From: Escherichia coli
Lineage (GTDB): Bacteria; Pseudomonadota; Gammaproteobacteria; Enterobacterales; Enterobacteriaceae
Reading direction: 5' to 3' (one strand)
Assembly (NCBI RefSeq): GCF_003018255.1
Contig: NZ_CP027440.1
DNA: 64,000 bases
Made by a program: the position numbers and the translations under genes. How positions within the stretch are numbered: the stretch's first letter is position 1; the number at the start of each line of letters is the position of its first letter. Below are positions 1 to 64,000 of the stretch, piece by piece. The notes under the pieces are model-generated. The model did not search any database and had not been told where the DNA came from. It was given only the letters and a program-made list of their open reading frames with translations.

Positions 1-1
1 T

Positions 2-973
2 CTGGCCGCACTGCGTCGGCTGAAAGAAGATTACCCGGACAAAGTATTGATCGCTTCAATCATGGGCGAAAATGAGCAGCAATGGGAAGAGCTGGCGCGT
101 CTGGTGCAAGAAGCTGGCGCGGATATGATCGAGTGTAACTTCTCCTGTCCGCAAATGACTTCTCATGCGATGGGTAGCGATGTCGGGCAAAGCCCGGAGC
201 TGGTAGAAAAATATTGTCGGGCAGTAAAACGTGGTTCCACGCTGCCAATGCTGGCGAAGATGACGCCGAATATCGGTGATATGTGCGAAGTGGCGCTGGC
301 GGCGAAGCGCGGCGGCGCAGATGGCATTGCGGCGATTAACACCGTTAAATCCATCACCAATATCGATCTTAATCAGAAAATCGGTATGCCGATCGTTAAC
401 GGTAAATCGAGTATTTCCGGATATTCCGGTAAAGCGGTAAAACCGATCGCCCTGCGCTTCATTCAGCAAATGCGTACCCATCCAGAACTGCGCGATTTCC
501 CGATCAGCGGTATCGGCGGCATTGAAACCTGGGAAGATGCGGCGGAGTTTTTATTGCTCGGTGCAGCGACGTTGCAGGTGACCACCGGCATTATGCAGTA
601 CGGGTATCGGATAGTGGAAGATATGGCAAGCGGGTTGTCGCATTATCTCGCCGATCAAGGGTTTGATTCGTTGCAGGAGATGGTAGGTCTGGCGAATAAC
701 AATATTGTCCCGGCGGAAGATTTAGACCGCAGTTATATTGTCTATCCCCATATCAATCTCGATAAATGTGTTGGCTGTGGACGCTGTTATATTTCCTGTT
801 ACGACGGCGGTCACCAGGCGATGGAATGGAGCGAGAAAACCCGTACACCGCATTGTAATACCGAGAAATGTGTTGGTTGCCTGCTTTGTGGTCACGTCTG
901 CCCGGTGGGTTGTATTGATCTCGGAGAAGTGAAGTTTAAGAAGGGAGAGAAAGAACACCCGGTAACGTTGTAA
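2..973 (+). CDS. preA: NAD-dependent dihydropyrimidine dehydrogenase subunit PreA, C-terminal part (5' end lies outside window)
   Basis: Frame is open from window position 2. C-terminus carries two 4Fe-4S ferredoxin motifs ([11 protein letters not shown] and [12 protein letters not shown]). Translation matches E. coli PreA/YeiA. Confidence 0.85.
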
Positions 974-983
974 AACCAGAGAC

Positions 984-1030
984 GCATCCGGCATTTGGCA
1001 CCGATTGCCGGATGCGGCGCATCCGGCAAT
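984..1030. repeat. REP-type extragenic palindrome (GCATCCGGCA ... TGCCGGATGC)
   Basis: Inverted GCCGGATGC cores in the convergent preA-mglC spacer, typical of E. coli REP elements. Confidence 0.55.
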
Positions 1031-1043
1031 ACCCACATTCACA

Positions 1044-2054
1044 TCATTTCTTACGCGCGTATTTCAGTGAATCCAGCGCCACGGCGAAGATAATAATCGC
1101 CCCTTTGATGATGTACTGCCAGTATGGGTTTACGCCGATGTACGTCAGGCCATAGTTGATGACGGTAAAAATAATCACCCCGGTCACCACGCCAATCACC
1201 GTCCCTACACCACCGCTGAACGATACACCACCCACCACACATGCCGCGATAGCATCCAACTCATACATAAAGCCGAGGTTGTTGGTGGCAGAGCCGATAC
1301 GTCCGGCTTCTAACATCCCGCCGAAGGCATAGAACACGCCAGACAACGCGTAGATCATCAGCAGGTTCAGGCCGACGTTGACACCAGATACTTTCGCCGC
1401 TTCCGGGTTACCGCCAATGGCAAAAATGTTCTTACCGAAGCGGGTTTTGTTCCACAACACCCAGACGAACGCCACCGCAATCAACGCGTAGAAGGTGATG
1501 TAAGAGAGACGGAAACTCCCCAGCGCGACAAAGCCCTGAGCAAAGGTAGAGAAGCCACTGTCGAAACCAGAAATCGGCGACGCCCCGACAAAGTCGTAAT
1601 AGAGCGAGTTGATGCCATAGACGATGATCATCGTGCCGAGCGTGGTAATGAACGGCGTCACGTTGAGATAGGCGATAATCAGACCGTTGATCAAACCGAT
1701 CACCGCACCAATGGCACAGACAATCAGAATAACCAGCGCAATCGGCATCGTCGCCATTTCCGGGAACACTTTGTTGGCGTTATCCATGGACTGCAATAAC
1801 GTCGCCGCTACTACTGCCGCCAGCCCCACCTGGCGACCTGCAGAAAGGTCGGTCCCCTGGGTGACAATTAACCCTGCCACACCGAGCGCGATAATAATAC
1901 GCACCGATGACTGGGTGAGAATATTACTTAAGTTCAACAGACTTAAAAATGTTGGGTCCTGGAAAATAATAATTGCCAGCAAAACTAAAAGAACGACGTA
2001 AATACCGCCCTCTTTCAGGTAAGTAAGAAAACTTTTCTTATTTAACGCACTCAT
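1044..2054 (-). CDS. mglC: Galactose/methyl-galactoside ABC transporter permease
   Basis: 336-aa polytopic membrane protein, last gene of the mglBAC unit. Confidence 0.93.
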   Translation of the reverse strand: MSALNKKSFLTYLKEGGIYVVLLVLLAIIIFQDPTFLSLLNLSNILTQSSVRIIIALGVAGLIVTQGTDLSAGRQVGLAAVVAATLLQSMDNANKVFPEMATMPIALVILIVCAIGAVIGLINGLIIAYLNVTPFITTLGTMIIVYGINSLYYDFVGASPISGFDSGFSTFAQGFVALGSFRLSYITFYALIAVAFVWVLWNKTRFGKNIFAIGGNPEAAKVSGVNVGLNLLMIYALSGVFYAFGGMLEAGRIGSATNNLGFMYELDAIAACVVGGVSFSGGVGTVIGVVTGVIIFTVINYGLTYIGVNPYWQYIIKGAIIIFAVALDSLKYARKK

Positions 2055-2069
2055 GGGAAGCCCCTAATC

Positions 2070-3590
2070 TTAAAGGTGCAAAGACGCAAGACGCAGAATT
2101 TCGTTTTGCGTTGTTGTTTTTGTATCGACAATTCCGGAAACGAGACCATTGCTCATGACCAGAATACGGTCTGTTATCCCTAACAACTCAGGCATTTCAG
2201 AGGAGATAATAATAATCCCTTTGCCTTTCTTCGCCAGTTCGGCAATTAACTGATAGATCTCAAACTTCGCTCCGACATCAATACCGCGCGTCGGTTCATC
2301 GAGCATTAATATTTCTGGTTGCGTTAGTAGCCAGCGACCAATAATCACCTTTTGCTGATTACCGCCGGAGAGCGAACCAATTTGCGTCCGATGCCCCGGT
2401 GTTTTTACCCGCATCGAATCAATCACCCACTGGGTATCGCTTTTCATCCGCGAGTTATCCAGTAAACCAACTTTATTTTTGTAGTTGCGAATATTGGAAA
2501 TTAACGAGTTAAAACCGATATCCAGATAGGCATAAATTCCCGTTGAGCGGCGCTCTTCAGTTACCAGTGCAAATCCGTGGTTTATGGCTTCGTTGGCATT
2601 ATGGTTATTGATCTTTTTGCCGTGCAACGTAATGGTGCCAGCCGATTTCTCGCGAATACCAAATAACGTCTCAACAATATCGGTACGTTTCGCTCCCACC
2701 AGACCGGCTATACCGAGAATCTCCCCTTTATGCAGATCAAACGAGACATCGCGAATCGACGGCTGGCGCAGCGACGTCAGGTTACGCACTTCAAGAATCA
2801 CTTCGCCCGGCTTGTTTTCTTTGTCAGGGAAACGCTGGTTAAGAGAACGCCCAACCATCATGGCGATGATCTTGTCCATCGTCAGTCCTGCCAGCGGTTC
2901 AGTGGCGATCCACTGACCGTCGCGCAATACGGTAACTTCATCACATAACTGGAAGATTTCTTCCATTTTATGTGAGATATAAACAATACCGCAGCCGCGC
3001 TCTTTTAATTTACGAATAATAGTGAACAGATGATTGACCTCTTTTTCGGTTAACGAAGAAGTCGGTTCATCCATAATCACAATTTTCGCGTTATAGGAAA
3101 ACGCTTTGGCGATTTCGATCATCTGCATTTGCGAAACGGATAATGTGCCGACGCGCGCACGCGGATCGATATCAATATCCAGTTCATCAAAAATCGCTTT
3201 GGTTTCGCGGTACATTTTGTCCTGATCGACAAACATGCCTTTGGTGGGATATCGCCCCAGCCACATGTTGTCCATCACCGAACGTTGTAATACCAGGTTT
3301 AACTCCTGGTGTACCATCGAAATACCATTTTCCAGCGCTTCTTTGGCAGAATGGAAATCGATCTCTTTACCCTGGAATAAAATGGTGCCGGAGTCTTTTT
3401 GATAAATACCAAACAGGCATTTTAATAATGTTGATTTTCCTGCGCCGTTTTCCCCCATTAATGCATGGATAGAATGTGGCCGGACTTTTAAATTAACGTT
3501 ATCAAGTGCCTTAACACCTGGAAAAGACTTGTTGATACCGCTCATTTCCAACAAGTATTCCCCGGAAGACGGAGTCGTTGAGCTGACCAT
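2070..3590 (-). CDS. mglA: Galactose/methyl-galactoside ABC transporter ATP-binding protein (duplicated ABC domains)
   Basis: 506 aa, Walker [10 protein letters not shown], two ABC cassettes. Confidence 0.94.
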
Positions 3591-3619
3591 ATAATTTTAC
3601 CTTGTTGGCCATACAATAA

Positions 3620-3642
3620 GGGCGCAGTAAACGACTGCGCCC
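3620..3642 (-). promoter_or_regulatory. Intercistronic stem-loop between mglB and mglA (9-bp stem GGGCGCAGT/ACTGCGCCC)
   Basis: Perfect inverted repeat in the 60-nt mglB-mglA spacer. Likely mRNA stability or polarity element. Confidence 0.5.
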
Positions 3643-3650
3643 AATCAGTC

Positions 3651-4649
3651 TTATTTCTTGCTGAATTCAGCCAGGTTGTCTTTATCTACGCCAACATAAG
3701 GTACGCGGACCACTTTGTTGTCGATTTTCCAGTTGGTGCCATCAGCCGCACCTTTGCCATCGGCCAGGTTTTTCGCCAGATCAAAGGTCGCTTTCGCCTG
3801 GTTGTTAGCATCGTTCAGTACGGTGCCCGCCAGTGCACCGGATTTCACCAGCGCCAGCGCTTCTGGCAGCGCATCGACGCCAAACACCGGAATGCTGGAC
3901 TTGTTGTGTGCTTTCAGTGCTTCTACCGCGCCCATTGCCATCGCATCGTTGTTGGCGATAACCACTTCGATTTTGTTGGCGTTCGGGCCAGACAGCCAGG
4001 CGTCCATCTTATCTTTCGCCTGAGCGGTATCCCACATAGCGGTATCTAACTGTAACTGTTCAGTTTTGATGCCTTTGTCGTTCAATTCTTTAATCACGTA
4101 AGTGGTACGTGCTTCTGCATCCGGATGGCCCGGCTCACCTTTCAGCAGTACGAACTGAATCTGACCGTCTTTGTTCAGATCCCAACCCTGATTCGCCGCC
4201 CAGTGTTTAGCAATCAAATCGCCCTGAATAATGCCGGACTCTTTGGAGTCAGTGCCAACGTAGTAGGCTTTGTCGTAGCTATCCAGCGCCTTACGAGACG
4301 GTTCTTTGTTGAAGAAAACCACCGGCACGTTTTGCCCACGCGCTTTCTCAATCACCGTACCCGCAGCTGCCGGGTCAACCAGGTTGATTGCCAGTGCCTT
4401 CACCCCTTTCGCCAGCAATACGTCGATCTGATCGTTCTGCTTGGACTGGTCATTCTGAGAATCATTCATCAGCAGCTGAACATCTGGCGCGGCTTTCGCA
4501 TCTTGCTCAATAGCCTTGCGCACCACAGACATAAAGTTATCGTCGTACTTATAGATTGTTACACCAATGCGAGTATCAGCAGCGTGTGCAGCGGCACCGA
4601 ATAACATGCTGGCCATCACAGCAGACAGGGTTAACACCTTCTTATTCAT
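3651..4649 (-). CDS. mglB: Periplasmic D-galactose/D-glucose-binding protein
   Basis: 332 aa with N-terminal signal peptide ([23 protein letters not shown]). Confidence 0.95.
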
Positions 4650-4900
4650 GGTATCTCCGGTTTTTCTTATGCAGGGTAGTGCTTGAGATAAATGCTCGGC
4701 GGGGCAGTAGAGTTAATGAAGTGTTACTGAACGCCGAAGCTCACTTTTTAAAATTCGTTCTTCCATGCCCGGTAACGCTCCAGAAAACGGCTTTAATTGT
4801 TGTTATGACGCTATTACCTCGGTGAAAGTGATTATTCACTGTTACATACGGGTTACAACGTTAAAACGGTGCAATCATAGCTATCACATTGTTAAGATAC

Positions 4901-4916
4901 TGTGAAATCACTCACA
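4901..4916. promoter_or_regulatory. CRP-like site TGTGA-N6-TCACA in the mglB upstream region
   Basis: Perfect match to both CRP half-sites. Lies about 250 nt upstream of the mglB ATG and close to the galS stop, so its role is uncertain. Confidence 0.4.
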
Positions 4917-4928
4917 GATTGAAAGCGG

Positions 4929-5969
4929 TTACATCGCCAGATTTGTTGAGTTAGTGATCGCCGCCGCATTCTGGCGCGTTGCGACAGAATGGCGACGCAC
5001 TAACGTCGGCATAAAACAGTGGCTGGCACGCGGATCAATATTGCCTGCTGCCCCCTGCAAGGCCAGTTCGGTGGCTAATTTAGCCATTGAAGCAATGGGA
5101 TAACGCACAGTCGTTAATTGCGGGTCGGTGTAACGGGCGATGGGAATATCATCGAAACCGATGATGGAGAGATGTAACGGAATCGCAATGCCATTATCTT
5201 TTAATGCTGTCAGTGCGCCAGCGGCCATATTGTCGTTATAAGCAAATACAGCGGTAAGTTGTAGATTGCGCCCCAGCAGTTCAACCATCGCCGCCTCACC
5301 GCCCGGCATGTCCGGCGTACCTGTGCCAATCCAGCTTTCCGGCGGAATAATATCCTGCTCTTTCAACGCACTCATCCAGCCTGCTTTACGCATGGCGTCA
5401 TCTTCAATGCCGTGACTGGAAGAAAGATAACCAATACGTTGATGACCGTTATTCAGCAACATGCGCGTCGCCATTCGGGCACCGCTGAGATTATCCAGGC
5501 AAACGCAACGATGGGCGTACCCCGGCACAACGCGGTTGATTAACACCATACCAGGAATGTTATCCATAAATTGTGCCAGTTCATCATCACTCAATGCTTT
5601 TGAGTGAACAATCAACGCATTACACCGCTGGCGAATTAACACCTCAATGGCGTGACGCTCTTTTTCCGCTTCATGATAGCTATTGCCTATTAGCACGTAT
5701 TTCTGATGCTGCTGGGCGACCAAATCCACCGCTTTTACCAGCGCACCAAAAAACGCATCAGAAACGTCCATCACCACCACGCCAATGGTATCGCTAACCT
5801 GAGTTGCCAGCGCCTGGGCATTGGCGTTTGGCCGATAATCCAGCTCACTCACGGCTTTCATTACTGCTTCACGCGTGTCGGCACTGACCAGCGTGCTGTT
5901 ATTGAGCACCCGGGAAACCGTTGCCACAGAGACGCCAGCCTGACGCGCTACATCACGAATGGTGATCAT
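4929..5969 (-). CDS. galS: LacI-family repressor GalS (mgl/gal isorepressor)
   Basis: N-terminal LacI HTH ([23 protein letters not shown]). Start trimmed to the ATG giving 346 aa; the ORF-track start is a GTG two codons upstream. Confidence 0.9.
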
Positions 5970-6045
5970 ATTCACTACCTGTTATGAGATTGCAGTAAAT
6001 GACTGCTTGCTGGCGGCTATTTTGTCAGCACTGAATACAGGACTT

Positions 6046-6080
6046 CGTGAATCGAGTCACAGCAATGGAAACGGTTACAG
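6046..6080. promoter_or_regulatory. galS promoter elements: CRP-like site (cGTGAatcgagTCACA, 6046-6061) and gal-operator-like ATGGAAACGGTTACAG (6065-6080)
   Basis: Motifs read directly upstream of galS. Operator assignment rests on resemblance to GalR/GalS operators. Confidence 0.45.
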
Positions 6081-6110
6081 CCGTTTTGTTAACGAATGTG
6101 ATCCAGATCG

Positions 6111-7268
6111 TTATCTTGATGTTTTAGATCTTGCCGGCCCAGCTGCACGCAAAGTTAACTGACGCCAGAGCCATTCCACCGGCCCCTGGCGGAAGTAACG
6201 CAGCCAGATAACAGAGAAGAGGATATTCGCCAGCCATACCGGAATAACAAACGCCAGCAGCTCCAGGCGGTCAAAATGCATAAACAAACCGAGGTGGTAA
6301 AAAAGCGTGGTACAAATCAGCGTTTGCAATAGATAGTTGGTCAGCGCCATCCGTCCGACGCAGGCGATCGCAAGCACCAGCTTAAAGCGGCTCAATTGCG
6401 GCCAGAAGCCATAAAACAGCGACGCATAGCCAATCGCCTGAAACGGCGCACTCAGTTCCCGCGGCATCTGAAGTAAAAAGGCACACCAGCGATACGCCCA
6501 GTCCAGCTGCCATTGCAGGGCGATGGCAGGAAGGTTAATGGTCACCCCAATCGCCACCAGCACAAAACCAGTACGACGATAGTGACGTAAGCTGAACTGC
6601 CCTTTCAGCCAGCCGCTGCGCATCAGCGCCGCACCAATGAGCATCATCCCTGCCAGTTGCCAGCCATACTGTGCGCCCAGTGCCAGTAAACTGTTGCCAA
6701 CACCATCGGCACGATTACTGATCGCTTCAACACCACCGTGAAGTTTCCAGTACTTTTCATACAAAATAGCCGATGCATCAGGTGTCCAGGCGCGGCTGGT
6801 CTGGCTATCGGAAATCAACCCCAATAACAGCAAAACGCCAAGCCCCACCAGATAAAGCATGACGCCGGTATTAAACAGGCTTTTTACCGATGGCGCATCG
6901 CGCACCAGCCGCCAGCAGATTAAGCCCACCAGCCCGTAAGCCAGCAGAATATCGCCGTCCCAGAACAATAAACCGTGAATAAAGCCCAGCAAGACTAACA
7001 GCGTTAACCGCGACTGGATCCAGCGTCTGCCACGGGGCAGCAACATTTGCAGGCCAGCACCAAACAGCAGCGCAAAAAGCGTGAGGAATTTCACCTGGCC
7101 GATGAGATCGAGAAATGCCCAGGTCCATGCATCCTGCGGCGTAATAGCGCCGTACCAGGCGGGATTAAGATAAGCCGCCTTTGGTAGCCCAAAGGCGCTG
7201 ATGTTTAATAGCAGGATCCCCAGAATGGCGACGCCGCGAACAAAATCGAGCGTGACGTTGCGCCCCAT
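6111..7268 (-). CDS. yeiB: Inner-membrane protein YeiB (DUF418 family)
   Basis: 385-aa polytopic membrane protein immediately downstream of folE (16-nt gap). Confidence 0.88.
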   Translation of the reverse strand: MGRNVTLDFVRGVAILGILLLNISAFGLPKAAYLNPAWYGAITPQDAWTWAFLDLIGQVKFLTLFALLFGAGLQMLLPRGRRWIQSRLTLLVLLGFIHGLLFWDGDILLAYGLVGLICWRLVRDAPSVKSLFNTGVMLYLVGLGVLLLLGLISDSQTSRAWTPDASAILYEKYWKLHGGVEAISNRADGVGNSLLALGAQYGWQLAGMMLIGAALMRSGWLKGQFSLRHYRRTGFVLVAIGVTINLPAIALQWQLDWAYRWCAFLLQMPRELSAPFQAIGYASLFYGFWPQLSRFKLVLAIACVGRMALTNYLLQTLICTTLFYHLGLFMHFDRLELLAFVIPVWLANILFSVIWLRYFRQGPVEWLWRQLTLRAAGPARSKTSR

Positions 7269-7284
7269 GGTTCCTGCCTTTTAA

Positions 7285-7953
7285 TCAGTTGTGATGACGC
7301 ACAGCGCGCAGAAATTCGTGGCGCGTATTCTGACTGGATTTGAACAATCCACCAAGAGAGGTCGTTGTTGTGGCACTGGTTGCGTCGCGGATGCCACGCG
7401 CTTTCACGCAGTAATGCACCGCGTCGATAGAGACAGCCACGTTATTGGTGCCCAGCAGCGTTTGTAGCGCAATGAGAATTTGCTGGGTCAGACGTTCCTG
7501 TACCTGTGGGCGCTGGGCAAAGAACTGCACGATGCGGTTAATTTTTGACAGACCGATCACCGAATCTTTCGGGATATAAGCCACCGTCGCTTTGCCATCG
7601 ATGGTAACAAAATGGTGTTCACAGGTGCTGGTCAGGGTGATATCGCGCACGGTGACCATTTCATCGACCTTCATTTTGTTTTCAATGAGGGTGATTTTCG
7701 GGAAATTGGCGTAATCCAGACCGGAGAAAATTTCATCGACATACATTTTAGCGATGCGATGCGGCGTTTCCATCAAACTGTCATCAGCCAGGTCGAGATT
7801 CAGCAGCTGCATGATTTCGGTCATATGACCAGCAATAAGGCTTTTGCGCGTTTCGTTATCCATTTCATGCACGGGCGGGCGCAGCGGTGTTTCCAGTCCT
7901 CGCGCAACTAACGCTTCATGAACCAGGGCCGCTTCTTTACTGAGTGATGGCAT
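7285..7953 (-). CDS. folE: GTP cyclohydrolase I
   Basis: 222 aa, matches E. coli FolE ([15 protein letters not shown]...). Confidence 0.94.
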
Positions 7954-8177
7954 TTATGATTTCTCCTGCAGGTGTGACGCCTCCGCCCTGCGTGGGGGCA
8001 AAGTTATTAAGCTGATTTACAGCCTGATTATTGTGCGTGAGGCGGCGCACATAATCCAGTATTCACAGCGATAATTATTGTAATTGCCGCTGCCTTTCAT
8101 CAGCAGATGTTAAAACATCGTTATGCAAATACGGAAGTGAAAGTTACTCACAGCACATTGAATAAACGGTATGATGA

Positions 8178-9047
<870 letters not shown>

Positions 9048-9053
9048 AAGTCC

Positions 9054-9069
9054 GCCCGGTTCGCCGGGC
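9054..9069. terminator. Short GC hairpin (GCCCGG-ttcg-CCGGGC) between convergent yeiG and cirA
   Basis: 6-bp perfect stem. Flanking U-tracts are weak. Confidence 0.3.
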
Positions 9070-9078
9070 ATCTTCTCA

Positions 9079-11058
9079 TCAGAAGCGATAATCCACTGCC
9101 ATAAAGTAACGACGTCCGTCTTCGTTATAGCTGTAGTCGTCACGACTGAGATCCTTGTCGCCAAGGTTCAGCACGCCTGCGCGCAGTTTGACGTCTTTAG
9201 TCACCTGCCAGGCCGCACCGGTATTCCAGATGGTATAACCGCCCGGTGTTTTAGCCGTCGCGCTGTCGGCGCGTTTCTGCCCGGTATAGTGTCCGGAAAC
9301 ATAGAATGACCAGTCTTCCAGCGCCAGCGGTTTCCAGTCCAGCGTACCGTTAGCGGTATGGAACGGCAGATCGGATAAAGGTTTATTTTCGCCGTTGCTG
9401 ACATCACGACCATCGTTGTAGGTGTAGTTGAGTGACAGTTTCCATTCATCGTTGAACGGAATTTTCAGCTCGGTTTCCACGCCCTGAATACGTGCTTTGT
9501 TAACGTTGTAGTAGCTAAATACCGGCACACCGTTCGCTGTAAAACCAACAAAGTTTTGGTAGCCTGGTGCAGCATTGACGTCAGACGTACGGCTGATGCT
9601 GATACGATCTTTCACATCGTTACGGAAAACGGTAACGCTGGATTCAACCCCTTCCAGCCAGCCTTCTTCGCCCATGTAGTAAAGCCCCAGCTCCCAACTT
9701 TCGCTGGTTTCTGGTTTCAGATCCGGGCTACCCACAATCTTACATGCGCCACGGCAGGAATTGCTCGTCCAGTCAGGGCTAAGTTGCAACAGAGAAGGTG
9801 CTTTAAATGCCGTCGCCCAGCCCCCTTTCACCGTTACGGTGTCGGTGGCGTTATAAACCAGGTAGGCACGCGGACTCCAGTGTTCACCGTAGGTTTCATG
9901 ATCGTCCATACGTACGCCGGTCGTCAGCGCCAGCGGCTCGAAGATCCGCCATTCATCTTCAACAAATAGCGCGTACTGGCTGGCAGATGTTTTGGAGCTG
10001 GTTCCCCCAGTCAGGTTCACCGCATCGCTAAGTTTGTCGTGACGCCATTCACCGCCAACCGTGAGAAACTGATTAATCGCCGTCAGCGGCAACGTGTATT
10101 TGCCGTCGACCGTATTGCTTTCGGAAGTTATCGGGCTGCTGTTGCCAGGGTTTTTGTTCTCGACTTTCTCACCGTAGTATTTCAGTTCGCTGGTGCCGTA
10201 ATCCCAACGCCCATTATGGCTGACGGAGTAGTTCTGGCGTTCCAGGCGGTTTTTGTCCAGCGAGTCGGAATCACGATCCTGACGGTCGAAACCGTATCCG
10301 GCAGTAAAATCGTGATTTTGATTCGGTGTCCAGGCAAATTCGACATTGCCGTCGCGGCTGGAGAATCCTTCAATACGCGGCGTTTCTCCGGTATCGGTGG
10401 TCGTTGAGTTTTGCGGGTCATCCTTTTCACGTTTTGCCAGGCTGCCGTAAGCTTTCATTCCCAGCACGCCGTCAATTAATGGTCCGCTGGTAAAGAATTG
10501 ACCGTTATAGGTATCACCGCGATCGCGATGTTCCTGAACGGTGGTATCGACGGTAACGGTGCCCGACCATTTCTGACCGATTTTTTTGGTGATGATATTC
10601 ACTACACCGCCGAGCGCATCGGAACCGTACAGCGACGACATCGGGCCACGGACCACTTCAATACGTTCGATGGAATCGACCGGGATCCAGTTCAGATCGA
10701 AATCATTGTGGCGGAAGACGGCATTGCGGGAGTTAACGCGTTTACCGTCGACGAGAATCAGGGTGTAGCTGCTGTCCAGACCACGAATACTAACGCCCTT
10801 ACGGTTATCCCCTTCGTTCGTCAGTTGTACGCCAGGCACTTCTTTGAGGACATCCTTCAGATTCTGTACCGGTTTTCGCTGCAGGTCTTCCTGGGTAATG
10901 ACGCTGATACTGGCAGGTGCATCTTTAAGGTTTTGCTCAACGGAAGATGCAGTGACAACCATCGTTTCGCCATCATCATCGACCGCTAACACAGGCCATG
11001 CACAAGAAATAGCGGACAAACACAGCCCGACCCGTACGAAAGGGTTCAACCTAAACAT
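9079..11058 (-). CDS. cirA: TonB-dependent catecholate siderophore receptor / colicin I receptor
   Basis: N-terminal signal peptide and TonB box (ETMVVTA). C-terminal ...AVDYRF barrel terminus. Confidence 0.93.
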
Positions 11059-11227
11059 TCCATATCTCCATGAGGTAACTACGAAAATAAAATGGGTTAT
11101 CGCTCACATCTTCTTCACGTCCCCTTGCGTACGGCAGCATCGCGGTGGACTTATTTGTATGCAGGTGATCATCCCAGAAAGCCGGAACAGCCTCTGATTT
11201 GTCAGCCTTTTTTGATTGCGGCGTAAC

Positions 11228-11252
11228 GATAATGCAAACGATAACAATTATC
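11228..11252 (-). promoter_or_regulatory. Fur-box-like sequence (GATAATtgttatcgtttgCATTATC on the minus strand) in the cirA leader
   Basis: GATAAT/ATTATC hexamer array typical of Fur boxes. cirA is a known Fur-regulated gene. Confidence 0.5.
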
Positions 11253-11303
11253 AATCCAAATGTTAAATTTTATATCCGCATGATTTGTCAGGGAAATGGA
11301 ATT

Positions 11304-11330
11304 GAAAAAGCCCTCTCGGTTGAGAGGGCT
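11304..11330 (-). terminator. Rho-independent terminator of lysP
   Basis: Stem AGCCCTCTC/GAGAGGGCT followed by a U-run on the minus strand, 21 nt past the lysP stop. Confidence 0.7.
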
Positions 11331-11350
11331 TAGCAAGGAAGCGAGGAAAC

Positions 11351-12820
11351 TTATTTCTTATCGTTCTGCGGGAACTTCATTTCGCTGTAGCGTACGAAGT
11401 GAGTTCCTTTAATCAGCTTGTAGCCGAACCAAATAATCAGGAACAGCGGGATACCAATATACGTTGCCGCTACGCCGCCCCAGTCAATGGTATCTTTCAG
11501 GAACGCTTCGTAGTTCTGGCCCAAAGTGATAATCAGACACAGAATGAATGCGAAGATCGGCCCCAGTGGGAAGAAACCTGAACGGTACGGCAGATCGTTA
11601 ATGTCGTGTCCCTGCAATACGTAACCGCGACGGAAGCGATAGTGGCTAATGGCAATCCCCAGCCAGGCGATAAAACCCGTCATCCCGGAGGTGTTCAGCA
11701 GCCACAGGTATACCGTCTGGTTGCCAAACATGGAGGTCAGGAAGCACAAACCGGCAATCACCGTCGTCGCATACAGCGCATTACGCGGCACGCCACCACG
11801 CGACAGTTTAGCGAAAATGCGCGGCGCTTTACCGTCACACGCCAGGGTATACAGCATACGAGTAGACGCATACATACCGGAGTTACCTGCTGACAGCACC
11901 GCCGTCAGAATAACTGCGTTCATCACCGCCGCCGCAGAGAGCAGACCCGCGTGCTGGAACACCAGGGTGAACGGACTGACGCTGATGTCTTTAACATCGT
12001 TACGCAGCAGGCTCGGATCGGTATACGGAATAATCAGGCTGATAATCAGGATCGCGAACACATAGAACAACAGGATTCGCCAGAATACCTGACGTACCGC
12101 GCGTGGAATGTTTTTCGCCGGATCTTCGGACTCGCCTGCAGCAATACCGATCAGCTCGGTTCCCTGGAAAGAGAAGCCGACAATCATAGCTACGCCGATC
12201 ATCGCCGCAAAACCACCAGCAAACGGCGCTTCGCCGATTGTCCAGTTGCTCCAGCCCGCAGGCTGCGCGCCTTTGAAGATACCGATAATCATCAGCACGC
12301 CAACGATGATAAAGACAATAACTGTCGTGACTTTGATCAGTGAGAACCAGTATTCCGCTTCACCAAAGCCACGAACTGAGATGTAGTTCAGCAGGAAGAT
12401 AACGCCGAGGAACAGCGCACTCCAGATCCAGCCCGGTGTATCCGGGAACCACCAGCTCATGACCAGCTGAGCTGCAACCAGGTCAACGGCGATAGTCACC
12501 GCCCAGTTGTACCAGTAGTTCCAGCCCAGCGCGAAGCCAAAGCCTTCTTCAACATAGTTCTGACCGTAAGTGGCAAACGAACCGGAAACCGGCATATATG
12601 CAGCCAGTTCACCGAGACTGGTCATCAGGAAGTAAACCATCAGGCCAATCAACATATACGAGAGCAATGCCCCGCCCGGACCTGCCTGAGAAATCGTTGC
12701 GCCAGAGGCAACAAAAAGACCTGTACCGATGGAACCGCCAATGGCAATCATCGTCAGGTGACGCGCCTTTAATTCACGGCGTAAGCCCGGCGCTTCTGTG
12801 GTTTTAGTTTCGGAAACCAT
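11351..12820 (-). CDS. lysP: Lysine-specific permease (APC family)
   Basis: 489 aa, 12-TM amino-acid permease, matches LysP. Confidence 0.94.
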   Translation of the reverse strand: MVSETKTTEAPGLRRELKARHLTMIAIGGSIGTGLFVASGATISQAGPGGALLSYMLIGLMVYFLMTSLGELAAYMPVSGSFATYGQNYVEEGFGFALGWNYWYNWAVTIAVDLVAAQLVMSWWFPDTPGWIWSALFLGVIFLLNYISVRGFGEAEYWFSLIKVTTVIVFIIVGVLMIIGIFKGAQPAGWSNWTIGEAPFAGGFAAMIGVAMIVGFSFQGTELIGIAAGESEDPAKNIPRAVRQVFWRILLFYVFAILIISLIIPYTDPSLLRNDVKDISVSPFTLVFQHAGLLSAAAVMNAVILTAVLSAGNSGMYASTRMLYTLACDGKAPRIFAKLSRGGVPRNALYATTVIAGLCFLTSMFGNQTVYLWLLNTSGMTGFIAWLGIAISHYRFRRGYVLQGHDINDLPYRSGFFPLGPIFAFILCLIITLGQNYEAFLKDTIDWGGVAATYIGIPLFLIIWFGYKLIKGTHFVRYSEMKFPQNDKK

Positions 12821-13024
12821 ACAAAAATGCTATCCATCTTAAAAATGAGGCGCGATTGTAGCAGACGATTGGCAATCCTTCCGGCAGAAATACACGGTTA
12901 TAAGACACCTTCATGATCGCCCAGGGATTATAAGTAAAGCAGCCAATCTCTTTTCTGGCGAATGCATGCTGAGGGCGCTGCGTCACGAAATCGACACAGC
13001 ACCAGCATGTTCTTGTACAGCAAC

Positions 13025-13906
13025 TTAACGCGGTACATTCGCGGGATCGCAATAGTCCAGAAAGCGCCGTAGCGCGTTGGAAAGGTGTTTTTGCCGATGA
13101 TGTATACGCCACAACGTACGCATCAGGCGCGGCAGAGGGACCGCAACTTCACTTAATGTGCCTGCCTGCAATTGATCTTCAATCACCCGTCGCGACAGGC
13201 AACTAATTCCCAACCCATGACGCACCGCATGTTTGATTGCCTCGGAGTTACCTAATTCCATCGCCATCTCAAACTTCGGTAAATGTGACAGCAACAGATA
13301 ATCGACAATCTCCCGCGTGCCGGAGCCGCGTTCACGCAGGATCCACGGCGCAGCGGCCAGCTGTTCTAAGGTGACCGGACCACGAGCCAATGGCGAAGTC
13401 GGCGCGGCGAAAACCACCAGCTCGTCTTCCAGCCACGGTTCAGAAATGATTTCAGTGCTGTGGCACGGTCCTTCAATAAAGCCAATATCAACGCGGAAAT
13501 CCAGCACCGCTTGCATCACGTCCTGGCTGTTCCCAACGCTAAGTTCAATCGGCAACTGCGGATAATCATGGCGATAACGGGCAATGACTGCAGGCAGAAT
13601 GTAGTTACCGATAGTACTACTGGCATAGATACGAATCGCGCCGTTGTCTTCGCGAAACAGTTGTTCGATTTCAACCGCCTGTTCAAGCAGTGCCAACGCG
13701 CGCGGATAGAGCAGCCGCCCGTGTTCATTAACAACCAGTCTTTTCCCCACGCGATCAAACAGTTGCACGCCAAGCTGCCCTTCCAGGTCGGTCAAGGCTG
13801 CGCTCACTGCTGATTGCGACAACGCCAGCATCACCGACGCCTGGGTGGTTGATCCACTTTTCAATACTTCTGCAAAAACTTCCAACTGCCGGAGGGTGAT
13901 GTGCAT
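13025..13906 (-). CDS. yeiE: LysR-type transcriptional regulator
   Basis: N-terminal LysR HTH, 293 aa, divergent from yeiH. Confidence 0.9.
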
Positions 13907-14004
13907 AGTCGCTTACCACTTATAAAGATTAATTATAAATATATAATCAATTTTATTTTTAAACCAGTTAGTCGTAACCTTATGCCCGGTTAAAGGAGAG
14001 GGTT

Positions 14005-15054
14005 ATGACGAATATCACCTTACAGAAACAACATCGTACACTGTGGCATTTTATTCCGGGGTTAGCCCTGAGTGCAGTTATCACCGGGGTCGCCCTGTGG
14101 GGTGGTTCCATTCCCGCGGTTGCGGGTGCCGGGTTTAGTGCCCTCACCCTCGCAATCTTGTTGGGGATGGTTTTAGGCAACACCATTTACCCGCACATCT
14201 GGAAAAGCTGTGACGGTGGTGTGCTGTTTGCCAAGCAATATTTATTACGTCTGGGTATCATTCTTTATGGCTTCCGTCTGACGTTCTCGCAAATTGCCGA
14301 TGTCGGTATCAGTGGGATCATCATTGACGTGTTGACGCTGTCCAGTACCTTCCTGCTGGCTTGCTTCCTGGGGCAGAAAGTGTTTGGTCTGGATAAGCAC
14401 ACCAGCTGGTTGATCGGTGCCGGTAGCAGTATCTGTGGTGCTGCCGCGGTACTGGCGACTGAGCCGGTAGTAAAAGCAGAAGCCAGTAAAGTAACCGTGG
14501 CTGTTGCAACCGTTGTTATCTTCGGGACCGTGGCGATTTTCCTCTACCCGGCGATATATCCGCTGATGTCTCAATGGTTTAGTCCGGAAACTTTCGGTAT
14601 CTACATTGGTTCTACTGTGCACGAAGTGGCGCAGGTGGTGGCGGCAGGTCATGCCATCAGCCCGGATGCAGAAAACGCAGCAGTTATTTCCAAAATGCTG
14701 CGCGTGATGATGCTGGCTCCGTTCCTCATCCTGCTGGCGGCGCGTGTTAAACAGCTGTCTGGGGCGAACAGCGGCGAGAAAAGCAAAATCACTATTCCGT
14801 GGTTTGCCATCTTGTTCATCGTCGTTGCCATCTTTAACTCGTTCCACCTGTTACCGCAGAGCGTGGTGAACATGCTGGTAACGCTGGATACCTTCCTGCT
14901 GGCAATGGCGATGGCGGCGCTGGGTCTGACCACTCACGTCAGCGCGCTGAAAAAAGCCGGGGCGAAACCTCTGCTGATGGCACTGGTACTGTTTGCCTGG
15001 CTGATTGTTGGTGGTGGTGCGATTAACTATGTGATTCAAAGCGTCATCGCATAA
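14005..15054 (+). CDS. yeiH: UPF0324 inner-membrane protein
   Basis: 349-aa polytopic membrane protein divergent from its LysR regulator gene yeiE. Confidence 0.88.
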
Positions 15055-15068
15055 ACCACTACATCTTG

Positions 15069-15120
15069 CTCCTGTTAACCCGCTATCATTACCGTTTTCC
15101 TCCAGCGGGTTTAACAGGAG
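15069..15120 (+). promoter_or_regulatory. Long inverted repeat (16/17-bp arms) whose 3' arm contains the nfo Shine-Dalgarno AGGAG
   Basis: CTCCTGTTAACCCGCT ... AGCGGGTTTAACAGGAG. Distal arm ends 8 nt before the nfo ATG. Confidence 0.45.
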
Positions 15121-15127
15121 TCCTCGC

Positions 15128-15985
15128 ATGAAATACATTGGAGCGCACGTTAGTGCTGCTGGCGGTCTGGCAAATGCCGCAATTCGCGCCGCCGAAATCG
15201 ACGCAACCGCGTTTGCCTTGTTCACCAAAAACCAACGTCAGTGGCGTGCCGCACCGCTCACGACGCAAACCATCGATGAATTCAAAGCCGCCTGTGAAAA
15301 ATATCACTACACATCGGCGCAAATTCTTCCCCACGACAGTTATCTGATTAACCTCGGACATCCGGTTGCTGAAGCTCTGGAAAAATCGCGCGATGCCTTT
15401 ATAGATGAAATGCAGCGTTGCGAACAGCTGGGGCTTTCTTTGCTCAACTTCCACCCTGGCAGCCATCTGATGCAGATTTCAGAAGAGGATTGCCTTGCGC
15501 GTATTGCCGAATCCATCAACATTGCGCTGGATAAAACTCAAGGTGTCACCGCGGTGATTGAAAACACCGCCGGTCAGGGCAGTAACTTAGGGTTTAAATT
15601 CGAACATCTCGCAGCGATTATCGACGGCGTGGAAGATAAATCCCGCGTCGGCGTCTGCATTGATACCTGCCATGCTTTCGCTGCCGGGTATGATTTGCGT
15701 ACTCCTGCCGAATGCGAGAAAACGTTCGCTGATTTTGCCCGTATTGTAGGCTTTAAGTATCTGCGCGGGATGCACCTCAACGATGCGAAAAGCACCTTTG
15801 GCAGCCGCGTTGACCGTCATCATAGCCTCGGCGAAGGCAATATCGGTCATGATGCGTTCCGCTGGATCATGCAAGACGACCGTTTCGACGGCATTCCGCT
15901 GATCCTTGAAACCATCAACCCGGATATCTGGGCAGAAGAGATCGCCTGGCTGAAAGCGCAACAAACTGAAAAAGCGGTGGCCTGA
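15128..15985 (+). CDS. nfo: Endonuclease IV (AP endonuclease)
   Basis: 285 aa, matches E. coli Nfo. Confidence 0.95.
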
Positions 15986-15988
15986 TCG

Positions 15989-17077
15989 ATGAACGACAGG
16001 GAAAAGCAGATTCTTAAAATTTTACGGCGTAACCCGCTGATTCAACAGAACGAAATTGCGGATATGCTGCAAATCAGCCGTTCGCGCGTTGCGGCGCATA
16101 TTATGGATTTAATGCGCAAAGGCCGGATTAAAGGCAAAGGTTACATTCTCACCGAGCAGGAATACTGCGTAGTGGTGGGGACAATCAATATGGATATTCG
16201 CGGGATGGCGGATATCCGTTACCCGCAAGCGGCTTCTCATCCCGGTACCATTCATTGCTCGGCAGGCGGCGTTGGACGCAATATCGCCCACAATCTGGCG
16301 CTGTTAGGCCGCGACGTCCATTTGCTTTCAGTGATTGGCGATGACTTTTATGGCGAAATGCTCCTGGAAGAAACGCGCCGCGCCGGCGTGAATGTCTCCG
16401 GCTGCGTTCGTTTACATGGCCAAAGCACATCGACGTATCTGGCAATTGCCAATCGAGACGATCAAACCGTGCTGGCGATTAACGATACCCATCTGCTGGA
16501 TCAGTTGACACCGCAACTACTGAACGGGTCGCGCGATTTACTTCGTCATGCGGGCGTGGTACTTGCTGATTGTAACCTGACAGCCGAGGCGCTGGAATGG
16601 GTCTTTACCCTCGCTGATGAAATCCCGGTGTTTGTCGATACCGTTTCAGAATTCAAAGCGGGCAAAATCAAACACTGGCTGGCGCATATTCACACCCTGA
16701 AACCCACTTTACCGGAGCTGGAAATTTTATGGGGACAGGCGATCACCAGCGATGCTGACCGTAATGCCGCAGTGAATGCGTTGCATCAGCAAGGCGTTCA
16801 GCAACTGTTTGTTTATTTGCCCGATGAGTCAGTTTATTGCAGCGAAAAGGATGGAGAGCAATTTTTGCTGACAGCGCCAGCGCATACGACAGTAGACAGT
16901 TTTGGTGCTGACGATGGTTTTATGGCGGGCCTGGTATATAGCTTTCTGGAGGGAAACAATTTCCGTGACAGCGCCCGTTTTGCGATGGCCTGCGCGGCAA
17001 TTTCACGCGCCAGCGGCAGCTTAAACAACCCTACCCTGTCTGCCGATAACGCGCTTTCATTAGTGCCGATGGTGTAA
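15989..17077 (+). CDS. yeiI: Putative PfkB-family carbohydrate/nucleoside kinase with N-terminal HTH domain
   Basis: 362 aa. N-terminal winged-helix-like segment followed by a PfkB kinase core (GGVGRNIAHNLALLG) paralogous to PsuK. Starts 3 nt after the nfo stop. Confidence 0.85.
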   Translation: MNDREKQILKILRRNPLIQQNEIADMLQISRSRVAAHIMDLMRKGRIKGKGYILTEQEYCVVVGTINMDIRGMADIRYPQAASHPGTIHCSAGGVGRNIAHNLALLGRDVHLLSVIGDDFYGEMLLEETRRAGVNVSGCVRLHGQSTSTYLAIANRDDQTVLAINDTHLLDQLTPQLLNGSRDLLRHAGVVLADCNLTAEALEWVFTLADEIPVFVDTVSEFKAGKIKHWLAHIHTLKPTLPELEILWGQAITSDADRNAAVNALHQQGVQQLFVYLPDESVYCSEKDGEQFLLTAPAHTTVDSFGADDGFMAGLVYSFLEGNNFRDSARFAMACAAISRASGSLNNPTLSADNALSLVPMV

Positions 17078-17084
17078 CAATGTT

Positions 17085-17118
17085 GCCGGATTCGACGCTT
17101 GACTACATCTTATCCGGC
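17085..17118. repeat. REP-like palindrome (GCCGGA ... ATCCGGC) immediately 3' of nupX
   Basis: Inverted GCCGGAT cores between convergent yeiI and nupX. Confidence 0.5.
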
Positions 17119-17132
17119 TCATAACTCGCGCA

Positions 17133-18383
17133 CTACGCTAAGCCAATAAAGAATCCTGCAATGGTTGCACTCATCAGGTTAGAAAGTGTCGCCGCCGCCA
17201 GCGCGCGTAAACCAAGCTGGGCGATTTCCGGTGCACGGTGTGGCGCAACCGCAGAAAACGCCCCCACCACCACCCCGATAGAACCAAAGTTAGCGAAACC
17301 GCACAACGCGAAGGAAATAATCGCCACGGTTTTAGCATCCAGAGTGCCAGCCGTTTGCAGATAGGGTGAGAAATTGAGGTAAGCGACAAATTCATTTATT
17401 GCCAGTTTCTGTCCAATCAAACTCCCGGCAAGATTCGCATCACTCCAGTCAACACCCATTACCCACGCCAGTGGGGCCAGCAGGTAACCTAAAATGGACT
17501 CCAGCGAGGCATGTTCAAAGCCAAACCAGCCGCCAACGCCGCCGATAATACCGTTAATTAACGCAATGATGGCGACAAATGCCATCACTACTGTCGCCAC
17601 ACCTGCGGCGATTTTCAGCCCGGTCATTGCCCCTGTCGCAGCGGCTTCAATAATGCTTTTTGGCGGTGTTTCGGTGAAAGAGAGGTTATTAAAGGAAACC
17701 TGCGAAGATTCTGTTGCCGGGCTTAACAGGCGGGCAAACAAGATCCCGCCGGGGATCGCCATTAACGATGCCGCCAGCAGATATTCCACAGGCACGCCCA
17801 GTGCGGCGTAACCAATCATTGTCGAACCAGCAATCGAGGCCATCCCGCTACAAATCGCTGTAAATAATTCATTGCGATTCAGACGATTGATAAAGGGTTT
17901 GACGATTGCCGGAATTTCGTTTTGCCCGAGGAAAATGGTAGTGACCGCGACGAATGACTCGATCTTGCTGATATTCAATGCTTTCTGGAAGATACCGCCG
18001 AGAATGCGAATTAAGATCCCCATCACACCGATGTAGTAGAGAATACTCACCAGTGCTGTAACGAAGATAATTGCCGGTAATACCCTGAAACCAAAGATAA
18101 ATCCTGCGCCATCAAATAAGGTATCCATTTTTGGTCCGACCAGAGAACCAAAGATAAATGCGCTACCTGCATCGCTGTACGCCATCACTTTATGCACGCC
18201 AAAAGCGACTTTTTCTGCGACCCAACGCCCTGGTGGTAACCAAAGCATAATGCCGCCAATCACGACCTGTAACACTAACGCCGCGCCAACGGTACGCAGG
18301 CTGATCTTCTTCTTGTTTACTGACAGCAAAAACGCAATTGCCAGCAATACCACCATTCCCAGAACACTTCTCATGACATCCAT
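17133..18383 (-). CDS. nupX: NupC-family nucleoside permease
   Basis: 416 aa, paralog of PsuT in this window. Confidence 0.9.
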   Translation of the reverse strand: MDVMRSVLGMVVLLAIAFLLSVNKKKISLRTVGAALVLQVVIGGIMLWLPPGRWVAEKVAFGVHKVMAYSDAGSAFIFGSLVGPKMDTLFDGAGFIFGFRVLPAIIFVTALVSILYYIGVMGILIRILGGIFQKALNISKIESFVAVTTIFLGQNEIPAIVKPFINRLNRNELFTAICSGMASIAGSTMIGYAALGVPVEYLLAASLMAIPGGILFARLLSPATESSQVSFNNLSFTETPPKSIIEAAATGAMTGLKIAAGVATVVMAFVAIIALINGIIGGVGGWFGFEHASLESILGYLLAPLAWVMGVDWSDANLAGSLIGQKLAINEFVAYLNFSPYLQTAGTLDAKTVAIISFALCGFANFGSIGVVVGAFSAVAPHRAPEIAQLGLRALAAATLSNLMSATIAGFFIGLA

Positions 18384-18408
18384 AGTTATTATCTCTTCAT
18401 GTCATTTT

Positions 18409-18436
18409 GGGCGACGGCTTTCTGCCCATCAGAAAT
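18409..18436 (-). other. Conserved 28-nt leader motif, copy 1 (GGGCGACGGCTTTCTGCCCATCAGAAAT; contains TTTCTG-N5-CAGAAA)
   Basis: Near-identical sequence recurs upstream of psuT at 21637-21664. Confidence 0.4.
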
Positions 18437-18482
18437 AGCCGGGCCTGCATCTTGCGATACTGTCCCGGCTTGTTATCAACAC

Positions 18483-19424
18483 TTAATGGGTTTTGATGTA
18501 GCCGCGCACGCACTCTTCGACTAATCCCCAGAACCAGTCGGTATCAATAGTGATGCCGACTTTGGTATTGGCGGGCTTGCCAAGAACGCCCAGCTCGTCG
18601 CAGACCGTACGCCCGTAGCAAGGGCCGCTGTTAACGTCCACTTCGACGTACATCTCCTGGGTTTTAATGCCATCAGGGTTAATCAGATAACCGATGCAGG
18701 TGGCGTCATGCACCGGGCCGCCAGCCAGGCCGTAGTTTTCGAACTGCGTTTTTAGAGTGAAATTCATGATGTCGCTGAACAGCTCTCCGGCGGGGCCGCC
18801 TACCCTTTCCATCCGAGCAATCACGTCCGGGGTGCAAACAGTCTGGTTGGTGAGATCGAGGCCCATCATCACCAACGGAACGCCGGAGGTGAACACCACG
18901 CGTGCGGCTTCCGGGTCAGCAAAGATGTTGAACTCGGCAGATGGGGTGAAGTTGCCAGTACCGTAAGCGCCGCCCATCAGCACAATTTCACGGATTTTCG
19001 GCAGGATCGCGGGTTGCATACGCATTGCCACCGCGATATTTGAAAGTGGGCCAACCGGCACCAGAGTGATATCGCCATCGCTTGCCATCAGGGTATCGAT
19101 GATATATTTCACCGCATGAGTGCTTTCTGCCTGGCGGGTCAGCGGCTCGAATACCGGGCCATCCAGTCCGGTTTCACCGTGAATATTATCGGCAACGATT
19201 TGTTGACGCATAATGGGCTGTGGCATCCCCGCATAAACCGGAACATTAATCTCCAGTTTCTGGCAAACATTCAGGCCATTAATTAATGTTTTATCAAGCG
19301 TCTGATTACCCGCCACAATGGTGATACCTAATAAATCTATTGCCGGATGTTTCGCTGCCATCATTATGGCAATAGCATCATCATGACCCGGATCACAATC
19401 CAGAATAATTTTTCTCTTTTCCAT
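18483..19424 (-). CDS. rihB: Pyrimidine-specific ribonucleoside hydrolase
   Basis: 313 aa, N-terminal DxDxxxDD nucleoside hydrolase motif ([13 protein letters not shown]). Confidence 0.93.
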
Positions 19425-19592
19425 TGTTTATTTCCTCTGTTTCCAGTTGCGTTATTTTTTCTACAGCAAAGAAAATTCGACCGGGCCGATGATTGAATCT
19501 TAACAACAGCGTAAGTATGCTAAATATGAGAAATCTCATAGCGGATAAACATCGTGAAAGAAATCCACAATAATGACCTTAAGCAGCAATTG

Positions 19593-20252
19593 ATGAGTGA
19601 ATCTGCGTTTAAGGATTGCTTTTCAACGGATGTTTCAGCCGATACGCGGCTGTTTCATTTTTTAGCGCGTGACTACATTGTGCAGGAAGGGCAACAGCCG
19701 TCATGGCTGTTTTATCTGACGCGAGGCCGTGCCAGGCTTTACGCCACGCTTGCTAATGGTCGCGTGTCGCTGATCGATTTCTTTGCCGCTCCCTGTTTTA
19801 TTGGCGAGATTGAGTTAATCGACAAAGACCATGAACCGCGTGCGGTGCAGGCTATTGAAGAGTGTTGGTGCCTTGCGCTCCCTATGAAACATTACCGCCC
19901 GCTGTTATTAAACGACACGCTATTTTTACGAAAACTCTGCGTCACCTTAAGTCATAAAAATTATCGTAATATTGTTTCTTTAACTCAGAATCAATCATTT
20001 CCGTTAGTGAATCGCCTGGCAGCTTTTATATTACTCTCGCAGGAAGGTGATCTTTATCACGAAAAGCATACGCAAGCGGCAGAGTATTTAGGTGTTTCTT
20101 ATCGACATCTTTTATATGTTCTCGCGCAATTCATTCACGACGGTTTATTAATTAAAAGCAAGAAAGGGTATCTCATTAAAAACAGAAAGCAGTTGTCAGG
20201 ACTGGCACTGGAGATGGACCCGGAAAATAAATTCTCAGGGATGATGCAGTAA
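19593..20252 (+). CDS. yeiL: CRP/FNR-family transcriptional regulator
   Basis: Start trimmed to the ATG giving 219 aa (MSESAF...). cNMP-binding-like fold plus C-terminal HTH. Confidence 0.85.
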
Positions 20253-20275
20253 AAATTATTTGCAATAGAGCGATT

Positions 20276-20311
20276 GCCGGATGTGACGCTTAATAAGCGC
20301 GTACATCCGGC
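20276..20311. repeat. REP-like palindrome (GCCGGATGT ... ACATCCGGC) immediately 3' of psuT
   Basis: 9-bp inverted arms between convergent yeiL and psuT. Confidence 0.55.
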
Positions 20312-20319
20312 AATGACAC

Positions 20320-21570
20320 TCAAGCTAAACCAATAAAGAACCCGGCAATGGTCGCGCTCATCAGGTTGGAAAGCGTTGCTGCTGCCAGCGCCCGTAAACC
20401 AAGCTGGGCGATTTCCGGTGCGCGTTTTGGCGAAATAGCCGAAAATGCCCCAACGACAACACCGATAGAACCAAAGTTAGCAAAACCACAAAGCGCAAAG
20501 GAGATAATCGCAATGGTTTTCACTTCCAGCGTGCCGCCCGTTTGCAGGTATGGGGAGAAACTCAGGTAAGCGACGAATTCGTTAATCGCCAGTTTCTGCC
20601 CAATCAGGCTACCCGCAAGATTGGCATCACTCCAGTCCACACCCATGATCCACGCCAGCGGTGCCAGCACATAGCCAAAAATACTTTCCAGAGAGGCATT
20701 GGCGAAACCAAACCAGCCGCCAATTCCGCCGATAATGCCGTTGATCAGCGCAATAATTGCGACAAACGCCATTACAACCGTCGCCACACCAGCGGCGATT
20801 TTCAGCCCGGTCATCGCACCGCTCGCCGCCGCTTCGATAAAGCTTTTTGGCGGCGTTTCGCTGAACGACAGATTTTCAAATGTCACCTGCGAAGGCTCGG
20901 TGGCTGGGCTAAGAATACGTGCAAACAAAATACCACCAGGGATCGCCATCAGCGATGCCGCTAACAGGTAGTCAATTGGTACGCCCATTCCGGCATAACC
21001 AATCATCATCGAACCAGCAATGGACGCCATCCCGCTACAAATTGCGGTAAACAACTCGTTGCGATTCATGCGATCGATAAACGGTTTAACGATCGCCGGG
21101 ATCTCATTTTGCCCGAGGAAAATAGTGGTAACCGCAACAAAAGATTCGATTTTGCTGATGTTGAGGGCTTTCTGGAAAATGCTGCCAAGGATGCGAATCA
21201 GCAGCCCCATCACGCCAATGTAGTACAGCAGACTGATGAGCGCAGTGACGAAGATAATCGCCGGAAGTACGCGAAAGGCGAAGATAAAACCCGCACCGTC
21301 AAAGAGGACATCCATTTTCGGCCCGACCAGCGAACCAAAAATGAAGGCGCTACCGGCATCACTGTAAGACATCACTTTATGAACGCCTAATGCCGCCTGT
21401 TCTACCGCCCATTTTCCTGGTGGAAAATAGAGCATGATTCCGCCAATGGCGATTTGTAGCAGCAACGCGGCTCCAACCGTGCGCAAACTGATGCTCTTTT
21501 TATTCACTGACAACAGAAATGCTATTGCCAGTAACACCACCATCCCCACAACACTTCTCATTATATCCAT
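20320..21570 (-). CDS. psuT: NupC-family transporter, putative pseudouridine permease
   Basis: 416 aa, full-length paralog of NupX, last gene of psuK-psuG-psuT. Confidence 0.9.
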   Translation of the reverse strand: MDIMRSVVGMVVLLAIAFLLSVNKKSISLRTVGAALLLQIAIGGIMLYFPPGKWAVEQAALGVHKVMSYSDAGSAFIFGSLVGPKMDVLFDGAGFIFAFRVLPAIIFVTALISLLYYIGVMGLLIRILGSIFQKALNISKIESFVAVTTIFLGQNEIPAIVKPFIDRMNRNELFTAICSGMASIAGSMMIGYAGMGVPIDYLLAASLMAIPGGILFARILSPATEPSQVTFENLSFSETPPKSFIEAAASGAMTGLKIAAGVATVVMAFVAIIALINGIIGGIGGWFGFANASLESIFGYVLAPLAWIMGVDWSDANLAGSLIGQKLAINEFVAYLSFSPYLQTGGTLEVKTIAIISFALCGFANFGSIGVVVGAFSAISPKRAPEIAQLGLRALAAATLSNLMSATIAGFFIGLA

Positions 21571-21636
21571 ATTGATTTTCCCTTCATGCCAGTAAACCCG
21601 GCGTCAGCGCCAGGTTTTGGTATGCTTGATGAGTAC

Positions 21637-21664
21637 GGGCGACGGCTTTCTGCCCGTCAGAAAT
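21637..21664 (-). other. Conserved 28-nt leader motif, copy 2 (GGGCGACGGCTTTCTGCCCGTCAGAAAT)
   Basis: Abuts the psuG stop codon and lies upstream of psuT. One mismatch to copy 1. Confidence 0.4.
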
Positions 21665-22602
21665 TAACCCGCGAGACGCTGGTATTCTTTGGCTATTTCA
21701 CTCGCCAGGATGGCGTTGTTGAACACCAGCTGGATGTTGGATTTCAGGCTGTCACCGCCGGTCAACTCAGCAACGCGCGCCAGCAGGAATGGCGTACTTT
21801 CTTTACCAATAACACCCTGCGCTTCAGCTTCAGCTACCGCCTGATCGATCGCCGCATTGATAGTGTGTTCCGGCATAGCAAACTGTTCCGGAATCGGGTT
21901 CGCTACCACGAGGCCACCGTTCAGCCCGCTTTGCCATTTCACCGCCATTGCACGGGCAATTTCGCTGGCGCTGTCGAGACGAATGCTCACGTCAAACGGG
22001 CTGGTGCGGCAGAAAAACGCAGGCAGCGCTTTGGTCTGATAGCCAATTAGCGGTACACCGAAAGTTTCTAAATATTCGGTAGTTAAGCCTAAATCGAGAA
22101 TAGATTTCGCCCCGGCACAAACGACGGTGACATTGGTGTGCGCCAGTTCTTGCAAATCGGCAGAAATATCGAAGGTATGTTCCGCCCCGCGATGCACACC
22201 ACCAATTCCCCCGGTGGCAAATACTTTAATTCCGGCAAGCGCCGCAATAATCATCGTTGAAGCAACGGTGGTTGCACCATTTTTTCCGGCGGCAACAACA
22301 AAAGGTAAATCGCGACGACTAACTTTGGTCACGTTATGCCCTTCACGACCCAGCAATTCAATTTCTTCTTTGCTTAAACCCACTTTCATCACGCCGCCAA
22401 TAATGGCGATAGTGGCAGGTACAGCGCCCTGTTTACGAATAGTTTCTTCAACTTCAATTGCGGTCTGGGCATTTTGTGGGAACGGCATCCCGTGAGAAAT
22501 AATGGTCGATTCCAGCGCCACAACCGGTTTTTTGTTTTTTAAAGCGTCCTGCACTTCCGGGGAAATTTGTAATAATTCAGGGGAAATTTTTAATTCAGAC
22601 AT
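21664..22602 (-). CDS. psuG: Pseudouridine-5'-phosphate glycosidase
   Basis: 312 aa, matches YeiN/PsuG. Confidence 0.92.
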   Translation of the reverse strand: MSELKISPELLQISPEVQDALKNKKPVVALESTIISHGMPFPQNAQTAIEVEETIRKQGAVPATIAIIGGVMKVGLSKEEIELLGREGHNVTKVSRRDLPFVVAAGKNGATTVASTMIIAALAGIKVFATGGIGGVHRGAEHTFDISADLQELAHTNVTVVCAGAKSILDLGLTTEYLETFGVPLIGYQTKALPAFFCRTSPFDVSIRLDSASEIARAMAVKWQSGLNGGLVVANPIPEQFAMPEHTINAAIDQAVAEAEAQGVIGKESTPFLLARVAELTGGDSLKSNIQLVFNNAILASEIAKEYQRLAG

Positions 22603-23531
22603 TCTGCGTTCTCCACTAACGATATAACGTTGGCAATCGATAAATCGGGGTTATTGGTGTATTCACAGGAGAGCGCCATTGACGAACATCCCTGTGCGAA
22701 ACGAACAGATTCGGCAAACGGCATTCCGTCTACCCAACACGAAGCAAGTCCCGCCATCATGGCATCGCCCGCTCCGGTAACATTAATGACATTGGTTTTG
22801 ATCGGCGCAGACCAACCACTTTCACCGCTGATATCACTGTAATAAACGCCGTCGCCGCCCATGCTCAATACCAGTCGGTTCAGGCCATGTTGATGGAACC
22901 AGGCAGCAACTTTTGCCACATCTTCACGCCCTGACAAAGCAATCCCACTCAGGGTTTCCGCTTCAAGGCGGTTTGGCTTGAGAGTGTGGATTTGATTTAG
23001 ACGGTCGCGCACTTTGACACATTTCCACGCGGAAACAGGATCGACAAATACGGGTACGTTGGCGGCATTATCCAGAATCCATGCCAGTGCCTCTTCACTG
23101 ATATTACAGTCCGCGACAATGACCTTTGCCCTCTGAATAAATTCACCGTGCTGTGCGAGATATTCAGCTGTAATAGCGTTGCTAATATTCATGTCATTTA
23201 TAGCAACCAGCATTTCACCGGTATTATCGAGTAATGATAAATAGCTCGACGTATTTTCTCCCGGCACAATCAGGCATTTATCGACATAAACACCAGATTG
23301 ATTGGTTTGCGTTAGCAGCGATTGACCATAAAAATCACTGCCTACGGCGCTCAGTAGCCAGGCTTTATTCCCCAGCAACGCCAGGTTTTGTGCAATATTG
23401 CGCCCTACTCCACCAGGCGTAAACTTTATTTTACCTGGATTTGAATCCGCATAATTTAATGATTCATGTGAATATCCGGCGACATCAATATTCGCCGAAC
23501 CTATAATTACGACATAATCCTTTTCGCGCAT
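22590..23531 (-). CDS. psuK: Pseudouridine kinase (PfkB family)
   Basis: 313 aa, PfkB motifs GGVGRNIAQNLALLG and GAGDAMMAG. Overlaps psuG by 13 nt. Confidence 0.92.
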   Translation of the reverse strand: MREKDYVVIIGSANIDVAGYSHESLNYADSNPGKIKFTPGGVGRNIAQNLALLGNKAWLLSAVGSDFYGQSLLTQTNQSGVYVDKCLIVPGENTSSYLSLLDNTGEMLVAINDMNISNAITAEYLAQHGEFIQRAKVIVADCNISEEALAWILDNAANVPVFVDPVSAWKCVKVRDRLNQIHTLKPNRLEAETLSGIALSGREDVAKVAAWFHQHGLNRLVLSMGGDGVYYSDISGESGWSAPIKTNVINVTGAGDAMMAGLASCWVDGMPFAESVRFAQGCSSMALSCEYTNNPDLSIANVISLVENAECLN

Positions 23532-23598
23532 AGCACGTCCTCTGGTAAAAAATTACCAACCCTGTCAATCCACAAGAATATAGATACTGCAAAGACGG

Positions 23599-23634
23599 TT
23601 TAAACATGTGTTCATATTTAAACATGTGCTCATA
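23599..23634. repeat. Perfect tandem 18-bp direct repeat (TTTAAACATGTG[T/C]TCATA x2) upstream of psuK
   Basis: Two adjacent units differing at one position, 68-103 bp upstream of the psuK ATG. A partial third copy follows. Confidence 0.6.
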
Positions 23635-23771
23635 GTATGCATGTTTTACGTAAAGTAAATTACCGCCAGAGATGCAAAATGGGCAGATTTGAGCAGGCTC
23701 ACAAAACGCGATTAAATGCCTGAATTATAAAAACGGGGAATTTGTGACGGAATGCACAGAACAGGAACACT

Positions 23772-23797
23772 AAAAAAGGGCAGAAATTAATCTGCCC
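23772..23797 (-). terminator. Rho-independent terminator (GGGCAGA-ttaatt-TCTGCCC plus U-run on minus strand) distal to fruA
   Basis: Stem-loop followed by six U on the minus-strand transcript. Confidence 0.6.
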
Positions 23798-23913
23798 TTG
23801 AGGAAATAACCTTAGTGTTTGATGAAAGTTTCAGGTTTCCACTAAAAGATAAAACCATTTAAATTCATAAAATTACATTCACAAACCGGTCATTCTCTTT
23901 GCGCGCATCAAAT

Positions 23914-23944
23914 GTTCCAGGGCAGGAAATTTCTGCCCTGGAAC
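23914..23944 (-). terminator. 12-bp perfect stem-loop immediately 3' of fruA (GTTCCAGGGCAG ... CTGCCCTGGAAC)
   Basis: Near-perfect 31-nt palindrome 11 nt past the fruA stop. U-tract is weak. Confidence 0.45.
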
Positions 23945-23954
23945 ACACCTTTTA

Positions 23955-25646
23955 TTACGCTGCTTTTGCTACTGCGTCCACTTCCGGACGTTTCAGGAAG
24001 GCATAGGCCAGACCCGCCACCAGCGTACCGGCAATAATGGCTACCAGGTAACCCAGTACCGGCGTAATAGCGCCAGGGATCAGCAGAACAAACAGACCAC
24101 CGTGCGGTGCCATCAGTTTCGCACCAATCGCCATTGAGATTGCGCCAGTCAGCGCCCCACCAACGATACAACACGGCAGCACACGCATCGGATCACGAGC
24201 AGCAAACGGAATTGCACCTTCCGAAATAAAGCACAGACCAAGAACCAGAGCGGCTTTGCCACCTTCCTGCTGCGCTTTGTCGAATTTGCGACGCGCCACC
24301 ATTGTTGCCAGACCCATTGCCAGCGGTGGCACCATACCTGCCGCCATAATCGCCGCCATCGGGCCATAGGTTTGAGTACTCAGCAGACCCACACCGAATG
24401 CGTACGCTGCTTTATTTACCGGACCGCCCATGTCAGTACACATCATGCCACCGAGGATCGCCCCCAGCAGAACCGCATTCGCAGTCCCCATGGTCTGCAG
24501 CCAGTGAGTCAACCCTTCGAGAATGCCAGCAACCGGTTTACCGATCAGGTAGATCATCGCCAGACCGACCACCAGACTGGAAATTAGCGGAATGATCAGG
24601 ATCGGTTTCAGCGCCTCCATACTCTGTGGCAGTTTCAGTTGCGTACTGATTAACTTCGCAATGTAACCAGCCAGGAAGCCCGCAATAATACCCCCAATGA
24701 AGCCAGAACCGGTGCTGACCGCCAGCATACCCCCAATCAGACCCGGCGTGAGACCCGGACGATCGGCAATGGAGAAGGCAATGTAACCTGCCAGTACCGG
24801 CACCATCAGCGCAAAGGCTGAACCACCACCAATCTGCATCAGCGCCGCTGCCAACGTACCCGGCTCTTTAAACGCTTCGATACCAAAAGCAAAAGAAAGC
24901 GCGATACACAGACCACCTGCAACGACCATCGGCAGCATGTAAGAGACGCCCGTCAGCAAGTGACGGTAAGCGCCTGCACCCTCTTTCTTACCTTCAGTGG
25001 TCGCTGTTTGAGCTTTGCCCGCCGGTTCATACGGCGTTGCTTCAGCAACCGCTTTATCCAGTTCCTGCGCGGTTTTCTTCAGCGCCAGACCGGTAGAGGT
25101 GCGATACATCGGTTTACCAGCAAATTTCGCCAGATCCACTTCGATATCTGCCGCCACAATCACCAGATCCGCTGCGGCTACTTCTTCAGGGGTGATCGCA
25201 TTACCCGCGCCAACAGAACCACGGGTTTCAACTTTCACCCACCAGCCACGTTTTTTCGCTTCGGTTTCAATGGCTTCAGCCGCCATAAATGTGTGTGCTA
25301 CGCCAGTCGGGCAAGCTGTCACCGCAACTACGCGTTTCGGACCGCTGGTGGCAACTGGTGCTGTCGCAGCGACCGGTGCAGTGTAAGGTTTCGCATGGCC
25401 TTTGGCTTCACTCAGGAACAGCTCAGGGTGCGCAACTGCCCGGGAAATATCGCCCAGCCAGACATTTTTACCGTTCAGCGCGCTGTCGTTCGGGATGGAA
25501 TCACCGAGAACAATCGCCATTTCAGCGTCGTTCGGATTGTCGATGATTTCCAGTTTTGCTTTTCGCGCCGCCGCGCCCAGCAGGGTCTTCGCCATATAGG
25601 CGCGTGCCTGACCGAGATTAGCGTCAATAATCAGCAGCGTTTTCAT
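23955..25646 (-). CDS. fruA: Fructose PTS enzyme IIB'BC
   Basis: 563 aa, matches E. coli FruA. Confidence 0.95.
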   Translation of the reverse strand: MKTLLIIDANLGQARAYMAKTLLGAAARKAKLEIIDNPNDAEMAIVLGDSIPNDSALNGKNVWLGDISRAVAHPELFLSEAKGHAKPYTAPVAATAPVATSGPKRVVAVTACPTGVAHTFMAAEAIETEAKKRGWWVKVETRGSVGAGNAITPEEVAAADLVIVAADIEVDLAKFAGKPMYRTSTGLALKKTAQELDKAVAEATPYEPAGKAQTATTEGKKEGAGAYRHLLTGVSYMLPMVVAGGLCIALSFAFGIEAFKEPGTLAAALMQIGGGSAFALMVPVLAGYIAFSIADRPGLTPGLIGGMLAVSTGSGFIGGIIAGFLAGYIAKLISTQLKLPQSMEALKPILIIPLISSLVVGLAMIYLIGKPVAGILEGLTHWLQTMGTANAVLLGAILGGMMCTDMGGPVNKAAYAFGVGLLSTQTYGPMAAIMAAGMVPPLAMGLATMVARRKFDKAQQEGGKAALVLGLCFISEGAIPFAARDPMRVLPCCIVGGALTGAISMAIGAKLMAPHGGLFVLLIPGAITPVLGYLVAIIAGTLVAGLAYAFLKRPEVDAVAKAA

Positions 25647-25662
25647 TATGCCTCTCCTGCTG

Positions 25663-26601
25663 TCAGTTAAAAGGTTGTAAGTCGACGCGCGCCATCATTG
25701 CGGCCAACTGCGGACGATCGGTAATACCCACATTGCTTTGACTTACCGCCAGGGCTGCAACAGCTGTCGCCAGACGCAGTGTGTGTTCACTGGATTCACG
25801 CATCAGCAAGCCATAAATCAGGCCACCAACCATAGAATCCCCTGCGCCAACGGTGCTTACGACATCGACTGACGGTGGTTTGGCGATCCATTCGCCGGAG
25901 GCATTAACCCAAAGCGCGCCTTCGGCACCCAGTGAAATAACGACATGCGCGATACCTTGTTCACGCAGCGCATGCGCAGCTTCAATCACATCTTTCATTT
26001 CAGGCAGTTTACGGCCTGCCCAGATTTCCAGCTCGCGGCGGTTAGGTTTCACCAGCCACGGTGCCGCTTTCAAACCTGCTACTAACGCTTCACGGCTACT
26101 ATCAAAGATAATGCAAGGACACTGACTACGCAGGCGAGTCATCCAGTCGGTGAACGCTTCCGGGCTGACGCCTGACGGTAAGCTTCCGCTGACACAGACC
26201 ATATCGAACTGACCGAGCCAGCTCAGAGAATCAGTCACAAAGCGTTCCCAGTCGGCGGGGGTAACGTCAAAACCCGAGAAGTTGAAGTCGGTCACTTCGC
26301 CGTCTTTTTCCGTCAGCTTAACGTTAATTCGGGTGCGCCCCTGTACAACCTGGAAACGGTTGGCAATGCCCAGCTCGCTGAACAGTTGCTGAAAACCATC
26401 CTGATTGTCTTTACCGAGGAAGCCACCAACGGTGACATCAATTCCCAGGTCTTTTAATACTTTGGCCACGTTGATGCCTTTACCCGCCGCATGCAGACCG
26501 GTGGTTTTCACCAGGTTCACTTCGCCGCGTTCAATTTCCGGGCAGAAACCAACAAGGTCATAAGCCGGATTAAGGGTGATAGTAGCAACACGTCTGCTCA
26601 T
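25663..26601 (-). CDS. fruK: 1-phosphofructokinase
   Basis: 312 aa PfkB-family kinase, matches FruK. Confidence 0.95.
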   Translation of the reverse strand: MSRRVATITLNPAYDLVGFCPEIERGEVNLVKTTGLHAAGKGINVAKVLKDLGIDVTVGGFLGKDNQDGFQQLFSELGIANRFQVVQGRTRINVKLTEKDGEVTDFNFSGFDVTPADWERFVTDSLSWLGQFDMVCVSGSLPSGVSPEAFTDWMTRLRSQCPCIIFDSSREALVAGLKAAPWLVKPNRRELEIWAGRKLPEMKDVIEAAHALREQGIAHVVISLGAEGALWVNASGEWIAKPPSVDVVSTVGAGDSMVGGLIYGLLMRESSEHTLRLATAVAALAVSQSNVGITDRPQLAAMMARVDLQPFN

Positions 26602-27731
26602 TATGCGCCCTCCCCAAGACCAGCAGCGATAGCGTCGCCGATTGCTTTCAGCGCCTGTTCAGCATCTGCACCCTGGGCGGTAAAGCGTAGGCGATGACCT
26701 TTCTTAACGCCAAGTGCCACAACTTTCATCAGACTACGTCCGTTTGCCGGTTTGCCGGTACCATCAAGGTTTGTCACGGTAATATCACTGTTAAATTGTT
26801 TAATGGTATTGACCAGCATGGTACCTGGACGAGCATGCAGGCCGTGTTCATTGCGCACCACAAACTCCGCGCTTAACACGTCGTCGGTCGGCGCATCATC
26901 GCTGGTCAGCAGCGCCAGCAACGTTGCCGCATCCGCTTTCAGCAAGCGGTCAGCTTTATTGTCGAGTAACAAATCAGCGAGACGCTTAAGAACCGCAATG
27001 GGCTGATCGTCATTCATCGCCACACTCACCAGCATGGCTGCCGTTTCGCCGTCCACATCAAAAGCATTTGCCGCACGGCTTACCGCAATCGCGCTACGCA
27101 GATTGCCTTCGGCGCTATCGCTCAGCCAGATACCCTGCCCGAGGTTCAGCGGTTGTTCATTGATGGCTTTGGTGACGAAAGTGGCGTCAACTGCCCCCGC
27201 TTCTTTCAGACGCGCAGCGTTCAGCGCCTGAAGAGTCAGCAGATCGCTGGCGACGATATCCAGCGTCAGCATTTCGTTGTCGAGCTTCAGCTGCTCACTC
27301 TGCTTTTCGCCCATCAGCAATGCGCGAAGTTCTTCTGCTGTTGTTGCTGACTTCAGTTGTTCAGCAACGGAATCATCGCTCAGTACGTGGGTCAGCTGGC
27401 GTAGCAGGCCCAGATGTTCATCCGAGCTGGCAGCAATACCGATCGCCACGTACGCTACCTGGCCGTCACCCCAGGTGACGCCTTCCGGGAACTGAAATAC
27501 CTGAACGCCGGTTTTCAGCACCTGATCGCGGGTGTCGGTAGTGCCGTGTGGAATAGCAATACCATTGCCGAGGAACGTTGAGGTTTGCTGTTCGCGCGCC
27601 AGCATGCCATTGACGTAGCCTTCAGCTACATTACCGGCCTGCACCAGCGCCGCAGCGACCTGGCGAATCGCCTCTTCTTTGTCTCCGGCCTTTTCGCCCG
27701 GATGGATGTCCTGTACGGATAACTGGAACAT
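26601..27731 (-). CDS. fruB: Fructose PTS multiphosphoryl transfer protein (IIA-M-FPr)
   Basis: 376 aa, C-terminal HPr-like domain (HGLHARPG). Confidence 0.95.
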
Positions 27732-27752
27732 AGTTCTCCTCTCTTGCTGAAT

Positions 27753-27764
27753 TGAAACGATTCA
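27753..27764. promoter_or_regulatory. Cra (FruR) operator-like palindrome TGAAACGATTCA, 22 nt upstream of the fruB ATG
   Basis: Match to the Cra half-site TGAAAC in inverted arrangement. fruBKA is the classical Cra target. Confidence 0.6.
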
Positions 27765-27819
27765 GCTTCTATGAGAAAAAAAGCGCCAACCTGGCTTAGG
27801 GTTAAAGACAAGATCGCGC

Positions 27820-27831
27820 TGAAACGTTTCA
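27820..27831. promoter_or_regulatory. Second Cra operator-like perfect palindrome TGAAACGTTTCA
   Basis: Perfect 12-bp palindrome about 90 nt upstream of fruB. Confidence 0.6.
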
Positions 27832-28098
27832 AGAGAGCATAATACTTTTGTTTCAGCACGCAAGGAAAGCCGTAAAGTTATGAGCAAAAGTTTGATGTGC
27901 TGCACAATTTTTTGTCATTTTTCCTAATTGCTGATGGGAAAATCCGTTATCAGCAATTTCATTTCAGCAGCGTCAGCAGCCAATCAGCAACAGTGAAATG
28001 GCATTTTGATTATTCGTGGCGCTTTTGATTTCGCTGTCTGTTTATTTTCTGACAAGCAGCGTAAACTCCGCGTCTTCCTCTTCCAGTGATCGACCAGC

Positions 28099-29280
28099 AT
28101 GCATAACTCCCCCGCAGTCACCAGCGCGAAATCGTTTGACCTGACCTCGACGGCGTTTTTAATCGTTGCCTTTCTCACCGGTATTGCGGGCGCTCTGCAA
28201 ACCCCGACACTCAGTATTTTTCTTACCGATGAAGTACATGCCCGTCCGGCGATGGTGGGATTCTTCTTTACCGGCAGCGCTGTCATTGGGATTCTGGTGA
28301 GTCAGTTTCTCGCCGGGCGCTCTGATAAGCGCGGCGATCGCAAATCGCTGATTGTCTTTTGCTGCCTGTTAGGCGTGCTGGCCTGCACCCTTTTTGCCTG
28401 GAATCGCAACTACTTTGTTTTGCTATTCGTTGGCGTCTTTCTTAGCAGCTTTGGCTCGACCGCTAACCCGCAAATGTTTGCCCTTGCCCGTGAACATGCC
28501 GACAAAACCGGACGTGAGGCGGTGATGTTCAGCTCTTTTTTACGCGCTCAGGTTTCACTGGCATGGGTCATTGGCCCACCGCTGGCTTATGCCTTAGCGA
28601 TGGGTTTCAGCTTTACGGTAATGTATCTGAGCGCAGCGGTAGCGTTTATTGTTTGCGGCGTGACGGTGTGGCTGTTTTTACCGTCAATGCAAAAAGAACT
28701 TCCGCTGGCGACCGGCACGGTTGAAGCGCCGCGCCGTAACCGTCGCGATACGCTGCTGCTGTTTGTCATTTGTACATTGATGTGGGGCTCGAACAGCCTG
28801 TACATCATCAACATGCCGCTATTTATTATCAACGAACTGCATCTTCCCGAGAAACTGGCCGGTGTGATGATGGGGACCGCCGCCGGGCTGGAAATCCCGA
28901 CCATGTTGATTGCCGGATATTTCGCCAAACGTCTGGGTAAGCGTTTCTTAATGCGCGTTGCTGCCGTGGGTGGCGTCTGTTTTTACGCAGGAATGCTGAT
29001 GGCGCATTCACCTGTCATTCTGTTGGGCTTGCAGCTGCTAAATGCTATTTTTATTGGCATTCTGGGTGGCATCGGGATGCTCTATTTTCAGGATTTGATG
29101 CCCGGTCAGGCAGGTTCAGCCACCACGCTCTATACCAATACGTCGCGCGTGGGCTGGATCATCGCAGGATCAGTGGCGGGCATCGTCGCCGAGATCTGGA
29201 ATTATCACGCTGTGTTCTGGTTTGCGATGGTGATGATTATCGCCACTCTGTTTTGCTTACTGCGGATTAAAGATGTTTAA
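28099..29280 (+). CDS. setB: MFS sugar efflux transporter B
   Basis: 393 aa, 12-TM MFS protein, matches SetB. Confidence 0.9.
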
Positions 29281-29531
29281 GGCGCGGTCAGCATTTCCAG
29301 ATCGATAAGCCAGGTCATTGCCTGCTGACGCGAGTTACCGCACATTTCAGCGCTGGCTTGTAAGCCTGCACAGACTTTCGGCCGCAGTGGCGAGGTGAAA
29401 ATTTTACAGCGTTGCTGTTCATCAAGCTGAATGCAGGGCGTATTGGCGGGCTTGCCATCTGGCATACCGGGAATAGGGCTGGAAATCGAAGGGGCAGTGC
29501 AACACGCCCCGCAACCCGGACGGCATTCCAT
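29277..29531 (-). CDS. yeiW: Small cysteine-cluster protein (UPF0153/YkgJ-like)
   Basis: Start trimmed to the internal ATG giving 84 aa ([14 protein letters not shown]...). Its stop codon overlaps the setB stop on the opposite strand. Confidence 0.78.
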
Positions 29532-29685
29532 ACGTTGTTCTCTTAAGGTTAACCACCGGATTGATGAGCGCGCACAGTACCACCTTTTTTGCACCAGCAA
29601 AAGTGCGAATACCACTTGCCCGAAAGGCCCGTCGCGAGTACTTTGTCGCGATATTTTTGACATTTTCGACTACAGGAATTTTTCG

Positions 29686-30258
29686 ATGCCAAGAGCGAAC
29701 GAAATTAAAAAAGGTATGGTACTGAATTACAACGGCAAACTGCTGCTGGTTAAGGACATTGATATTCAGTCGCCCACTGCCCGCGGTGCCGCTACGCTGT
29801 ACAAAATGCGTTTTTCTGATGTCCGTACCGGGCTGAAAGTAGAAGAGCGTTTCAAAGGAGATGATATCGTTGACACCGTGACGCTGACCCGCCGTTACGT
29901 TGACTTCTCCTATGTCGATGGCAACGAATATGTCTTTATGGATAAAGAAGACTATACCCCGTATACCTTCACCAAAGATCAGATTGAAGAAGAGTTGCTG
30001 TTTATGCCAGAGGGCGGCATGCCGGACATGCAGGTGCTGACCTGGGACGGTCAACTGCTGGCGCTTGAGTTGCCGCAGACCGTTGATCTGGAAATCGTTG
30101 AAACCGCACCAGGCATCAAAGGGGCATCTGCCAGCGCCCGTAACAAACCGGCGACATTGAGCACTGGTCTGGTGATTCAGGTACCAGAATACTTAAGCCC
30201 GGGCGAAAAAATTCGTATCCATATCGAAGAACGCCGTTATATGGGGCGTGCTGACTAA
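29686..30258 (+). CDS. yeiP: Elongation factor P-like protein (EfpL)
   Basis: Start trimmed to [10 protein letters not shown] giving 190 aa. EF-P fold paralog. Confidence 0.9.
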
Positions 30259-30277
30259 CTTCAGCCGCATGCAGAAA

Positions 30278-30306
30278 AGGGATAGCTCAGGCTGTCCCTT
30301 TTTTAA
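30278..30306 (+). terminator. Rho-independent terminator of yeiP
   Basis: 9-bp stem (AGGGAUAGC/GCUGUCCCU with one G-U pair) followed by UUUUUU. Confidence 0.65.
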
Positions 30307-30480
30307 TTTATTATACCAATCTTCTATTTTGCGCTTCCTGAACACCTTACACCCGCAATATTCACTCGTTGATTGATCGCCCTCACACTTCATCGCATTA
30401 ACAATCCAGACCAATTTCAATTGCTGTCATATAACTTTACACTGTCATTGTTAATTAATCGTTACTAAGACGTGACTCCT

Positions 30481-31947
30481 ATGAATACAATCGCCTCCGT
30501 TACGCTCCCGCATCATGTACACGCTCCACGCTACGATCGCCAGCAGTTGCAATCACGTATCGTTCATTTTGGCTTTGGAGCCTTTCACCGCGCTCATCAG
30601 GCGTTACTGACCGATCGTGTGCTGAATGCCCAGGGCGGCGACTGGGGGATCTGTGAAATCAGCTTGTTCAGCGGTGATCAACTGATGAGCCAGCTCCGCG
30701 CACAGAACCATTTATATACCGTGCTGGAGAAAGGGGCGGACGGCAATCAGGCGATAATTGTCGGTGCCGTTCACGAATGCCTTAATGCAAAACTGGATTC
30801 CTTAGCGGCAATTATTGAGAAATTTTGCGAGCCACAGGTGGCAATTGTTTCCCTGACGATTACCGAAAAAGGCTATTGTATTGACCCAGCCACCGGTGCA
30901 CTCGACACCAGCAATCCGCGGATTATTCACGATCTTCAAAATCCTGAAGAACCTCACTCCGCGCCGGGTATTCTCGTCGAAGCACTGAAACGACGCCGTG
31001 AACGCGGCCTTGCACCGTTTACCGTACTCTCCTGCGACAATATTCCCGACAATGGCCATGTGGTGAAAAACGCGGTGCTGGGGATGGCGGAAAAACGTTC
31101 ACCAGAACTCGCCGGGTGGATAAAAGAACACGTCAGTTTTCCGGGAACCATGGTCGACCGTATTGTTCCGGCAGCAACCGACGAATCACTGGCGGAAATC
31201 AGCCAGCATCTGGGGGTGAATGATCCCTGTGCGATTAGCTGCGAACCGTTTATCCAGTGGGTGGTGGAAGATAACTTCGTCGCTGGGCGTCCTGCCTGGG
31301 AAGTCGCAGGTGTACAAATGGTGAATGATGTCCTGCCATGGGAAGAGATGAAACTGCGTATGCTTAATGGCAGCCACTCTTTTCTCGCTTATCTGGGTTA
31401 CCTCTCAGGATTCGCGCACATCAGTGATTGCATGCAGGATCGCGCATTTCGCCATGCCGCCAGAACATTAATGCTGGATGAGCAAGCGCCAACACTGCGA
31501 ATTAAAGATGTCGATTTAACACAATATGCGGATAAGTTAATTGCACGTTTTGCTAACCCGGCGCTGAAACATAAGACCTGGCAAATCGCGATGGATGGCA
31601 GCCAGAAATTACCGCAACGTATGCTGGCAGGTATTCGCATACATCTGGCGCGCGAAACAGACTGGTCGTTGCTGGCATTAGGCGTTGCAGGCTGGATGCG
31701 TTACGTCAGCGGCGTTGATGATGCCGGAAATGCCATTGATGTTCGCGATCCGCTTAGCGATAAAATTTGCGAACTTGTTGCGGGCAGTAGCAGTGAACAA
31801 CGCGTCACCGCCCTGCTTTCCCTGCGTGAAGTTTTCGGTGATGATCTGCCAGATAACCCGCATTTTGTGCAGGCCATCGAACAAGCCTGGCAACAAATCG
31901 CACAATTCGGCGCGCATCAGGCGCTATTAAACACCCTCAAAATTTAA
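30481..31947 (+). CDS. yeiQ: Mannitol dehydrogenase-family oxidoreductase of unknown substrate
   Basis: Start at the ATG giving 488 aa. Long-chain mannitol/fructuronate dehydrogenase family. Confidence 0.88.
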   Translation: MNTIASVTLPHHVHAPRYDRQQLQSRIVHFGFGAFHRAHQALLTDRVLNAQGGDWGICEISLFSGDQLMSQLRAQNHLYTVLEKGADGNQAIIVGAVHECLNAKLDSLAAIIEKFCEPQVAIVSLTITEKGYCIDPATGALDTSNPRIIHDLQNPEEPHSAPGILVEALKRRRERGLAPFTVLSCDNIPDNGHVVKNAVLGMAEKRSPELAGWIKEHVSFPGTMVDRIVPAATDESLAEISQHLGVNDPCAISCEPFIQWVVEDNFVAGRPAWEVAGVQMVNDVLPWEEMKLRMLNGSHSFLAYLGYLSGFAHISDCMQDRAFRHAARTLMLDEQAPTLRIKDVDLTQYADKLIARFANPALKHKTWQIAMDGSQKLPQRMLAGIRIHLARETDWSLLALGVAGWMRYVSGVDDAGNAIDVRDPLSDKICELVAGSSSEQRVTALLSLREVFGDDLPDNPHFVQAIEQAWQQIAQFGAHQALLNTLKI

Positions 31948-31963
31948 CGATTTCTGCGGTTAA

Positions 31964-31990
31964 AGCGGATGAAGCTCGCCTTCGTCCGCT
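31964..31990 (+). terminator. Stem-loop (11-bp stem with one G-U pair) followed by a U-rich tract after yeiQ
   Basis: AGCGGATGAAG-ctcgc-CTTCGTCCGCT, then ctccccttctcttttctgccgttttt. Confidence 0.35.
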
Positions 31991-32064
31991 CTCCCCTTCT
32001 CTTTTCTGCCGTTTTTAGCCAGGATTAACGCTCAGTTAACTTTTAAGAGTATTGCGGAGCCGTT

Positions 32065-33051
32065 GTGACCAGGACCAACCTCATCACCGGTTTTCTCGGC
32101 AGCGGGAAAACTACGTCGATTCTTCATCTGTTAGCCCATAAAGATCCCAACGAAAAATGGGCGGTACTGGTTAATGAATTTGGGGAAGTCGGAATTGATG
32201 GTGCTTTGCTCGCCGATAGCGGCGCATTGCTGAAAGAGATCCCCGGCGGCTGCATGTGCTGCGTTAATGGTTTACCCATGCAGGTAGGATTGAATACCTT
32301 ACTGCGTCAGGGAAAACCAGACCGCTTGTTGATAGAGCCGACCGGACTGGGTCATCCGAAACAGATCCTCGATCTCTTAACCGCGCCCGTGTATGAACCG
32401 TGGATAGATCTGCGCGCCACGTTGTGCATTCTCGATCCACGCCTGCTGCTGGACGAAAAAAGCGCCAGCAATGAAAACTTCCGTGACCAGCTGGCTGCCG
32501 CAGACATTATTGTCGCCAATAAATCCGACCGTGCGACGCCCGAAAGTGAGCAAGCGCTACAGCGCTGGTGGCAGCAAAATGGTGGCGATCGGCAATTAAT
32601 TCACAGCGAGCATGGGAAAATTGACGGTCATCTTCTGGATTTGCCGCGTCGCAATTTAGCCGAGTTGCCCGCCAGCGCCGCGCATTCTCATCAGCATGGC
32701 GTGAAAAAAGGGTTAGCAGCGTTAAGCCTGCCAGAGCATCAACGCTGGCGTCGCAGTCTGAACAGCGGGCAAGGATATCAGGCCTGTGGCTGGATATTCG
32801 ACGCTGATACGGTATTCGACACCATTGGCATTCTGGAATGGGCGCGACTTGCACCGGTGGAACGCGTCAAAGGCGTGATGCGTATTCCCGAAGGGCTGGT
32901 GCGAATCAACCGTCAGGGCGATGACCTGCACATTGAAACGCAAAACGTTGCGCCACCGGACAGTCGTATTGAGCTGATTTCCAGCAGCGAAGCTGACTGG
33001 AATGCCTTGCAGAGCGCGCTGTTGAAGCTTCGTTTAGCGACCACCGCGTAA
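32065..33051 (+). CDS. yeiR: COG0523-family zinc-binding GTPase
   Basis: GTG start. P-loop GFLGSGKTT and CxCC motif (GGCMCCVNG). Confidence 0.9.
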   Translation: MTRTNLITGFLGSGKTTSILHLLAHKDPNEKWAVLVNEFGEVGIDGALLADSGALLKEIPGGCMCCVNGLPMQVGLNTLLRQGKPDRLLIEPTGLGHPKQILDLLTAPVYEPWIDLRATLCILDPRLLLDEKSASNENFRDQLAAADIIVANKSDRATPESEQALQRWWQQNGGDRQLIHSEHGKIDGHLLDLPRRNLAELPASAAHSHQHGVKKGLAALSLPEHQRWRRSLNSGQGYQACGWIFDADTVFDTIGILEWARLAPVERVKGVMRIPEGLVRINRQGDDLHIETQNVAPPDSRIELISSSEADWNALQSALLKLRLATTA

Positions 33052-33089
33052 GGTTGCCTGCGTTTTTCAGTAAGATAATTAGAGAAAAT

Positions 33090-33803
33090 ATGATTAAAAA
33101 TTTGCCGCAAATAGTGTTGTTGAATATTGTCGGCCTCGCGCTGTTTCTTTCCTGGTATATTCCCGTTAATCATGGATTCTGGTTGCCGATTGATGCGGAT
33201 ATTTTTTATTTTTTTAATCAGAAACTGGTCGAAAGTAAGGCCTTTTTGTGGCTGGTTGCATTGACCAACAATCGCGCTTTCGACGGTTGTTCACTGCTGG
33301 CGATGGGAATGTTGATGCTGAGTTTCTGGCTGAAAGAAAACGCCCCAGGCAGACGACGTATCGTGATTATTGGTCTGGTCATGCTATTAACTGCAGTGGT
33401 ATTAAACCAGCTGGGTCAGGCATTAATTCCTGTAAAACGGGCCAGCCCAACATTGACTTTTACCGATATTAACCGCGTCAGCGAACTGCTCTCTGTTCCC
33501 ACGAAAGATGCCTCACGAGATAGCTTTCCCGGCGATCACGGTATGATGCTGCTTATTTTTTCGGCATTCATGTGGCGTTATTTCGGCAAAGTTGCAGGCC
33601 TTATCGCCCTTATTATTTTTGTGGTTTTTGCGTTTCCCAGAGTAATGATTGGCGCACACTGGTTTACTGACATCATTGTCGGTTCGATGACCGTGATATT
33701 GATCGGTTTGCCCTGGGTGTTGCTGACGCCATTAAGTGATCGATTAATCACCTTTTTTGACAAATCACTACCGGGAAAAAACAAACATTTCCAAAACAAA
33801 TAA
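33090..33803 (+). CDS. lpxT: Lipid A 1-diphosphate synthase / undecaprenyl-pyrophosphate phosphotransferase (PAP2 family)
   Basis: Start trimmed to MIKNLPQ giving 237 aa. PAP2 membrane phosphatase. Confidence 0.87.
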   Translation: MIKNLPQIVLLNIVGLALFLSWYIPVNHGFWLPIDADIFYFFNQKLVESKAFLWLVALTNNRAFDGCSLLAMGMLMLSFWLKENAPGRRRIVIIGLVMLLTAVVLNQLGQALIPVKRASPTLTFTDINRVSELLSVPTKDASRDSFPGDHGMMLLIFSAFMWRYFGKVAGLIALIIFVVFAFPRVMIGAHWFTDIIVGSMTVILIGLPWVLLTPLSDRLITFFDKSLPGKNKHFQNK

Positions 33804-33818
33804 CTCACAGTAATTAAC

Positions 33819-33859
33819 ATCATCAGGGTTATTTTTATAGTGAGGATAATCCTGATGAT
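33819..33859 (+). other. Imperfect 14-bp inverted repeat (ATCATCAGGGTTAT ... ATAATCCTGATGAT) just 3' of lpxT
   Basis: One mismatch in 14 bp, 13-nt loop. Possible lpxT terminator or regulatory hairpin in the long mepS leader region. Confidence 0.3.
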
Positions 33860-34214
33860 GCGCACCGTGCTTTCATCCATCGCGCGCAAAAATCATTCTC
33901 TAAGTAAATGAATGGATTGCATGCGTTTCACTCAATCGTACTTTAATTGACCAATCCCGTTTATTAACTTTCTGTATCACTTTTTCTTATAAAGAATCAT
34001 GTAAAACCGCTCGCCAAGACCGCACCAATCGGGTAATCTCGAACTCGTTTTGCCTCGGCGGTAGATTATCCTCACAGCATATAATTTTGTGCGTTAGTCC
34101 ACAGATTTGGCCTTAAGGAATTGTTTCAACATGCCCAGGTAATTAGTCTCGTGTCGCTTGGCATTTTTTTATAACGATATTTGTCGTTAAGGACTTCAAG
34201 GGAAAACAAACAAC

Positions 34215-34781
34215 ATGGTCAAATCTCAACCGATTTTGAGATATATCTTGCGCGGGATCCCCGCGATTGCAGTAGCGGTTCTGCTTTCTGCATGTAGTGC
34301 AAATAACACCGCAAAGAATATGCATCCTGAGACACGTGCAGTGGGTAGTGAAACATCATCACTGCAAGCTTCTCAGGATGAATTTGAAAACCTGGTTCGT
34401 AATGTCGACGTAAAATCGCGAATTATGGATCAGTATGCTGACTGGAAAGGTGTACGCTATCGTCTGGGTGGCAGCACTAAAAAAGGCATCGATTGTTCTG
34501 GTTTCGTACAGCGTACATTCCGTGAGCAATTTGGCTTAGAACTTCCGCGTTCGACTTACGAACAGCAGGAAATGGGTAAATCTGTTTCCCGCAGTAATTT
34601 GCGTACGGGTGATTTAGTTCTGTTCCGTGCCGGTTCAACAGGACGCCATGTCGGTATTTATATCGGCAACAATCAGTTTGTCCATGCTTCCACCAGCAGT
34701 GGTGTTATTATTTCCAGCATGAATGAACCGTACTGGAAGAAGCGTTACAACGAAGCACGCCGGGTTCTCAGCCGCAGCTAA
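34215..34781 (+). CDS. mepS: Peptidoglycan DD-endopeptidase / NlpC-P60 lipoprotein
   Basis: 188 aa, lipobox LLSAC, NlpC/P60 catalytic Cys (GIDCSGF). Confidence 0.93.
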
Positions 34782-34828
34782 TAAACCGTTTGGATGCAAT
34801 CCCTTGGCTATCCTGACGAGTTAACTGA

Positions 34829-34856
34829 AAGCACTGCTTAGGCAGTGCTTTTTTGT
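34829..34856 (+). terminator. Rho-independent terminator of mepS
   Basis: Stem AGCACTGC/GCAGTGCT, loop ttag, followed by a T-run. Confidence 0.7.
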
Positions 34857-34961
34857 TTTCATTCATCAGAGAAAATGATGTTTCCGCGTCTTGATCCAGG
34901 CTATAGTCCGGTCATTGTTATCTTTTAAATGTTGTCGTAATTTCAGGAAATTAACGGAATC

Positions 34962-36518
34962 ATGTTCATACGCGCTCCCAATTCTGGACGTAAGCTCCTG
35001 CTTACCTGCATTGTTGCAGGCGTGATGATTGCGATACTGGTGAGCTGCCTTCAGTTTTTAGTGGCCTGGCATAAGCACGAAGTCAAATACGACACACTGA
35101 TTACCGACGTACAAAAGTATCTCGATACCTATTTTACCGACCTGAAATCCACTACTGACCGGCTCCAGCCGCTGACCTTAGATACCTGCCAGCAGGCTAA
35201 CCCCGAACTGACTGCCCGCGCGGCGTTTAGCATGAATGTCCGTACGTTTGTGCTGGTGAAAGATAAAAAAACATTCTGTTCATCTGCGACTGGTGAGATG
35301 GACATTCCACTAAAAGAATTGATTCCGGCGCTCGACATTAATAAAAATGTCGATATGGCGATCTTACCCGGTACGCCGATGGTGCCGAACAAACCCGCAA
35401 TCGTCATCTGGTATCGCAACCCGTTGTTGAAAAATAGTGGCGTGTTTGCCGCGCTGAATCTCAATCTGACGCCTTCTCTCTTTTATAGTTCACGGCAGGA
35501 AGATTACGATGGCGTCGCCCTCATTATTGGTAATACTGCGCTATCTACCTTTTCTTCACGTTTGATGAACGTTAATGAATTAACCGACATGCCGGTCCGT
35601 GAAACTAAAATTGCGGGCATTCCTCTGACCGTTCGGCTTTATGCAGATGACTGGACATGGAACGATGTGTGGTACGCATTTTTACTGGGTGGCATGAGTG
35701 GAACTTTCGTTGGACTTCTCTGCTATTACCTGATGAGTGTGCGTATGCGCCCAGGCAGAGAAATCATGACCGCCATCAAGCGCGAACAATTTTACGTGGT
35801 GTATCAACCGGTGGTGGATACACAAGCTTTGCGGGTAACGGGCCTGGAAGTACTGCTACGCTGGCGGCATCCAGTAGCAGGAGAAATCCCCCCGGATGCC
35901 TTCATTAACTTTGCCGAAGCGCAAAAGATGATTGTGCCACTGACTCAGCACCTGTTTGAGTTGATTGCCCGCGATGCCGCAGAATTAGAAAAAGTACTGC
36001 CGGTAGGCGTCAAATTTGGCATTAACATTGCGCCGGCCCACTTGCACAGCGAAAGCTTTAAAGCGGATATCCAGAAACTGCTCACTTCCCTGCCCGCACA
36101 CCATTTCCAGATTGTGCTGGAAATTACCGAGCGCGATATGCTGAAAGAGCGAGAAGCCACACAACTCTTCGCCTGGCTGCATTCGGTCGGCGTAGAAATT
36201 GCTATTGATGACTTCGGCACCGGGCACAGCGCGCTTATCTATCTTGAGCGTTTTACGCTCGATTATCTGAAAATTGATCGTGGATTTATCAACGCCATCG
36301 GTACGGAAACGATCACTTCACCCGTACTTGACGCGGTGCTGACGCTGGCGAAACGCCTCAATATGCTGACGGTTGCTGAAGGGGTCGAAACGCCAGAACA
36401 GGCACGATGGCTAAGCGAACGCGGCGTTAATTTCATGCAAGGCTACTGGATTAGTCGCCCGTTACCGCTGGACGATTTTGTTCGCTGGCTGAAGAAACCG
36501 TATACGCCGCAGTGGTAA
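34962..36518 (+). CDS. rtn: Membrane-anchored EAL-domain c-di-GMP phosphodiesterase
   Basis: 518 aa, N-terminal TM/periplasmic domain plus C-terminal EAL domain (EVLLRW). Confidence 0.87.
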   Translation: MFIRAPNSGRKLLLTCIVAGVMIAILVSCLQFLVAWHKHEVKYDTLITDVQKYLDTYFTDLKSTTDRLQPLTLDTCQQANPELTARAAFSMNVRTFVLVKDKKTFCSSATGEMDIPLKELIPALDINKNVDMAILPGTPMVPNKPAIVIWYRNPLLKNSGVFAALNLNLTPSLFYSSRQEDYDGVALIIGNTALSTFSSRLMNVNELTDMPVRETKIAGIPLTVRLYADDWTWNDVWYAFLLGGMSGTFVGLLCYYLMSVRMRPGREIMTAIKREQFYVVYQPVVDTQALRVTGLEVLLRWRHPVAGEIPPDAFINFAEAQKMIVPLTQHLFELIARDAAELEKVLPVGVKFGINIAPAHLHSESFKADIQKLLTSLPAHHFQIVLEITERDMLKEREATQLFAWLHSVGVEIAIDDFGTGHSALIYLERFTLDYLKIDRGFINAIGTETITSPVLDAVLTLAKRLNMLTVAEGVETPEQARWLSERGVNFMQGYWISRPLPLDDFVRWLKKPYTPQW

Positions 36519-36599
36519 GGTGTGCTTACGTCCCTTATTATTCATAGTGAAAGCATGCCGGATTGCGGCTAATGATGAGTAAAAGGAAATCCGTTGCAG

Positions 36600-38414
36600 A
36601 TGATTGTGCGCATACTGCTGCTGTTTATCGCTCTGTTCACCTTTGGTGCGCAGGCGCAGACTATCAAGGAAAGCTATGCCTTTGCCGTACTGGGCGAACC
36701 CCGGTACGCATTTAATTTCAACCATTTTGATTATGTGAACCCCGCCGCGCCAAAAGGTGGGCAAATAACGTTGTCTGCGCTCGGCACCTTCGATAATTTC
36801 AACCGCTATGCACTGCGCGGCAATGCGGGCGCACGCACCGAGCAGCTGTACGACACGCTATTTACGACTTCCGATGACGAACCAGGCAGTTATTACCCGC
36901 TGATTGCTGAAAGCGCACGCTATGCTGACGATTATTCCTGGGTGGAGGTCGCTATTAATCCACGCGCCCGTTTTCATGATGGTTCGCCCATTACTGCCCG
37001 CGATGTAGAGTTTACTTTTCAAAAATTTATGACCGAAGGCGTGCCGCAATTTCGTCTGGTCTACAAAGGCACCACCGTCAAAGCCATTGCGCCGTTAACC
37101 GTGCGCATTGAGTTAGCGAAACCCGGCAAAGAAGATATGCTGAGCCTGTTTTCGCTGCCGGTCTTTCCAGAAAAGTACTGGAAGGATCACAAACTTAGCG
37201 ACCCGCTCGCCACGCCTCCGCTTGCCAGTGGTCCGTACCGAATTACGTCCTGGAAAATGGGGCAAAATATTGTCTATTCCCGCGTGAAAGATTACTGGGC
37301 AGCAAACTTACCGGTAAACCGTGGACGCTGGAATTTCGACACCATTCGCTACGATTATTACCTCGATGATAATGTCGCCTTTGAAGCGTTTAAAGCCGGT
37401 GCCTTTGATTTGCGTTTGGAAAACGACGCCAAAAACTGGGTCACGCGCTATACCGGTAAAAATTTCGATAAGAAATACATCATCAAAGATGAGCAAAAGA
37501 ACGAATCAGCCCAGGATACGCGCTGGCTGGCGTTTAATATCCAACGTCCGGTATTCAGCGATCGCCGGGTGCGGGAAGCAATCACTCTCGCCTTTGACTT
37601 TGAATGGATGAACAAGGCGTTGTTTTATAATGCCTGGAGTCGCACGAACAGTTATTTTCAGAATACCGAATATGCGGCCAGAAATTACCCCGACGCCGCG
37701 GAGCTGGTGCTTCTGGCACCAATGAAAAAAGATCTACCGCCAGAAGTCTTCACGCAAATCTACCAGCCGCCGGTATCCAAAGGCGATGGCTACGATCGTG
37801 ACAACCTGTTAAAAGCCGACAAACTTCTCAACGAAGCGGGCTGGGTGCTGAAGGGTCAGCAACGCGTAAATGCCACAACGGGTCAGCCGCTCAGCTTTGA
37901 GTTATTGCTACCTTCGAGCAGCAATAGTCAGTGGGTATTGCCGTTCCAGCACAGCCTGCAACGGCTGGGTATCAACATGGACATTCGCAAAGTGGATAAC
38001 TCGCAAATCACCAACCGCATGCGCAGTCGCGACTATGACATGATGCCGCGCGTATGGCGGGCGATGCCGTGGCCCAGTTCCGATTTACAGATTTCCTGGT
38101 CATCGGAATATATCAATTCCACTTATAATGCCCCCGGCGTGCAAAGCCCGGTTATCGACTCGCTGATCAACCAAATTATTGCCGCGCAGGGAAATAAAGA
38201 AAAATTACTGCCGTTGGGGCGAGCACTGGATCGCGTATTAACGTGGAATTATTACATGCTGCCAATGTGGTACATGGCGGAAGACCGTCTCGCCTGGTGG
38301 GATAAATTCTCCCAACCCGCTGTACGCCCTGTTTACAGCCTGGGTATTGATACCTGGTGGTATGACGTTAATAAAGCGACGAAACTGCCGTCAGCCAGAC
38401 AACAGGGAGAGTAG
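36600..38414 (+). CDS. yejA: Periplasmic substrate-binding protein of the YejABEF peptide/microcin C ABC importer
   Basis: Start at the ATG after RBS AAAAGGAAA giving 604 aa. The ORF track starts at a TTG two codons upstream. Confidence 0.9.
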   Translation: MIVRILLLFIALFTFGAQAQTIKESYAFAVLGEPRYAFNFNHFDYVNPAAPKGGQITLSALGTFDNFNRYALRGNAGARTEQLYDTLFTTSDDEPGSYYPLIAESARYADDYSWVEVAINPRARFHDGSPITARDVEFTFQKFMTEGVPQFRLVYKGTTVKAIAPLTVRIELAKPGKEDMLSLFSLPVFPEKYWKDHKLSDPLATPPLASGPYRITSWKMGQNIVYSRVKDYWAANLPVNRGRWNFDTIRYDYYLDDNVAFEAFKAGAFDLRLENDAKNWVTRYTGKNFDKKYIIKDEQKNESAQDTRWLAFNIQRPVFSDRRVREAITLAFDFEWMNKALFYNAWSRTNSYFQNTEYAARNYPDAAELVLLAPMKKDLPPEVFTQIYQPPVSKGDGYDRDNLLKADKLLNEAGWVLKGQQRVNATTGQPLSFELLLPSSSNSQWVLPFQHSLQRLGINMDIRKVDNSQITNRMRSRDYDMMPRVWRAMPWPSSDLQISWSSEYINSTYNAPGVQSPVIDSLINQIIAAQGNKEKLLPLGRALDRVLTWNYYMLPMWYMAEDRLAWWDKFSQPAVRPVYSLGIDTWWYDVNKATKLPSARQQGE

Positions 38415-39509
38415 ATGGGCGCTTATCTGATTCGCCGTCTGTTGCTGGTGATCCCAACGTTATGGGCGATTATCACTATCAACTTTTTCATCGTGCAAAT
38501 TGCGCCTGGCGGTCCGGTCGACCAGGCCATCGCCGCCATTGAGTTTGGTAATACTGGTGTATTACCCGGTGCAGGCGGTGAAGGTGTTCGCGCCAGCCAT
38601 GCACAAACGGGCGTCGGTAATATCAGCGACAGTAATTACCGTGGCGGACGCGGATTGGATCCAGAAGTGATCGCCGAGATCACTCATCGCTACGGTTTCG
38701 ATAAGCCGATCCACGAACGTTACTTCAAAATGCTCTGGGACTACATCCGTTTTGATTTTGGCGACAGCCTTTTTCGCAGCGCCTCGGTGCTGACGCTGAT
38801 TAAAGACAGTCTGCCGGTCTCCATCACCCTCGGATTGTGGAGCACGCTGATTATCTATCTGGTGTCGATTCCGTTAGGCATTCGCAAAGCTGTTTATAAT
38901 GGGAGCCGTTTTGACGTCTGGAGTAGTGCATTTATCATCATCGGCTACGCCATTCCGGCCTTTTTGTTTGCCATCCTGCTGATTGTCTTCTTCGCGGGCG
39001 GCAGCTATTTCGACCTGTTCCCTCTGCGCGGCCTGGTTTCCGCTAACTTTGATTCGCTGCCGTGGTATCAGAAAATCACCGATTATCTGTGGCATATCAC
39101 GCTGCCGGTGCTGGCGACAGTGATTGGCGGCTTTGCGGCTCTGACCATGCTGACAAAAAACTCATTCCTTGATGAAGTGCGTAAGCAATACGTGGTGACG
39201 GCACGTGCGAAAGGGGTAAGTGAAAAAAATATTCTCTGGAAACATGTGTTCCGCAACGCCATGCTGCTGGTGATTGCCGGTTTTCCGGCGACGTTTATCA
39301 GCATGTTTTTTACCGGCTCGCTGCTGATTGAGGTGATGTTTTCACTCAATGGTCTTGGCTTACTGGGCTACGAAGCGACCGTCTCGCGCGATTATCCTGT
39401 AATGTTTGGTACCTTGTATATTTTCACCCTGATTGGCCTGCTGCTGAATATTGTCAGTGATATCAGCTATACGCTGGTCGATCCGCGTATAGATTTTGAG
39501 GGACGTTAA
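38415..39509 (+). CDS. yejB: ABC transporter permease
   Basis: 364 aa, starts 1 nt after the yejA stop. Confidence 0.92.
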
Positions 39510-40534
39510 TGTCGCGACTCAGCCCCGTCAATCAGGCCCGTTGGGCGCGTTTTCGTCATAACCGTCGCGGCTACTGGTCGTTATGGATTTTCCTCGTCTT
39601 GTTTGGTTTGAGTTTGTGTTCTGAACTTATCGCCAACGATAAACCGTTGCTGGTGCGTTATGACGGCAGTTGGTATTTCCCGTTGTTGAAAAACTACAGC
39701 GAAAGCGATTTTGGCGGCCCGCTGGCAAGTCAGGCTGATTATCAGGACCCGTGGCTGAAACAACGGCTGGAAAATAACGGCTGGGTACTGTGGGCACCGA
39801 TTCGCTTTGGTGCTACCAGTATCAACTTTGCTACCGATAAGCCCTTCCCTTCTCCACCCTCCCGGCAAAACTGGCTGGGAACGGATGCCAATGGCGGCGA
39901 TGTGCTGGCGCGCATTCTCTATGGCACGCGGATCTCGGTTCTGTTTGGCCTGATGCTGACTCTCTGTTCCAGCGTGATGGGCGTGCTGGCGGGGGCGCTA
40001 CAAGGCTATTACGGCGGTAAAGTCGATCTCTGGGGGCAACGCTTTATTGAAGTATGGTCAGGGATGCCGACGCTGTTTTTGATTATTTTACTTTCCAGCG
40101 TCGTACAGCCTAACTTCTGGTGGCTGCTGGCAATTACCGTCTTGTTTGGCTGGATGAGTCTGGTCGGCGTGGTGCGGGCGGAGTTTTTACGTACCCGTAA
40201 TTTCGACTACATCCGCGCGGCGCAGGCGCTTGGCGTCAGCGATCGCAGTATCATCCTGCGTCATATGTTGCCAAATGCCATGGTCGCTACCCTCACCTTT
40301 TTACCGTTTATTTTATGTAGTTCGATAACCACCCTGACCTCACTCGATTTCCTCGGCTTCGGTCTGCCGCTCGGTTCACCGTCACTCGGCGAACTGCTGT
40401 TACAAGGGAAAAATAACCTTCAGGCCCCGTGGCTTGGGATCACCGCCTTCTTGTCGGTGGCGATATTGTTGTCTTTGCTGATCTTTATTGGTGAAGCCGT
40501 CCGCGACGCATTTGATCCTAATAAGGCGGTGTAG
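39509..40534 (+). CDS. yejE: ABC transporter permease
   Basis: 341 aa. Start overlaps the yejB stop by 1 nt. Confidence 0.92.
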   Translation: MSRLSPVNQARWARFRHNRRGYWSLWIFLVLFGLSLCSELIANDKPLLVRYDGSWYFPLLKNYSESDFGGPLASQADYQDPWLKQRLENNGWVLWAPIRFGATSINFATDKPFPSPPSRQNWLGTDANGGDVLARILYGTRISVLFGLMLTLCSSVMGVLAGALQGYYGGKVDLWGQRFIEVWSGMPTLFLIILLSSVVQPNFWWLLAITVLFGWMSLVGVVRAEFLRTRNFDYIRAAQALGVSDRSIILRHMLPNAMVATLTFLPFILCSSITTLTSLDFLGFGLPLGSPSLGELLLQGKNNLQAPWLGITAFLSVAILLSLLIFIGEAVRDAFDPNKAV

Positions 40535-40535
40535 C

Positions 40536-42125
40536 ATGACGCAAACTCTGTTAGCGATTGAAAATTTGTCGGTGGGTTTTCGCCATCAGCAAACCGTACG
40601 CACAGTAGTCAATGATGTTTCACTTCAGATTGAGGCTGGCGAAACGCTGGCGCTGGTGGGTGAGTCAGGTTCAGGCAAAAGCGTTACCGCGCTGTCAATT
40701 TTACGCCTGCTCCCTTCCCCGCCGGTTGAATATCTCTCCGGCGATATTCGTTTTCATGGCGAATCGCTGCTTCATGCCAGCGATCAAACGTTGCGCGGTG
40801 TACGCGGTAATAAGATCGCCATGATTTTTCAGGAGCCGATGGTGTCGTTAAATCCATTACATACCCTGGAAAAACAGCTTTATGAAGTACTTTCACTCCA
40901 CCGCGGGATGCGTCGGGAAGCGGCTCGTGGCGAAATTCTTAACTGCCTTGATCGCGTCGGTATCCGCCAGGCGGCAAAACGGCTGACAGATTATCCGCAT
41001 CAGCTCTCCGGCGGCGAACGCCAGCGGGTGATGATTGCGATGGCGCTGTTAACGCGACCGGAATTATTAATTGCCGATGAACCAACCACCGCGCTGGACG
41101 TCTCTGTCCAGGCGCAGATTTTACAGCTGTTGCGCGAACTGCAAGGCGAGCTGAATATGGGTATGCTGTTTATTACTCATAACCTCAGCATTGTTAGAAA
41201 ACTGGCCCACCGCGTGGCGGTAATGCAAAACGGTCGCTGTGTCGAGCAAAATAACGCCGCTACGCTATTTGCCTCACCCACTCATCCTTACACACAAAAG
41301 CTACTCAACAGTGAACCGTCAGGCGACCCGGTCCCATTGCCAGAACCTGCCTCAACGTTGCTGGATGTTGAACAGCTTCAGGTTGCCTTCCCCATTCGCA
41401 AAGGGATTTTGAAGCGCATTGTGGATCATAATGTGGTGGTGAAAAACATCAGTTTTACGCTACGAGCGGGTGAAACACTGGGTTTAGTGGGCGAGTCTGG
41501 TTCCGGGAAAAGCACGACGGGACTGGCGCTGCTGCGACTGATTAACTCTCAGGGCAGCATCGTCTTTGACGGTAAGCCACTGCAAAATTTAAATCGCCGC
41601 CAGCTGTTACCTATTCGTCATCGCATTCAGGTGGTATTTCAGGATCCAAACTCCTCGCTCAACCCACGACTCAACGTTTTGCAGATTATTGAGGAAGGCT
41701 TACGGGTTCACCAGCCGACGCTTTCTGCCGCGCAACGCGAACAACAAGTGATAGCCGTGATGCATGAAGTGGGATTAGATCCTGAAACACGCCACCGTTA
41801 TCCGGCGGAGTTCTCTGGTGGTCAGCGGCAACGTATTGCGATTGCCAGGGCGTTAATTCTTAAGCCCTCGCTGATCATTCTTGATGAACCAACATCATCA
41901 CTCGACAAAACGGTGCAGGCGCAAATATTGACGCTATTGAAATCATTGCAACAAAAGCATCAACTGGCCTATTTGTTTATCAGCCACGATTTGCACGTTG
42001 TCCGCGCGTTATGTCATCAGGTTATCGTACTGCGACAAGGGGAAGTAGTGGAACAAGGACCGTGCGCGCGCGTGTTTGCCGCACCGCAGCAGGAGTATAC
42101 GCGTCAGCTACTGGCGTTGAGCTGA
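40536..42125 (+). CDS. yejF: ABC transporter ATP-binding protein (two ABC domains)
   Basis: Start trimmed to [11 protein letters not shown] giving 529 aa. Two Walker A motifs GESGSGKS. Confidence 0.9.
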
Positions 42126-42128
42126 CGC

Positions 42129-42473
42129 TTAAAAAGGATTGTAGTTTGAAAAGGGTTCGGCAATTGCCACACCAAAATTTTTCAATCGGCATGTTGCAGC
42201 AAATTCGTCCTGGCGATTTACAAACAGGCACGGCTCACCTTCACACTCCAGCACCGAACATGGAACTTCGATGTCGCTTAACGCCTGGCTTAGTTTGTAC
42301 ATCACCGACCATGCATTATCACCATCCGGGCTAAGCAATTTAAGCGCCACCAGGCTGTTGTCACCGCACGGTCCATTTTGCGGAATCGGTTCAACCTTCG
42401 AACCTGCGAAACCAGCAGACCAGCGATAGTTCTGCGGCAGTCGATGGACGATTGAGAGTTGTAATGAAGTCAC
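42129..42473 (-). CDS. yejG: Small protein of unknown function
   Basis: 114 aa, convergent with yejF with only 3 nt between the stop codons. Confidence 0.78.
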
Positions 42474-42773
42474 TTATTTTCCCCGGAAGTACATTTTACT
42501 TCACAATTTGTTTACATCAATTTTAACACATCATCAACAATCCGTCTTTATACAGATCGTAAAGATTGATGCCTCGCCTGCGTGGCCTCTATGGCTCTGA
42601 TTTAAATAATATCTGCGGGCGTGGTCACGTTTGCGGGGCTATATGTACCCGTTTCTGCGATCTAACTCAACCTTTTTAACTACAATGATGTGACTTTTTA
42701 CATAAATTGATTTTACATAAAATAAACATATATCGGGGGAATGATAGATTTGTGGTTGACATGCATCAACAAA

Positions 42774-42791
42774 GGAAGCCTTTTAGCTTCC
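42774..42791 (-). terminator. Hairpin GGAAGC-N6-GCTTCC just 3' of bcr
   Basis: 6-bp stem followed by a short U-tract on the minus strand. Confidence 0.35.
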
Positions 42792-42806
42792 TCGTTGTGC
42801 AATAGA

Positions 42807-54018: not shown

Positions 54019-55958
54019 ACAGCCTCCGGCGCAGTTTTCTGCGGGTTCACGCGCTTACGATAGCGAGGATCAAACAGGCACAGCAGCCCGCCCAATGCCA
54101 TCATCAGCCCGCCCGCCCAAATCCAGCGAACAAACGGTTTGTAGTAAAGACGCACGGCCCACGCGCCGTTTTCCAGCTCTTCACCGAGCGCGGCGTACAG
54201 GTCACGCGTGATGCCGCCGTCAATTGCCGCTTCGGTCATCATCGACCCGGCAGTGTTGTAATAACGTTTTTCCGCATACAGCACCGTTTCCGGCTTGCCA
54301 TCTCGCGTTACGCCGATAGTCGCCACACCGCCGCGCCAGTTCGGGCCAGTCACCTCTTTGACATCACGGAAGGTGAAGCGATATTCATGAATATCGACAC
54401 TATCGCCGGACTTCATGCGCACATCACGCTCAACGCTATAGTTCTGGCTAAAGGCAATACCAACAATTGTCACTGCCAGCCCCAGGTGAGCCGCCACCAT
54501 TCCCCAATAACTGAAGGTGGTTTTCGTGCCGCGTGAAATACGCAGCGCAGCTTCCGCAATTGCCAGCACCGCAATCCAGCAGGCCATTGCCAGGCCGAGC
54601 ACCGTCATCGCCACAACTTTGCTTTCGAACAGCCACGGCAGCAGCAGCGACAGCACCAGCGTTGAGATGAAGGCGATAATCAATAAATTGCGGATTTTAA
54701 GTGGGCGATCGCGCCCCCAGCGCACCAGAGGACCGACACCGAGCAGCAGCGCAAACGGCACCATCAGCCAGGTAAACATGGTGTTGAAGAACGGTTCGCC
54801 AATCGAAATACTGCCCAGTCCCAGTTGCTTGTGCACCAGCGGCAGCAGCGTCCCCAGTAATACCACCAGCATCGCGGCGACCAGCAAAACGTTGTTCGCT
54901 AACAGCAGAGATTCCCGCGACCACAGCGCATTGTTTACGCGTGAGCGAACTTTGTGTCCACGCGCGGCAAACAGCAGCAGCGAACCGCCAATCACCAACA
55001 CCATAAAGGCGAGGATAAACATACCGCGCGCCGGATCAGAGGCAAACGCGTGTACCGATACCAGCACGCCGGAACGCACGAGGAAAGTCCCCAACAGACA
55101 CAACGAGAAGGCACTGATTGCCAGCAGTAATGTCCACGCTTTGAAGCTGGCGCGTTGTTCAGTGACCGCCAGTGAGTGCATCAGCGCAGTCCCCACCAGC
55201 CACGGCATAAACGAGGCGTTTTCTACCGGATCCCAGAACCACCAGCCGCCCCAGCCGAGTTCGTAATAGGCCCATGCGGAACCGAGCACAATGCCGAGCG
55301 TCAGGAAGATCCACGCCGCCAGCGTCCACGGGCGGGTAAAACGCGCATAGGTGCTGTCCAGACGCCCACTCAACAAAGAAGCAATGGCGAAAGCAAACGC
55401 CACCGAGAAACCGACGTACCCCATATAGAGCAGAGGCGGATGGAAGATCAGCCCCGGATCCTGCAACAGCGGGTTAAGATCGCGCCCTTCAATCGGGAAA
55501 TTCGGCAGCGTGCGTGAGAATGGGTTAGAGGTAAAGAGAATGAACAGCAAAAAGCCGACACTGACCATCCCCATTATCGCCAGTACGCGGGCCACAATAT
55601 CCAGCGGAATACGCTGACTAAAAATCGCCACCGCAAAGGTCCAGCCGCTCATCAGCAGCACCCACAGCAGGAGCGAGCCTTCATGCGCGCCCCAGGTAGC
55701 CGCCACGCGATACCACACCGGAAGCTGGGTATTGGAGTTGCTGGCAACATAGGTGACGGTGAAGTCGTTGACCACGAAAGCATTGACCAGCACCAGAAAT
55801 GCGCCAGCCACAGACATAAACAGCAGCCAGGCAAACAAGCGGGAAGACGCCATCATGCGCGCATCTCCGCGCGCCACGCCCCATAGCGGATACACGGACA
55901 GCAGCAGCGCAATTCCCAGCGCCAGGCACAGCAGCCCGTTACCAATTTCCGGCATCAT
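54015..55958 (-). CDS. ccmF: Cytochrome c-type biogenesis heme lyase CcmF
   Basis: 647 aa, WWD motif ([12 protein letters not shown]). Confidence 0.94.
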
Positions 55959-56434
55959 GATGCTGGGTCCTTATAAACACTCGCCGGGCGACGGTGGTTA
56001 GCTTCCATCGCTTTCTCAACTTCTGGCGGCGTATAGTTTTCATCATGTTTCGCCAGCACTTCTTTCGCGAGGATATGATTGCCTTTTTCCAGCTCGCCCT
56101 GCACCACAACGCCCTGCCCTTCACGGAACAGATCCGGCAAAATGCCTTCGTAAGAAACATCCACTGAGCCTTCAGCATCGTAAATGGTGAAGGTCACTTT
56201 CAGCGAATTGGGATCGCGCTGCACACTCCCCGGCATCACCATCCCGCCAACGCGCAGACGCTGACCGACTTCCGGCATTTGCTGAGTTTCACGCTTGCCG
56301 TAGAGAATTTCCCCCGGCGTATAAAAGAGATCGATATTCGAGCGCAGCGCATATAGCACCAGACCGATAGTCAGCGCCAGCCCTGCCAACACGGCACAGG
56401 CAATCCACAAGCGGTTTTTACGGCGAATATTCAT
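55955..56434 (-). CDS. ccmE: Heme chaperone CcmE
   Basis: 159 aa, single TM helix plus OB-fold. 4-nt overlaps with both neighbours. Confidence 0.93.
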
Positions 56435-56640
56435 GCAGCCTCCTGCTGTTGCGCAGCACGTAAACGCGCCTCACGCGCCCGCTGTTGCGCCACGCCACGC
56501 AGAATTGCGCGATGTTGCATCACCGAGTGCACGACCAAAACCACCAGCGGAATAACGGTCATCACCACCGCCAACCAGACAAAAAAGGCGTAACCGCCCA
56601 TTGCGAAAAATTCATTCCAGGAAGCAAATGCAGGGGTCAT
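56431..56640 (-). CDS. ccmD: Heme exporter protein CcmD
   Basis: 69-aa small membrane protein between ccmC and ccmE. Confidence 0.88.
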
Positions 56641-57374
56641 TTACGGCCTCTTTTCAGTATCAGTTCACTCACCCACGGACGGCGTTTTTCCATCAGCAAA
56701 ATCAAATTACGCATCCGCATCAGCGTCAGCGTGGCAGACAGGAGCAGGAAGCCAAAAATCGACCAGCGCAGCGGCGAACGCATCGCCGGATCGATACTTT
56801 GCTGCATCCGCGTTGATCCCTGATGCAGGGTGTTCCACCACTCAACGGAGTAATGAATAATCGGCAGATTCACCACGCCAATCAGCACCAGGATACCTGC
56901 CGCACGGCCAGCCAGACGACGGTCGTCGAAGGCGTGCCACAGGGCAATGACACCAACATACAGAAACAGCAGCACCAGTTCAGAAGTCAGACGTGCATCC
57001 CATACCCACCAGGTGCCCCACATCGGTTTTCCCCATGCAGAGCCGGTAACCAGGGCAATAAAGGTAAACACGGCACCAATGGGGGCCATCGCCGCCACCG
57101 CCAGGTTGGCCATTTTCATCTGCCAGACCAGGCCAATAAACGCTGCCACCGCCATTGATGCATAAATGCCCATCGACCAGATCGCCGCAGGCACATGCAG
57201 GTAGATAATGCGGTAGCTATTTCCCTGCTGATAATCAGCCGGAGCAAAGCCGAACCCCCAGATCCAGCCGACGGTAAGCACGACCACACTGGCAATTGCC
57301 AGCCACGGTATAAACCAGCCACAGATTTGATACAGCCGTGGTGGGATCGCCAGTTGATGCAGTGTTTTCCACAT
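56637..57374 (-). CDS. ccmC: Heme exporter protein CcmC
   Basis: Start trimmed to MWKTLHQ giving 245 aa. WWD motif (WGTWWVWDARLT). Confidence 0.92.
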   Translation of the reverse strand: MWKTLHQLAIPPRLYQICGWFIPWLAIASVVVLTVGWIWGFGFAPADYQQGNSYRIIYLHVPAAIWSMGIYASMAVAAFIGLVWQMKMANLAVAAMAPIGAVFTFIALVTGSAWGKPMWGTWWVWDARLTSELVLLFLYVGVIALWHAFDDRRLAGRAAGILVLIGVVNLPIIHYSVEWWNTLHQGSTRMQQSIDPAMRSPLRWSIFGFLLLSATLTLMRMRNLILLMEKRRPWVSELILKRGRK

Positions 57375-57415
57375 AGTTTCGATACCAGACTCGAACAAAA
57401 ATCAGTAATCCAGCG

Positions 57416-58078
57416 TTATTGAATGCTGATTCGTAACGCTGCCGCCGTCGCAAAAGGACTTAATGTCGCGGTGCCTGCCAGCAACGCGCCTAAAATTGCC
57501 AGATACCCATCAACGGGCAAATGCATAGAAGCCGCGTCCATCGCGGCGGTGGCAAAGATGAGTAATGGGATAGTCAGCGGTAACACCAGTATGCTGAGCA
57601 GCACACCACCGCGCTTAAGTCCCACTGTCAGCGCCACGCCCGGCGCACCAAGAAAGCCAAGCGTAGGGGTTCCCAGCAGTAGCGTTAACGCCATCACTTG
57701 CCAGCCATAAACATCCATTCCCAGTAGCATTGCTACCAGGGGCGAAAGGATGAGTAACGGCAGACCGGTTACCATCCAGTGCGCCATCACCTTCGCCAGC
57801 ACAGCGGCGGGCAAGGGTAACGGCAACAACATCAATTGTTCAAGACTGCCGTCCTGCAAATCGTCACGGAACAGTCGCTCGAGTGCCAGCAAGGATGAAA
57901 GCAGCGCGGCAACCCAGATAATGCCCGGCGCAATACGCGCCAGCAGTTGCGGCTCCGGACCGATACTGAGCGGAAAAAGGGTAATTACAATCAGGAAGAA
58001 CCACAGCGGGTTGGCGATTTCGGCGCTATGGCGAAACGCTACGCGCAGCTCAAGACGGAAAATGCGCCAGAACATCAT
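57416..58078 (-). CDS. ccmB: Heme exporter permease CcmB
   Basis: 220 aa, 6-TM ABC permease. Confidence 0.93.
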
Positions 58079-58698
58079 GCGGCCCCCGTTTGCGTCAGTG
58101 AAATGCGGCGAATTTTACTTTCAGCAACGTTGAGCGGCTGGTGGGTAGTCAGAATCACAATCCCCCCCTGCTCCGTATGCTGCGCCATACGCTGGGTCAG
58201 ACGATCGACGCCGTTAACGTCAATCGCGGTAAAAGGCTCGTCGAGTATCCATAACGTGGCACGGGTCAACCACAGACGCGCTAAAGCGACGCGGCGTTGT
58301 TGCCCGGCAGAAAGTTGATTTACCGGAATATCTTCGAATCCGGCAAGCCCGGCCTGCGCCAGGGCTTCCAGACATTGTGCGGTATCGCCATCGCGATGAT
58401 AAAAGTGCAGATTTTCTAACGCCGTCAGCCGGGTTTTGATCCCCGGCTGATGCCCTATCCATAACAGGTTTTGATGGTAGCTGTCGCGTACCTGATGCAA
58501 GGGCTGCCCTTGCCAGAGAACGTCACCCGCATCAGGGCGAGACAACCCCGTCAGCAAACGGAGAAGCGTTGTCTTCCCCGCGCCGTTGCTACCGGTGATT
58601 TGTACCCACTCTCCTGCGTTCAGCGTAAATGACAAGCCACTAAATAAGGTTCGTTCATCCCGCTCGCAAAGTAACTCTCTGGCTTCAAGCATACCCAC
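58075..58698 (-). CDS. ccmA: Heme exporter ATP-binding protein CcmA
   Basis: 207 aa, Walker [10 protein letters not shown]. Confidence 0.93.
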
Positions 58699-58710
58699 GC
58701 AATAACCCTG

Positions 58711-59313
58711 TTAAAAACCTGGCTCGACTTCGCGCATATCGGGCAGCTTGTGCGCTATCCCTTTATGGCAATCAATACAGGTTTGCCCATCTTTCACCGC
58801 CTGGTCATGCATCTTCGCGGCAACCGATTTCTGGGCGGTTGTATCCATATACTCGAAGTTGTGACAGTTACGGCACTCCTGCGAGTTATTGTCCTTCATG
58901 CGCCGCCACTCATTCTGTGCCATCGTCAGACGATGAGCTTCAAATTTCTGCGGCGTGTCAATAACGCCAAAAATTTTACCATACAGCTCTTTACTTGCTT
59001 TGAGCTTGCGTATCATCTTCGGCACAAACTCGTGCGGAACGTGACAATCCGGACAGGTCGCACGGACGCCGCTACGGTTGTTGTAGTGCACGGACTCCAT
59101 GTATTCCTGATACACCGTGTTACGCATTTCGTGGCAGCTAATGCAGAACTCTTCGGTATTGGCTTTTTCCATCCCGGTGTTAAAGCCGCCCCAGAAGACA
59201 ATGCCGCCGACAAAACCGATCAACAGCAGCGTCCCCAGCGCCAGACGGCTGGGGGTACGCCACCATTTCCACAGGCGCTTAATCAGACCAGGCTTACGGT
59301 CAGAATTTCCCAT
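58711..59313 (-). CDS. napC: Membrane-anchored tetraheme cytochrome c NapC (NapC/NirT family)
   Basis: 200 aa, four CXXCH motifs (CISCH, CPDCH, CRNCH, CIDCH). Confidence 0.94.
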   Translation of the reverse strand: MGNSDRKPGLIKRLWKWWRTPSRLALGTLLLIGFVGGIVFWGGFNTGMEKANTEEFCISCHEMRNTVYQEYMESVHYNNRSGVRATCPDCHVPHEFVPKMIRKLKASKELYGKIFGVIDTPQKFEAHRLTMAQNEWRRMKDNNSQECRNCHNFEYMDTTAQKSVAAKMHDQAVKDGQTCIDCHKGIAHKLPDMREVEPGF

Positions 59314-59322
59314 AATAACCTC

Positions 59323-59772
59323 TTATTTCCCGTAACCTTTTGACGGGGTAAAGGTATTCCCCACGATTGGCGCGGTATCAGCCTGCGGCACGTGACATTG
59401 CAGACAGAAGTAACGACGTGGAGCAACTTCCGCGCCCACTTTGCCGTCGCTGTCCATAAAGTGAGTAGGACTTATGCGCGGCGCGCCAGTGGTGCGATAG
59501 CTTTCGACACCGTGGCACTGCAAGCAGCGGTTGGTATTGGTCGTTACCTGATAACCTTCAACGCTATGCGGGATCATTGGCGGCTGATTCACATAGTTCA
59601 GCGGCATCCGTTCCTGCTCTTTTGGCATCCGAATGGCCCCTTCCTGCGTCCCGGATACTTCCGGCGACTGGCTAAAATCGACGCCATTAGCCGCCCAAAC
59701 CGCGCCGCTCACCACCAGGGCCAGCATCGCCGTCCATTGACACAGCGCTTTCTTCAGGTCATGGCTTTTCAT
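59323..59772 (-). CDS. napB: Periplasmic nitrate reductase diheme cytochrome c subunit NapB
   Basis: Start trimmed to give 149 aa. Two CXXCH motifs (CLQCH x2), signal peptide. Confidence 0.92.
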   Translation of the reverse strand: MKSHDLKKALCQWTAMLALVVSGAVWAANGVDFSQSPEVSGTQEGAIRMPKEQERMPLNYVNQPPMIPHSVEGYQVTTNTNRCLQCHGVESYRTTGAPRISPTHFMDSDGKVGAEVAPRRYFCLQCHVPQADTAPIVGNTFTPSKGYGK

Positions 59773-60632
59773 GATTTCGCTCCCGAACTCCATCGTGTAG
59801 TTATTGTAAATACATCCTCAGAACAGACATCCACGCAGCGACCGCACGTCATGCAATCGCGACTGGTGACCTGCACCGGGCTTTGTTCATCCAGCACCGG
59901 GGCACGTAGCACATGCGGTTCCGGGCAAACATGAAAACAATCCATACAGCGGTTACATTTCTGCCGATCGGTGGCCGCAACGGTAATCACACCTTTGCTA
60001 CCCAGCACGCCATACAGTGCACCAACCGGACAAATGTGCCCGCACCAGCCGTGTTCAACGACCAGTAGATCAAATAAAAACAGCGCGAGAATAAGCAGCG
60101 CGCCGCTGCCGAAGCCCATTACCAGGCTACGCCCCATCAGAGAAACGGGGTTGATCCATTCCCAGATGAGCGTGCCAGTTAAGGCCGATCCCACCAGAAT
60201 GACCACCAACAGCACGTAGCGAATATGGCGAGGGATCGTCGCAGACTGATTGAGGTCAAATCGTCTGCGTAACCAATTTGCTAAGTCGGTAATCGGGTTC
60301 AGCGGACAGACCCAGCTGCAAAATAATCGCTTTCCTGCCAGGGCGTAGAGCACGGTGATAATCACCGCACCGGTCAACGCCACCGTGGCAGGCAGATGAC
60401 CGCTGGCAAGACTTTGCAGCGTCATCAGCGGATCGGTCAGTGGAACGGTGTCGAATAACAGGCTACTGCTGTAGTTGCCGTGCAAGATCCACACACCAAA
60501 CCACGGACCGCTCAAAAACATCCCCAGCACGAAGAACTGACAAAGGCGACGTAACACCAGCCAACGGTGACTGCGCCACCAGCCTTTTTTCTCCAGCGCC
60601 TCGCGCCCGGCGTCACGTTTACGATTTGCCAT
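59769..60632 (-). CDS. napH: Membrane-bound ferredoxin-type protein NapH
   Basis: 287 aa, TM helices plus two C-terminal 4Fe-4S motifs ([23 protein letters not shown]). Confidence 0.93.
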
Positions 60633-61314
60633 TGTTCCCCTCCAGCCAGCCGAAGCGGTAATGGTGACCTAACTCCCCTTTCGCCAGTGACAGCGGTAAC
60701 ACCTTGATTGCCGGTTGTTCCAGCACGCACACTTTTTCGCACTTACCGCAACCGGTACAGGCGTCGCTGTGAACCGTCGGCAGAAAGCGGGCGTGCTTAC
60801 CGGTACGCGTGTTGCGCTCCAGCTCCAGGGTGATGGCCTCATCAATTTTCGGGCATTCGCGATAACAAACATCGCAGCGCAGCCCCTGAAAGTTGAGACA
60901 GTTTTCCTGGTCCACCAGTACCGCCAGCCCCATCCGCGCGTCGTCGATCGATTCGATCTCACGATCCAGCGCACCGCTCGGGCACACTTTGGCGCACGGA
61001 ATGTCCTCACACATTTCGCAAGGAATATCCCGCGCAACAAAGTATGGCGTACCTGCCGACAGGCCAGAGGCCAGCGTCGCCAGTTTTAAGGTGTCGTAAG
61101 GGCAAGCCTGAACACACTGACCGCAACGCACACAGGCACTGGCAAAGGCGTTCTCGTTTATGGCTCCGGGCGGGCGCAACCGCACGCCAGATGCGCGTGC
61201 GGTTTGCTGTTGTAACCCCAGCGCCACACCCACGGCAGCCAGCCCGCCTGCTGTGCGAACAACATCGCGCAGAAAGCGGCGGCGACCATTTTGAGGTTTC
61301 GCTGACCGGGACAT
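60619..61314 (-). CDS. napG: Periplasmic ferredoxin-type protein NapG
   Basis: 231 aa, twin-arginine signal (RRRFLRD), four CxxCxxCxxxCP clusters. Confidence 0.93.
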
Positions 61315-61320
61315 AATGGC

Positions 61321-63807
61321 TTACACCTTCTCCAGTTTGACCGCGCACTTCTTGAAGTCCGTCTCTTTCGAGAGCGGATCGGTCGCGTCCAGCGTCAGTT
61401 TGTTAACCAGCTGTGCGGCATCGAAGAACGGCATGTACACCAGGCCCTGCGGCGGACGGTTACGACCGCGCGTTTCGACAATCGAGATCACTTCGCCACG
61501 GCGAGAAACCACTTTCACTTTGTCGCCACGGCGCAGATCGCGCGCTTTCGCATCCAGCGGGTGAATAAACAGGACCGCTTCCGGGAAGGCGCGGTGCAGT
61601 TCCGGTACACGGCGAGTCATACTGCCGGTATGCCAGTGCTCCAGAACGCGTCCGGTAGAGAGCCACAGGTCGTACTCTTCATCCGGTGCCTCCGCCGCCG
61701 GTTCGAACGGCAGCGCGAAGATCACCGCTTTGCCATCCGGTTTACCGTAGAACTTGTAGCCTTCGCCCGCTTTCACGTACGGGTCGTTACCTTCGCTGTA
61801 ACGCCACTGCGTTTCTTTACCGTTCACTACCGGCCAGCGCAGACCGCGTGCTTTGTGGTAATCATCGAACGGCGCCAGATCGTGACCGTGACCGCGACCA
61901 AACCATGCGTACTCTTCGAACAGCCCTTTTTGCAGATAGAAGCCTAGCTCGCGGGATTCATCGTTCAGCTGATCTTCCGCCAGTTCGGATAGCGGGTATT
62001 TGCTCACTTCCGGGGTGGCATACAGAATTTCGTACAGCGTTTTGCCACGCAGTTCCGGTTTCTTCGCCAGCAGATCTTCCGGCCATACTTCTTCAGTTTT
62101 GAAGCGGCGGGAGAACTGGACTAACTGCCAGAGATCCGATTTCGCTTCGCCCGGTGCCTGTACCTGCTGACGCCAGAACTGAGTACGGCGTTCGGCGTTA
62201 CCGTAAGCACCCTCTTTTTCTACCCACATTGCGGTCGGCAGGATCAAGTCGGCGGCCAGAGCACTGACTGTCGGATACGGATCGGAGACGATGATGAAGT
62301 TGCGCGGATCGCGCCAGCCCGGCATACGCTCTTCATTGATGTTCGGCCCGGCCTGCATGTTGTTGGTACACATGGTCCAGTAAACATTCAGCTTGCCGTC
62401 TTTCAGCGCACGGTCTTGTGCTACCGCATGCAGACCGATTTTTGCCGGAATGGTGCCGCTCGGGATATTCCACTTCTTCTCGCAGATATCACGATGTTTC
62501 TCGTTAGTCACCACCATGTCCGCAGGCAGACGGTGAGCAAAGGTGCCCACTTCACGCGCAGTACCACACGCGGAAGGCTGCCCGGTCAGGGAGAACGGAC
62601 CGCAACCCGGCTGGGAAATTTTGCCGGTCAGCAGGTGCAGGTTGTAGACCAGGTTGTTAGCCCACACGCCACGAGTATGCTGGTTGAAGCCCATCGTCCA
62701 GTAGGAGATGACTTTCTTGTTCGGATCGGCATACAGCTGCGCCAGTTGTTCTAACTGGTCTTTCGGCACGCCGGTCATTTCGGCAGTTTTTTCCAGCGTA
62801 TACTCAGCAACGAAGGCTTTGTAATCTTCAAAGCTCATCGGTTCGGAGGCGTCAGAACCCGGATTCTTCGCTGCTTTTTCCAGCGGATGGGTCGGACGTA
62901 AACCGTAGCCGATGTCCGTCGCCCCTTTGCGCAGGTTAACGTGTTTGCTGAAGAAGTCCTGATTTATCGCATTGTTTTGAATGATATAGTTGGCGATATA
63001 GTTCAGGATCACCAGGTCAGATTGCGGCGTAAAGATGATGCCGTTATCCGCCAGCTCGAAGCTACGATGCTGGTAGGTAGAAAGCACCGCCACGGTAACG
63101 TTCTGGTTAGAGAGACGACGGTTAGTGATGCGCGACCAGAGGATCGGGTGCATCTCCGCCATGTTTGCGCCCCACAGCACAAACGCGTCAGCCTGCTCGA
63201 TGTCGTCATAGCAGCCCATCGGCTCATCCATACCAAAGGTACGCATAAAGCCAACTACCGCCGACGCCATACAGTGACGCGCGTTCGGGTCGATGTTGTT
63301 CGAACGGAAGCCCGCTTTGAACAGCTTGGACGCGGCATAACCTTCCCAGATAGTCCACTGACCAGAACCGAACATACCGATCGATTCCGGCCCTTTTTCT
63401 TTCAGGGCGGTTTTGAATTTCTCTTCCATCACATCGAAGGCTTGATCCCAGGTGATTGGGGTAAATTCGCCTTCTTTGTCATATTTACCGTTTTTCATAC
63501 GCAGCAGCGGCTGCGTCAAACGGTCTTTACCGTACATGATTTTGGGCAGGAAATAGCCCTTAATGCAGTTCAGACCACGGTTAACCGGTGCGTCCGGGTC
63601 GCCCTGACAGGCCACCACACGCCCCTGCTGCGTTCCGACCAGAACGCCGCAACCCGTACCGCAGAAACGGCACGGCGCTTTATCCCATTTAATGGCTTCC
63701 TGCTGACCAACAACGGCGCGGGCAACGCCCGGCACGCTGAGACCGGCAGCCGCCGCAGCGGCCGCAACGGCGTTAGCTTTCATAAAGCTACGACGACTGA
63801 GTTTCAT
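61321..63807 (-). CDS. napA: Periplasmic nitrate reductase catalytic subunit NapA (molybdopterin)
   Basis: 828 aa, Tat signal ([31 protein letters not shown]), N-terminal Fe-S Cys motif [10 protein letters not shown]. Confidence 0.95.
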
Positions 63808-64000
63808 GGTGTTTCCTCACCTTGCTCTTCCTGCTGGTGATAAACCAGCGACACCGCCAGCACGCCCTCTACGTTGCGTACTGACTCAATGGTTTGAATC
63901 AGCGTTTCGCTGTCTTCTGCTTCCACCACCACAATCAACTGACCGCTCGGCGCGTCGCTGACAGCAACTTCACAGCCGGGAAAGGCGTTCAGTTGGGTGC
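63804..64000 (-). CDS. napD: NapA chaperone NapD, C-terminal part (5' end outside window)
   Basis: Minus-strand frame ending in ...[12 protein letters not shown] with the TGA overlapping the napA ATG (ATGA). Not in the ORF track because the start lies beyond the window. Confidence 0.8.

Follow-up and report, generated by a model that had tools for sequence, protein, structure and literature searches.

The 73-bp spacer between yeiH and nfo in Escherichia coli contains a strong and conserved hairpin that is wrapped around the core promoter of nfo, the mapped start of the nfo-yeiI transcript being located inside its loop. This means that the mRNA made from nfo's own promoter lacks the proximal arm and is unable to form the hairpin. 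Since both arms occur together only in RNA transcribed from yeiH, sequestration of the nfo Shine-Dalgarno (SD) motif can apply only to yeiH read-through RNA. On balance, we lean towards the view that the element is a stem-loop at the 3′ end of yeiH that insulates nfo from yeiH read-through. This would be ordinary biology in a neat arrangement, as a terminal hairpin and insulation against read-through are both of kinds already known.

The window, that is, the whole stretch of 64,000 nt that was analysed, is part of an E. coli chromosome, and its yeiH-nfo region is identical to that of K-12 MG1655. Positions were converted between the two with an offset of 2,235,712, obtained from the nfo ATG (2,250,840 in MG1655 and 15128 in the window), and the features are listed in Table 1. 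Comparison of loci indicated that the yeiH-nfo synteny is kept across Enterobacterales; yeiE, on the minus strand, is also within the window. nfo and yeiI are separated by a gap of 3 nt and were found on a single transcript by sequencing. The 3′ end of that transcript (MG1655 2,252,832, window 17120) is located 2 nt past a REP-like hairpin, GCCGGAT...ATCCGGC, which has no U-tract and lies between the convergent genes yeiI and nupX, at about 17085-17118 of the window. A window-wide scan for inverted repeats also found a REP-type palindrome pair, GCCGGATGCG/CGCATCCGGC, at 983-1030.

Table 1. Features of the yeiH-nfo-yeiI locus, in window coordinates
Feature	Position	Strand	Remarks
yeiH CDS	14005-15054	+	349 aa; ORF list and RefSeq annotation
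Marbox-like site ATCGCATAAACCACTACATC	15046-15065	+	Putative SoxS/MarA/Rob site; overlaps the yeiH stop codon and the -35; 18 bp from the -10
Proximal (5′) arm CTCCTGTTAACCCGCT	15069-15084	+	Promoter spacer, about -26 to -11 relative to the TSS; absent from nfo mRNA
nfo -10 hexamer TATCAT	15084-15089	+	5′ edge of the loop; mapped TSS 5 nt downstream
Loop ATCATTACCGTTTTCCTCC, 19 nt	15085-15103	+	Holds the -10 box, the discriminator and the first ~10 nt of nfo mRNA
nfo-yeiI TSS (G)	15094	+	Mapped start 2,250,806; in the loop, 10 nt past the last base of the proximal arm
Distal (3′) arm AGCGGGTTTAACAGGAG	15104-15120	+	nfo 5′ UTR (+11 to +27); includes SD AGGAG, 15116-15120
nfo CDS	15128-15985	+	Endonuclease IV, 285 aa; ORF list, RefSeq annotation and published transcript reads
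yeiI	15989-17077		Co-transcribed with nfo

A first-pass annotation of this DNA had described an inverted repeat with a 19-nt loop and one bulged base, the distal arm of which includes the SD motif AGGAG of nfo, and this description was borne out. The stem begins 15 nt past the yeiH stop codon and consists of 16 base pairs and one bulged U, with CCCGC/GCGGG as its inner part. Two details needed correction. That is, the gap between the distal arm and the nfo ATG, given as 8 nt, is 7 nt (15121-15127), and the structure, which had been called GC-rich, has a GC content of 50% over 15063-15130, with 9 G or C bases among the 16 of the proximal arm. RNA folding, which had been suggested as a check, gave a minimum free energy (MFE) of -23.3 kcal/mol for the 52-nt hairpin, well beyond chance when compared to 200 dinucleotide shuffles (-7.7 +/- 2.2 kcal/mol; z = -7.1), none of which folded as well. 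In an 86-nt context the MFE was -25.8 kcal/mol (z = -6.0), and the hairpin was retained when a context of 191 nt was folded. In RNA carrying both arms, the AGGAG motif was paired in the MFE structure as well as in the centroid structure. Pyrimidines form a conserved run in the 3′ part of the loop (15096-15103), within the first ~10 nt of nfo mRNA; it reads TTTCCTCC in E. coli and, in many genera, TTTCCCCC. The CUCC of the loop could pair weakly with GGAG, a pairing that is not conserved.

The start of the nfo transcript was taken from SMRT-Cappable-seq data, i.e. full-length sequencing of 5′-triphosphate transcripts (Yan et al. 2018, PMC6131387, Supplementary Data 1, 2 and 4), in which the nfo-yeiI transcription start site (TSS) is at NC_000913.3:2,250,806, with 145 reads in M9 and 123 reads in rich medium. 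Transcripts from this position, the only forward TSS listed here, reach 2,252,832 and span b2159|b2160 (nfo-yeiI). In each medium, nfo has this nfo-yeiI unit as its one transcriptional context, and yeiH (b2158) forms an operon of its own with a TSS at 2,249,699 (PMC6131387), corresponding to about position 13987 of the window; the yeiH transcripts are the only known RNAs that hold both arms of the hairpin. G-tailing of the cDNA may shift a TSS call to an adjacent genomic G, so the true start could be 1-2 nt further downstream, an uncertainty of about +2 nt that leaves the conclusion on the hairpin unaffected. The reads represent unstressed cells, a SoxS-induced start being outside their direct coverage. 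The first-pass annotation had proposed a translational control hairpin in the nfo mRNA and had, in advance, set against its own proposal a transcript start downstream of the proximal arm. This is where the start was found, and for the mapped mRNA the proposal falls, as the proximal arm is outside the transcript and the conserved -10 box is in the loop.

The promoter elements agree with the mapped start. Across 30 Enterobacteriaceae species the -10 hexamer is invariant in the form TAT..T (TATCAT, TATGAT, TATACT or TATTAT; mean identity 0.91), and in 30/30 species it is located within the loop. The marbox-like site upstream shows two mismatches to the marbox consensus AYNGCACNNWNNRYYAAAYN, as quoted in PMC3709825. 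Matches to this consensus occur in the window at chance frequency (16 found compared to 17 expected), and for this reason the match was rejected as independent evidence. We regard the sequence as a putative activator site on account of its position relative to the -10 box and the TSS, its mean identity of 75% across the 30 species, and the published regulation of nfo by SoxS, nfo being an accepted member of the SoxS regulon (PMC2989944, PMC3709825). From the same marbox/-10 geometry, it would be expected that SoxS uses the core promoter to which the mapped TSS belongs. Furthermore, binding of the RpoD holoenzyme in the yeiH>nfo spacer has been reported by genomic SELEX (PMC3946193). A second promoter candidate picked out by eye, TTGCTC-17-TACCGT, was discarded, since the start expected from it is near 15102 and not at 15094. 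A consensus scan also returned a promoter-like sequence, TTAACA-17-TACATT, at 15111-15139, over the distal arm and the nfo start codon, which no TSS supports. A weak TSS with 2 reads within nfo, at about 15730 of the window (NC_000913.2 2,249,464) and 258 nt 5′ of the yeiI start, was assigned to yeiI by Kim et al. 2012.

The two kinds of RNA that can carry the nfo ribosome-binding site differ in their computed structure. The 5′ UTR of nfo's own transcript (15094-15170) folds no better than shuffled sequences (z = -0.58). The computed probability that the GGAG motif is unpaired is 0.00 in the read-through RNA, compared to 0.55 in the promoter-initiated RNA, and the computed energy needed to open it is 12.7 kcal/mol in the former and 7.3 kcal/mol in the latter. 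The difference goes in the same direction in 23 of the 26 orthologues with an SD motif, a comparison that assumes the E. coli -10-to-TSS distance. The sequestration of the SD motif that had been claimed for this locus is therefore upheld for RNA with both arms, in which the motif is predicted to be buried, and not for nfo's own mRNA, in which it is free of this hairpin. No reads spanning yeiH and nfo are present in the SMRT-Cappable-seq data (PMC6131387), which is weak evidence because yeiH is weakly expressed.

These results also bear on whether the hairpin could after all form in nfo mRNA and throttle its translation by hiding the SD motif, perhaps being opened under stress. Such a role would suit a strong hairpin that includes AGGAG and whose anti-SD sequence CTCCTG is kept in most of the species bearing AGGAG, and an extra upstream start could be used under other conditions. 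We nevertheless consider it highly improbable, given that the only mapped start and the conserved -10 box are both inside the loop, that a promoter scan found no candidate within 14800-15068, that the TSS list of Kim et al. 2012 contains no nfo TSS, and that the 5′ UTR of nfo itself has no significant fold.

Each of 5,425 E. coli genomes has the hairpin at a single location, and the 96-nt region around it (15040-15135) is identical in 5,255 of these. For comparison, 1,264 genomes are at least 99% identical over the 2-kb surroundings, and the spacer is more uniform than the coding flanks. A REP/BIME or other dispersed repeat was rejected on the basis of this single location and since the covariance model had no other match on the + strand of the window. 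No match to an Rfam family was obtained at E <= 1 over 14000-16200. The covariance model, built from 23 species, recovered the hairpin at 30 Enterobacteriaceae loci (E <= 4e-9), in each case immediately 5′ of nfo, and its sole match outside the family was in Edwardsiella (locus L074, E = 0.72). In each species tested, the sequence folds into the same architecture, with z values from -3.5 to -8.4. Standard pairs occupy 84-85% of the paired cells; sliding the partners by 1-3 columns lowers this share to 36-51%. Both bases have changed in three or four pairs, a number that was reached by 2/500 to 19/500 shuffles; the covariation is modest, as the inner CCCGC/GCGGG stem is almost invariant and hence uninformative. 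With RNAalifold, neither of the two alignments (MAFFT and model-fitted) yielded consensus pairs, which probably reflects the gap-rich loop and shifts of register, and conservation of the hairpin was judged instead from the per-species folds and the pair counts.

Changes in individual lineages illustrate how pairing has been maintained. In Shimwellia, whose arms are TGTCAAACCCGC and GCGGGTTTGACA, a U has become C while its partner A has become G, and the bulge has been filled; locus L005 pairs CCCGG with CCGGG, and locus L018 pairs GUAGAC with GUUUUAC. In the Enterobacter group the stem has no bulge and is a perfect 13 bp, and in the Cedecea group (L022 and L023) CTCCTG...CAGGAG is kept despite an insertion of 16 nt. 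The inner half of the proximal arm, AACCCGCT, is the most conserved stretch of the spacer (96% across the 30 Enterobacteriaceae species), and conservation of the distal arm is 80-86%. Loop length differs widely among species, the -10 hexamer and the distal GGG motif being 9 to 49 nt apart. Such variable spacing with complementarity kept fits a nucleic-acid structure rather than a protein site of fixed spacing.

It is against this background that a DNA-level element has to be weighed, be it the operator of a dimeric regulator or a cruciform with an influence on promoter opening. The arms do bracket the core promoter (-26 to -11 and +11 to +27), and a test of which strand is selected leaves room for this reading, with 34 G.U compared to 22 A.C among the pair cells and equal fold energies on both strands. 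The gap of 9-49 nt is, however, incompatible with a fixed dimer geometry, and what is retained in Shimwellia and in loci L018 and L005 is the complementarity and not the sequence of a half-site. Moreover, Citrobacter has exchanged the outer arms for an extended inner stem with a T-run, which is a transcript-level signal. We know of no regulator with such a site, and think a DNA-level role very unlikely.

The other role that had been proposed for the structure, that of a yeiH terminator, gains comparative support from orthologous loci, but the E. coli hairpin is not a canonical terminator. A GC-rich stem directly downstream of yeiH (the inner CCCGC/GCGGG) is a terminator feature. A canonical intrinsic terminator was nonetheless rejected in view of the 19-nt loop, the missing U-tract after the full stem and a consensus scan that reports no site; the tails after the full stem (TCCTCGCA) and after the inner stem (TTTAACAG) each contain 3 T in 8 nt. 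No yeiH 3′ end was found in the published tables searched: Supplementary Data 1 of PMC6131387 has no row for yeiH, and the Term-seq supplements of Adams 2021 have no rows for yeiH or nfo.

In Citrobacter (L004 and L006), a canonical terminator with a 14-bp stem and a 9-nt loop followed by TTTAATTT occupies the same place, without the outer arms and without AGGAG. Both outer arms have been lost together in Citrobacter and in Kluyvera; in the latter (L014) the inner stem is Citrobacter-like, AGGAG is likewise missing, and the tail is below the T-run criterion of the scan. In L004 (2455-2503) and L006 the -10 box (TATACT) is part of the stem, and the terminator stops 6 nt short of the nfo ATG; the nfo genes of L004, L006, L012 and L014 (Citrobacter and Kluyvera) are without an AGGAG SD motif. 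In Serratia, Yersinia nurmii, Edwardsiella and Providencia, canonical terminators are located between yeiH and a separate nfo promoter (CATAAT), and end 60-89 nt before the nfo ATG. These orthologous terminators, together with that of Citrobacter, support a role of the E. coli hairpin at the 3′ end of yeiH.

The Edwardsiella terminator (L063, 2408-2438; L074, 2393-2423) has the form CACCCTGTTAACC-loop-GGTTAGCAGGGTG followed by a T-run, and its 5′ arm has the 10-mer CCTGTTAACC in common with the proximal arm of E. coli. This 10-mer has only two other occurrences in the ~0.5 Mb of compared loci, which suggests that the E. coli hairpin and the Edwardsiella terminator are of common descent, with a conventional terminator as the ancestor. 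As far as the sequences allow one to judge, the nfo core promoter of Enterobacteriaceae seems to have become enclosed by what had been an ordinary yeiH terminator, with the 3′ arm of that terminator merging with the ribosome-binding region AACAGGAG.

Such a history raises the question of whether the hairpin is a mere relic, i.e. an ancestral yeiH terminator that was invaded by the nfo promoter, with the two arms now kept separately, one as promoter spacer and the other as 5′ UTR and SD, and with their complementarity functionless. Conservation of the arms is mostly at the level of sequence, and covariation is scarce; the inner part of the 5′ arm, with its high conservation, adjoins the -10 box; a related ordinary terminator exists in Edwardsiella; and the AACAGGAG SD context is also found in Erwinia and Edwardsiella, both of which are without the wrapped hairpin. 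Promoter spacers are normally free to drift, however, and in Erwiniaceae the CCGCTATGAT promoter core is found without the arm. Furthermore, arms that have changed tend to remain complementary (Shimwellia, L005, L010 and L018), the Cedecea-group loci hold both CTCCTG and CAGGAG across their insertion, and the outer arms in Citrobacter disappeared jointly. A relic thus seems unlikely to us, though less so than the DNA-level role.

In the arrangement that we favour, a yeiH 3′-end stem-loop insulating nfo, the nfo promoter would consist of the marbox-like site, the -10 box and the start at G15094. Its spacer supplies the 5′ arm, the -10 box and the start sit in the loop, and the 3′ arm is the first part of the nfo 5′ UTR, with the ribosome-binding site. 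Two RNAs can then be distinguished. The nfo-yeiI mRNA from nfo's own promoter, being without the 5′ arm, has its ribosome-binding site outside any such hairpin, and the yeiH read-through RNA, with both arms, is predicted to fold the 16-bp hairpin. In the read-through RNA, the hairpin would most likely mark or stabilise the yeiH 3′ end, either through weak, non-canonical termination or by blocking 3′ exonucleases. It would also bury the nfo ribosome-binding site and so block translation of nfo, in which case the untranslated nfo sequence should be open to Rho termination. The net effect would be that the output of nfo tracks its own SoxS/MarA/Rob-responsive promoter and not the expression of yeiH. 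We put forward more tentatively the stronger version of this explanation, namely that the element is an insulator nested in the promoter and selected as such, whereby translation of nfo would be set by which promoter made the RNA, RNA from the SoxS/MarA/Rob-responsive promoter being open and yeiH-derived RNA being closed and then removed through Rho.

If the explanation is correct, a misannotation would be set right, in that a strong hairpin burying the SD motif in front of a stress-induced repair gene would not be a riboregulator of that gene. The locus would also provide a conserved example of a 73-bp spacer in which one transcription unit finishes and another begins, and in which the identity of the promoter decides whether the downstream ribosome-binding site is open. 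There would be a practical consequence as well: nfo fusions that include yeiH sequence and are driven from an upstream vector promoter would under-report translation, whereas fusions with the native promoter would not.

Several known systems resemble parts of this arrangement. Like intrinsic terminators, the hairpin directly follows a stop codon and has an inner CCCGC/GCGGG stem followed by UUU, but the E. coli version differs from them by its 19-nt loop and by having no U-tract after the full stem. The yeiH element is also comparable to REP hairpins and to the stable 3′ stem-loops by which mRNA ends are defined or protected once Rho has terminated transcription (Dar & Sorek 2018, PMC6061677): it is strong, has no U-tract and stands where a transcription unit ends. 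Another case is found at this locus, the nfo-yeiI 3′ end just after the REP-like hairpin. Unlike REP hairpins, the yeiH-nfo element is single-copy and not a member of the REP family. Hairpins that sequester the SD motif within a gene's own 5′ UTR share with it the SD pairing itself, which is present in the two-arm RNA, but the nfo mRNA carries the distal arm only.

The promoter nested in the hairpin, as distinct from the hairpin itself, resembles the class II Mar/Sox/Rob-dependent promoters, reportedly described by Martin et al. in 1999. In promoters of this class, a forward marbox overlaps the -35 and is located about 18-19 bp from the -10 hexamer. The marbox-like site of nfo is likewise in forward orientation, overlaps the -35 and is 18 bp from the -10, the sequence match itself being at chance level.

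The closest parallel to the hairpin is the fold-back inhibition of the transposase of IS10/Tn10 (and IS50) in transcripts entering from outside, which is said to have been described by Davis, Simons and Kleckner in 1985. There, too, the gene's own transcription starts past the 5′ arm of a hairpin that sequesters its SD motif, and this motif lies within the 3′ arm. In IS10 only the external read-through RNA folds and the element's own mRNA is translatable, a behaviour to which the likeness of nfo is one of computed accessibility. The nfo element differs in that it is located between two chromosomal housekeeping genes, in that its loop holds the -10 box and the TSS, and in that its function is derived from comparison and prediction. 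Should a promoter-nested insulator indeed operate at this locus, it would be a chromosomal, housekeeping-gene counterpart of transposon fold-back inhibition.

Follow-up and report, generated by a model that had tools for sequence, protein, structure and literature searches.

The yeiI-psuK locus of Escherichia coli probably consists of two interleaved nucleoside-catabolism units, with YeiI as a putative repressor of psuKGT

INTRODUCTION

The ROK-family repressors (NagC, Mlc) are ligand sensors with a sugar-kinase fold, and a paralogous true kinase is present in the same organism. YeiI of Escherichia coli differs from them in its fold (PfkB/ribokinase, not ROK/ASKHA) as well as in its type of helix-turn-helix (HTH) and operator. 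Other enzyme-fused or enzyme-derived regulators that sense metabolites are the archaeal RbkR, a riboflavin kinase with an HTH (PMC5397151), NadR, BirA and NrtR (PMC2330246). As would be the case for YeiI, they have a DNA-binding domain fused to an enzyme domain of the controlled pathway, the substrate or product of which is the effector, and the operator lies upstream of the pathway operon. The differences are that an HTH-bearing pseudouridine kinase (HTH-PsuK) has apparently given rise, by duplication and splitting, to an enzyme that is devoid of the HTH and a paralogue that bears it and has an altered catalytic motif, and that the kinase fold of YeiI is PfkB.

For the adjoining genes yeiL<>rihB-nupX, the closest described system is xapR-xapA-xapB (PMC11241209), in which a dedicated regulator likewise accompanies an enzyme that cleaves nucleosides and a transporter to match. 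The regulator is, however, of the CRP/FNR type in the former and of the LysR type in the latter, the enzyme is a hydrolase instead of a phosphorylase, and the transporter belongs to the CNT instead of the NHS family.

PsuK and PsuG have been defined biochemically (PMC9247573, PMC9061257), and the kinetics of RihB, a uridine/cytidine hydrolase, are available (PMC10526354). NupX and PsuT were grouped in one CNT clade; weak uridine/cytidine transport was reported for NupX, and transport of uridine, cytidine and xanthosine was not detected for PsuT (PMC11241209). Deletion of psuT lowers re-uptake in pseudouridine producer strains, which is indirect support for PsuT as a pseudouridine transporter (PMC13090712). 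YeiI has been called uncharacterised (PMC9061257) and treated as a hypothetical transcription factor that has no target (PMC6055005). The literature searched for YeiI reports neither DNA binding nor a response to pseudouridine (Psi), and that on the locus does not describe a history of cassette insertion.

RESULTS

Gene content of the locus

The window, that is the whole 64-kb stretch of E. coli DNA analysed, contains the following seven genes.

yeiI, 15989-17077, plus strand: winged HTH (residues 1-48) fused to a pseudouridine-kinase-like PfkB domain
nupX, 17133-18383, minus strand: CNT-family nucleoside transporter, belonging to the yeiL-rihB-nupX cassette
rihB, 18483-19424, minus strand: pyrimidine (uridine/cytidine) nucleoside hydrolase
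yeiL, 19554-20252, plus strand: CRP/FNR-family regulator, divergent from rihB-nupX
psuT, 20320-21570, minus strand: CNT-family transporter of the pseudouridine operon
psuG, 21664-22602, minus strand: pseudouridine-5'-phosphate glycosidase
psuK, 22590-23531, minus strand: pseudouridine kinase without an HTH domain

All seven calls agree with the RefSeq E. coli annotation. The locus of E. coli K-12 has the same genes, order and products (96-98.5% identity per gene; nupX/yeiJ, rihB/yeiK, yeiL, psuT/yeiM, psuG/yeiN, psuK/yeiC and yeiI in the K-12 synonymy), and the window shows no difference in kind from it. The genes and both paralogies (NupX/PsuT, YeiI/PsuK) are already annotated or published; the observation made in an earlier, sequence-only reading of this DNA is not new, and it adds nothing beyond the K-12 annotation.

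RihB scored 726.9 bits against NF007417 (NCBIfam; cut-off 459) and 330 bits against IU_nuc_hydro (PF01156, Pfam), and residues 10-17 of its translation, DCDPGHDD, fit the N-terminal DXDXXXDD Ca-binding motif. YeiL belongs to its CRP/FNR subfamily with 420.5 bits against NF007707 (cut-off 180), and has a cNMP_binding domain (PF00027) followed by a C-terminal HTH_Crp_2 (PF13545). PsuG matched Indigoidine_A (PF04227) with 441 bits over profile positions 1-291 of 291; none of the NCBIfam models matched it, and an identical protein carries the name psuG in RefSeq. RihB and PsuG are indeed different enzymes, as the earlier reading held, but they are not both cleaving N-glycosidic bonds: in pseudouridine 5'-phosphate, the glycosidic bond that PsuG cuts is a C-C bond (PMC10761123). 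NupX (499.4 bits) and PsuT (517.6 bits) both exceed the TIGR00804 cut-off of 442 and have the three CNT Pfam domains Nucleos_tra2_N, Gate and Nucleos_tra2_C. The GC content gave no clear foreign signal, save for the lower-GC yeiL (~43%).

Synteny separates the psu genes from a yeiL-rihB-transporter cassette

In the window, psuK-psuG-psuT is a single operon, yeiI is convergent to rihB-nupX, and the kinase genes yeiI and psuK lie on opposite strands at opposite ends of the region. The arrangement in E. albertii, three Citrobacter species, Leclercia and Pluralibacter is nfo-yeiI><psuT-psuG-psuK; these loci have a single transporter gene and lack nupX, rihB and yeiL, so that yeiI directly adjoins psuT. 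Affinibrenneria has these four genes in a different genomic neighbourhood, and a Salmonella IncFIB plasmid carries them as well. IncHI1A plasmids have psuKGT and are devoid of yeiI, which speaks against our reading of the locus. From this synteny we assign yeiI to the psu cluster. Since yeiI adjoins psuT where the cassette is absent, the grouping yeiI-nupX-rihB, which had been read as a module, is an accident of insertion.

The yeiL<>rihB gene pair with a gene for a 416-aa CNT transporter was found in unrelated contexts in Superficieibacter, Hafnia, Raoultella and Rouxiella, with 85-91% identity of the cassette RihB across genera. No yeiI-like gene accompanies the cassettes of Hafnia, Raoultella and Rouxiella. 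The synteny comparison that had been proposed along with the module reading thus argues against duplication of a single module, as the cassette stands alone in four other genera. The yeiL-rihB divergent region contains a candidate YeiL operator:

19525-19540: 16-bp palindrome TATGAGAAATCTCATA

Its core is invariant in 7/7 cassette copies from 5 genera (the invariant palindrome being TATGAGAtttCTCATA), while the remaining spacer diverges.

YeiI is an HTH-bearing relative of pseudouridine kinase

Residues 54-359 of YeiI align to residues 1-306 of PsuK (39% identity, E = 2e-76), leaving about 53 extra N-terminal residues in YeiI; the PfkB core noticed earlier in both proteins is thereby corroborated. 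Pfam assigned HTH_24 to residues 1-48 (43.3 bits, threshold 21.9) and PfkB (230 bits) to YeiI. The protein scored 814 bits against its own equivalog NF007416, and the second-best NCBIfam model was pseudouridine kinase (NF007355) with 258 bits (257.9, below the cut-off of 540), followed by 103 for ribokinase. PsuK scored 713.8 bits against NF007355.

The pseudouridine contacts of EcPsuK are N14, D16, S30', G41, V42, N45, Y97, M114, N143, V166, S167, K170 and D256 (PMC9247573). PsuK of the window, for which there is a solved structure of the 7vkp type, has 13/13 of these residues and the GAGD motif intact. YeiI keeps 12/13, with M114 replaced by T167, a pattern compatible with pseudouridine binding as far as residues tell. 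Ten of the positions (N14, D16, S30, G41, V42, N45, N143, V166, S167, K170) are kept in 21/21 kinase proteins compared. The M114T change is confined to the core of the YeiI clade (bootstrap of the whole YeiI clade, 88%), the basal Affinibrenneria member of which retains M114. At the phosphoryl-transfer/anion-hole motif, all PsuK and HTH-PsuK proteins have GAGD; the glycine is replaced in the YeiI clade alone, which has GADD (GADE in Affinibrenneria).

An HTH_24-PfkB gene occupies the psuK position and overlaps psuG in Yersinia, Xenorhabdus, Pasteurella, Shewanella and Klebsiella sp. BIGb0407 (architecture A). The kinase domains of these fusions share 45-60% identity with EcPsuK and 39-48% with YeiI, and their HTH sequence is near-identical to that of YeiI. 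Where PsuK is without an HTH, YeiI adjoins the operon (architecture B). In the fusion as well as in the split arrangement, each psu locus has exactly one HTH. Xenorhabdus also has a second HTH-kinase paralogue, an orphan beside an IS605-type gene, which is uninformative.

The architecture-A fusions must be active kinases, because those operons hold no other kinase. YeiI itself may still be active, possibly on a modified nucleoside, since it retains the catalytic Asp and fits PROSITE PfkB signature 2, which permits [GD]-D. Its role could even be chiefly enzymatic, as a kinase that acts on a modified or non-Psi nucleoside (e.g. methylated pseudouridine), together with NupX and RihB or alone, and the HTH of which is at most autoregulatory. 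The intact ribose-binding residues, a base pocket enlarged by M114T and the position of yeiI next to nupX in E. coli agree with such a role, as do the active fusions. The adjacency to nupX is secondary, however, and the cassette occurs in other genera without such a kinase; the residues that hydrogen-bond the base (N143, S167, K170, S30') are all unchanged, and neither the clade-wide loss of the GAGD glycine nor the single HTH per locus would be expected of it. We regard a mainly enzymatic YeiI as possible but on the unlikely side.

A paired palindrome upstream of psuK is a candidate YeiI operator

We favour YeiI as a regulator, for which the region upstream of psuK has two kinds of element.

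23602-23613 and 23620-23631: two AACAnnTGTT-type palindromes, 18 bp apart, candidate YeiI operators
23688-23703, minus strand: CRP-box-like TGTGAGCCTGCTCAAA, conserved in enterobacterial architecture-B loci

The CRP-like box was recognised by eye from its resemblance to TGTGA-N6-TCACA, the CRP consensus. The palindromes overlap the -35 of a scan-predicted promoter. AACAnnTGTT was present upstream of the kinase gene in 13/15 loci, with 16 occurrences in the 15 upstream regions compared to an expectation of 0.15 (at most 3 in any of 2000 shuffles); the other two loci, of Citrobacter FP75 and Klebsiella BIGb0407, have imperfect copies only. The enterobacterial copies are not independent observations because these promoters can be aligned. 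The motif is also present upstream in Yersinia, Xenorhabdus, Pasteurella and Shewanella, whose regions have by eye no other evident similarity to the enteric ones. A point against a regulatory YeiI is that an operator was not found upstream of yeiI itself, which starts 3 nt after nfo. A second exact operator-like match in the window (39240-39251) is inside a CDS and was taken as chance.

YeiI would bind the paired palindromes, which lie between the CRP-like box and psuK, and would repress psuKGT until Psi (or Psi-MP) fills its kinase-like domain. We infer both the DNA binding and the ligand response; gene anatomy, synteny and the conservation of residues and motifs are direct observations. The full proposal, that YeiI is a Psi-responsive transcription factor derived by duplication and fission of an HTH-pseudouridine kinase and controls psuKGT through the paired AACAnnTGTT, has in our judgement about an even chance of being right.

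NupX and PsuT are old paralogues within recombining direct repeats

NupX and PsuT share 367/416 residues (88%; 95% positives, zero gaps), begin with MDVMRSVLGMVVLLAIAFLLSVNKK and MDIMRSVVGMVVLLAIAFLLSVNKK, respectively, and have identical C-termini, just as the sequence-only reading described. At the DNA level, the direct repeat consists only of the leader, the transporter CDS and a REP-like element; the two copies are ~80% identical and spaced by 3187 bp. The elements flanking the transporter genes are the following.

18408-18428, minus strand: leader hairpin UGGGC-11 nt-GCCCA, conserved, in the rihB-nupX intergenic region within the 28-nt motif 18409-18436
21636-21656, minus strand: leader hairpin CGGGC-11 nt-GCCCG, conserved, beginning right after the psuG stop codon
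21594-21618, minus strand: second, terminator-like hairpin (9-10 bp stem, then UUU), psuT leader only
17085-17118: REP-like palindrome 3' of nupX, between nupX and yeiI
20276-20311: REP-like palindrome 3' of psuT

The shared leader motif reported earlier is real, 27/28 positions matching between 18409-18436 and 21637-21664, and its GGGC/GCCC stem shows covariation. An Rfam search of 15500-24200 with permissive thresholds gave no credible match for it. The palindrome TTTCTG-N5-CAGAAA is present solely at the two leaders; it is Escherichia-specific and was dropped as the leader element in favour of the covarying stem. The second psuT-leader hairpin sits within a 41-nt stretch absent from the nupX leader of the window. 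Both REP-like palindromes are extragenic, and their arms (GCCGGAT...ATCCGGC) define a pattern with just these two matches in the window, against 0.01 expected. A palindrome thus follows each transporter as noted before, but a 43-nt query with the nupX-side copy (17080-17122) matched a median of 3 sites in each E. coli genome (E<=10), too few to prove membership of the REP family, hence our wording 'REP-like'.

The nupX-psuT pair has dS = 1.23 and dN = 0.076, values matching those of E. coli-Citrobacter and E. coli-Leclercia psuT, while E. coli-E. albertii psuT gives a dS of 0.5-0.7. By this measure the split is old, at the level of different genera. In the transporter tree, psuT-, nupX- and cassette-type proteins together are one tight clade (bootstrap 100%), Escherichia PsuT is a clade (100%), and Escherichia+Citrobacter PsuT group to the exclusion of NupX (79%). 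These dS values and the tree exclude in-situ duplication after the E. albertii split. The phylogeny proposed earlier as a check upholds the paralogy and stops short of a sister group for NupX: its grouping with the cassette transporters has a bootstrap of 37%, and counting signature sites (split 2/0/1) could not place it either.

The repeats still exchange 3' ends between nupX and psuT, and three terminal variants (GCGTAG, GCTTGA, GCGTAA) are shuffled between the two genes among strains. Because of this reshuffling, we abandoned a Campbell-type integration within the transporter gene, read from stop-codon and 3'-flank types.

As the sister group of NupX is not fixed, the cassette could have originated locally: psuT with its leader and REP-like tail would have been duplicated in tandem in an Escherichia/Citrobacter ancestor, rihB and yeiL recruited between the copies, and the cassette later exported to other genera and lost from E. 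albertii, Citrobacter and others by recombination between the direct repeats. The same leader hairpin before psuG-linked and rihB-linked transporters, the tight transporter clade and the observed recombination of the repeats would suit this history. At least 2-4 losses, each independent and precise, would be required, however, compared to one gain; NupX lies outside the group of Escherichia+Citrobacter PsuT, the E. albertii transporter is PsuT-like over its full length except for the last few sites, and the cassette operator candidate is invariant in four distant genera in unrelated contexts. We consider the local origin rather improbable.

Duplication of an ancestral kinase-glycosidase-transporter module as one segment, with subfunctionalised copies of which one swapped its enzyme, is very improbable and is already contradicted by synteny: two homologous pairs within 7.5 kb and a leader motif and REP-like tail common to both arms recommend it, but gene order and orientation are not collinear, RihB and PsuG have unrelated folds, the transporters (88%) and kinases (39%) diverge hugely unequally, yeiI is beside psuT wherever the cassette is absent, and the cassette exists alone. 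What survives of the old segmental duplication read earlier is the paralogy of transporters and kinases and the age of the transporter split; a collinear duplication of one three-gene module does not survive, with kinases on opposite strands, unrelated enzymes and DNA homology limited to the transporter unit.

DISCUSSION

We consider it probable that the locus consists of two functionally separate units that are interleaved, and not of a duplicated module, with YeiI as the presumed repressor of psuKGT. The first unit would be a four-gene Psi system, psuK-psuG-psuT plus the convergent yeiI. The second would be a self-contained cassette for uridine/cytidine uptake and hydrolysis, yeiL<>rihB-nupX, which has a regulator of its own, of the CRP/FNR type, and a conserved palindromic candidate operator. 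Most likely acquired as a unit, the latter would have been placed between psuT and yeiI in the lineage of E. coli and the cryptic clades after the E. albertii split; this direction of transfer is one that we infer. Its transporter is an old psuT paralogue with the same leader hairpin and a REP-like tail, and the arrival of the cassette would have created the two direct repeats.

YeiI and PsuK would both descend from an HTH-fused pseudouridine kinase through a duplication that is older still. PsuK would have lost the HTH and retained the enzyme role; YeiI would have kept the HTH and the Psi-binding pocket, with GAGD changed to GADD and one base-clamp residue from Met to Thr. Subfunctionalisation has thus probably occurred between YeiI and PsuK, within the pseudouridine system.

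The yeiI arm was rightly singled out before as the least characterised part of the locus, and the grouping of yeiI with nupX-rihB, a tempting 'module' that could misdirect substrate hunts, is corrected here. The orphan y-gene yeiI obtains a concrete and testable putative function, regulation of pseudouridine catabolism, with a candidate operator at 23602-23631, and would illustrate how a fused enzyme-regulator can separate into enzyme and sensor. This is relevant to psuG/psuT-engineered pseudouridine producers (PMC13090712, PMC10552469, PMC12500856), and bears on the use of pseudouridine, an abundant RNA breakdown product, by gut and urinary E. coli. If the proposal is true, E. coli possesses a sensor dedicated to a modified nucleoside, and in other Gammaproteobacteria the HTH-PsuK fusions would be enzyme-repressors that regulate themselves.

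Gene content and repeat structure of the locus

The 8.5-kb stretch was matched over at least 80% of its length in 5,374 of the 5,426 complete E. coli genomes (top identity 99.4%). The ORFs, in the order nfo, yeiI (+), nupX and rihB (-), yeiL (+), psuT, psuG and psuK (-), fruA, were the same as those of the RefSeq annotation, and each locus product was confirmed by family scans:

15989-17077 (+), YeiI: HTH_24 winged helix fused to a PfkB domain
17133-18383 (-), NupX: CNT transporter
18483-19424 (-), RihB: ribosylpyrimidine nucleosidase
19554-20252 (+), YeiL: CRP/FNR-type regulator
20320-21570 (-), PsuT: CNT transporter
21664-22602 (-), PsuG: Indigoidine_A-fold glycosidase
22590-23531 (-), PsuK: pseudouridine kinase equivalog

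Annotation and literature already cover the genes, their functions (YeiI excepted) and both paralogies. The sequence-only reading had taken yeiI-nupX-rihB and psuK-psuG-psuT to be the arms of an old segmental duplication that later subfunctionalised. The homologies behind it were borne out. NupX and PsuT are collinear without gaps (88% identity across all 416 residues), residues 54-359 of YeiI align with 1-306 of PsuK at 39% identity, and both transporter genes have the leader and the REP-like element. In the DNA, only three pieces are repeated, with starts 3187 bp apart: a 28-nt leader motif (27/28 positions matching), the transporter coding sequence (75–83% identity in each 150-nt window) and a REP-like palindrome 3' of the stop codon. 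Homology does not extend past the psuG stop codon at one end, and at the other it ceases just after the palindrome. The arms are not collinear, their enzymes have unrelated folds and the divergence of the two homologous pairs is hugely unequal, all of which speaks against duplication of a whole module. The description of PsuG as an N-glycosidic-bond enzyme was also mistaken; it cleaves a C-glycosidic bond (PMC10761123).

The psu cluster and the rihB cassette occur as separate units

In E. albertii, three Citrobacter species, Leclercia and Pluralibacter, the arrangement is nfo-yeiI, convergent with psuT-psuG-psuK, followed further on by fruA, with a single transporter and with rihB and yeiL absent. 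Affinibrenneria has yeiI and psuT-psuG-psuK likewise at a different genomic site, and a Salmonella IncFIB plasmid carries the same four genes with yeiI truncated. Since yeiI and psuKGT stand together without the cassette across these loci, yeiI is the partner of psuKGT and not of nupX-rihB. The divergent yeiL and rihB-transporter genes (416-aa transporter), in turn, form a three-gene unit in unrelated neighbourhoods of Superficieibacter, Hafnia, Raoultella and Rouxiella, where RihB is 85–91% identical to that of E. coli. RihB hydrolyses uridine and cytidine (PMC10526354), and NupX weakly transports both, while PsuT transports neither (PMC11241209); these published data fit a uridine/cytidine cassette. 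Comparative synteny is decisive against a two-module segmental duplication. What stands of the earlier evolutionary reading is that the transporters and the kinases are paralogous, with an old split (nupX–psuT dS 1.23).

The spacer between yeiL and rihB contains the following element.

19525-19540: palindrome TATGAGAAATCTCATA (TATGAGA-TT-TCTCATA, 7-bp arms), ~14 nt upstream of the yeiL start

The core of this palindrome does not vary among the seven cassette copies examined (five genera) while the rest of the spacer diverges, making it, as judged from the sequence, a good candidate for the YeiL operator.

We also observed these genes on plasmids. The Salmonella Macclesfield IncFIB megaplasmid (NZ_CP022118.1) has the truncated yeiI convergent with psuT-psuG-psuK. 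The conjugative plasmid pLAO65 (NZ_OP242285.1; IncHI1A, 250-kb class) carries yeiL-psuT-psuG-psuK and a 69-codon rihB stub adjoining an ISVsa5 transposase, and five further large E. coli plasmids gave the same partial match. The pLAO65 psuK allele is 99.7% identical to the class found in E. coli strain S3.

Age and origin of nupX

The nupX–psuT values (dS 1.23, dN 0.076) equal those of the E. coli–Citrobacter and E. coli–Leclercia psuT orthologues and lie far above those of E. coli–E. albertii psuT (dS 0.5-0.7, dN 0.006-0.009). In a bootstrapped NJ tree, Escherichia PsuT was monophyletic (100%), and Escherichia plus Citrobacter PsuT excluded NupX (79%). E. coli and two divergent Escherichia lineages (L002 and L090) carry the cassette, whereas E. 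albertii and more distant genera lack it at this locus. Because dS excludes a recent in-situ duplication and an older one requires several independent losses, the cassette was probably acquired as one unit. Local duplication of psuT, followed by export of the cassette and multiple losses, is compatible with the weak grouping of NupX with the other rihB-linked transporters (37% bootstrap; signature sites split 2/0/1), but those independent losses make it an unlikely history. Duplication in situ after the E. albertii split is ruled out by dS.

The two repeats still interact, with ectopic exchange at their 3' ends (window 17133-17400 and 20320-20590; also L002 and a further locus, L083). The final ~250 nt of nupX in L002 are 91–97% identical to psuT, and which of the two genes carries which of the terminal codon/stop variants GCGTAG, GCTTGA and GCGTAA differs among the window strain, K-12-type strains and L002.

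Within this tight transporter subfamily, a conserved leader core, a 5-bp stem (C/U)GGGC...GCCC(G/A) with an 11-nt loop containing a conserved GCnGUC, lies 5' of psuG-linked and rihB-linked genes alike. In the window, the hairpins occupy 18408-18428 (nupX) and 21636-21656 (psuT). The motif was found in Escherichia, Citrobacter, Leclercia, Pluralibacter, the Salmonella plasmid, Superficieibacter, Raoultella and Rouxiella; Hafnia lacks it, as do the more distant loci of Yersinia, Xenorhabdus and Pasteurella. Covariation was seen at two of the five pairs (the closing pair is CG, UA or UG, and a GC pair is AU in Leclercia), and no Rfam family matched the motif. The psuT leader has a further element that the nupX leader of the window lacks.

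21594-21618: second, terminator-like hairpin of the psuT leader

As the leader hairpin travels with the transporter gene, an mRNA-level role, e.g. in processing, stability or enzyme/transporter attenuation, is plausible.

Variation and loss among strains

The yeiI and psu genes (15989-17077 and 20320-23531) show a deep allelic dimorphism inside E. coli (loci L082, L098 and L006). Compared with the window at the nucleotide level, strain S3 (L082) is only 81% identical in yeiI and psuK, 88% in psuG and 89% in psuT, with normal neighbours (nfo, yeiH and yeiE 99–99.8%, rihB 95.8%, yeiL 98%, fruA 97.7%). The S3 alleles are ~91–92% identical to E. albertii, a species-level distance; window-type alleles are 80–81% identical to E. 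albertii and 92–93% to the cryptic-clade loci L002 and L090. L098 is a mixed haplotype of divergent yeiI and window-type psuKGT.

nupX is missing from ~968 of the 5,426 E. coli records, where its best match is psuT at only 60–80% identity. In S3, the loss is a ~1.14-kb internal deletion between TAAC microhomologies (L082 4079-4345), so that 66 nt remain at the 5' end and ~48 nt at the 3' end. In the L090 lineage (7174-8864; sample labelled E. ruysiae), the cassette is in decay: yeiL is broken into two ORFs, RihB has only 287 aa and nupX is absent; 287-aa RihB variants also occur in many E. coli entries. In one E. coli genome (NZ_CP180694.1, 2989-4791), all sequence between yeiI and psuK is gone, and a truncated yeiI overlaps an extended psuK ORF.

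A probable origin of YeiI from a pseudouridine kinase fusion

After its own equivalog, the next-best family of YeiI was pseudouridine kinase (258 bits, compared with 103 for ribokinase), and the closest solved structures were EcPsuK entries. When the 13 pseudouridine-contact residues of EcPsuK (PMC9247573) were mapped onto YeiI, 12 were found to be kept, Met114 being replaced by Thr; YeiI also has GADD in place of the PsuK GAGD motif. Its kinase activity may be retained. In the literature searched, YeiI is described only as uncharacterised (PMC9061257) or as a hypothetical transcription factor (PMC6055005).

In Yersinia, Xenorhabdus and Pasteurella, the place of psuK is taken by a gene for a YeiI-like HTH_24-PfkB protein, which overlaps psuG and is followed by a CNT transporter gene; the same holds for Shewanella (no transporter) and Klebsiella sp. 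BIGb0407. No separate psuK or yeiI was present within ~6 kb of the fusion loci. The fusion kinase domains keep Met114 and GAGD and are 45–60% identical to EcPsuK versus 39–48% to YeiI, and YeiI orthologues form their own clade (88% bootstrap) with the derived M114T and G-to-D changes. The HTH is found exactly once per locus in both architectures, HTH-PsuK-PsuG-(PsuT) and HTH-less PsuK followed by PsuG and PsuT with convergent YeiI, and its sequence, including ISRSxVAxHI, is near-identical between them. At the sequence level, this pattern bears the mark of a bifunctional gene that was duplicated, after which the copies underwent complementary losses. Xenorhabdus (CP147734.1) has, in addition to the psuG-operon fusion, an orphan HTH-PfkB paralogue (Y97C, GAGD kept) adjoining an IS605-type gene, an independent duplication of the fusion.

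A candidate operator of psuKGT

AACAnnTGTT palindromes were found 5' of the kinase gene in 13 of 15 loci, often as two copies ~18 bp apart. The motif occurred 16 times in the 15 kinase-upstream regions, where 0.15 would be expected and none of 2000 shuffles gave more than 3. Perfect CAAACAnnTGTTTG sites were present in Yersinia and Shewanella, whose upstream regions otherwise have no likeness to the enteric ones evident by eye. The window has the following elements upstream of psuK.

23602-23613 and 23620-23631: AACAnnTGTT-type sites between the CRP-like box and psuK, overlapping the -35 of a scan-predicted promoter
23688-23703: CRP-box-like TGTGAGCCTGCTCAAA
23776-23799 (-) and 23913-23945: two strong G+C-rich hairpins between fruA and psuK

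One of these hairpins is a 15-bp-stem palindrome directly after fruA; the other, GGGCAGA...TCTGCCC followed by a T-run, is kept 5' of psuK in L002, S3, Leclercia and Pluralibacter. They are presumably terminators of the fru operon.

As the palindromes are conserved and the YeiI/HTH-PsuK winged helix is the sole DNA-binding domain that consistently accompanies these operons, we infer that YeiI would repress psuKGT at the paired AACAnnTGTT sites. Pseudouridine or Psi-MP would release this repression, and CRP would supply catabolite control. A literature search found no paper on psu regulation. The most useful yield of this re-examination is a testable assignment for yeiI together with a corrected view of the gene groupings; if the hypothesis is true, YeiI would be a new addition to a known class, the enzyme-derived regulators.

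Follow-up and report, generated by a model that had tools for sequence, protein, structure and literature searches.

Among the known systems closest to Escherichia coli YeiI is the pseudouridine kinase PsuK (also PUKI or YeiC; EC 2.7.1.83; PDB 7vkp, 7vtd and 7vva), which shares with YeiI the PfkB fold, the contacts to pseudouridine and the chromosomal neighbourhood. PsuK, however, lacks the winged helix-turn-helix (wHTH) of about 55 residues found in YeiI, carries canonical GxxG, NxxE and GAGD motifs, and is encoded together with psuG. A 2025 review argued that YeiI is not a pseudouridine kinase, because PsuK is the enzyme responsible for this activity and mutants in psuK are unable to use pseudouridine; YeiI does not replace PsuK in vivo, and its labelling as a second pseudouridine kinase was a mistake of machine-learning tools (PMC12506659). 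Our search of the literature found no biochemical or genetic characterization of YeiI, nor any pseudouridine regulator; the mention of 'YeiI' as a LysR-type regulator (PMC6698644) is evidently a slip for YeiE. The architecture of YeiI is also that of the HTH–PsuK fusion proteins of Yersinia, Serratia, Photorhabdus, Pasteurella, Shewanella, Vibrio, Clostridia and others, which are 42–54% identical to it and are usually annotated as 'PfkB family carbohydrate kinase'.

We analysed the yeiI locus in a window of 64,000 nucleotides of E. coli DNA (contig NZ_CP027440.1; Table 1). An earlier note, made from the sequence alone, had described here an ORF that encodes a winged-helix domain fused to a PfkB kinase paralogous to PsuK and begins 3 nt after nfo. 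The ORF was confirmed at 362 residues, with the N-terminal sequence exactly as quoted, and so was the gap, in which the nfo TGA is followed by 'tcg' and then by the yeiI ATG. E. coli chromosomes match the region at 99.5% identity and label the gene 'yeiI: sugar kinase'. It is carried by 5420 of 5426 complete genomes, and within E. coli it occurs as two allele classes, the kinase-like domain being dimorphic. YeiI scored 814.3 bits (cutoff 561) over residues 1–362 of 362 with the NCBIfam equivalog NF007416 ('sugar kinase', PRK09954); with the pseudouridine kinase model NF007355 (EC 2.7.1.83) it scored 257.9 bits, below the cutoff of 540. The gene and its two-domain architecture are already annotated, and the family, NF007416, is one without an assigned function.

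Table 1. Features of the yeiI–psuK region, in positions of the window.
Feature	Position	Strand	Basis
nfo (endonuclease IV), immediately upstream of yeiI	15128..15985	+	ORF; Pfam/NCBIfam profiles
yeiI coding sequence, 362 aa plus stop	15989..17077	+	ATG-started ORF; yeiI in annotated E. coli genomes; NF007416
Winged helix-turn-helix DNA-binding domain, residues 1–55	15989..16153	+	Pfam HTH_24 (PF13412); AlphaFold2; dN
PsuK-like PfkB domain, residues 58–348, proposed pseudouridine sensor	16160..17032	+	Pfam PfkB; 39% identity to PsuK
nupX–rihB–yeiL block, lineage-specific insertion separating yeiI from psuT	17133..20252		locus comparison
psuT (nucleoside transporter of the CNT family), at the end of the operon	20320..21570	-	Pfam/NCBIfam profiles; annotation
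psuG (pseudouridine-5'-phosphate glycosidase)	21664..22602	-	Pfam Indigoidine_A, E 2e-132; annotation
psuK (HTH-less pseudouridine kinase), opens the proposed target operon	22590..23531	-	ORF; 39% identity; annotation
Predicted operator O2 GAACACATGTTT, 18 bp downstream of O1	23602..23613	-	motif search
Predicted operator O1 GAGCACATGTTT, directly follows the -10 and spans the expected transcription start	23620..23631	-	motif search
Predicted psuK -10 hexamer TACTAT, 16-nt spacer	23632..23637	-	read from sequence; inferred from -35 SNP position
Predicted psuK -35 hexamer TTTACT	23654..23659	-	inferred from SNP position

Pfam HTH_24 matched residues 1–48 of YeiI (E = 2.7e-11; 43.3 bits, cutoff 21.9). 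An AlphaFold2 model of the protein (pLDDT 94.9, pTM 0.90) places helices at residues 3–14, 20–27 and 31–43 and a beta wing at 47–49 and 52–53, ahead of a PfkB fold that begins at residue 60; across the HTH domain, the pLDDT averaged 87–97 per 10-residue block. The winged-helix N-terminus, as first read from the sequence, is thus upheld by both the profile match and the predicted three-helix-plus-wing fold. The segment SRS.VA.HI (residues 30–38, predicted helix 3) is near-invariant in YeiI and the other HTH–PsuK proteins. The HTH is also the most constrained part of yeiI: in seven comparisons with other genera or species its dN was 0.016–0.073, versus 0.10–0.27 elsewhere in the gene, and its omega was 0.007–0.03 against E. 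albertii, Citrobacter and Leclercia. Sequence-specific DNA binding by YeiI is predicted, with indirect support from the conserved palindrome pair that accompanies the family (below).

HTH–PsuK fusions are widespread. In 60 of 66 non-redundant fusion genes outside Enterobacteriaceae, psuG lies within 60 nt downstream, often overlapping (Yersiniaceae, Hafnia, Photorhabdus, Gilliamella, Pasteurella, Shewanella, Vibrionaceae, Ferrimonas, Aeromonas, Aquitalea, Fusobacteria, Clostridia and Spirochaetes). In two of the other six cases the contig stops short of psuG; the remaining four are one truncated fusion, one Xenorhabdus gene with a 241-nt gap and two Xenorhabdus paralogues included without their loci. 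We found no separate PsuK within 8 kb of the non-Enterobacteriaceae fusion genes at the loci examined; unlike YeiI, the fusion is the sole PsuK at its locus. Enterobacteriaceae combine an HTH-less PsuK, encoded in psuKGT, with a separate YeiI, whose gene is usually directly convergent with the operon. In the window, too, yeiI stands outside psuKGT, after nfo and on the opposite strand, and the operon has a psuK of its own. In 21 of 22 loci (21 Enterobacteriaceae-type and the metagenomic L091), the fusion gene has psuG and a psuK without HTH next to it; the operon is directly convergent with yeiI in 16 of these and separated from it by the nupX–rihB–yeiL block in 5. In a neighbour-joining tree the YeiI and PsuK clades (bootstrap 200/200 and 186/200, respectively) both nest within the Enterobacterales–Pasteurellales–Orbales HTH–PsuK clade (194/200), and the species branching of the two is largely similar.

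We noticed the palindrome AAACA-NN-TGTTT in 7 promoters, and then tested it on 79 independent others. A site with at most one mismatch was present within 130 nt upstream in 60 of the 79 test promoters, versus 1.2–2.7 expected (maximum 9 in 1000 resamplings), and sites paired 17–20 bp apart were present in 58, versus 0.3–0.5 expected (maximum 4). Upstream of the psu operon the palindrome is typically paired 18–19 bp apart. The HTH–PsuK fusions have the same motif upstream of psu genes as the YeiI loci, but in their case the operators precede the fusion's own gene, and autoregulation is therefore predicted. At Enterobacteriaceae-type loci, allowing two mismatches, a site was found upstream of the HTH-less psuK in 19/20 and upstream of yeiI in 0/21, and YeiI is the protein that carries the cognate HTH there. 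Within the 64-kb window, sites are paired only at 23602–23631, and no operator-like sites were found near nupX, rihB, yeiL or nfo. A lone match at 39240 is unpaired and lies inside a coding sequence, and was therefore treated as chance.

A recurrent adaptive mutation helped to place the psuK promoter. The same A→C substitution at −126 from psuK recurs during evolution in the mouse gut, in 5/7 mice (PMC9509342), and in long-term stationary phase, in three populations (PMC7858067). The substitution (NC_000913.2 position 2257444, 'intergenic (-126/+297)') maps through MG1655 to position 23657 of the window, where it hits the third base of the predicted −35 and turns TTTACT into TTGACT. The position of the SNP therefore defines a −35 whose −10 abuts O1; the assignment of both hexamers rests on one SNP and consensus matching, and is to be read as a prediction. 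An Rfam search of the psuK leader gave no family match and no riboswitch.

Two observations count against repression of psuK by YeiI. No yeiI mutations are among those listed for the two evolution experiments with psuK promoter sweeps, in which loss-of-function mutations in the repressors dgoR, srlR, frlR and glpR are common, and a simple repressor of psuK might be expected to be hit as well. Their lack would be explicable if promoter strength, rather than repression, limits. In addition, the palindrome, at 12 bp and with 7 bp between the centres of its half-sites, is on the short side for binding by a wHTH dimer.

The rest of YeiI is clearly PsuK-like. Pfam PfkB (PF00294) matched it with an E value of 5e-68, and its 39% identity to the window's PsuK extends over 307 aa. 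The paralogy proposed earlier was substantiated, as GGVGRNIA.NLALLG is common to both proteins, while GADD in YeiI corresponds to GAGD in PsuK. In a Foldseek search with the YeiI model the best PDB matches were E. coli PsuK structures (7vtd/7vva; TM 0.95 on target, rmsd 2.0 Å), compared with a TM of 0.85–0.88 for E. coli ribokinase. The PsuK matches span about 305 columns, as many as the kinase chains are long, and a sequence search placed them on YeiI residues 55–359; the HTH, therefore, lies outside the solved structures found, and a PDB search returned none that covers the YeiI HTH together with the kinase domain.

We compared residues across 107 sequences, comprising 21 YeiI-clade members and 86 PsuK-type proteins. 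D69, G93, G94, N98, N196 and K223 are conserved in 107/107, and S83 in 106/107. YeiI D69, S83, N196 and K223 align with the pseudouridine-contacting D16, S30, N143 and K170 of PUKI, among which Ser30, Asn143 and Lys170 are the pseudouridine-specific residues (PMC9061257); S83, N196 and K223 are kept in 20, 21 and 21 of the 21 YeiI proteins. Both glycines of GxxG, named as a small ATP-binding loop (PMC9247573), are present in 84 and 86 of the 86 PsuK-type proteins and in none of the 21 YeiI, which have E, D, K or P at the first position and S or A at the second (P278 and S281 here); the YeiI site was equated with PsuK G225–G228 by our alignment. The Asn of NxxE, a motif for binding of Mg2+ and phosphate, is found in 85/86 PsuK-type proteins and is replaced in YeiI by Thr (18 proteins; T240 here), Ser (2) or Ala (1), with the Glu kept; N187 is among the residues around putative Mg2+ density in EcPsuK (PMC9247573). 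The second Gly of GAGD, the anion-hole residue before the catalytic Asp, is Gly in 85/86 PsuK-type proteins and Asp in 21/21 YeiI (D308). The catalytic Asp itself (D309, PUKI D256) is kept in 20/21; it is lost (GIDN) in P0104, a basal YeiI-clade member from L091, whose gene is intact and lies beside psuTGK. Two further changes concern PUKI Met114, which lines the base pocket and is Thr in 19/21 YeiI, and Thr292, replaced by Ile, Leu, Val or Met in 21/21, a second clade-specific change. In HTH–PsuK fusions, unlike in YeiI, GxxG, NxxE and GAGD are canonical almost without exception at the genome loci examined.

Since three motifs for ATP, Mg and phosphoryl transfer are changed in 21/21 clade members, 'kinase' may be a misnomer for YeiI, and we infer that its kinase activity is weak or absent. 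Residual or altered activity is possible, however, because almost all YeiI proteins keep Asp309 and Lys238 (PUKI K185), and an Asp at the GAGD glycine could be tolerated, as the anion hole relies on backbone amides. The kinase-like domain is under purifying selection (omega 0.05–0.10) and, therefore, is not decaying.

The immediate neighbours of yeiI in E. coli, nfo and nupX, are lineage-specific and uninformative about its function. A tight junction with nfo (from overlap to 3 nt) was seen at 18 of 19 nfo-linked loci, Entomohabitans being the exception; in Affinibrenneria (L007) and in L091, yeiI has no nfo next to it. Co-transcription of nfo and yeiI is plausible. Ishihama's SELEX list has an RpoD site between the two genes, without hexamers, and in our consensus scan of 13800–19700 for promoters and terminators the promoter-like counts equalled the shuffled expectation. 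Because the junction is lineage-specific and neither yeiI nor nfo has an operator in front of it, we rejected nfo as a clue to the function of YeiI; no functional link to DNA repair is indicated. The nupX–rihB–yeiL block was seen only in E. coli (the window, MG1655 and two other strains), Phytobacter diazotrophicus and Entomohabitans. It is absent, with yeiI directly convergent with psuT–psuG–psuK, from Citrobacter, Enterobacter, Klebsiella, Leclercia, E. albertii and Affinibrenneria. As the block is inserted in few lineages and its intergenic regions contain no motif, nupX and rihB were also rejected as YeiI targets. The nupX DNA is about 79% identical to psuT. The earlier note had called the fusion 'ligand-sensing or bifunctional' on account of the adjacent permease; its direction was right, but the nupX clue did not hold, because the block is lineage-specific and the operator lies at the psuK promoter.

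We consider it probable that YeiI is a transcriptional regulator of psuK–psuG–psuT, most likely a repressor released by pseudouridine, although repression rather than activation, and pseudouridine as the effector, are presumed from sequence. The ancestral protein would have been a bifunctional winged-helix–pseudouridine kinase of the kind found to this day at the head of the psu operon in many bacteria. Its gene may have been duplicated in the ancestor of Enterobacteriaceae, after which one copy would have shed the HTH and stayed the enzyme PsuK, while the YeiI copy would have kept the HTH and the pseudouridine pocket and altered the ATP-binding and phosphoryl-transfer motifs. With these motifs altered and the pocket kept, YeiI probably senses the nucleoside without consuming it. 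Presumably a dimer via the PfkB beta-clasp, it would bind the two 12-bp palindromes, 18 bp apart, from the base after the predicted psuK −10. Binding of pseudouridine, which changes the quaternary structure of PsuK via Ser30 (YeiI Ser83), would reorient the HTHs and release the DNA. The fuller reading, that YeiI is a PfkB-fold pseudokinase acting as a pseudouridine-sensing transcription factor and that an autoregulated HTH–kinase ancestor was split into the enzyme PsuK and the sensor-repressor YeiI, is more tentative, and we give it somewhat less than an even chance.

An unlikely variant is that YeiI is still bifunctional like its Yersinia and Shewanella relatives, being both an active pseudouridine kinase (a second, regulated isozyme) and the psuKGT regulator. 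Such a protein would be expected to keep the whole pseudouridine pocket, a fold nearly identical to that of PsuK and purifying selection on the kinase-like domain, as YeiI does, along with Asp309 in 20/21 and, largely, K238, D217 and E243. It would hardly be expected to have GxxG, the NxxE Asn and the GAGD Gly changed in 21/21 members, versus 0–2 of 86 PsuK-type proteins, or to include a clade member without the catalytic Asp. Nor does an active isozyme agree with the psuK mutant that cannot use pseudouridine (PMC12506659), or with the score below the NCBIfam pseudouridine kinase cutoff.

The conserved pseudouridine base-reading residues S83, N196 and K223 also weigh against the idea that YeiI phosphorylates or senses some other nucleoside, such as another modified pyrimidine nucleoside, and controls or serves nupX–rihB and not psuKGT. 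This idea draws on the position of yeiI next to nupX and rihB in E. coli, on the dimorphism of the kinase-like domain within this species, and on the changes of PUKI Met114 to Thr in 19/21 and of Thr292 in 21/21. The nupX–rihB–yeiL block, however, is lineage-specific and has no operator-like site near any of its genes, whereas psuTGK is the conserved neighbour. Moreover, the only YeiI without adjacent psuKGT, that of Phytobacter sp. V91 (L008), is also the only one with S83A and E243T. We therefore regard a different nucleoside as improbable. Least credible of all is that YeiI is the ordinary 'sugar kinase' of its current annotation, with a vestigial HTH, and that the psu palindromes are bound by another factor or act at the RNA level. 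Two adjacent palindromes in the leader of psuK could in principle form an RNA hairpin with each other, but the leader has no Rfam match, and the palindrome pair co-occurs with the HTH–PsuK family across several bacterial phyla. In such a protein, furthermore, the HTH would not be the most strongly conserved part and the sugar-kinase catalytic motifs the parts that changed.

Regulation of psuKGT by YeiI, the reading that we favour, would give a role to yeiI (b2160), which is among the E. coli K-12 genes that still lack a function, and would do so with exact operator and promoter coordinates. It would explain what reads the conserved operators where PsuK has lost its HTH, and would offer a clean natural example of how duplication can divide a bifunctional enzyme-repressor between an enzyme and a sensor whose catalytic motifs are altered. 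It also would place the psuK promoter SNP, which sweeps repeatedly in gut-colonization and starvation experiments, in a regulatory context. If the fuller reading is true, E. coli has a sensor devoted to a modified nucleoside of RNA, and a large uncharacterized family of nucleoside-kinase regulators is defined, with the operator AAACA-NN-TGTTT. A pseudouridine-responsive repressor/operator pair could serve as a biosensor in strains making pseudouridine for mRNA manufacture.

BirA, in which a wHTH is joined to biotin ligase, and NadR are bifunctional enzyme-repressors. RbkR, a wHTH with a riboflavin kinase, is another (PMC5397151). All three, as proposed for YeiI, join a DNA-binding domain to an enzyme from the pathway that they regulate, and have their DNA binding controlled by a pathway metabolite in the active site; they are, however, active enzymes of other folds, whereas YeiI (PfkB) appears to have lost or strongly altered catalysis. 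YeiI has two of the hallmarks of the BirA/RbkR/NrtR type, the fusion of DNA-binding and pathway-enzyme domains and a conserved operator before genes of the same pathway; modulation of DNA binding by a pathway metabolite, the third, is predicted for YeiI. Non-catalytic sensor domains derived from enzymes are found in NrtR (Nudix-like), B. subtilis PurR (PRT-like) and the ROK repressors Mlc and NagC (sugar-kinase-like). YeiI differs from these in its fold and its proposed ligand, its loss of activity is read from motifs, and its catalytic Asp is still present; but in them, as proposed for YeiI, the pocket of an enzyme has been retained while the catalytic motifs degenerated, and serves as the effector module of a repressor.

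The yeiI open reading frame encodes a 362-residue protein with the sequence quoted in the earlier note. The window is E. coli chromosomal DNA that matches several complete genomes at 99.5% identity, and the annotation given to the gene is 'yeiI: sugar kinase'; yeiI was found in 5420 of 5426 complete genomes. Pfam matches to HTH_24 (residues 1-48, E 2.7e-11) and PfkB (residues 58-348, E 5e-68), together with an AlphaFold2 model (pLDDT 94.9, pTM 0.90) in which a three-helix, beta-wing winged HTH is directly continuous with the PfkB fold, bear out the N-terminal winged helix proposed in that note. Its PsuK-paralogous kinase domain is likewise supported: YeiI is 39% identical to the window's pseudouridine kinase, PsuK, and its closest PDB structures are of E. 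coli PsuK (TM 0.95, spanning YeiI residues 55-359); no solved structure including a YeiI-type HTH was found among the PDB matches. YeiI scores 814 bits against its own family, the function-less NCBIfam equivalog NF007416, and 258 bits against the NCBIfam pseudouridine-kinase model, under the cutoff of 540.

Homologue searches returned hundreds of full-length HTH-PfkB proteins from Gammaproteobacteria, Betaproteobacteria, Fusobacteria, Clostridia and Spirochaetes. The loci compared (9 via exact-protein look-ups and 80 via a genome scan, annotated against the window's proteins) have two architectures. Group B comprises 66 non-redundant fusion genes outside Enterobacteriaceae; psuG (pseudouridine-5'-phosphate glycosidase) lies at most 60 nt after the fusion gene in 60 of them, frequently overlapping it, a CNT transporter gene is frequently next, and no second PsuK was found close to the fusion gene. 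The six exceptions are two contigs ending before psuG, one truncated fusion gene, one Xenorhabdus locus with a 241-nt gap and two Xenorhabdus paralogues without a fetched locus. psuG is the conserved partner of the fusion family.

In group A (21 loci from Escherichia, Citrobacter, Enterobacter, Klebsiella, Leclercia, Phytobacter, Entomohabitans and Affinibrenneria), yeiI is separate from the psuK-psuG-psuT operon (psuKGT), whose PsuK is HTH-less, and in most loci yeiI and psuT converge directly; metagenomic locus L091 is arranged likewise. The 3-nt gap noted earlier between nfo (ending at 15985) and yeiI (starting at 15989) was confirmed, and this junction ranges from an overlap to 3 nt in 18 of 19 nfo-linked loci; Affinibrenneria and L091 have no nfo next to yeiI. 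The earlier note had also taken the adjacent permease gene, nupX, as a functional clue, which was not supported: the nupX-rihB-yeiL block separating yeiI from psuT is an insertion, seen among the loci examined only in E. coli, Phytobacter diazotrophicus and Entomohabitans and absent from E. albertii, Citrobacter, Enterobacter and Klebsiella. nupX is itself a psuT paralogue (~79% DNA identity), and the GC-rich inverted repeat between convergent yeiI and nupX looks like a REP-type element or bidirectional terminator. Phytobacter sp. V91 (L008:7949-9052) has the sole YeiI locus without psuKGT between yeiI and fruA.

A palindrome, AAACA-NN-TGTTT, generally in two copies, was first noticed on inspection of seven psu promoters. 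Among 79 promoters outside this discovery set (1000 resamplings), 60 had a site with at most one mismatch within 130 nt upstream (expected 1.2-2.7; resampling maximum 9), and 58 had two sites 17-20 bp apart (expected 0.3-0.5; maximum 4). The pair stands immediately upstream of the HTH-psuK gene itself in group B, which predicts autoregulation. For group A, allowing up to two mismatches, 19 of 20 loci have a site upstream of HTH-less psuK, and none of 21 has one upstream of yeiI. The HTH segment SRS.VA.HI, in predicted helix 3, is nearly invariant between the groups, and since YeiI is the protein carrying this HTH in Enterobacteriaceae, the simplest reading is that it would recognize the predicted operators there in trans. 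O1 and O2, at the psuK promoter, form the only site pair in the 64-kb window.

An identical A to C change (NC_000913.2 position 2257444, 'intergenic (-126/+297)') swept repeatedly in two independent evolution experiments (PMC9509342, PMC7858067): in 5 of 7 mice colonised by E. coli, where it was described as in the psuK promoter (PMC9509342), and in three populations of 1200-day stationary-phase cultures (PMC7858067). Mapped through MG1655, it falls in the psuK-fruA intergenic region, -126 from psuK, and, as read on the psuK strand, changes TTTACT at its third base to TTGACT; we read it as an up-mutation of a putative -35 hexamer. TACTAT lies 16 bases downstream, and we infer a psuK promoter with TTTACT as -35 and TACTAT as -10. 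O1 starts at the base right after TACTAT, with O2 18 bp further, so that the predicted operators would cover the expected transcription start, indicating repression. Among the mutations examined from both experiments, in which other repressors were often inactivated, none lies in yeiI. E. coli KSC207 has an annotated IS4-like ISVsa5 transposase gene (L094:16530-17738) located at the psuK 5' end and overlapping it, which places the element at or adjoining the psuK promoter region.

Features of the window, including two Rfam gathering-threshold matches that are ordinary and unconnected with yeiI
Feature	Position	Strand	Sequence	Type
yeiI	15989-17077	+		
Allele-divergent part of yeiI	16089-16988			kinase-like domain
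Inverted repeat	17085-17125		tgccggat...atccggc	
nupX-rihB-yeiL block	17133-20252			
psuK	22590-23531	-		
Predicted O2	23613-23602	psuK strand (-)	GAACACATGTTT	AAACA-NN-TGTTT-type palindrome
Predicted O1	23631-23620	psuK strand (-)	GAGCACATGTTT	AAACA-NN-TGTTT-type palindrome
Putative -10	23637-23632		TACTAT	
Recurrent SNP	23657			A to C
L25 ribosomal-protein leader	46708-46733			
tRNA	50449-50522			

We compared the residues of 21 YeiI, 66 HTH-PsuK and 20 HTH-less PsuK proteins (86 of PsuK type). The nucleoside contacts D69, G93, G94, N98, N196 and K223 (YeiI numbering) are present in 86/86 PsuK-type and 21/21 YeiI proteins, and S83, the equivalent of PUKI Ser30, in 86/86 and 20/21. In E. coli PsuK (EcPUKI), residues equivalent to N196 and K223 bind the pseudouridine base, and Ser30 touches the pseudouridine N1 atom and sets off a quaternary change (PMC9061257). 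The motifs for ATP, Mg or phosphoryl transfer are altered in YeiI. The first and second Gly of GxxG (P278 and S281), kept in 84/86 and 86/86 PsuK-type proteins, are Gly in 0/21 YeiI; the NxxE asparagine (T240; N in 85/86) is T, S or A in 21/21, and the second Gly of GAGD (D308; G in 85/86) is D in 21/21. EcPsuK Asn187 is among the residues surrounding a putative Mg2+ density (PMC9247573). On these comparisons, the kinase-like domain of YeiI looks like a sensor.

The catalytic Asp is retained in 20/21 YeiI; in P0104, a basal, long-branch clade member encoded beside psuT-psuG-psuK at L091, GIDN replaces its motif. The Asp was also lost in other lineages (GAAS, GTSG, GASS) with the pocket all or mostly kept (124 family representatives), and conversion to non-catalytic forms thus seems a recurrent habit of the HTH-PfkB family. 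Two such proteins, on metagenomic contigs (L092:3325-4452, GTSG; L093:180-1292, GAAS), differ in context: one follows ABC-transporter permease genes, and the other belongs to a cluster that contains an inosine-uridine nucleoside hydrolase. They might serve other nucleoside pathways as sensors.

In a neighbour-joining tree of the kinase domain, the YeiI clade is monophyletic (200/200) and, with the PsuK clade (186/200), is nested within an HTH-PsuK clade of Enterobacterales, Pasteurellales and Orbales (194/200). This nesting, and the largely alike species branching of the two clades, fits one duplication followed by co-inheritance. YeiI has evolved faster than PsuK, by a factor of ~1.5 (within-clade distance 0.56 versus 0.38), under purifying selection (omega 0.05-0.10 in the kinase-like domain, 0.007-0.07 in the HTH). 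Only V91 YeiI carries S83A and E243T, and it also has T167N, changes consistent with relaxed constraint after loss of the target operon, in a single case seen at the locus only. In E. coli, yeiI is sharply dimorphic: DNA identity to the allele described here is 95-100% in 3360 genomes, ~81-82% in 2060 and intermediate in only 2. This divergence is limited to the kinase-like domain, where 300-nt windows show 72-82% identity, and nfo, the HTH-coding start of yeiI and nupX are 94-100% identical between classes. E. albertii yeiI shares 91% identity with the second class; GADD and TxxE are kept in both classes.

YeiI function was called unknown in the 2022 EcPUKI structure paper (PMC9061257), and a 2018 survey includes YeiI in its hypothetical transcription factors (PMC6055005). 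In 2025, a critique of annotation by machine learning considered the label 'pseudouridine kinase' doubtful for YeiI, because PsuK has that activity and pseudouridine use is lost in a psuK mutant (PMC12506659). No paper giving YeiI a regulatory target was found in the literature searched. Existing annotation covers the gene and its domain architecture; the assignment of YeiI as a regulator, the operator, altered-motif signature and duplication history appear new in the searchable literature, and curated regulon databases may hold a prediction.

The best-supported model is that YeiI would be a pseudouridine-responsive repressor of psuKGT, the sensing half of a kinase-repressor that has subfunctionalised. 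Caveats to this model are that the catalytic Asp is retained, the palindrome is short, the promoter is a prediction and no yeiI mutation was seen among those examined from the evolution experiments. Three rivals are less likely, in this order. Residual bifunctionality of YeiI has the retained Asp in its favour and the altered motifs against it. A YeiI with a different ligand, serving nupX-rihB, would have those genes close by; against it, nupX-rihB-yeiL is a lineage-specific insertion. A plain sugar kinase matches the annotation; against it stand the strongly conserved HTH and the altered motifs.

As a pseudouridine-responsive repressor, YeiI would be alike in kind to the enzyme-repressors BirA, NadR and RbkR and to the enzyme-derived sensors NrtR, PurR and the ROK repressors, but built on a PfkB nucleoside-kinase scaffold.

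Follow-up and report, generated by a model that had tools for sequence, protein, structure and literature searches.

On balance, the 28-nt motif that recurs upstream of the transporter genes nupX and psuT appears to be the Escherichia version of a stem-loop in the sense-strand mRNA, here called hp1, which would act in cis on the expression of these two genes, and not an operator for YeiL. As judged from the aligned leaders, hp1 is an unannotated mRNA stem-loop that is restricted to one clade, the core Enterobacteriaceae, and supported by covariation. Both copies of the motif lie in the window, which is the whole stretch of 64,000 nt of E. coli DNA that was analysed. The 6.6-kb segment around the motif matches 5,425 of 5,426 complete E. 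coli genomes, and the identities of its genes were fixed by the K-12 annotation:

17133-18383, minus strand: nupX.
18483-19424, minus strand: rihB.
19554-20252, plus strand: yeiL, between psuT and rihB.
20320-21570, minus strand: psuT.
21664-22602, minus strand: psuG.
22590-23531, minus strand: psuK.

NupX is a weak uridine/cytidine carrier, and the substrate of PsuT is unmeasured, its role having been inferred from the operon context (PMC11241209). The first copy of the motif lies in the 99-nt spacer between the rihB stop codon and the nupX ATG, and the second copy lies right after the psuG stop codon in the 93-nt spacer that extends to the psuT ATG. This placement points to intercistronic leaders inside putative operons and not to free-standing promoter regions, the co-transcription of rihB with nupX and of psuG with psuT being assumed. 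The repeated sequences in the two spacers are the following:

18409-18436, plus strand as reported: copy 1 of the 28-mer, GGGCGACGGCTTTCTGCCCATCAGAAAT, made up of the 8-nt 5' flank AUUUCUGA and of hp1 without its last base.
21637-21664, plus strand as reported: copy 2 of the 28-mer, with one mismatch to copy 1 (A to G at 21656).
18384-18402, minus strand: a block close to the ribosome-binding site, ACAUGAAGAGAUAAUAACU, common to the psuT leader (21571-21589) according to pairwise alignment.

On the gene strand (minus), the motif reads AUUUCUGA[U/C]GGGCAGAAAGCCGUCGCCC. Copy 1 ends 25 nt before the nupX AUG, and copy 2 begins immediately after the psuG stop codon, the final base of the reported plus-strand sequence being the first base of the reverse-complemented stop codon (TTA at 21664-21666). 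The almost exact recurrence of the 28-mer, with 27 of the 28 positions identical, was confirmed, as no further match with up to three mismatches (<=3) was found in the 64 kb and none in 100 shuffles. The TTTCTG-N5-CAGAAA palindrome noticed within it is likewise exact at both copies and occurs nowhere else in the window. At the level of the genome, the 28-mer does not behave as a generic repeat family and occupies these two loci only. A 36-nt query of 5,424 E. coli genomes returned a median of 2 and a maximum of 3 places per genome, all of them in these two spacers, and the motif is therefore not a dispersed repeat; the many dispersed copies that characterise REP/BIME, ERIC and boxC elements were not seen across the same 5,424 genomes.

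The two transporter genes appear as a segmental duplication, since they can be aligned over their full length and on to a point some 10 nt upstream of the motif. In E. coli, they share 79.5% nucleotide identity overall and 53.6% at third codon positions. At this neutral third-codon identity, the probability of at least 27 identical positions out of 28 is 6.6e-7. Because nupX and psuT are old duplicates, with a third-codon identity of only ~54%, the 27/28 identity is not neutral, in line with the earlier impression that conservation of the 28-mer looks selective. The companion statement that the surrounding sequence is otherwise diverged is too simple, as the block near the ribosome-binding site is also common to both spacers, with the consensus CATGAAGrGAwAAT. 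Moreover, the two E. coli spacers differ mainly by an indel of ~41 nt, which contains a second hairpin (hp2) in the psuT leader, and not by scattered substitutions. The 5' flank inside the 28-mer is not kept outside Escherichia (mean flank identity 40%). The GRRLSA(H/R)QK codons that had been pointed out in two open reading frames are simply what the repeat yields when translated in antisense, and they are uninformative.

The conserved core of the 28-mer is hp1, which is found in the two leaders as follows:

18408-18428, minus strand: hp1 copy 1, in the nupX leader, RNA 5'-UGGGC AGAAAGCCGUC GCCCA-3', with a 5-bp stem and an 11-nt loop.
21635-21657, minus strand: hp1 copy 2, in the psuT leader, RNA 5'-ACGGGC AGAAAGCCGUC GCCCGU-3', with a 6-bp stem and an 11-nt loop.

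Copy 1 lies 24 nt upstream of the nupX AUG, folds at -8.3 kcal/mol alone and reaches a mean pair probability of 0.89 in the full leader. Copy 2 folds at -11.1 kcal/mol and is also predicted independently by RNAalifold on an unfitted alignment; its 5-bp core begins 7 nt past the psuG stop codon and leaves 65 nt to the psuT AUG. Where the two E. coli copies differ, by U versus C, the partner base immediately 3' of the 28-mer differs to match (A versus G). In general, the hp1 stem is rich in G+C and has 5-6 pairs (up to 12), usually continued by a bulged A and one more G-C pair; the loop is fixed at 11 nt, and of its two halves the 3' one (GCGGUC or GCCGUC) is moderately conserved and the 5' one free. 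The distance from hp1 to the AUG is 24-67 nt across the leaders, so the hairpin would not directly occlude the ribosome-binding site. Minimum free energy (MFE) folding of the full leader recovers hp1 in only 12 of 21 sequences, some of the extracts including upstream coding sequence. In the O145 strain RM10425-C1 of E. coli (one strain read), one base of the stem differs in the nupX copy and only 4 pairs remain. A search of positions 15000-26000 against Rfam 15 gave no covariance-model match at E<=1 overlapping either spacer.

With regard to other species, 21 leaders were collected from Escherichia (coli and albertii), Citrobacter, Superficieibacter, Buttiauxella, Leclercia, Kluyvera, Klebsiella, Salmonella, Enterobacter, Entomohabitans and Dryocola/H11S18, most of the orthologous leaders coming from single-protein look-ups in a small species sample. 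Some of the sampled genomes carry both modules (psuKGT and rihB-nupX) and others only one. Covariation was assessed on a gap-free alignment of 33 columns that comprised 20 distinct nupX and psuT leaders from 11 genera. The conserved helix has the form YRGGY, a loop of exactly 11 nt and GCCYR, so that GGGC/GCCC and one or two covarying pairs surround the loop, with an additional G-C, A-U or G·U pair across the bulged base. The pairs in the 20 leaders are distributed as follows:

Five core pairs together: paired in 100 of 100 cells.
Pair 7-27: C-G in 14, U-A in 4, U·G in 2.
Pair 8-26: G-C in 18, A-U in 2.
Closing pair: C-G in 18, U·G in 2.
Sixth pair: A-U in 11, G-C in 3, G·U in 1, unpaired in 5.

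The double changes are of two kinds, between C-G and U-A and between G-C and A-U, and neither the covariation score nor the count of doubly changed cells was reached by any of 500 shuffles or by any slid control. Given the star-like tree, this covariation perhaps rests on 3-5 independent events. Mean pairwise identity is 86% in the stem, 64% in the loop, 40% in the flanks and 53% at third codon positions. Furthermore, the core contains 4 wobble cells and no A·C cell. The pattern used for extracting the leaders permitted the non-pairing combinations C..A and A..C, none of which occurred in them; as a control, C..A was present at that pair in 36 of the 79 chance matches to the same pattern in metagenomes, among the matches listed. 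The metagenome scan, run with YGGGCAGNNNGCGGTCGCCCR, served as a control only: of the 80 loci listed, 79 were chance matches in G+C-rich contigs, so that the scan is uninformative on other genomic contexts.

The same helix was obtained by RNAalifold on unfitted MAFFT alignments of both psuT-type and nupX-type leaders. A covariance model of the 33 columns finds only two sites in the window, hp1 copy 1 scoring 38 bits and copy 2 40.8 bits, the next best reaching 13.8. In 738 kb of fetched loci, it matches every nupX and psuT leader except that of Entomohabitans psuT, always on the sense strand, and it has no match in 69 more distant CNT-family loci; a simple hairpin scan agrees with this distribution. 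In Leclercia and Enterobacter nupX, the loop has been turned into a perfect 12-bp hairpin of -18 kcal/mol, and in Entomohabitans psuT the place of hp1, in front of the conserved AUAUCAGGCAUAC tail, is taken by an unrelated 15-bp hairpin. The psuG-psuT spacers of Serratia and Hafnia contain a different hairpin. With its compensatory changes, strand specificity and conserved position by one gene family, hp1 has the properties of a generic structured cis-acting mRNA element.

It is unlikely that the motif lacks a function of its own, the 27/28 identity having come from a short recent gene conversion or from hitch-hiking and the hairpin being a decaying relic, for instance of an old terminator. 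The stem, with its compensatory changes, is far more conserved than the third codon positions and the flanks, and no conversion signal is seen in the adjacent coding sequence, along which E. coli nupX nowhere comes distinctly nearer to the psuT of E. coli. Additionally, E. coli nupX keeps the U-A pair of the nupX type, which argues that the hairpin was not simply overwritten by the psuT copy. What a recent exchange would explain is that loop states (AGA, GCC) and the TTTCTGA flank are common to the E. coli copies but missing in the orthologues of other genera, and that in Kluyvera, Enterobacter and Entomohabitans the two paralogous hairpins are far less alike; the gene tree of nupX and psuT, which is star-like and poorly resolved with some within-genome clustering at the nucleotide level, is compatible with it, as are the 4 remaining pairs of the RM10425-C1 nupX copy, from one O145 strain. 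E. coli nupX is equidistant from all the orthologues and paralogues that were compared. The likeness of the two E. coli copies goes beyond what the family-wide constraint would predict, and a short gene-conversion tract may inflate the 27/28 figure.

The preliminary description had regarded the TTTCTG-N5-CAGAAA dyad as the operator of a dimeric regulator, for which it proposed YeiL, and had named a conserved structure of the 5'-UTR RNA as a fallback. The fallback is supported as far as the presence of a structure is concerned, but the helix differs from UUUCUG/CAGAAA. Alignment of the upstream regions across genera showed that the orthologous leaders keep the hp1 core but not the 6-N5-6 dyad, for which only 58% of cells pair in the 20 leaders, little above the slid controls; taken as an RNA helix inside the 28-mer, UUUCUG/CAGAAA was rejected on the same figure of 58% paired. 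The dyad appears to be specific to Escherichia and is broken in E. albertii (TTTCCG), Citrobacter (AATTTCTCGGGCAGAAT), Kluyvera (ACTTCACGGGCAGTCT), Klebsiella and others, as well as in the nupX-side copy of MS7163 (one E. coli B2 strain read).

More generally, a DNA operator at which a dimeric factor, be it YeiL, the HTH-kinase YeiI or the LysR-type YeiE, binds the duplex and controls internal transporter promoters seems improbable. The dyad is perfect in the E. coli copies, and the conserved core is itself a dyad, GGGC-N11-GCCC, which has become a perfect 13+13 palindrome in Leclercia. However, conservation of the core is asymmetric, as the loop is conserved in its 3' half and free in its 5' half. 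Within a single genome, U-A is tolerated in one copy and C-G in the other, which suggests that complementarity is read and not the identity of the bases. In the psuT copies of E. albertii and MS7163, AC has changed to GU in the 5' arm, so that the arms still pair on the sense strand alone, through G·U and U·G; the presence of wobble pairs together with the absence of A·C is likewise difficult to reconcile with recognition of the duplex. The replacement of the hairpin in Leclercia, Enterobacter and Entomohabitans, in the last of which an unrelated hairpin substitutes for it upstream of psuT, can be explained by a structural role but not by an operator that is read by sequence.

The genes of candidate regulators lie nearby, but none of them accompanies all instances of hp1. 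Against YeiL, the hp1 core is present upstream of psuT in six psuKGT loci without yeiL in the fetched flanks (E. albertii, three Citrobacter, K. michiganensis and Enterobacter FS01); in these, yeiI comes directly after psuT, and the locus lacks the yeiL-rihB-nupX module. Similarly, yeiI is missing in seven nupX-only loci and yeiE in H11S18 and Dryocola. The E. coli copies resemble the operators of the CRP/FNR family (TGTGA-N6-TCACA for CRP, TTGAT-N4-ATCAA for FNR) in their inverted repeat and in having yeiL, a gene of that family, between them, but they differ from the two 5-bp half-sites and N4 or N6 spacer of that family in being a 6-N5-6 dyad with an odd spacer, and the dyad is unconserved, intercistronic and present without yeiL. 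A consensus scan showed no sigma-70-like promoter and no promoter-like hexamers in either spacer, and a sigma-70 or sigma-54 promoter was rejected after a negative scan and poor manual hexamer checks.

In RegulonDB, the single target of YeiL is yeiL itself, at its own promoter (as cited in PMC9308461), which leaves room for further targets and counts in favour of a YeiL operator; no published binding consensus for YeiL was found in the literature searched. A site of another kind is present in the yeiL-rihB spacer, where an invariant 5-N4-5 dyad, ATGAGATTTCTCAT (ATGAG-ATTT-CTCAT, 19526-19539), is found in eight genera and once in the window. It has an FNR-like geometry and no resemblance to the 28-mer, fits the geometry of CRP/FNR sites better than the 28-mer does, and would be the more plausible candidate for a YeiL or autoregulatory site, which redirects the search for the YeiL operator to the promoter region of yeiL and rihB. 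In every rihB-nupX locus fetched, yeiL is divergent from rihB-nupX and moves with it, and in H11S18 and Dryocola the yeiL-rihB-nupX module is found at another chromosomal site.

The hairpin hp1 is accompanied in the two leaders by other elements, which bear on how it might act:

21594-21617, minus strand: hp2, AAACCUGGCG-CUGA-CGCCGGGUUU, a GC-rich, terminator-like hairpin with a flanking A-tract and a short U-tract.
21618-21634, minus strand: an A/C-rich linker (…AUCAAGCAUACCAAAA…), unpaired, from hp1 to hp2, reading AUCAnnnAUACCrAAA in most genera.
18437-18470, minus strand: hp0, AGCCGGG…CCCGGCU, directly after rihB and followed by AUUUCU, from the MFE structure.

The order in psuT-type leaders is thus the psuG stop codon, a gap of 7-10 nt, hp1, the A/C-rich tail, hp2 and the ribosome-binding site. 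Lying between hp1 and the psuT ribosome-binding site, hp2 forms a consensus helix of -11 to -15 kcal/mol in 10 psuT-type leaders and is absent from the E. coli nupX leader. It fits an intrinsic terminator in part, as it is followed by 3-4 U only, and it was not flagged by the terminator scan because there are only 3 U. Many nupX leaders are without hp2 through a deletion between CUGG repeats, and the nupX leader of K-12 and of the lineage of the window has lost a further ~13 nt; in nupX leaders without hp2, hp1 is the only conserved helix. The sequence of hp0 varies between genera, and some hairpin is present at that place in most rihB-nupX spacers. With regard to hp1 itself, the stem is G+C-rich like that of an intrinsic terminator, but the 11-nt loop and the GUACUCAU or AAAAUGAC that comes next, with no U-tract, do not fit one, and the terminator scan did not flag it.

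The layout of the psuT leader recalls rph-pyrE and pyrBI, which are translation-coupled attenuators of pyrimidine genes in E. coli. In an attenuator of this type, the ribosome that finishes psuG would melt hp1 and so decide whether transcription or translation continues into psuT. The operon is pyrimidine-related, hp2 is terminator-like, and in all psuT-type leaders the hp1 stem lies 7-10 nt after the psuG stop codon, a gap that would be within reach of the terminating ribosome, as inferred from the size of the ribosome footprint. Notwithstanding, this mechanism is highly improbable. The hairpin hp1 lacks a U-tract, and the spacing is kept in psuT-type leaders only, the nupX-type hp1 lying 40-70 nt from the rihB stop codon, often with hp2 missing. 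Furthermore, no alternative pairing was found: a trp-like arrangement of 1:2, 2:3 and 3:4 helices was rejected since the putative 2:3 duplex is no better than shuffled sequence and masking the 5' arm of hp1 leaves hp2 able to fold, at -11 to -15 kcal/mol.

Nucleoside transporters are a class of genes that is often under riboswitch control, and both nupX and psuT encode such transporters. It is conceivable, though not at all likely, that hp1 and the A/C-rich tail, together with hp2 in psuT-type leaders, bind a pyrimidine nucleoside (pseudouridine, uridine or cytidine) or a dedicated RNA-binding protein and thereby switch transporter expression. The invariant length of the 11-nt loop would be accounted for in this way, as would the above-neutral conservation of its 3' half and of the AUCAnnnAUACCrAAA tail, and the succession of hairpin, tail, terminator-like hairpin and Shine-Dalgarno sequence has the layout of an expression platform. 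The 5-bp stem, the loop of about 11 nt and the A-rich tail also recall the preQ1-I riboswitch (RF00522), but in outline only (a 5-6-bp stem, ~11-nt loop, A/C-rich 3' tail and expression platform). By contrast with it, hp1 has no Rfam match, even at E<=1, and no pseudoknot covariation, and its loop is not invariant and is replaced in some lineages.

A riboswitch would be expected to have invariant contact nucleotides and several helices or a pseudoknot, and hp1 is a single helix, the loop of which has been rewritten in Leclercia and Enterobacter and the whole hairpin replaced in Entomohabitans, unlike an aptamer. Manual inspection revealed no covariation between the loop and the tail or hp2; the few pairs that a pseudoknot could form (GGUC/GACC, UGUC/GACA) are inconsistent across genera. 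Moreover, masking the 5' arm of hp1 brought out no pairing that could compete with hp2, and both hp2 and the tail are lost in many nupX leaders. That hp1 and the tail form the sensor of an undescribed, very small riboregulator of both CNT transporters, either a nucleoside riboswitch (for pseudouridine, for example) or the target of a dedicated RNA-binding protein, is rated as very improbable. A structural role alone leaves the invariant 11-nt loop and the above-neutral 3' half of the loop unexplained, and for this reason a protein- or ligand-binding role stays alive at low probability.

The reading of hp1 as an mRNA element that acts in cis would best be accommodated by a function in the processing or stability of the transcript. 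Intercistronic stem-loops are known to set the differential expression of genes within operons, examples being the REP hairpins between malE and malF and the puf and pap hairpins. Like these, hp1 is G+C-rich, lies between a gene for a catabolic or periplasmic protein and the gene for a membrane transporter of one operon, seems to count by its structure more than by its sequence, since it can be swapped, and needs no U-tract. It differs from the REP hairpins in having 2 copies per genome and no genome-wide family, and from intercistronic stem-loops in general in travelling with the downstream gene and in the conservation of its loop length and of part of its loop sequence. It is by elimination and by analogy with such hairpins that a role in processing or stability appears to be the most likely of the mechanisms.

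According to this model, the duplication of psuT from which nupX arose would have carried hp1 with it, and selection on base-pairing would have kept the hairpin. It would set the amount of transporter relative to the product of the upstream catabolic enzyme gene, in cis and at the RNA level. The likeliest route may be that of a determinant of mRNA processing or stability, with hp1 shielding the 5' end that the transporter segment would acquire once an endonuclease had cut in the AU-rich sequence immediately before the hairpin, and/or serving as a barrier to 3' exonucleases for the upstream segment. In leaders with hp2, the latter might add partial termination. Among the published data sets consulted, the tables of Term-seq (LB and M63, media in which these genes are silent) and of Rho regions have no entry in the two spacers and no 3' end for these genes, the Hfq RIL-seq and CLASH tables contain no chimeras with these leaders, and nothing, including transcription start sites and reporter data, was found in the literature on the rihB-nupX and psuG-psuT spacers.

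A functional hp1 would give nupX and psuT, both of them E. coli transporters about which little is understood, their first assigned regulatory feature, and would make it easier to approach the uncoupling of transporter and enzymes within the psuKGT and rihB-nupX units. The scale is modest: small hairpins of this sort are common in operons, and this single one is found in the core Enterobacteriaceae only. Should the sensor reading be true, there would be a very small riboregulator for both CNT transporters of the pseudouridine and pyrimidine-nucleoside catabolic modules in Enterobacteriaceae.

Several other candidates were considered and rejected. A GAYGG/CCGUC helix, which is the choice of single-sequence MFE folding for psuT, is 69% paired, has no covariation and has one pair broken in 15 of 20 leaders. 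Anti-Shine-Dalgarno pairing of the pyrimidine-rich 5' flank with the ribosome-binding site gave duplex energies equal to those of shuffled controls (mean z = +0.2). Likenesses to the RfaH ops element and to ChiX targets extend over 5-8 shared nt, are not conserved and were treated as chance. A leader peptide or upstream open reading frame was also considered, as some nupX leaders have an AUG in the 5' arm; this codon is ACG or GUG elsewhere, and neither the frames nor the stops are conserved. In Kluyvera, the stop codon of a candidate upstream open reading frame falls within the hp1 loop.

The short stem-loop at the core of the repeated 28-mer (hp1) lies in the mRNA leaders of both nucleoside-transporter genes, psuT and nupX, and the sequence next to it bears on how the second gene arose. 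The heptamer GGTTAAC, just 5' of hp1, is kept in the nupX leaders of Salmonella and Kluyvera (L086 and L084, both ~5925-5937) and matches the last codon and stop of psuG (GGT TAA) in the psuT leader (window 21664-21672). Its retention indicates that nupX is a copy of psuT plus the end of psuG, inserted behind rihB.

Within E. coli, the nupX leader is polymorphic (L002 6139-6201 versus window 18384-18408). In the L002 leader the tail, AUAACGGGAUCAGACCUGACAUG, is longer and resembles that of Salmonella, and hp1 has 6 bp. In K-12 and the window strain a deletion of ~13 nt has removed the sixth hp1 pair. In RM10425-C1, the one O145 strain read, a U-to-G change leaves only 4 pairs. The gene itself also varies: in MS7163, a B2 urinary isolate, nupX is reduced to an annotated stub of 66 nt (L093 3658-3723, versus window 17133-18383). 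Leader and hp1 are retained there despite the stub, and both arms of the TTTCTG-N5-CAGAAA dyad, which the preliminary description had proposed as a possible YeiL operator, are altered. The 981 E. coli records at 80-90% identity to the 6.6-kb query suggest that nupX deletion is common in this species. The psuG-psuT spacers of Serratia, Hafnia and 'Klebsiella sp. BIGb0407' (~175 nt) are without hp1 and contain a different conserved hairpin, in front of which lie a conserved CUCCUUAAGUUUUA and a stretch rich in A. This hairpin and the other elements of these loci are located as follows.

L007-L010, ~2870-2960: hairpin CCUGAAAGGUGG…CCUUUCAGG, psuG-psuT spacer
Window 15989-17077: yeiI, also present in L084, L087, L088, L090, L092 and L003-L006
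Window 19526-19539: ATGAGATTTCTCAT dyad (5-N4-5), yeiL-rihB divergent promoter region
Window 23599-23627: direct repeat CACATGTTTAAA, two copies, ~70-95 nt 5' of the psuK start codon
Window 23776-23799 and 23913-23945: two hairpins, fruA-psuK spacer

The ATGAGATTTCTCAT dyad, which occurs once in the window, is unchanged in E. coli, Buttiauxella, Leclercia, Kluyvera, K. spallanzanii, Salmonella, Enterobacter and H11S18, and is a candidate operator of YeiL or of another CRP/FNR-type factor. The yeiI product, in which an HTH_24 domain is joined to a PfkB kinase ~40% identical to PsuK, is a candidate regulator that would sense a ligand and control pseudouridine catabolism; its gene is convergent to psuT (or nupX) in all psuKGT loci examined. 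Upstream of psuK, the CACATGTTTAAA copies, 17 nt apart from start to start with 5 nt between them, are possibly an operator for a regulator of the psuKGT operon.

Both fruA-psuK spacer hairpins have GGGCAG/CUGCCC arms. The first is placed after fruA and the second, with a full U-tract, ~110 nt beyond it, and the two could bracket a short transcript. A reported Rho-termination region, K-12 2259533(-), adjoins the second hairpin when mapped.

With regard to sRNAs, Hfq-CLASH tables (PMC7213987 supplements) contain CpxQ-psuT, CpxQ-nupX and CyaR-nupX chimeras; all those of psuT (20320-21570) and nupX (17133-18383) fall in G-rich coding segments, with none in the leaders.

Follow-up and report, generated by a model that had tools for sequence, protein, structure and literature searches.

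Escherichia coli yeiL as the probable regulator half of a divergent yeiL–rihB unit with one predicted operator

Introduction

Sites of the CRP/FNR family are palindromic, with a TGA/TCA core placed 4.5 bp from the dyad, and in FNR of Escherichia coli the site overlaps the transcription start of fnr itself, just as the box that we predict for YeiL lies over the predicted yeiL start. The FNR operator (TTGAT-N4-ATCAA) and the predicted YeiL operator (ATGAG-N4-CTCAT) are both 14 bp long with a 5-N4-5 geometry and the same placement of TGA/TCA, but the flanking bases of the half-sites differ. The classical class II site of FNR is located near −41.5/−42.5, as is the predicted YeiL site. The two proteins have a two-domain fold in common; however, FNR is an oxygen sensor whose N-terminal cysteine cluster, joined by one β-roll cysteine, ligates a [4Fe-4S] cluster, and this N-terminal cluster is missing in YeiL, in which C81, C104 and C106 are in the β-roll and C129 is in the long helix, and a manual alignment places the ETxSR recognition helix of FNR against SYRHLL in YeiL. 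FNR is a global regulator, whereas YeiL appears to be a local, one-site regulator across the window (the whole 64-kb stretch of DNA analysed here) and 80 related loci. CRP of E. coli also shares the β-roll with its FIGE motif and the C-terminal HTH with YeiL, and the TGA core of its site is at the same distance from the dyad, but the CRP site is 16 bp long (5-N6-5), and the arginine of the cAMP-binding pair R82/S83 is not conserved in Enterococcus YeiL (manual alignment).

The FLP proteins of Lactobacillus and Lactococcus, reportedly described by Gostick et al. in 1998 and 1999, are said to contain redox-active cysteines without the FNR N-terminal cluster and to recognize a variant FNR-type palindrome. 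As CRP/FNR-family proteins from Bacillota without that cluster they resemble YeiL, although the box differs. In arrangement, there is a likeness to the autorepressing divergons of the LysR and AraC types, where the regulator stands back to back with its catabolic target and one operator serves both promoters, as we propose for yeiL and rihB; those regulators belong to other protein families, however, and the predicted promoters of yeiL and rihB physically overlap. The bgl system, an ancient, H-NS-silenced and 'cryptic' catabolic island, pairs foreign, AT-rich DNA with a target gene that stays silent under laboratory conditions, as do yeiL and rihB (PMC2646131, PMC2898832). In contrast to bgl, only yeiL is AT-rich in its cassette while rihB and nupX are not, and no mobility genes are annotated with the cassette.

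YeiL is one of the five Fe–S regulators listed for E. coli, as is FNR (PMC7671543), and YeiL proteins form a separate group F with about 20% similarity to FLP, FNR and FixK (PMC3590769). A 2022 count still placed YeiL with those E. coli transcription factors whose function is unknown (PMC9308461). During the transition from exponential to stationary phase in O157:H7, yeiL increases and yeiJ (nupX) decreases (PMC2241611). The rihB gene is physiologically silent in E. coli (PMC2898832), and a 2023 review of the Rih hydrolases mentions no rihB regulator (PMC10526354).

Identity and fold of YeiL

The window is part of the E. coli chromosome, and a 1.1-kb yeiL query taken from it is 99.8% identical to strain JNE23-011. 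In the open-reading-frame list and the RefSeq annotation, yeiL occupies 19554–20252 on the plus strand and encodes a CRP/FNR-family regulator, annotated as an activator in K-12. The K-12 annotation uses an older ATG start at 19593, which gives a protein of 219 residues. The GTG at 19554 (232 residues) is the likelier start, because conservation of the N-terminal sequence MKEIxN..LKQQLI extends as far as Enterococcus, and residue 1 is where the alignment to the NCBIfam YeiL model begins.

The protein is composed of a sensor β-roll (roughly residues 32–110), a dimerisation helix (122–148) and an HTH (172–195) with the nearly invariant SYRHLL recognition helix. Pfam PF00027 (cNMP_binding) matches residues 35–119 with E = 4e-14 and 52.8 bits against a cutoff of 27.5, PF13545 (HTH_Crp_2) passes barely with 27.6 bits against 27, and a PDB profile search matched CRP at about 1e-6. 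The AlphaFold model (pLDDT 92.3, pTM 0.86) shows a two-domain fold with a long dimerisation helix, helices at 172–179 and 183–195, and a β wing at 199–208. Its top Foldseek matches are MtbCRP, GlxR, Vfr, CAP, FNR and NtcA, with E values from 1e-13 to 1e-11 and TM scores of 0.55–0.64. YeiL is thus a member of the CRP/FNR superfamily by its β-roll, its winged HTH and its overall fold.

Within the superfamily, the YeiL subfamily model NF007707 scores 420.5 bits against residues 1–226 of the 232-residue form (cutoff 180), and reaches 332 in Enterococcus, 341 in Hungatella and 290 in a Lysinibacillus paralogue. By comparison, FNR is about 15% identical to YeiL, and the NCBIfam FNR model gives no match to the window protein and 25 bits to a YeiL paralogue (cutoff 228); the NCBIfam CRP model gives 25.7 bits to YeiL (cutoff 266). 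By these scores, and by its cysteines and the unconserved arginine noted above, YeiL is neither FNR proper nor CRP proper. The cysteines C81, C104, C106 and C129 are nearly invariant in alignments of 15 and 78 homologues, and Y183, R184, H185 and L187 of the recognition helix are invariant across the 78. Cyclic AMP was considered as the YeiL ligand and rejected on residue conservation.

The yeiL–rihB unit and its palindrome

On the minus strand next to yeiL lies rihB (18483–19424; Pfam IU_nuc_hydro), which encodes a pyrimidine ribonucleoside hydrolase and is the presumed YeiL target; nupX (17133–18383, minus strand), a nucleoside transporter gene of the CNT family, is downstream of it. The sequence-only reading had described yeiL as an orphan between duplicated modules. 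The first half of this description is contradicted by comparison: among 52 loci, the window included, that combine a RihB neighbour of YeiL with available upstream sequence, the RihB orthologue is divergently upstream in 52/52. These loci span Enterobacterales, Bacillota and one Fusobacteriota genome, and the adjoining RihB is 69–99% identical in every one (86% in Hungatella hathewayi). As for the duplication, it is borne out for nupX and psuT, whose proteins are 87–88% identical, and fails for rihB and psuG, which have unrelated folds; yeiI and psuK are about 39% identical. The nupX gene is present in most enterobacterial yeiL cassettes and absent from the Bacillota ones. We regard as probable the explanation, taken as a whole, in which yeiL and rihB form a conserved pair of divergent genes, with yeiL supplying the regulator.

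Between the two genes lies a palindrome, TATGAGAAATCTCATA at 19525–19540 (consensus TATGAGAwwTCTCAyA), which is the predicted YeiL operator. Its 14-bp core, ATGAG-N4-CTCAT, occupies 19526–19539 with the dyad at 19532.5, and its 5-N4-5 geometry places TGA/TCA as in the FNR box. The 64-kb window contains a single copy of ATGAGAnnTCTCAT, at 19526–19539, and a search tolerating two mismatches added no other. The core TGAG-N4-CTCA is present in 50/52 rihB-linked spacers, with one mismatch in the remaining two, and also upstream of 24/28 YeiL paralogues that lack rihB; there the divergent partner is an MFS nucleoside-symporter-like protein or a methyltransferase, and the box is kept. The search for the YeiL box, RTGAGAWWTCTCAY, covered the 64-kb window and 0.9 Mb of related loci, and in the 80 loci (913,590 bases) each of the 74 strict 14-mers precedes a yeiL homologue by no more than 420 bp. 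We infer that YeiL binds the palindrome at 19525–19540.

Other searches were silent on this element. A repeat search with a 10-bp minimum length did not report it, which we attribute to its 6-bp arms falling under the minimum. Rfam, run on 17000–24500 at E ≤ 1, returned chance-level matches only; the leader hairpins, the box and the psuK repeats were all without a match. A search of the literature, as distinct from the contents of RegulonDB and RegPrecise, gave nothing relevant on a YeiL box or on yeiL–rihB regulation.

Predicted promoters and proposed mechanism

The predicted yeiL promoter spans 19493–19521 on the plus strand, with a −35 hexamer TTGAAT at 19493–19498, a 17-nt spacer and a −10 hexamer TATGCT at 19516–19521. 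The predicted start near 19528 would place the box at about +4.5. Relative to the box, these hexamers are fixed across phyla as TTGAAT/TTGCAT followed by TATACT/TATGCT/TACACT. On the minus strand, the predicted rihB −10 hexamer at 19497–19502 is 23 nt from the box and puts the box centre near −42.5, the position of a class II activator. Escherichia has TAAGAT here, several other enterics have TATGAT, and 20 Bacillota loci have TATAAT; by manual count, a TAnnnT hexamer stands exactly 23 nt from the box in 44/50 loci and is 1 nt off in most of the others. The two predicted promoters overlap, the yeiL −35 and the rihB −10 having 2 nt in common, and the 23-nt spacing could be a by-product of this overlap. 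The predicted yeiL and rihB promoters of E. coli are weak, and neither was called by a simple consensus scan, in which the yeiL promoter matched 8/12 positions (manual count) against a threshold of 9. The scan called instead TAAACA-17-AATAAT at 19546–19574, inside the long yeiL reading frame; this promoter-like site could serve the short 219-residue form. A separate observation is that TTGAATCTTAACAA (19493–19506), which lies in the predicted yeiL promoter, is also FNR-site-like.

In the mechanism that we propose, a YeiL dimer with its four conserved cysteines would bind the single palindrome described above. Centred some 42 bp 5′ of the predicted rihB start, the bound dimer would act on the weak rihB–nupX promoter as a class II activator of the CRP/FNR kind. 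It would at the same time sit over the predicted yeiL start, whose promoter overlaps that of rihB back to back, so that binding would switch transcription from yeiL to rihB. The degenerate predicted −10 (TAAGAT) and the proposed activator-dependent design may be the reason why rihB is silent in E. coli. Control of rihB by YeiL through one palindrome is the most likely reading of the comparative sequence data, from which we also infer which way regulation runs, where the promoters lie and what signal YeiL senses. The comparative data yield a precise prediction, namely that YeiL binds TATGAGAAATCTCATA and activates rihB–nupX. The K-12 annotation calls YeiL an activator, and positive autoregulation of yeiL was reportedly described by Anjum, Green and Guest (2000), which is at odds with a YeiL dimer occluding the yeiL promoter, as predicted here.

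A wider reading, which we hold tentatively and put somewhat short of even, is that the YeiL family may constitute a cross-phylum Cys4/Fe–S-dependent promoter switch, turning its own gene off and a divergent nucleoside-salvage gene on. The salvage gene would be rihB in the orthologues, and the symporter-like protein or the methyltransferase in the paralogues. The unit would have moved from gut Clostridia into Enterobacterales and recruited a psuT duplicate with its leader hairpin. If true, YeiL would for the first time have an operator, a target gene and a role in physiology assigned to it.

Origin of the cassette

The inserted nupX–rihB–yeiL cassette (17078–20319, about 3.2 kb) is located between yeiI and psuT, and both of its junction spacers, 17078–17132 and 20253–20319, contain REP-like GCCGGAT...ATCCGGC elements. 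The loci of Klebsiella oxytoca and Citrobacter koseri have fruBKA–psuKGT followed by yeiI–nfo–yeiH on the other strand, with psuT directly adjoining yeiI; nupX, rihB and yeiL are missing from this syntenic site, which therefore represents the empty site, and in C. koseri a REP array is found there. In the Salmonella enterica contig psuT adjoins yeiI too, in a different surrounding context. The cassette lies between yeiI and psuT in the Escherichia, C. amalonaticus, Phytobacter and Entomohabitans lineages, and at another chromosomal site in Hafnia. No integrase or transposase is present in the window annotation.

The phylogenetic distribution of yeiL, a check proposed along with the sequence-only reading, proved to be patchy. 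A survey of 100,044 species genomes gave 181 confirmed YeiL hits, of which the best 80 comprise 21 scattered Enterobacterales, with the rest from Bacillota plus one Sebaldella. All trees were built by neighbour joining. Those of YeiL and RihB are congruent and place the Enterobacterales inside gut Clostridia. With the two proteins concatenated, bootstrap support is 98 for enterobacterial monophyly, 97 for Enterobacterales with Hungatella, and 92 for the joining of these with Lachnospiraceae/Oscillospiraceae sequences, while the tree of YeiL alone has moderate support (77 and 63). Rooting with the rihB-less paralogues places the root in Bacillota. The acquisition appears to be old, because the cassette occupies one and the same site in all sampled Escherichia lineages, the yeiL dS of 0.19–0.5 is neighbour-like, and the enterobacterial YeiL proteins have diverged to 60–77% identity. 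On this phylogenetic evidence, Clostridia-like gut Bacillota are the most likely source from which Enterobacterales gained the yeiL–rihB unit in an ancient transfer; its travelling companion in enterics is nupX. Horizontal origin is supported by synteny and phylogeny, not by composition, and the unit concerned is the whole nupX–rihB–yeiL cassette. This provides a clean case of a regulator, its putative operator and its presumed target moving jointly between phyla.

Base composition and selection

The sequence-only reading had judged yeiL by eye to be AT-rich, with long A/T runs in its 3′ half, and calculation bears out both points. The GC content is 43.5% compared with 51.6% for the window (0.435 for 19554–20252 and 0.439 for 19593–20252, against 0.516), and the gene is the lowest or second lowest of the 54 window genes for GC and CAI. 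The other 53 genes have a mean GC of 0.525 (s.d. 0.030), which gives yeiL a z value of −2.9; only lpxT is equally low. Codon usage likewise departs from the window average: GC3 (0.45) is the third lowest of the 54 genes, CAI (0.228, calculated with hand-entered Sharp–Li weights) is the second lowest, and the distance from the pooled codon usage of the window is the fourth highest. The deviation is uneven along the gene, with a GC of 0.496 in the 5′ half and 0.374 (37.4%) in the 3′ half. Only 0.35% of 350-bp windows are as AT-rich as the 3′ half, and these are otherwise mostly intergenic DNA. The 3′ half contains 28.6 A/T runs of at least six per kb, compared with 11.5 per kb for the 5′ half, and the longest run is TTTATTAATTAAAA at 20144. 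Within the cassette yeiL alone is atypical, since rihB (0.522) and nupX (0.503) are inside the window range, and the insert as a whole shows no atypical composition.

We separated the deficit into its components. Of the nine points of yeiL, amino-acid composition accounts for −4.5 and synonymous codon choice for −4.6; the corresponding values for the 3′ half are −6.8 and −8.0. The codon component is the same in psuK, lpxT and mepS (−0.045 to −0.051); the synonymous AT bias of yeiL thus resembles that of these genes and is concentrated in the 3′ half. GC2 is about 0.34 in the YeiL family in every host. The cause of the AT-richness is ambiguous, being half amino-acid composition and half codon choice. 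By itself, the AT-richness of a known and weakly expressed regulator gene is an ordinary finding, and composition alone cannot tell why it arose.

At the level of the protein, yeiL is under purifying selection. Its dN/dS against four Escherichia lineages and C. amalonaticus is 0.03–0.07, in the range of its neighbours, and the 16 nucleotide differences from K-12 result in one amino-acid change. A match to yeiL is found in 5416/5426 complete E. coli genomes. Hypervariability within the species was considered and rejected, as the gene is 97.7% identical to K-12 compared with 96.2–98.5% for its neighbours.

Discussion

Relaxed selection or horizontal acquisition had been offered as the reason for the AT-richness. 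The latter has support for the cassette as a whole, as described above; the former is refuted. A gene decaying by drift towards an AT-biased mutational equilibrium would be expected to have a low CAI and GC3, as yeiL does; its function is still counted as unknown (PMC9308461), and it is occasionally disrupted, by an IS1 insertion in strain 23CRST022 and by a deletion in TUM1881. Yet the dN/dS values and the single amino-acid change from K-12 are those of a constrained gene, the region is near-universal (matched over at least 80% of its length in 5352/5426 genomes), and the protein, its four cysteines and its putative operator are conserved across phyla, so that decay is scarcely credible; the AT-richness is no evidence of it. 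The other possibility is an unameliorated trace of a low-GC donor, which H-NS silencing may maintain while also keeping rihB silent. The cassette is indeed an insertion of foreign phylogenetic origin, and yeiL averages 6.4 GC points under its flanks in 21 Enterobacterales loci, whereas in 30 Bacillota and other hosts it equals them (0.473 versus 0.470). Synonymous AT bias in the 3′ half is likewise commoner in Enterobacterales (17/21 loci) than in Bacillota (9/30), rihB is silent in E. coli (PMC2898832), and acquired AT-rich genes are typically H-NS targets, as discussed for bgl (PMC2646131). However, the acquisition is old and mutational amelioration should have acted already, the amino-acid half of the deficit is found in every host, and psuK, which is ancestral at the site, has an equal codon component, as do lpxT and mepS. 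Donor composition does not explain the low GC, because the closest Bacillota relatives are not AT-rich (yeiL GC is 0.487 in Hungatella and 0.530 in Copromonas), and rihB, which came in with yeiL, has the GC of the host. We therefore largely reject a low-GC Firmicute as the source of the AT-richness, and the combined donor and H-NS explanation is unlikely.

Rather than a YeiL operator, the palindrome could in principle be bound by some other protein, or act as RNA within the yeiL 5′ leader. It does lie inside the predicted transcribed leader, 13–19 nt 5′ of the start codon in most loci, and RegulonDB is said to list a single YeiL site (PMC9308461). Against this, the box tracks YeiL-family genes in Proteobacteria, at least five Bacillota families and Fusobacteriota, where the yeiL gene itself is the only other constant feature, and the recognition helix is invariant in parallel with it. 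Moreover, arms of 6+6 with a 2-nt centre cannot form a hairpin, while in its symmetry, and in having TGA/TCA 4.5 bp off the dyad, the box fits CRP/FNR-family sites. We consider such an alternative role improbable. Still less probable is the earlier proposal that an orphan yeiL, situated between duplicated nucleoside modules, controls both of them through the leader motif (18409 and 21637) and the psuK repeats (23599). Its attraction is positional: yeiL does lie between the two modules, nupX and psuT are close paralogues with a common leader motif, and the first psuK repeat opens with ATGAG, one YeiL half-site. However, no YeiL box with up to two mismatches is present at 18409, 21637 or 23599, and the leader motif and the repeats upstream of psuK are both kept in the S. 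enterica, K. oxytoca and C. koseri loci, which have no yeiL and, as examined, no YeiL box. In addition, yeiL adjoins no psu genes in most enterics and in all Bacillota, and the leader motif lies inside operons with arms that read, by eye, TTTCTG-N5-CAGAAA, an odd spacer unfit for CRP/FNR dimers. Control of rihB by YeiL through the single palindrome at 19525–19540 remains the reading that we prefer.

The two other motifs need a different explanation. Across 24 distinct sequences the leader motif shows compensatory changes, one pair being T:A in 12 and C:G in 11, and it behaves as a covarying RNA-type hairpin in transporter leaders. The ATGAG of the first psuK repeat is best seen as chance, since it is unconserved (ATGAA in Citrobacter) and has no partner half-site. 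The psuK repeats, as putative operators, track yeiI and not yeiL. YeiI is a wHTH–PfkB protein whose gene is next to psuT in the S. enterica, K. oxytoca and C. koseri loci, and by position it would be a better candidate than YeiL for the psuK operators.

The yeiL locus and its product

The window runs from preA to napA on the E. coli chromosome, and a 1.1-kb query over yeiL is 99.8% identical to strain JNE23-011. Between yeiI (15989–17077, plus strand) and fruA (23955–25646, minus strand) lie nupX (17133–18383), rihB (18483–19424), psuT (20320–21570), psuG (21664–22602) and psuK (22590–23531), all on the minus strand, with yeiL (19554–20252) on the plus strand between rihB and psuT. Neither yeiL nor its family is new. 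Its product carries the Pfam domains cNMP_binding and HTH_Crp_2 and scores 420 bits with the NCBIfam model NF007707 ('transcriptional regulator YeiL'; cutoff 180). Sequence similarity to solved structures is remote (about 1e-6 for CRP); the AlphaFold model (pLDDT 92.3) shows a complete CRP/FNR fold, with MtbCRP, GlxR, Vfr, CAP, FNR and NtcA as the best structural matches at 14–21% identity. The sequence-only reading started the gene at 19593, the ATG of K-12 (219 aa), and the RefSeq start in this lineage is a GTG at 19554 (232 aa). Because the 13 extra N-terminal residues are kept in the alignment as far away as Enterococcus, and the alignment to the NCBIfam YeiL model begins at residue 1 of the 232-aa form, this form is the likelier product and the K-12 annotation is probably 13 codons short.

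Four cysteines (C81, C104, C106 and C129) are nearly invariant among 78 YeiL homologues and are arranged otherwise than in FNR. Published accounts list YeiL as one of five E. coli Fe–S transcription factors (PMC7671543), as an unstable protein (PMC12974527), as an Lrp target (PMC2374795) and as iron-induced (PMC9308461).

Pairing of yeiL with rihB

Among the matches listed, YeiL homologues are scarce in Proteobacteria and numerous in Bacillota. The proteobacterial hosts are Escherichia, Citrobacter amalonaticus, Buttiauxella, Phytobacter, Salmonella enterica subsp. arizonae, Klebsiella spallanzanii, Hafnia, Pantoea, Ewingella, Cedecea and a few others. In Bacillota the identity is 65% for Hungatella hathewayi, 58–60% for Enterococcus and about 50% for Lactobacillaceae, and homologues also occur in Lachnospiraceae, Erysipelotrichaceae, Cohnella and Peribacillus, as well as in one Sebaldella of the Fusobacteriota. 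yeiL had been described as an orphan regulator, a description that does not hold: in all 52 loci with an RihB neighbour and upstream DNA present (window included), the RihB orthologue is divergent to YeiL and usually lies 100–130 bp upstream. These RihB proteins share 69–99% identity with E. coli RihB (86% in Hungatella). The gene after rihB varies, being nupX in most enterics, a PfkB kinase with a Bmp/ABC nucleoside uptake system in Enterococcus and a distant CNT transporter in Lactobacillaceae. psuTGK adjoins yeiL only in Escherichia, C. amalonaticus, Phytobacter and Entomohabitans among the loci compared.

The predicted YeiL operator

All rihB-linked spacers share the palindrome tATGAGAwwTCTCAya. 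Of the 52, 50 carry the strict core TGAG-N4-CTCA and the remaining two have it with one mismatch; the core positions are all invariant, and the surrounding spacer has diverged. In the window the box, with its flanks, is the perfect 7+2+7 palindrome TATGAGAAATCTCATA at 19525–19540, and the 14-mer at 19526–19539 is the single occurrence in 64 kb even with up to two mismatches allowed. Across 913,590 bases in 80 loci (the best 80 of 181 confirmed matches), all 74 strict 14-mers lie at most 420 bp upstream of a yeiL homologue, with none elsewhere. Among 28 more distant YeiL paralogues without rihB, 24 also have the box upstream; the divergent partner of these paralogues is an MFS protein like nucleoside:H+ symporters or a SAM-dependent methyltransferase. 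An RNA hairpin formed from the box is ruled out by its 2-nt centre.

The box has a 5-N4-5 design with TGA/TCA 4.5 bp from the dyad. The FNR box (TTGAT-N4-ATCAA) has this geometry, and the CRP site likewise has its TGA core at the same position relative to the dyad. The recognition-helix residues Tyr183, Arg184, His185 and Leu187 are invariant in the 78 YeiL homologues, just as the box is in the spacers. We infer from this sequence conservation that the palindrome is the YeiL operator.

The box is set in a conserved promoter arrangement. The predicted yeiL −35 element (TTGAAT, 19493–19498, plus strand) lies 17 nt from the predicted −10 element (TATGCT, 19516–19521, plus strand), which ends 4 nt before the box and would place the latter at about +4.5 of yeiL. 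Across phyla, the equivalent hexamers (TTGAAT or TTGCAT; TATACT, TACACT or TATGAT) keep their place. On the minus strand, the predicted rihB −10 element (19497–19502) lies exactly 23 nt from the box; its sequence is TATAAT in 20 Bacillota loci and TATGAT in six enterics, and all Escherichia loci have TAAGAT. A TAnnnT hexamer occurs at this distance in 44 of 50 loci by manual count. If the hexamer is the rihB −10 element, the box centre would lie near −42.5 of rihB, the class II position from which FNR and CRP activate. The predicted yeiL and rihB promoters stand back to back and overlap, so that a YeiL dimer bound at the box could close the yeiL promoter and at the same time bring RNA polymerase to rihB.

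Several observations agree with this switch. In E. coli, rihB is reported to be silent under physiological conditions (PMC2898832), which fits the TAAGAT element of this species, the most degenerate of the set, and in O157:H7 entering stationary phase yeiL goes up and yeiJ (nupX) goes down (PMC2241611). Other points call for caution. The K-12 annotation lists YeiL as an activator. Anjum et al. (2000) reportedly described positive autoregulation of yeiL. A consensus promoter scan did not call the E. coli yeiL and rihB promoters, which match at 8 of 12 positions by manual count, below the threshold of 9; its own call was a promoter-like site at 19546–19574. Every mechanistic step past conservation is our inference.

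Two spacers are enlarged. The rihB-to-box distance, usually about 70–108 nt, is 223 nt in S. enterica arizonae (L017) and 352 nt in Furfurilactobacillus rossiae (L042); the extra DNA lies between the box/promoter block and rihB, and the box and yeiL-proximal spacer are intact. The rihB leaders of ten Lactobacillaceae loci (L034, L036, L038, L041, L043, L044, L047, L048, L053 and L055) contain a cre-like (CcpA) element, TGTAAGCCCTTAC, between the predicted rihB promoter and the start codon, which suggests catabolite repression of rihB in lactobacilli.

Neighbouring motifs

YeiL had also been proposed as the regulator of the motifs at 18409, 21637 and 23599, a proposal at odds with their persistence in loci without yeiL. 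The leader motif (18406–18430 before nupX and 21634–21658 before psuT, minus strand) has a 6-bp stem and an 11-nt loop of conserved sequence, with the consensus (A/G)(T/C)GGGC-AGnnnGCnGTC-GCCC(A/G)(T/C). Among 24 distinct sequences from 29 leaders (loci L008–L029 and L088–L090) the stem covaries: at one pair T:A occurs 12 times and C:G 11 times, at a second A:T occurs 15 times and G:C 4 times, and the Hafnia leader has a compensated G:C to A:T change. The motif lies inside operons, in the rihB–nupX and psuG–psuT gaps, and is present in the retrieved Salmonella, Klebsiella and C. koseri loci, all of which lack yeiL. It behaves as an RNA-type hairpin of CNT transporter leaders and not as a YeiL site, perhaps with a regulatory or processing role at the RNA level; an Rfam search returned no match for it.

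The psuK-upstream repeats are two AACA(C/T)ATGTT-type operators (23599–23633, minus strand), adjoined by a conserved CRP-like TGTGA-N6-TCA site (23688–23703, minus strand). Escherichia has the two copies in direct orientation, and Citrobacter, Phytobacter and Klebsiella have them inverted; together with the CRP-like site they are conserved in these genera and in Salmonella, including loci without yeiL. YeiI combines a winged HTH (HTH_24) with a PfkB kinase domain and is about 39% identical to PsuK. Its gene is convergent to psuT and conserved there in Klebsiella, C. koseri and Salmonella, and in Yersinia, Serratia, Photorhabdus and Pasteurellaceae the pseudouridine kinase orthologue is itself an HTH–PfkB protein. 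On these grounds YeiI appears a better candidate than YeiL for the psuK operators, and a possible kinase-regulator for the psu operon; we regard this as a lead and not a result. In the fruA–psuK gap, two terminator-like hairpins follow fruA in series (about 23917–23941 and 23772–23798, minus strand) with the same GGGCAGA...TCTGCCC arms; about 110 nt of AT-rich DNA separates them, and the second carries a T-run.

Origin of the nupX–rihB–yeiL cassette

In K. oxytoca and C. koseri, fruBKA-psuK-psuG-psuT is followed by yeiI-nfo-yeiH-yeiE on the opposite strand, and psuT abuts yeiI. The same junction occurs on a Salmonella enterica contig with different surroundings. E. coli thus carries nupX–rihB–yeiL as an insertion of about 3.2 kb (about 17078–20319). 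In Hafnia the trio occupies an unrelated locus. REP-like GCCGGAT...ATCCGGC palindromes occur in both junction spacers (17078–17132 and 20253–20319), and the empty psuT–yeiI site of C. koseri (L090, 10203–10575) holds a long tandem REP array.

Neighbour joining gives congruent trees for YeiL and RihB. In the concatenated tree, bootstrap values (of 100) are 98 for Enterobacterales as a monophyletic group, 97 for Enterobacterales with Hungatella and 92 when Lachnospiraceae/Oscillospiraceae sequences are added; the YeiL tree, with rihB-less paralogues as outgroup, is rooted in Bacillota. The simplest reading of these trees is that a regulator–operator–target unit moved from Clostridia-like Bacillota to an enterobacterial ancestor, and that nupX would have been recruited later as a copy of psuT, with which it shares 87–88% protein identity (dS about 1.2) and the leader. 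The acquisition is old, since all sampled Escherichia lineages carry the cassette at one and the same site and its dS is like that of its neighbours. The earlier suggestion of horizontal acquisition therefore stands on synteny and phylogeny, with the whole cassette as the unit, and not on composition. Neither the predicted operator, nor rihB as its target, nor an origin across phyla turned up in the literature searched; all three are directly testable.

Base composition of yeiL and selection

The visual impression that yeiL is AT-rich proved right on computation. Its GC content is 0.435 (0.439 over 19593–20252) against 0.516 for the window and a mean of 0.525 (sd 0.030) for the other 53 genes (z = −2.9); only lpxT is equally low. 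GC3 (0.45) is the third lowest of 54 genes, CAI (0.228 with Sharp–Li weights, indicative only) the second lowest, and the codon-usage distance to the pooled window the fourth highest. The deficit is concentrated in the 3′ half, with a GC content of 0.374 against 0.496 in the 5′ half and long A/T runs about 2.5 times denser; just 0.35% of 350-bp windows are as low and, apart from the yeiL 3′ half itself, they are mostly intergenic. The 3′ half (19903–20252) shows a synonymous AT bias (GC3 0.39 versus 0.52 in the 5′ half). It also contains GGTGATCTTTATCACG at 20046–20061, a match to the intragenic CRP site found by Footprint-seq at K-12 coordinate 2255813 (preprint PMC12871828).

Composition alone does not settle the cause. 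Recoding the protein with window-average synonymous usage divides the 9-point deficit evenly between amino-acid composition (−4.5 points) and codon choice (−4.6); the corresponding values in the 3′ half are −6.8 and −8.0. GC2 is low in every host (about 0.34), and this part is intrinsic to the protein. yeiL lies on average 6.4 GC points under its flanks in 21 Enterobacterales loci and equals them in Bacillota (0.473 versus 0.470), and the 3′ half is the lower one in 17 of 21 Enterobacterales and 9 of 30 Bacillota loci. A less likely but still viable view is that amelioration is incomplete or that selection connected with H-NS acts on the gene. Among Bacillota, the closest relatives are not rich in AT (Hungatella 0.487, Copromonas 0.530), rihB, co-acquired with yeiL, has host GC, and the codon component takes the same value in lpxT, mepS and psuK, the last being ancestral at the site. 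For these reasons, and because GC2 is low everywhere, we favour intrinsic composition plus the AT-leaning synonymous usage found in weakly expressed genes.

Relaxed selection, the other explanation first offered, is refuted by a Nei–Gojobori dN/dS of 0.03–0.07 against four other Escherichia lineages and C. amalonaticus and by a single residue change (L24S) among 16 of 699 nucleotides differing from K-12. The neighbours give about 0.02 (rihB), 0.005–0.04 (nupX), 0.05–0.10 (yeiI) and 0.07–0.09 (psuK), and the 97.7% identity of yeiL to K-12 is typical of them (96.2% to 98.5%). Of 5426 complete E. coli genomes, 5416 have a match to the 1.1-kb query of yeiL with flanks, and 5352 have one over at least 80% of its length; disruptions of yeiL are rare among them. 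In strain 23CRST022 the gene is split by IS1 (NZ_AP045781.1 and NZ_CP128979.1 are genomes with a disrupted yeiL region), and in strain TUM1881 the match is confined to the psuT end of the query, so that yeiL is missing.

Follow-up and report, generated by a model that had tools for sequence, protein, structure and literature searches.

In Escherichia coli, the nucleoside transporter gene psuT and its paralogue nupX are each preceded by a short hairpin. On comparative evidence, this is a sense-strand RNA structure that selection has maintained, with a loop constrained in sequence, and it has been inherited together with the transporter cistron. Judged from the aligned leaders, it is a member of a set of conserved cis-acting mRNA leader hairpins in which pairing is kept by compensatory and wobble changes. 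That it acts in cis to control the transporter cistron, as an RNA element recognised sequence-specifically and by a mechanism that we infer from sequence, we consider slightly better than an even bet.

Two near-identical copies of the motif in the psu-nup region

The window analysed here is a stretch of 64,000 nucleotides from E. coli, and its features are collected in Table 1. The RefSeq annotation of an identical strain gives the gene order fruBKA, psuK, psuG, psuT, yeiL, rihB, nupX, yeiI, nfo. Since all genes of this set except yeiL, the sole plus-strand gene, lie on the minus strand of the window, sense sequences are given as its reverse complement. The psuG-psuT junction was found in 5402 of 5426 complete E. 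coli genomes with 93–100% identity. The two CNT-family transporters are poorly understood. Weak transport of uridine and cytidine has been reported for NupX, while transport of xanthosine, uridine and cytidine by PsuT was undetected (PMC11241209). The papers on psuT and nupX found in our literature search cover transport only, with none on their regulation, and the hairpin sequence is absent from the papers searched. No paper found in that search ties psuG to a riboswitch of its own, the sole co-mention concerning plasmid-borne SMR efflux pumps.

Table 1 Genes and leader elements around psuT and nupX, with positions in the window.
Feature	Position	Strand	Basis
nupX	17133–18383	minus	RefSeq annotation of the identical E. 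coli region and ORF list
Stem-loop, nupX copy, UGGGC-AGAAAGCCGUC-GCCCA	18408–18428	minus	Covariance model, 45.5 bits
Hairpin AGCCGGG...CCCGGCU between the rihB stop and the nupX motif	18437–18470	minus	Minimum-free-energy fold
rihB	18483–19424	minus	RefSeq annotation of the identical E. coli region
yeiL	19554–20252	plus	RefSeq annotation of the identical E. coli region
psuT, NupC/CNT-family nucleoside transporter; cistron preceded by the hairpin	20320–21570	minus	ORF list and RefSeq
psuT translation initiation region, with Shine-Dalgarno GAAGGGA at 21579–21585	21558–21585	minus	Sequence
Second hairpin AAACCUGGCG-CUGA-CGCCGGGUUU	21594–21617	minus	Minimum-free-energy fold, RNAalifold
C/A-rich linker ACUCAUCAAGCAUACCAAAA, consensus AUAUCARNNAUACCRAAA	21615–21634	minus	Leader alignments
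Stem-loop, psuT copy, ACGGGC-AGAAAGCCGUC-GCCCGU, 6-bp stem and 11-nt loop	21635–21657	minus	Covariance model, 47.2 bits
Upstream flank AUUUCUG, inside the 28-mer	21658–21664	minus	Identical in both E. coli copies
psuG	21664–22602	minus	RefSeq annotation of the identical E. coli region
psuK	22590–23531	minus	RefSeq annotation of the identical E. coli region

The exact 28-mer GGGCGACGGCTTTCTGCCCGTCAGAAAT, as written on the plus strand, occupies positions 21637–21664 between psuG and psuT; a second copy, differing by a single mismatch, lies at 18409–18436 between rihB and nupX, and the sense strand of both copies is the minus strand. None of 100 dinucleotide-preserving shuffles contained a match to the 28-mer. 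Coordinates and annotation agree with the first-pass annotation of this DNA, which had placed a second copy of the motif next to the psuG stop and upstream of psuT. Read on the sense strand, the 28-mer begins with the final A of the TAA that ends psuG. In the sense direction, the psuT side reads psuG GGU UAA UUUCUGA CGGGC AGAAAGCCGUC GCCCG UACUC, followed after 65 nt by the psuT AUG. On the nupX side, the rihB UAA is followed by 54 nt and UGGGC AGAAAGCCGUC GCCCA AAAUGAC, the hairpin ending 24 nt before the nupX AUG. The conserved unit is the stem-loop at 21635–21657 (minus strand), which extends 2 nt beyond the left edge of the 28-mer. The AUUUCUG flank could pair with CAGAAA in the loop to form an alternative hairpin A, but this flank is not kept in other genera and differs outside Escherichia and Citrobacter.

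The first-pass annotation had assigned the single difference between the copies (cccGt versus cccAt on the plus strand) to a spacer. There is indeed one mismatch, but it falls on the outermost base of the core stem, which is C in the psuT copy and U in the nupX copy on the sense strand. Its partner, located 1 nt outside the 28-mer, is G at 21636 and A at 18408 (sense), and the two bases change together, giving C-G before psuT and U-A before nupX (columns 13 and 33 of the leader alignment).

The hairpin follows the transporter gene across genera

Homologous leaders were collected in three ways. A protein-anchored scan of species-representative genomes covered E. albertii, three Citrobacter species, Superficieibacter and more distant taxa, and exact-protein look-ups added Buttiauxella, Klebsiella michiganensis, K. 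spallanzanii, Kluyvera, Enterobacter hormaechei, Entomohabitans and Leclercia. Metagenome contigs were scanned with the start-codon-region pattern TCATTATGGANRTNATGAGAAG, which is blind to the hairpin, yielding 120 loci. The pooled set comprised 91 distinct 180-nt leaders in a psuG-transporter or rihB-transporter arrangement; four leaders were left unclassified, among them L126 and L207 with rihB upstream.

The hairpin was present in 90 of the 91 leaders without length variation and in 59 distinct versions, the sole exception being the psuT leader of Entomohabitans, where an unrelated 16-bp hairpin occupies the corresponding site. It occurs in Escherichia, Citrobacter, Klebsiella, Kluyvera, Buttiauxella, Enterobacter, Leclercia, Superficieibacter and Entomohabitans, and it is tied to the downstream transporter gene whether the upstream gene is rihB or psuG. 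As far as these leaders and the searches below indicate, the hairpin is restricted to Enterobacteriaceae. The covariance model gave no convincing match in the loci of more distant CNT homologues, where the best extra match fell inside a Vibrio ORF and was rejected. In Serratia and Hafnia, the psuT homologues (73% amino acid identity) are preceded by a leader of another kind, which contains another long hairpin and gave no covariance-model match.

A motif-centred 45-nt query matched a median of 2 places per E. coli genome, with a maximum of 3, and the motif is therefore not a REP/BIME or other dispersed repeat. Within the window, a third covariance-model match (15.6 bits) turned out to be the fruA intrinsic terminator. 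A cmscan of positions 17000–24000 against Rfam 15 (E ≤ 10) returned nothing near a gathering threshold; the best overlapping match was isrJ, with 18.9 bits against a threshold of 37 (E = 6.6). A descriptor of five pairs and the loop xGxxxGCxGUx gave 156 matches in leader context; in 1.70 Mb of sequence, 15 others fell outside it. Fourteen of these 15 outside matches were unrelated stems, and the remaining one (L206) was an E. coli nupX-type hairpin missed by the context filter.

Base pairing and loop identity are conserved on the sense strand

The consensus hairpin has a stem of 5–6 bp, YNGGC/GCCNR, and an 11-nt loop, A-G-NNN-G-C-N-G-U-C. Folded alone, the psuT copy reached −11.1 kcal/mol, and the nupX copy was present in the minimum-free-energy fold of its 128-nt leader. 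RNAalifold recovered the hairpin in both leader types without a supplied structure. Single-sequence folding was modestly better than that of shuffles (z of −2.1 and −1.0), and competing pairings exist in E. coli, namely hairpin A in nupX and pairing of the psuG-codon segment GCGGGU with GCCCGU in psuT.

Pairs were counted in an ungapped alignment of 59 distinct homologous leaders, which also served to build the covariance model. The five core pairs showed standard pairing in 292 of 295 cells (284 Watson-Crick and 8 G-U), the rest being 1 A-C and 2 other combinations. The six-pair stem, helix C (columns 12–17 with 29–34), had 92.9% standard pairs against 33–55% in slid registers, and 0 of 500 shuffles reached its pairing or covariation score, a comparison made among leaders of one family, where related sequences can beat shuffles without any structure. 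Pair 13:33 was C-G in 43 leaders, U-A in 9 and U-G in 5; pair 14:32 was G-C in 56 and A-U in 3; and pair 12:34 was A-U in 18, G-C in 13 and G-U in 6, with independent compensatory events that are few by our estimate (about 2–4 at 13:33 and perhaps one at 14:32). Stems also differ between the two loci within one genome. Before psuT, E. coli has CGGGC/GCCCG or UGGGC/GCCCG, and its nupX stem is UGGGC/GCCCA; E. hormaechei has CAGGC/GCCUG before psuT versus CGGGC/GCCCG before nupX, indicating that pairing rather than base identity is preserved. Because a G-U pair on the sense strand corresponds to A-C on the antisense strand, the excess of G-U over A-C points to the sense transcript as the paired molecule.

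The loop is constrained in sequence as well. Among 22 representatives sharing less than 80% identity, loop positions 9 and 10 (G26, U27) were invariant and positions 2, 6 and 7 (G19, G23, C24) nearly so, along with the inner stem GGC/GCC, which was invariant or nearly invariant. Positions 1 and 11 were biased towards A and C, and positions 3–5 and 8 were free. The loop therefore contains 5–7 constrained positions, distributed asymmetrically about the dyad.

Several other pairings were considered and rejected. An H-type pseudoknot combining hairpin A (UUUCUG/CAGAAA) with CGGG/CCCG appeared convincing in E. coli but found no support across genera for its helix A (columns 6–11 with 17–22), which had 55% standard pairs against 30–52% in slid registers and nearly equal covariation. 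Hairpin B (GACGG/CCGUC, columns 11–15 with 24–28) was paired in 71.5% of cells, no better than shuffles, and is broken in Citrobacter. By inspection, the loop showed no covariation that would indicate pairing with either the linker ACC(G) or the start region, and the linker is absent in E. coli nupX. An extension helix, CUGA/UCAG, was limited to some nupX leaders.

Duplication explains the two copies, constraint their persistence

NupX and PsuT are paralogues with 88% amino acid, 79% nucleotide and 53% third-codon-position identity. In the intergenic alignment their homology runs upstream through the Shine-Dalgarno region and into the motif, with an indel of about 50 nt in between. Two copies of the motif exist because the leader was duplicated along with the transporter gene, and on this alignment the unrelated upstream genes rihB and psuG are irrelevant to its origin. 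That the two upstream genes are unrelated, as the first-pass annotation had held, is borne out by their Pfam families, IU_nuc_hydro for rihB and Indigoidine_A for psuG.

Duplication raises the question of mere leftovers. At a neutral identity of 0.53 we calculated a binomial probability of about 5e-7 for at least 27 matches in 28, so something besides shared ancestry preserves the motif. In 13 genes taken from genome sequences, mean pairwise identity was 0.76 in the 21-nt hairpin, 0.48 at the fourfold-degenerate sites of the transporter genes and 0.34 in the 21 nt upstream of the hairpin. The two E. coli copies agree even at the variable loop positions and in the 8 nt upstream, a likeness peculiar to Escherichia; the corresponding pairs are 76% identical in Kluyvera and 57% in Enterobacter. 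This difference suggests local homogenisation in Escherichia atop a deep constraint, and part of the likeness between the E. coli copies probably reflects such homogenisation, for instance by short-tract gene conversion, or an extra constraint specific to Escherichia, for instance on helix A. The same likeness is what speaks for a functionless motif, a remnant of duplication or of recent gene conversion between the E. coli leaders. Against that, at least nine genera have kept the hairpin even as its flanks and the synonymous sites approach saturation, and its stem carries compensatory substitutions, which makes absence of function extremely improbable. The case in which conservation stems solely from recent duplication, named in the first-pass annotation as its refutation, is contradicted by these cross-genus data.

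Terminator, promoter and DNA-site readings

A G+C-rich hairpin (ACGGGC/GCCCGU) is one part of an intrinsic terminator, and the other, an immediate 3′ U-rich tract, is absent; the 3′ flanks are ACUCAUCA in psuT and AAAUGACA in nupX. For lack of this tract the hairpin is not an intrinsic terminator, and the terminator scan made no call, in line with the first-pass suggestion that the motif does not terminate the upstream gene. Published Term-seq tables contain zero 3′ ends in either intergenic region (PMC7815308), which says little because these genes are barely expressed in standard laboratory culture. No sigma-70 promoter was called in either intergenic region, and manual inspection turned up no −10 element carrying A in its second position. 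A sigma-54 promoter was dismissed on inspection because the GG-N10-GC spacing does not fit. A bacterial SECIS element likewise fails because the psuG stop codon is UAA (E. coli, Kluyvera, Enterobacter) rather than an in-frame UGA, and the nupX copy lies 54 nt past the rihB stop. Two small ORFs were also discarded. One running through the E. coli nupX hairpin (AUG GGC...) has ACG in psuT and is interrupted by a stop in Kluyvera, and an upstream ORF AUGAAGGGA... before psuT lacks its AUG in Klebsiella and Enterobacter.

The site is an inverted repeat, GGGC-N11-GCCC, with two potential regulators encoded in conserved neighbouring genes: YeiL belongs to the CRP/FNR family and YeiI combines an HTH with a PfkB kinase. 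It might accordingly be read as a palindromic DNA operator for such a nearby-encoded factor. This is very unlikely, for no promoter-like site lies nearby, changes in the half-sites keep base pairing and differ between the two loci of one genome, and G-U-type changes exceed A-C by 8 to 1. In the loop, columns 26–27 are invariant versus their mirror columns 19–20, which are G and variable. Covarying pairs, tolerated G-U and asymmetric loop conservation argue against a palindromic operator.

The conserved core also resembles the RfaH-recruiting ops element. In the ops consensus GGCGGTAGnnTG, RfaH recruitment requires G4, G5, A7 and G8, and pausing depends on T11/G12; in vitro, either G4C or A7T is enough to abolish recruitment, and no off-target recruitment was seen in cells (PMC5995543). 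An ops-like DNA and pause element, G-C-N-G-T-N-G-C-C-Y-R, would cause RNA polymerase to pause and bring in RfaH or a different NusG-like factor. The hairpin core GC-N-GT-N-GC matches ops GCGGTAGC at 6 of 8 positions, with columns G23, C24, G26, T27, G29 and C30 aligning with ops G2, C3, G5, T6, G8 and C9; its flanks fit a consensus pause, G23, Y32 and G33 corresponding to G-10, Y-1 and G+1 (ops data in PMC5995543). The resemblance was nevertheless spotted post hoc, and the hairpin fails at three ops positions, G4 being C, A7 being C and T11 being C in the E. coli site GCCGTCGCCCG (window AGCCGTCGCCCG). Furthermore, the RNA-type covariation of columns 12–14 with 32–34 in the flanking stem is left unexplained by a bubble of about 11 nt, and the hairpin does not head a long operon. 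We regard a site of this kind as a very remote prospect.

Leader layout and alternative RNA functions

In psuT-type leaders the hairpin begins 7–10 nt past the psuG stop (6 nt for the 6-bp form in the window), and in nupX-type leaders it lies 50–100 nt from the rihB stop. The sequence 5′ of it is A/U-rich and unpaired in every lineage. Downstream, the C/A-rich linker is kept in many psuT and nupX leaders and is deleted in the nupX leader of the window, which has lost another 12 nt compared with other E. coli strains. A second, terminator-like hairpin with only 3–4 U lies directly before the psuT Shine-Dalgarno sequence in psuT-type leaders and recurs in some nupX-type leaders; the terminator scan made no call there, and RNAalifold gave it 9 pairs, one of which occurs as U-G, C-G and U-A, all one-sided changes. 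Many nupX-type leaders have no second hairpin and lack part or all of the linker. The psuT AUG itself lies within a weak A/U hairpin, UCAAUAU-GGAU-AUAAUGA, at 21558–21575 (local RNAalifold consensus). Because the linker, the second hairpin and the hairpin upstream of the nupX motif vary, the stem-loop is the sole module common to all leaders.

The main rival to a sequence-specifically recognised element is a generic structural hairpin, acting as a barrier to mRNA decay or as an intercistronic processing boundary with no specific factor. Following endonucleolytic cleavage in the A/U-rich stretch just upstream, such a hairpin would keep 3′ exonucleases off the message of the upstream enzyme or form a 5′ stem-loop capping that of the transporter. 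The unpaired 5′ flank fits this well, as does the replacement in Entomohabitans psuT, where the different hairpin at the corresponding site is very stable. Leaders of the nupX type moreover bear a further, sequence-variable hairpin directly upstream, which in other genera differs in sequence from the AGCCGGG...CCCGGCU of the window, and intercistronic stabilisers are well known from malEFG and pap. A purely structural hairpin would nonetheless be expected to drift freely, yet its five loop positions and inner GGC/GCC are invariant or nearly so, against 48% identity at fourfold sites. On balance we find a purely structural role unlikely, if worth serious consideration.

A second alternative is a minimal riboswitch for a pyrimidine nucleoside or catabolite (pseudouridine, uridine or uracil), with the second hairpin or the initiation region as its expression platform. 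The psuT-type order of conserved hairpin, conserved linker, terminator-like hairpin and Shine-Dalgarno sequence would suit it, and a nucleoside transporter is a typical riboswitch target; it would be a new class, since Rfam gave no match. Some 10 constrained nucleotides beyond a simple stem are, however, very little for a selective pocket, and conservation is lacking for the proposed pseudoknot (UUUCUG/CAGAAA with CGGG/CCCG). Neither the linker nor the second hairpin is present in the nupX leader of E. coli or in several others of that type, and inspection revealed no alternative pairing between the two hairpins, so that a mutually exclusive expression platform was not found. A riboswitch of this kind is improbable.

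Proposed role of the hairpin

The hairpin lies in the psuT leader within the psuK-psuG-psuT unit, as the first-pass annotation had placed it, and the internal regulatory or processing role for psuT suggested there is a candidate function. We propose that the hairpin would act in cis and post-transcriptionally on the transporter cistron, uncoupling the transporter from the upstream enzyme genes. The distance from the hairpin to the AUG varies from 24 to 67 nt across leaders, which excludes direct occlusion of the ribosome-binding site, and any effect must be indirect. A trans-acting reader is most likely because the stem and specific loop bases are kept while their position relative to the ribosome-binding site floats. 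The hairpin would then be a recognition site, most likely for a protein, presenting the invariant loop bases (G, GC, GU) on a G+C clamp; from the pattern of conservation, the reader would more probably be a protein than a small ligand. The putative factor might set how the transporter message is translated, stabilised or processed; in psuT-type leaders it might instead govern read-through of the terminator-like hairpin, which lies 20 nt further downstream.

Intercistronic hairpins that give discoordinate expression within an operon include the malE-malF REP, papB-papA and glmU-glmS processing. Like these, the psuT/nupX hairpin lies between cistrons of one transcription unit, has no U-tract, and precedes a distal membrane transporter gene whose dosage probably needs control separate from that of the soluble enzymes. 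Those stabilisers are defined by stability or by dispersed repeat families, whereas here the loop is conserved and the element occurs in two copies per genome with one gene family. The boxB hairpin of lambda nut, which serves antitermination, has a 5-nt GNRA-like loop and an adjacent boxA. The present hairpin shares with boxB a short G+C stem of about 5 bp with a conserved loop and, in psuT-type leaders, a position at variable distance upstream of a terminator-like hairpin. It differs in its 11-nt loop, in the lack of any boxA-like sequence on inspection and in the absence of the terminator-like hairpin from many nupX leaders. In E. coli, the rph-pyrE intercistronic attenuator has a U-run and works as a true terminator. 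It too belongs to a pyrimidine-related operon, and psuT-type leaders likewise place the hairpin a few nucleotides past the upstream stop, so that a terminating ribosome would touch its base; unlike the attenuator, the hairpin has no U-run, and its nupX-type form stands well away from the rihB stop.

The hairpin before psuT and nupX would offer a mutable handle on transporter dosage relative to the upstream catabolic enzymes, and a starting point for finding the factor that reads the loop. It seems rather improbable that a very small riboregulator gates read-through of the terminator-like hairpin, or translation, of the transporters with this hairpin as its sensor, whether the hairpin binds a ligand itself or is bound by a nucleoside-responsive protein. 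If that were true, it would be the first RNA element responsive to pseudouridine catabolism and would represent an uncharted class of regulatory RNA in E. coli. More broadly, narrowly distributed, structure-constrained RNA elements that are absent from Rfam still persist in the best-studied bacterium.

Leader structures of psuT and nupX in E. coli and other genera

The leader between psuG and psuT takes other forms in some other genera. In Entomohabitans (L208, ~60-110), a perfect 16-bp hairpin of unrelated sequence, CAGCGCTGTTCCCGG-N8-CCGGGAAACAGCGCTG, stands in place of the conserved leader hairpin, and the C/A-rich linker on the 3' side of this substituted hairpin is retained. Four loci from Serratia, Hafnia and 'Klebsiella sp. 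BIGb0407' (L007-L010, ~3800-4000) encode psuT homologues with 73% identity behind a longer psuG-psuT spacer, in which another long hairpin, CCUGAAAGGUG...CACCUUUCAGG, is conserved. It could be a leader structure analogous but not homologous to the conserved hairpin.

E. coli strains differ from one another in the nupX leader: 12 nt of the conserved linker (TAACGGGATCAG...) are missing in the window strain but kept in another E. coli strain (L002, 7165-7201) and in other genera. In the psuT leader, CCUGGC occurs twice, in the 5' strand of hairpin 2 (the terminator-like hairpin before the Shine-Dalgarno sequence) and again directly after this hairpin, so that either copy could pair with the 3' strand GCCGGG. 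CCUGGC/GCCGGG is a possible alternative-pairing device.

Further pairing is found at both translation starts. The psuT start codon is contained in a conserved A/U-rich 7-bp hairpin, which reads UCAUUAU-GGAU-AUAAUGA in the majority of genera, and in nupX of the window the pairing of AUGACAU with AUGUCAU surrounds the Shine-Dalgarno sequence and AUG. Such pairing may limit translation initiation.

Coordinates of sequence features in the window
Feature	Position	Strand	Sequence
First hairpin after fruA	23917-23941	minus	GGGCAG...CUGCCC
Second hairpin after fruA	23772-23799	minus	GGGCAG...CUGCCC
Direct repeat, two copies	23599-23610, 23617-23628	minus	CACATGTTTAAA
CCUGGC copies	21594-21617 and on to 21586	minus	CCUGGC
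psuT start-codon hairpin	21558-21575	minus	UCAAUAU-GGAU-AUAAUGA
nupX leader	18384-18408	minus	
nupX start-region pairing	18373-18405	minus	AUGACAU/AUGUCAU
yeiI	15989-17077		

Boundaries and candidate control elements of the psu region

Both hairpins after fruA are based on the same stem. A canonical intrinsic terminator is formed by the second (AAGGGCAGAUUAAUUUCUGCCCUUUUUU), which was the sole further match within the window to the covariance model built from the conserved hairpin (15.6 bits), and this likeness is due to chance. About 70-100 nt 5' of the psuK start codon lies an exact direct repeat with a spacing of 6 nt, which looks like a candidate operator of the psu operon promoter. At the other end, a Term-seq table of E. 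coli K-12 lists a minus-strand 3' end at 2255991, annotated as antisense to yeiL (PMC7815308); this is probably the end of the psuT transcript, located within the convergent yeiL.

The product of yeiI has an HTH_24 domain at its N terminus together with a PfkB kinase that is a relative of PsuK, and in several genera (L083, L084, L208 and L209) the gene is convergent to the transporter gene. As a candidate regulator of this region, YeiI would respond to nucleosides.
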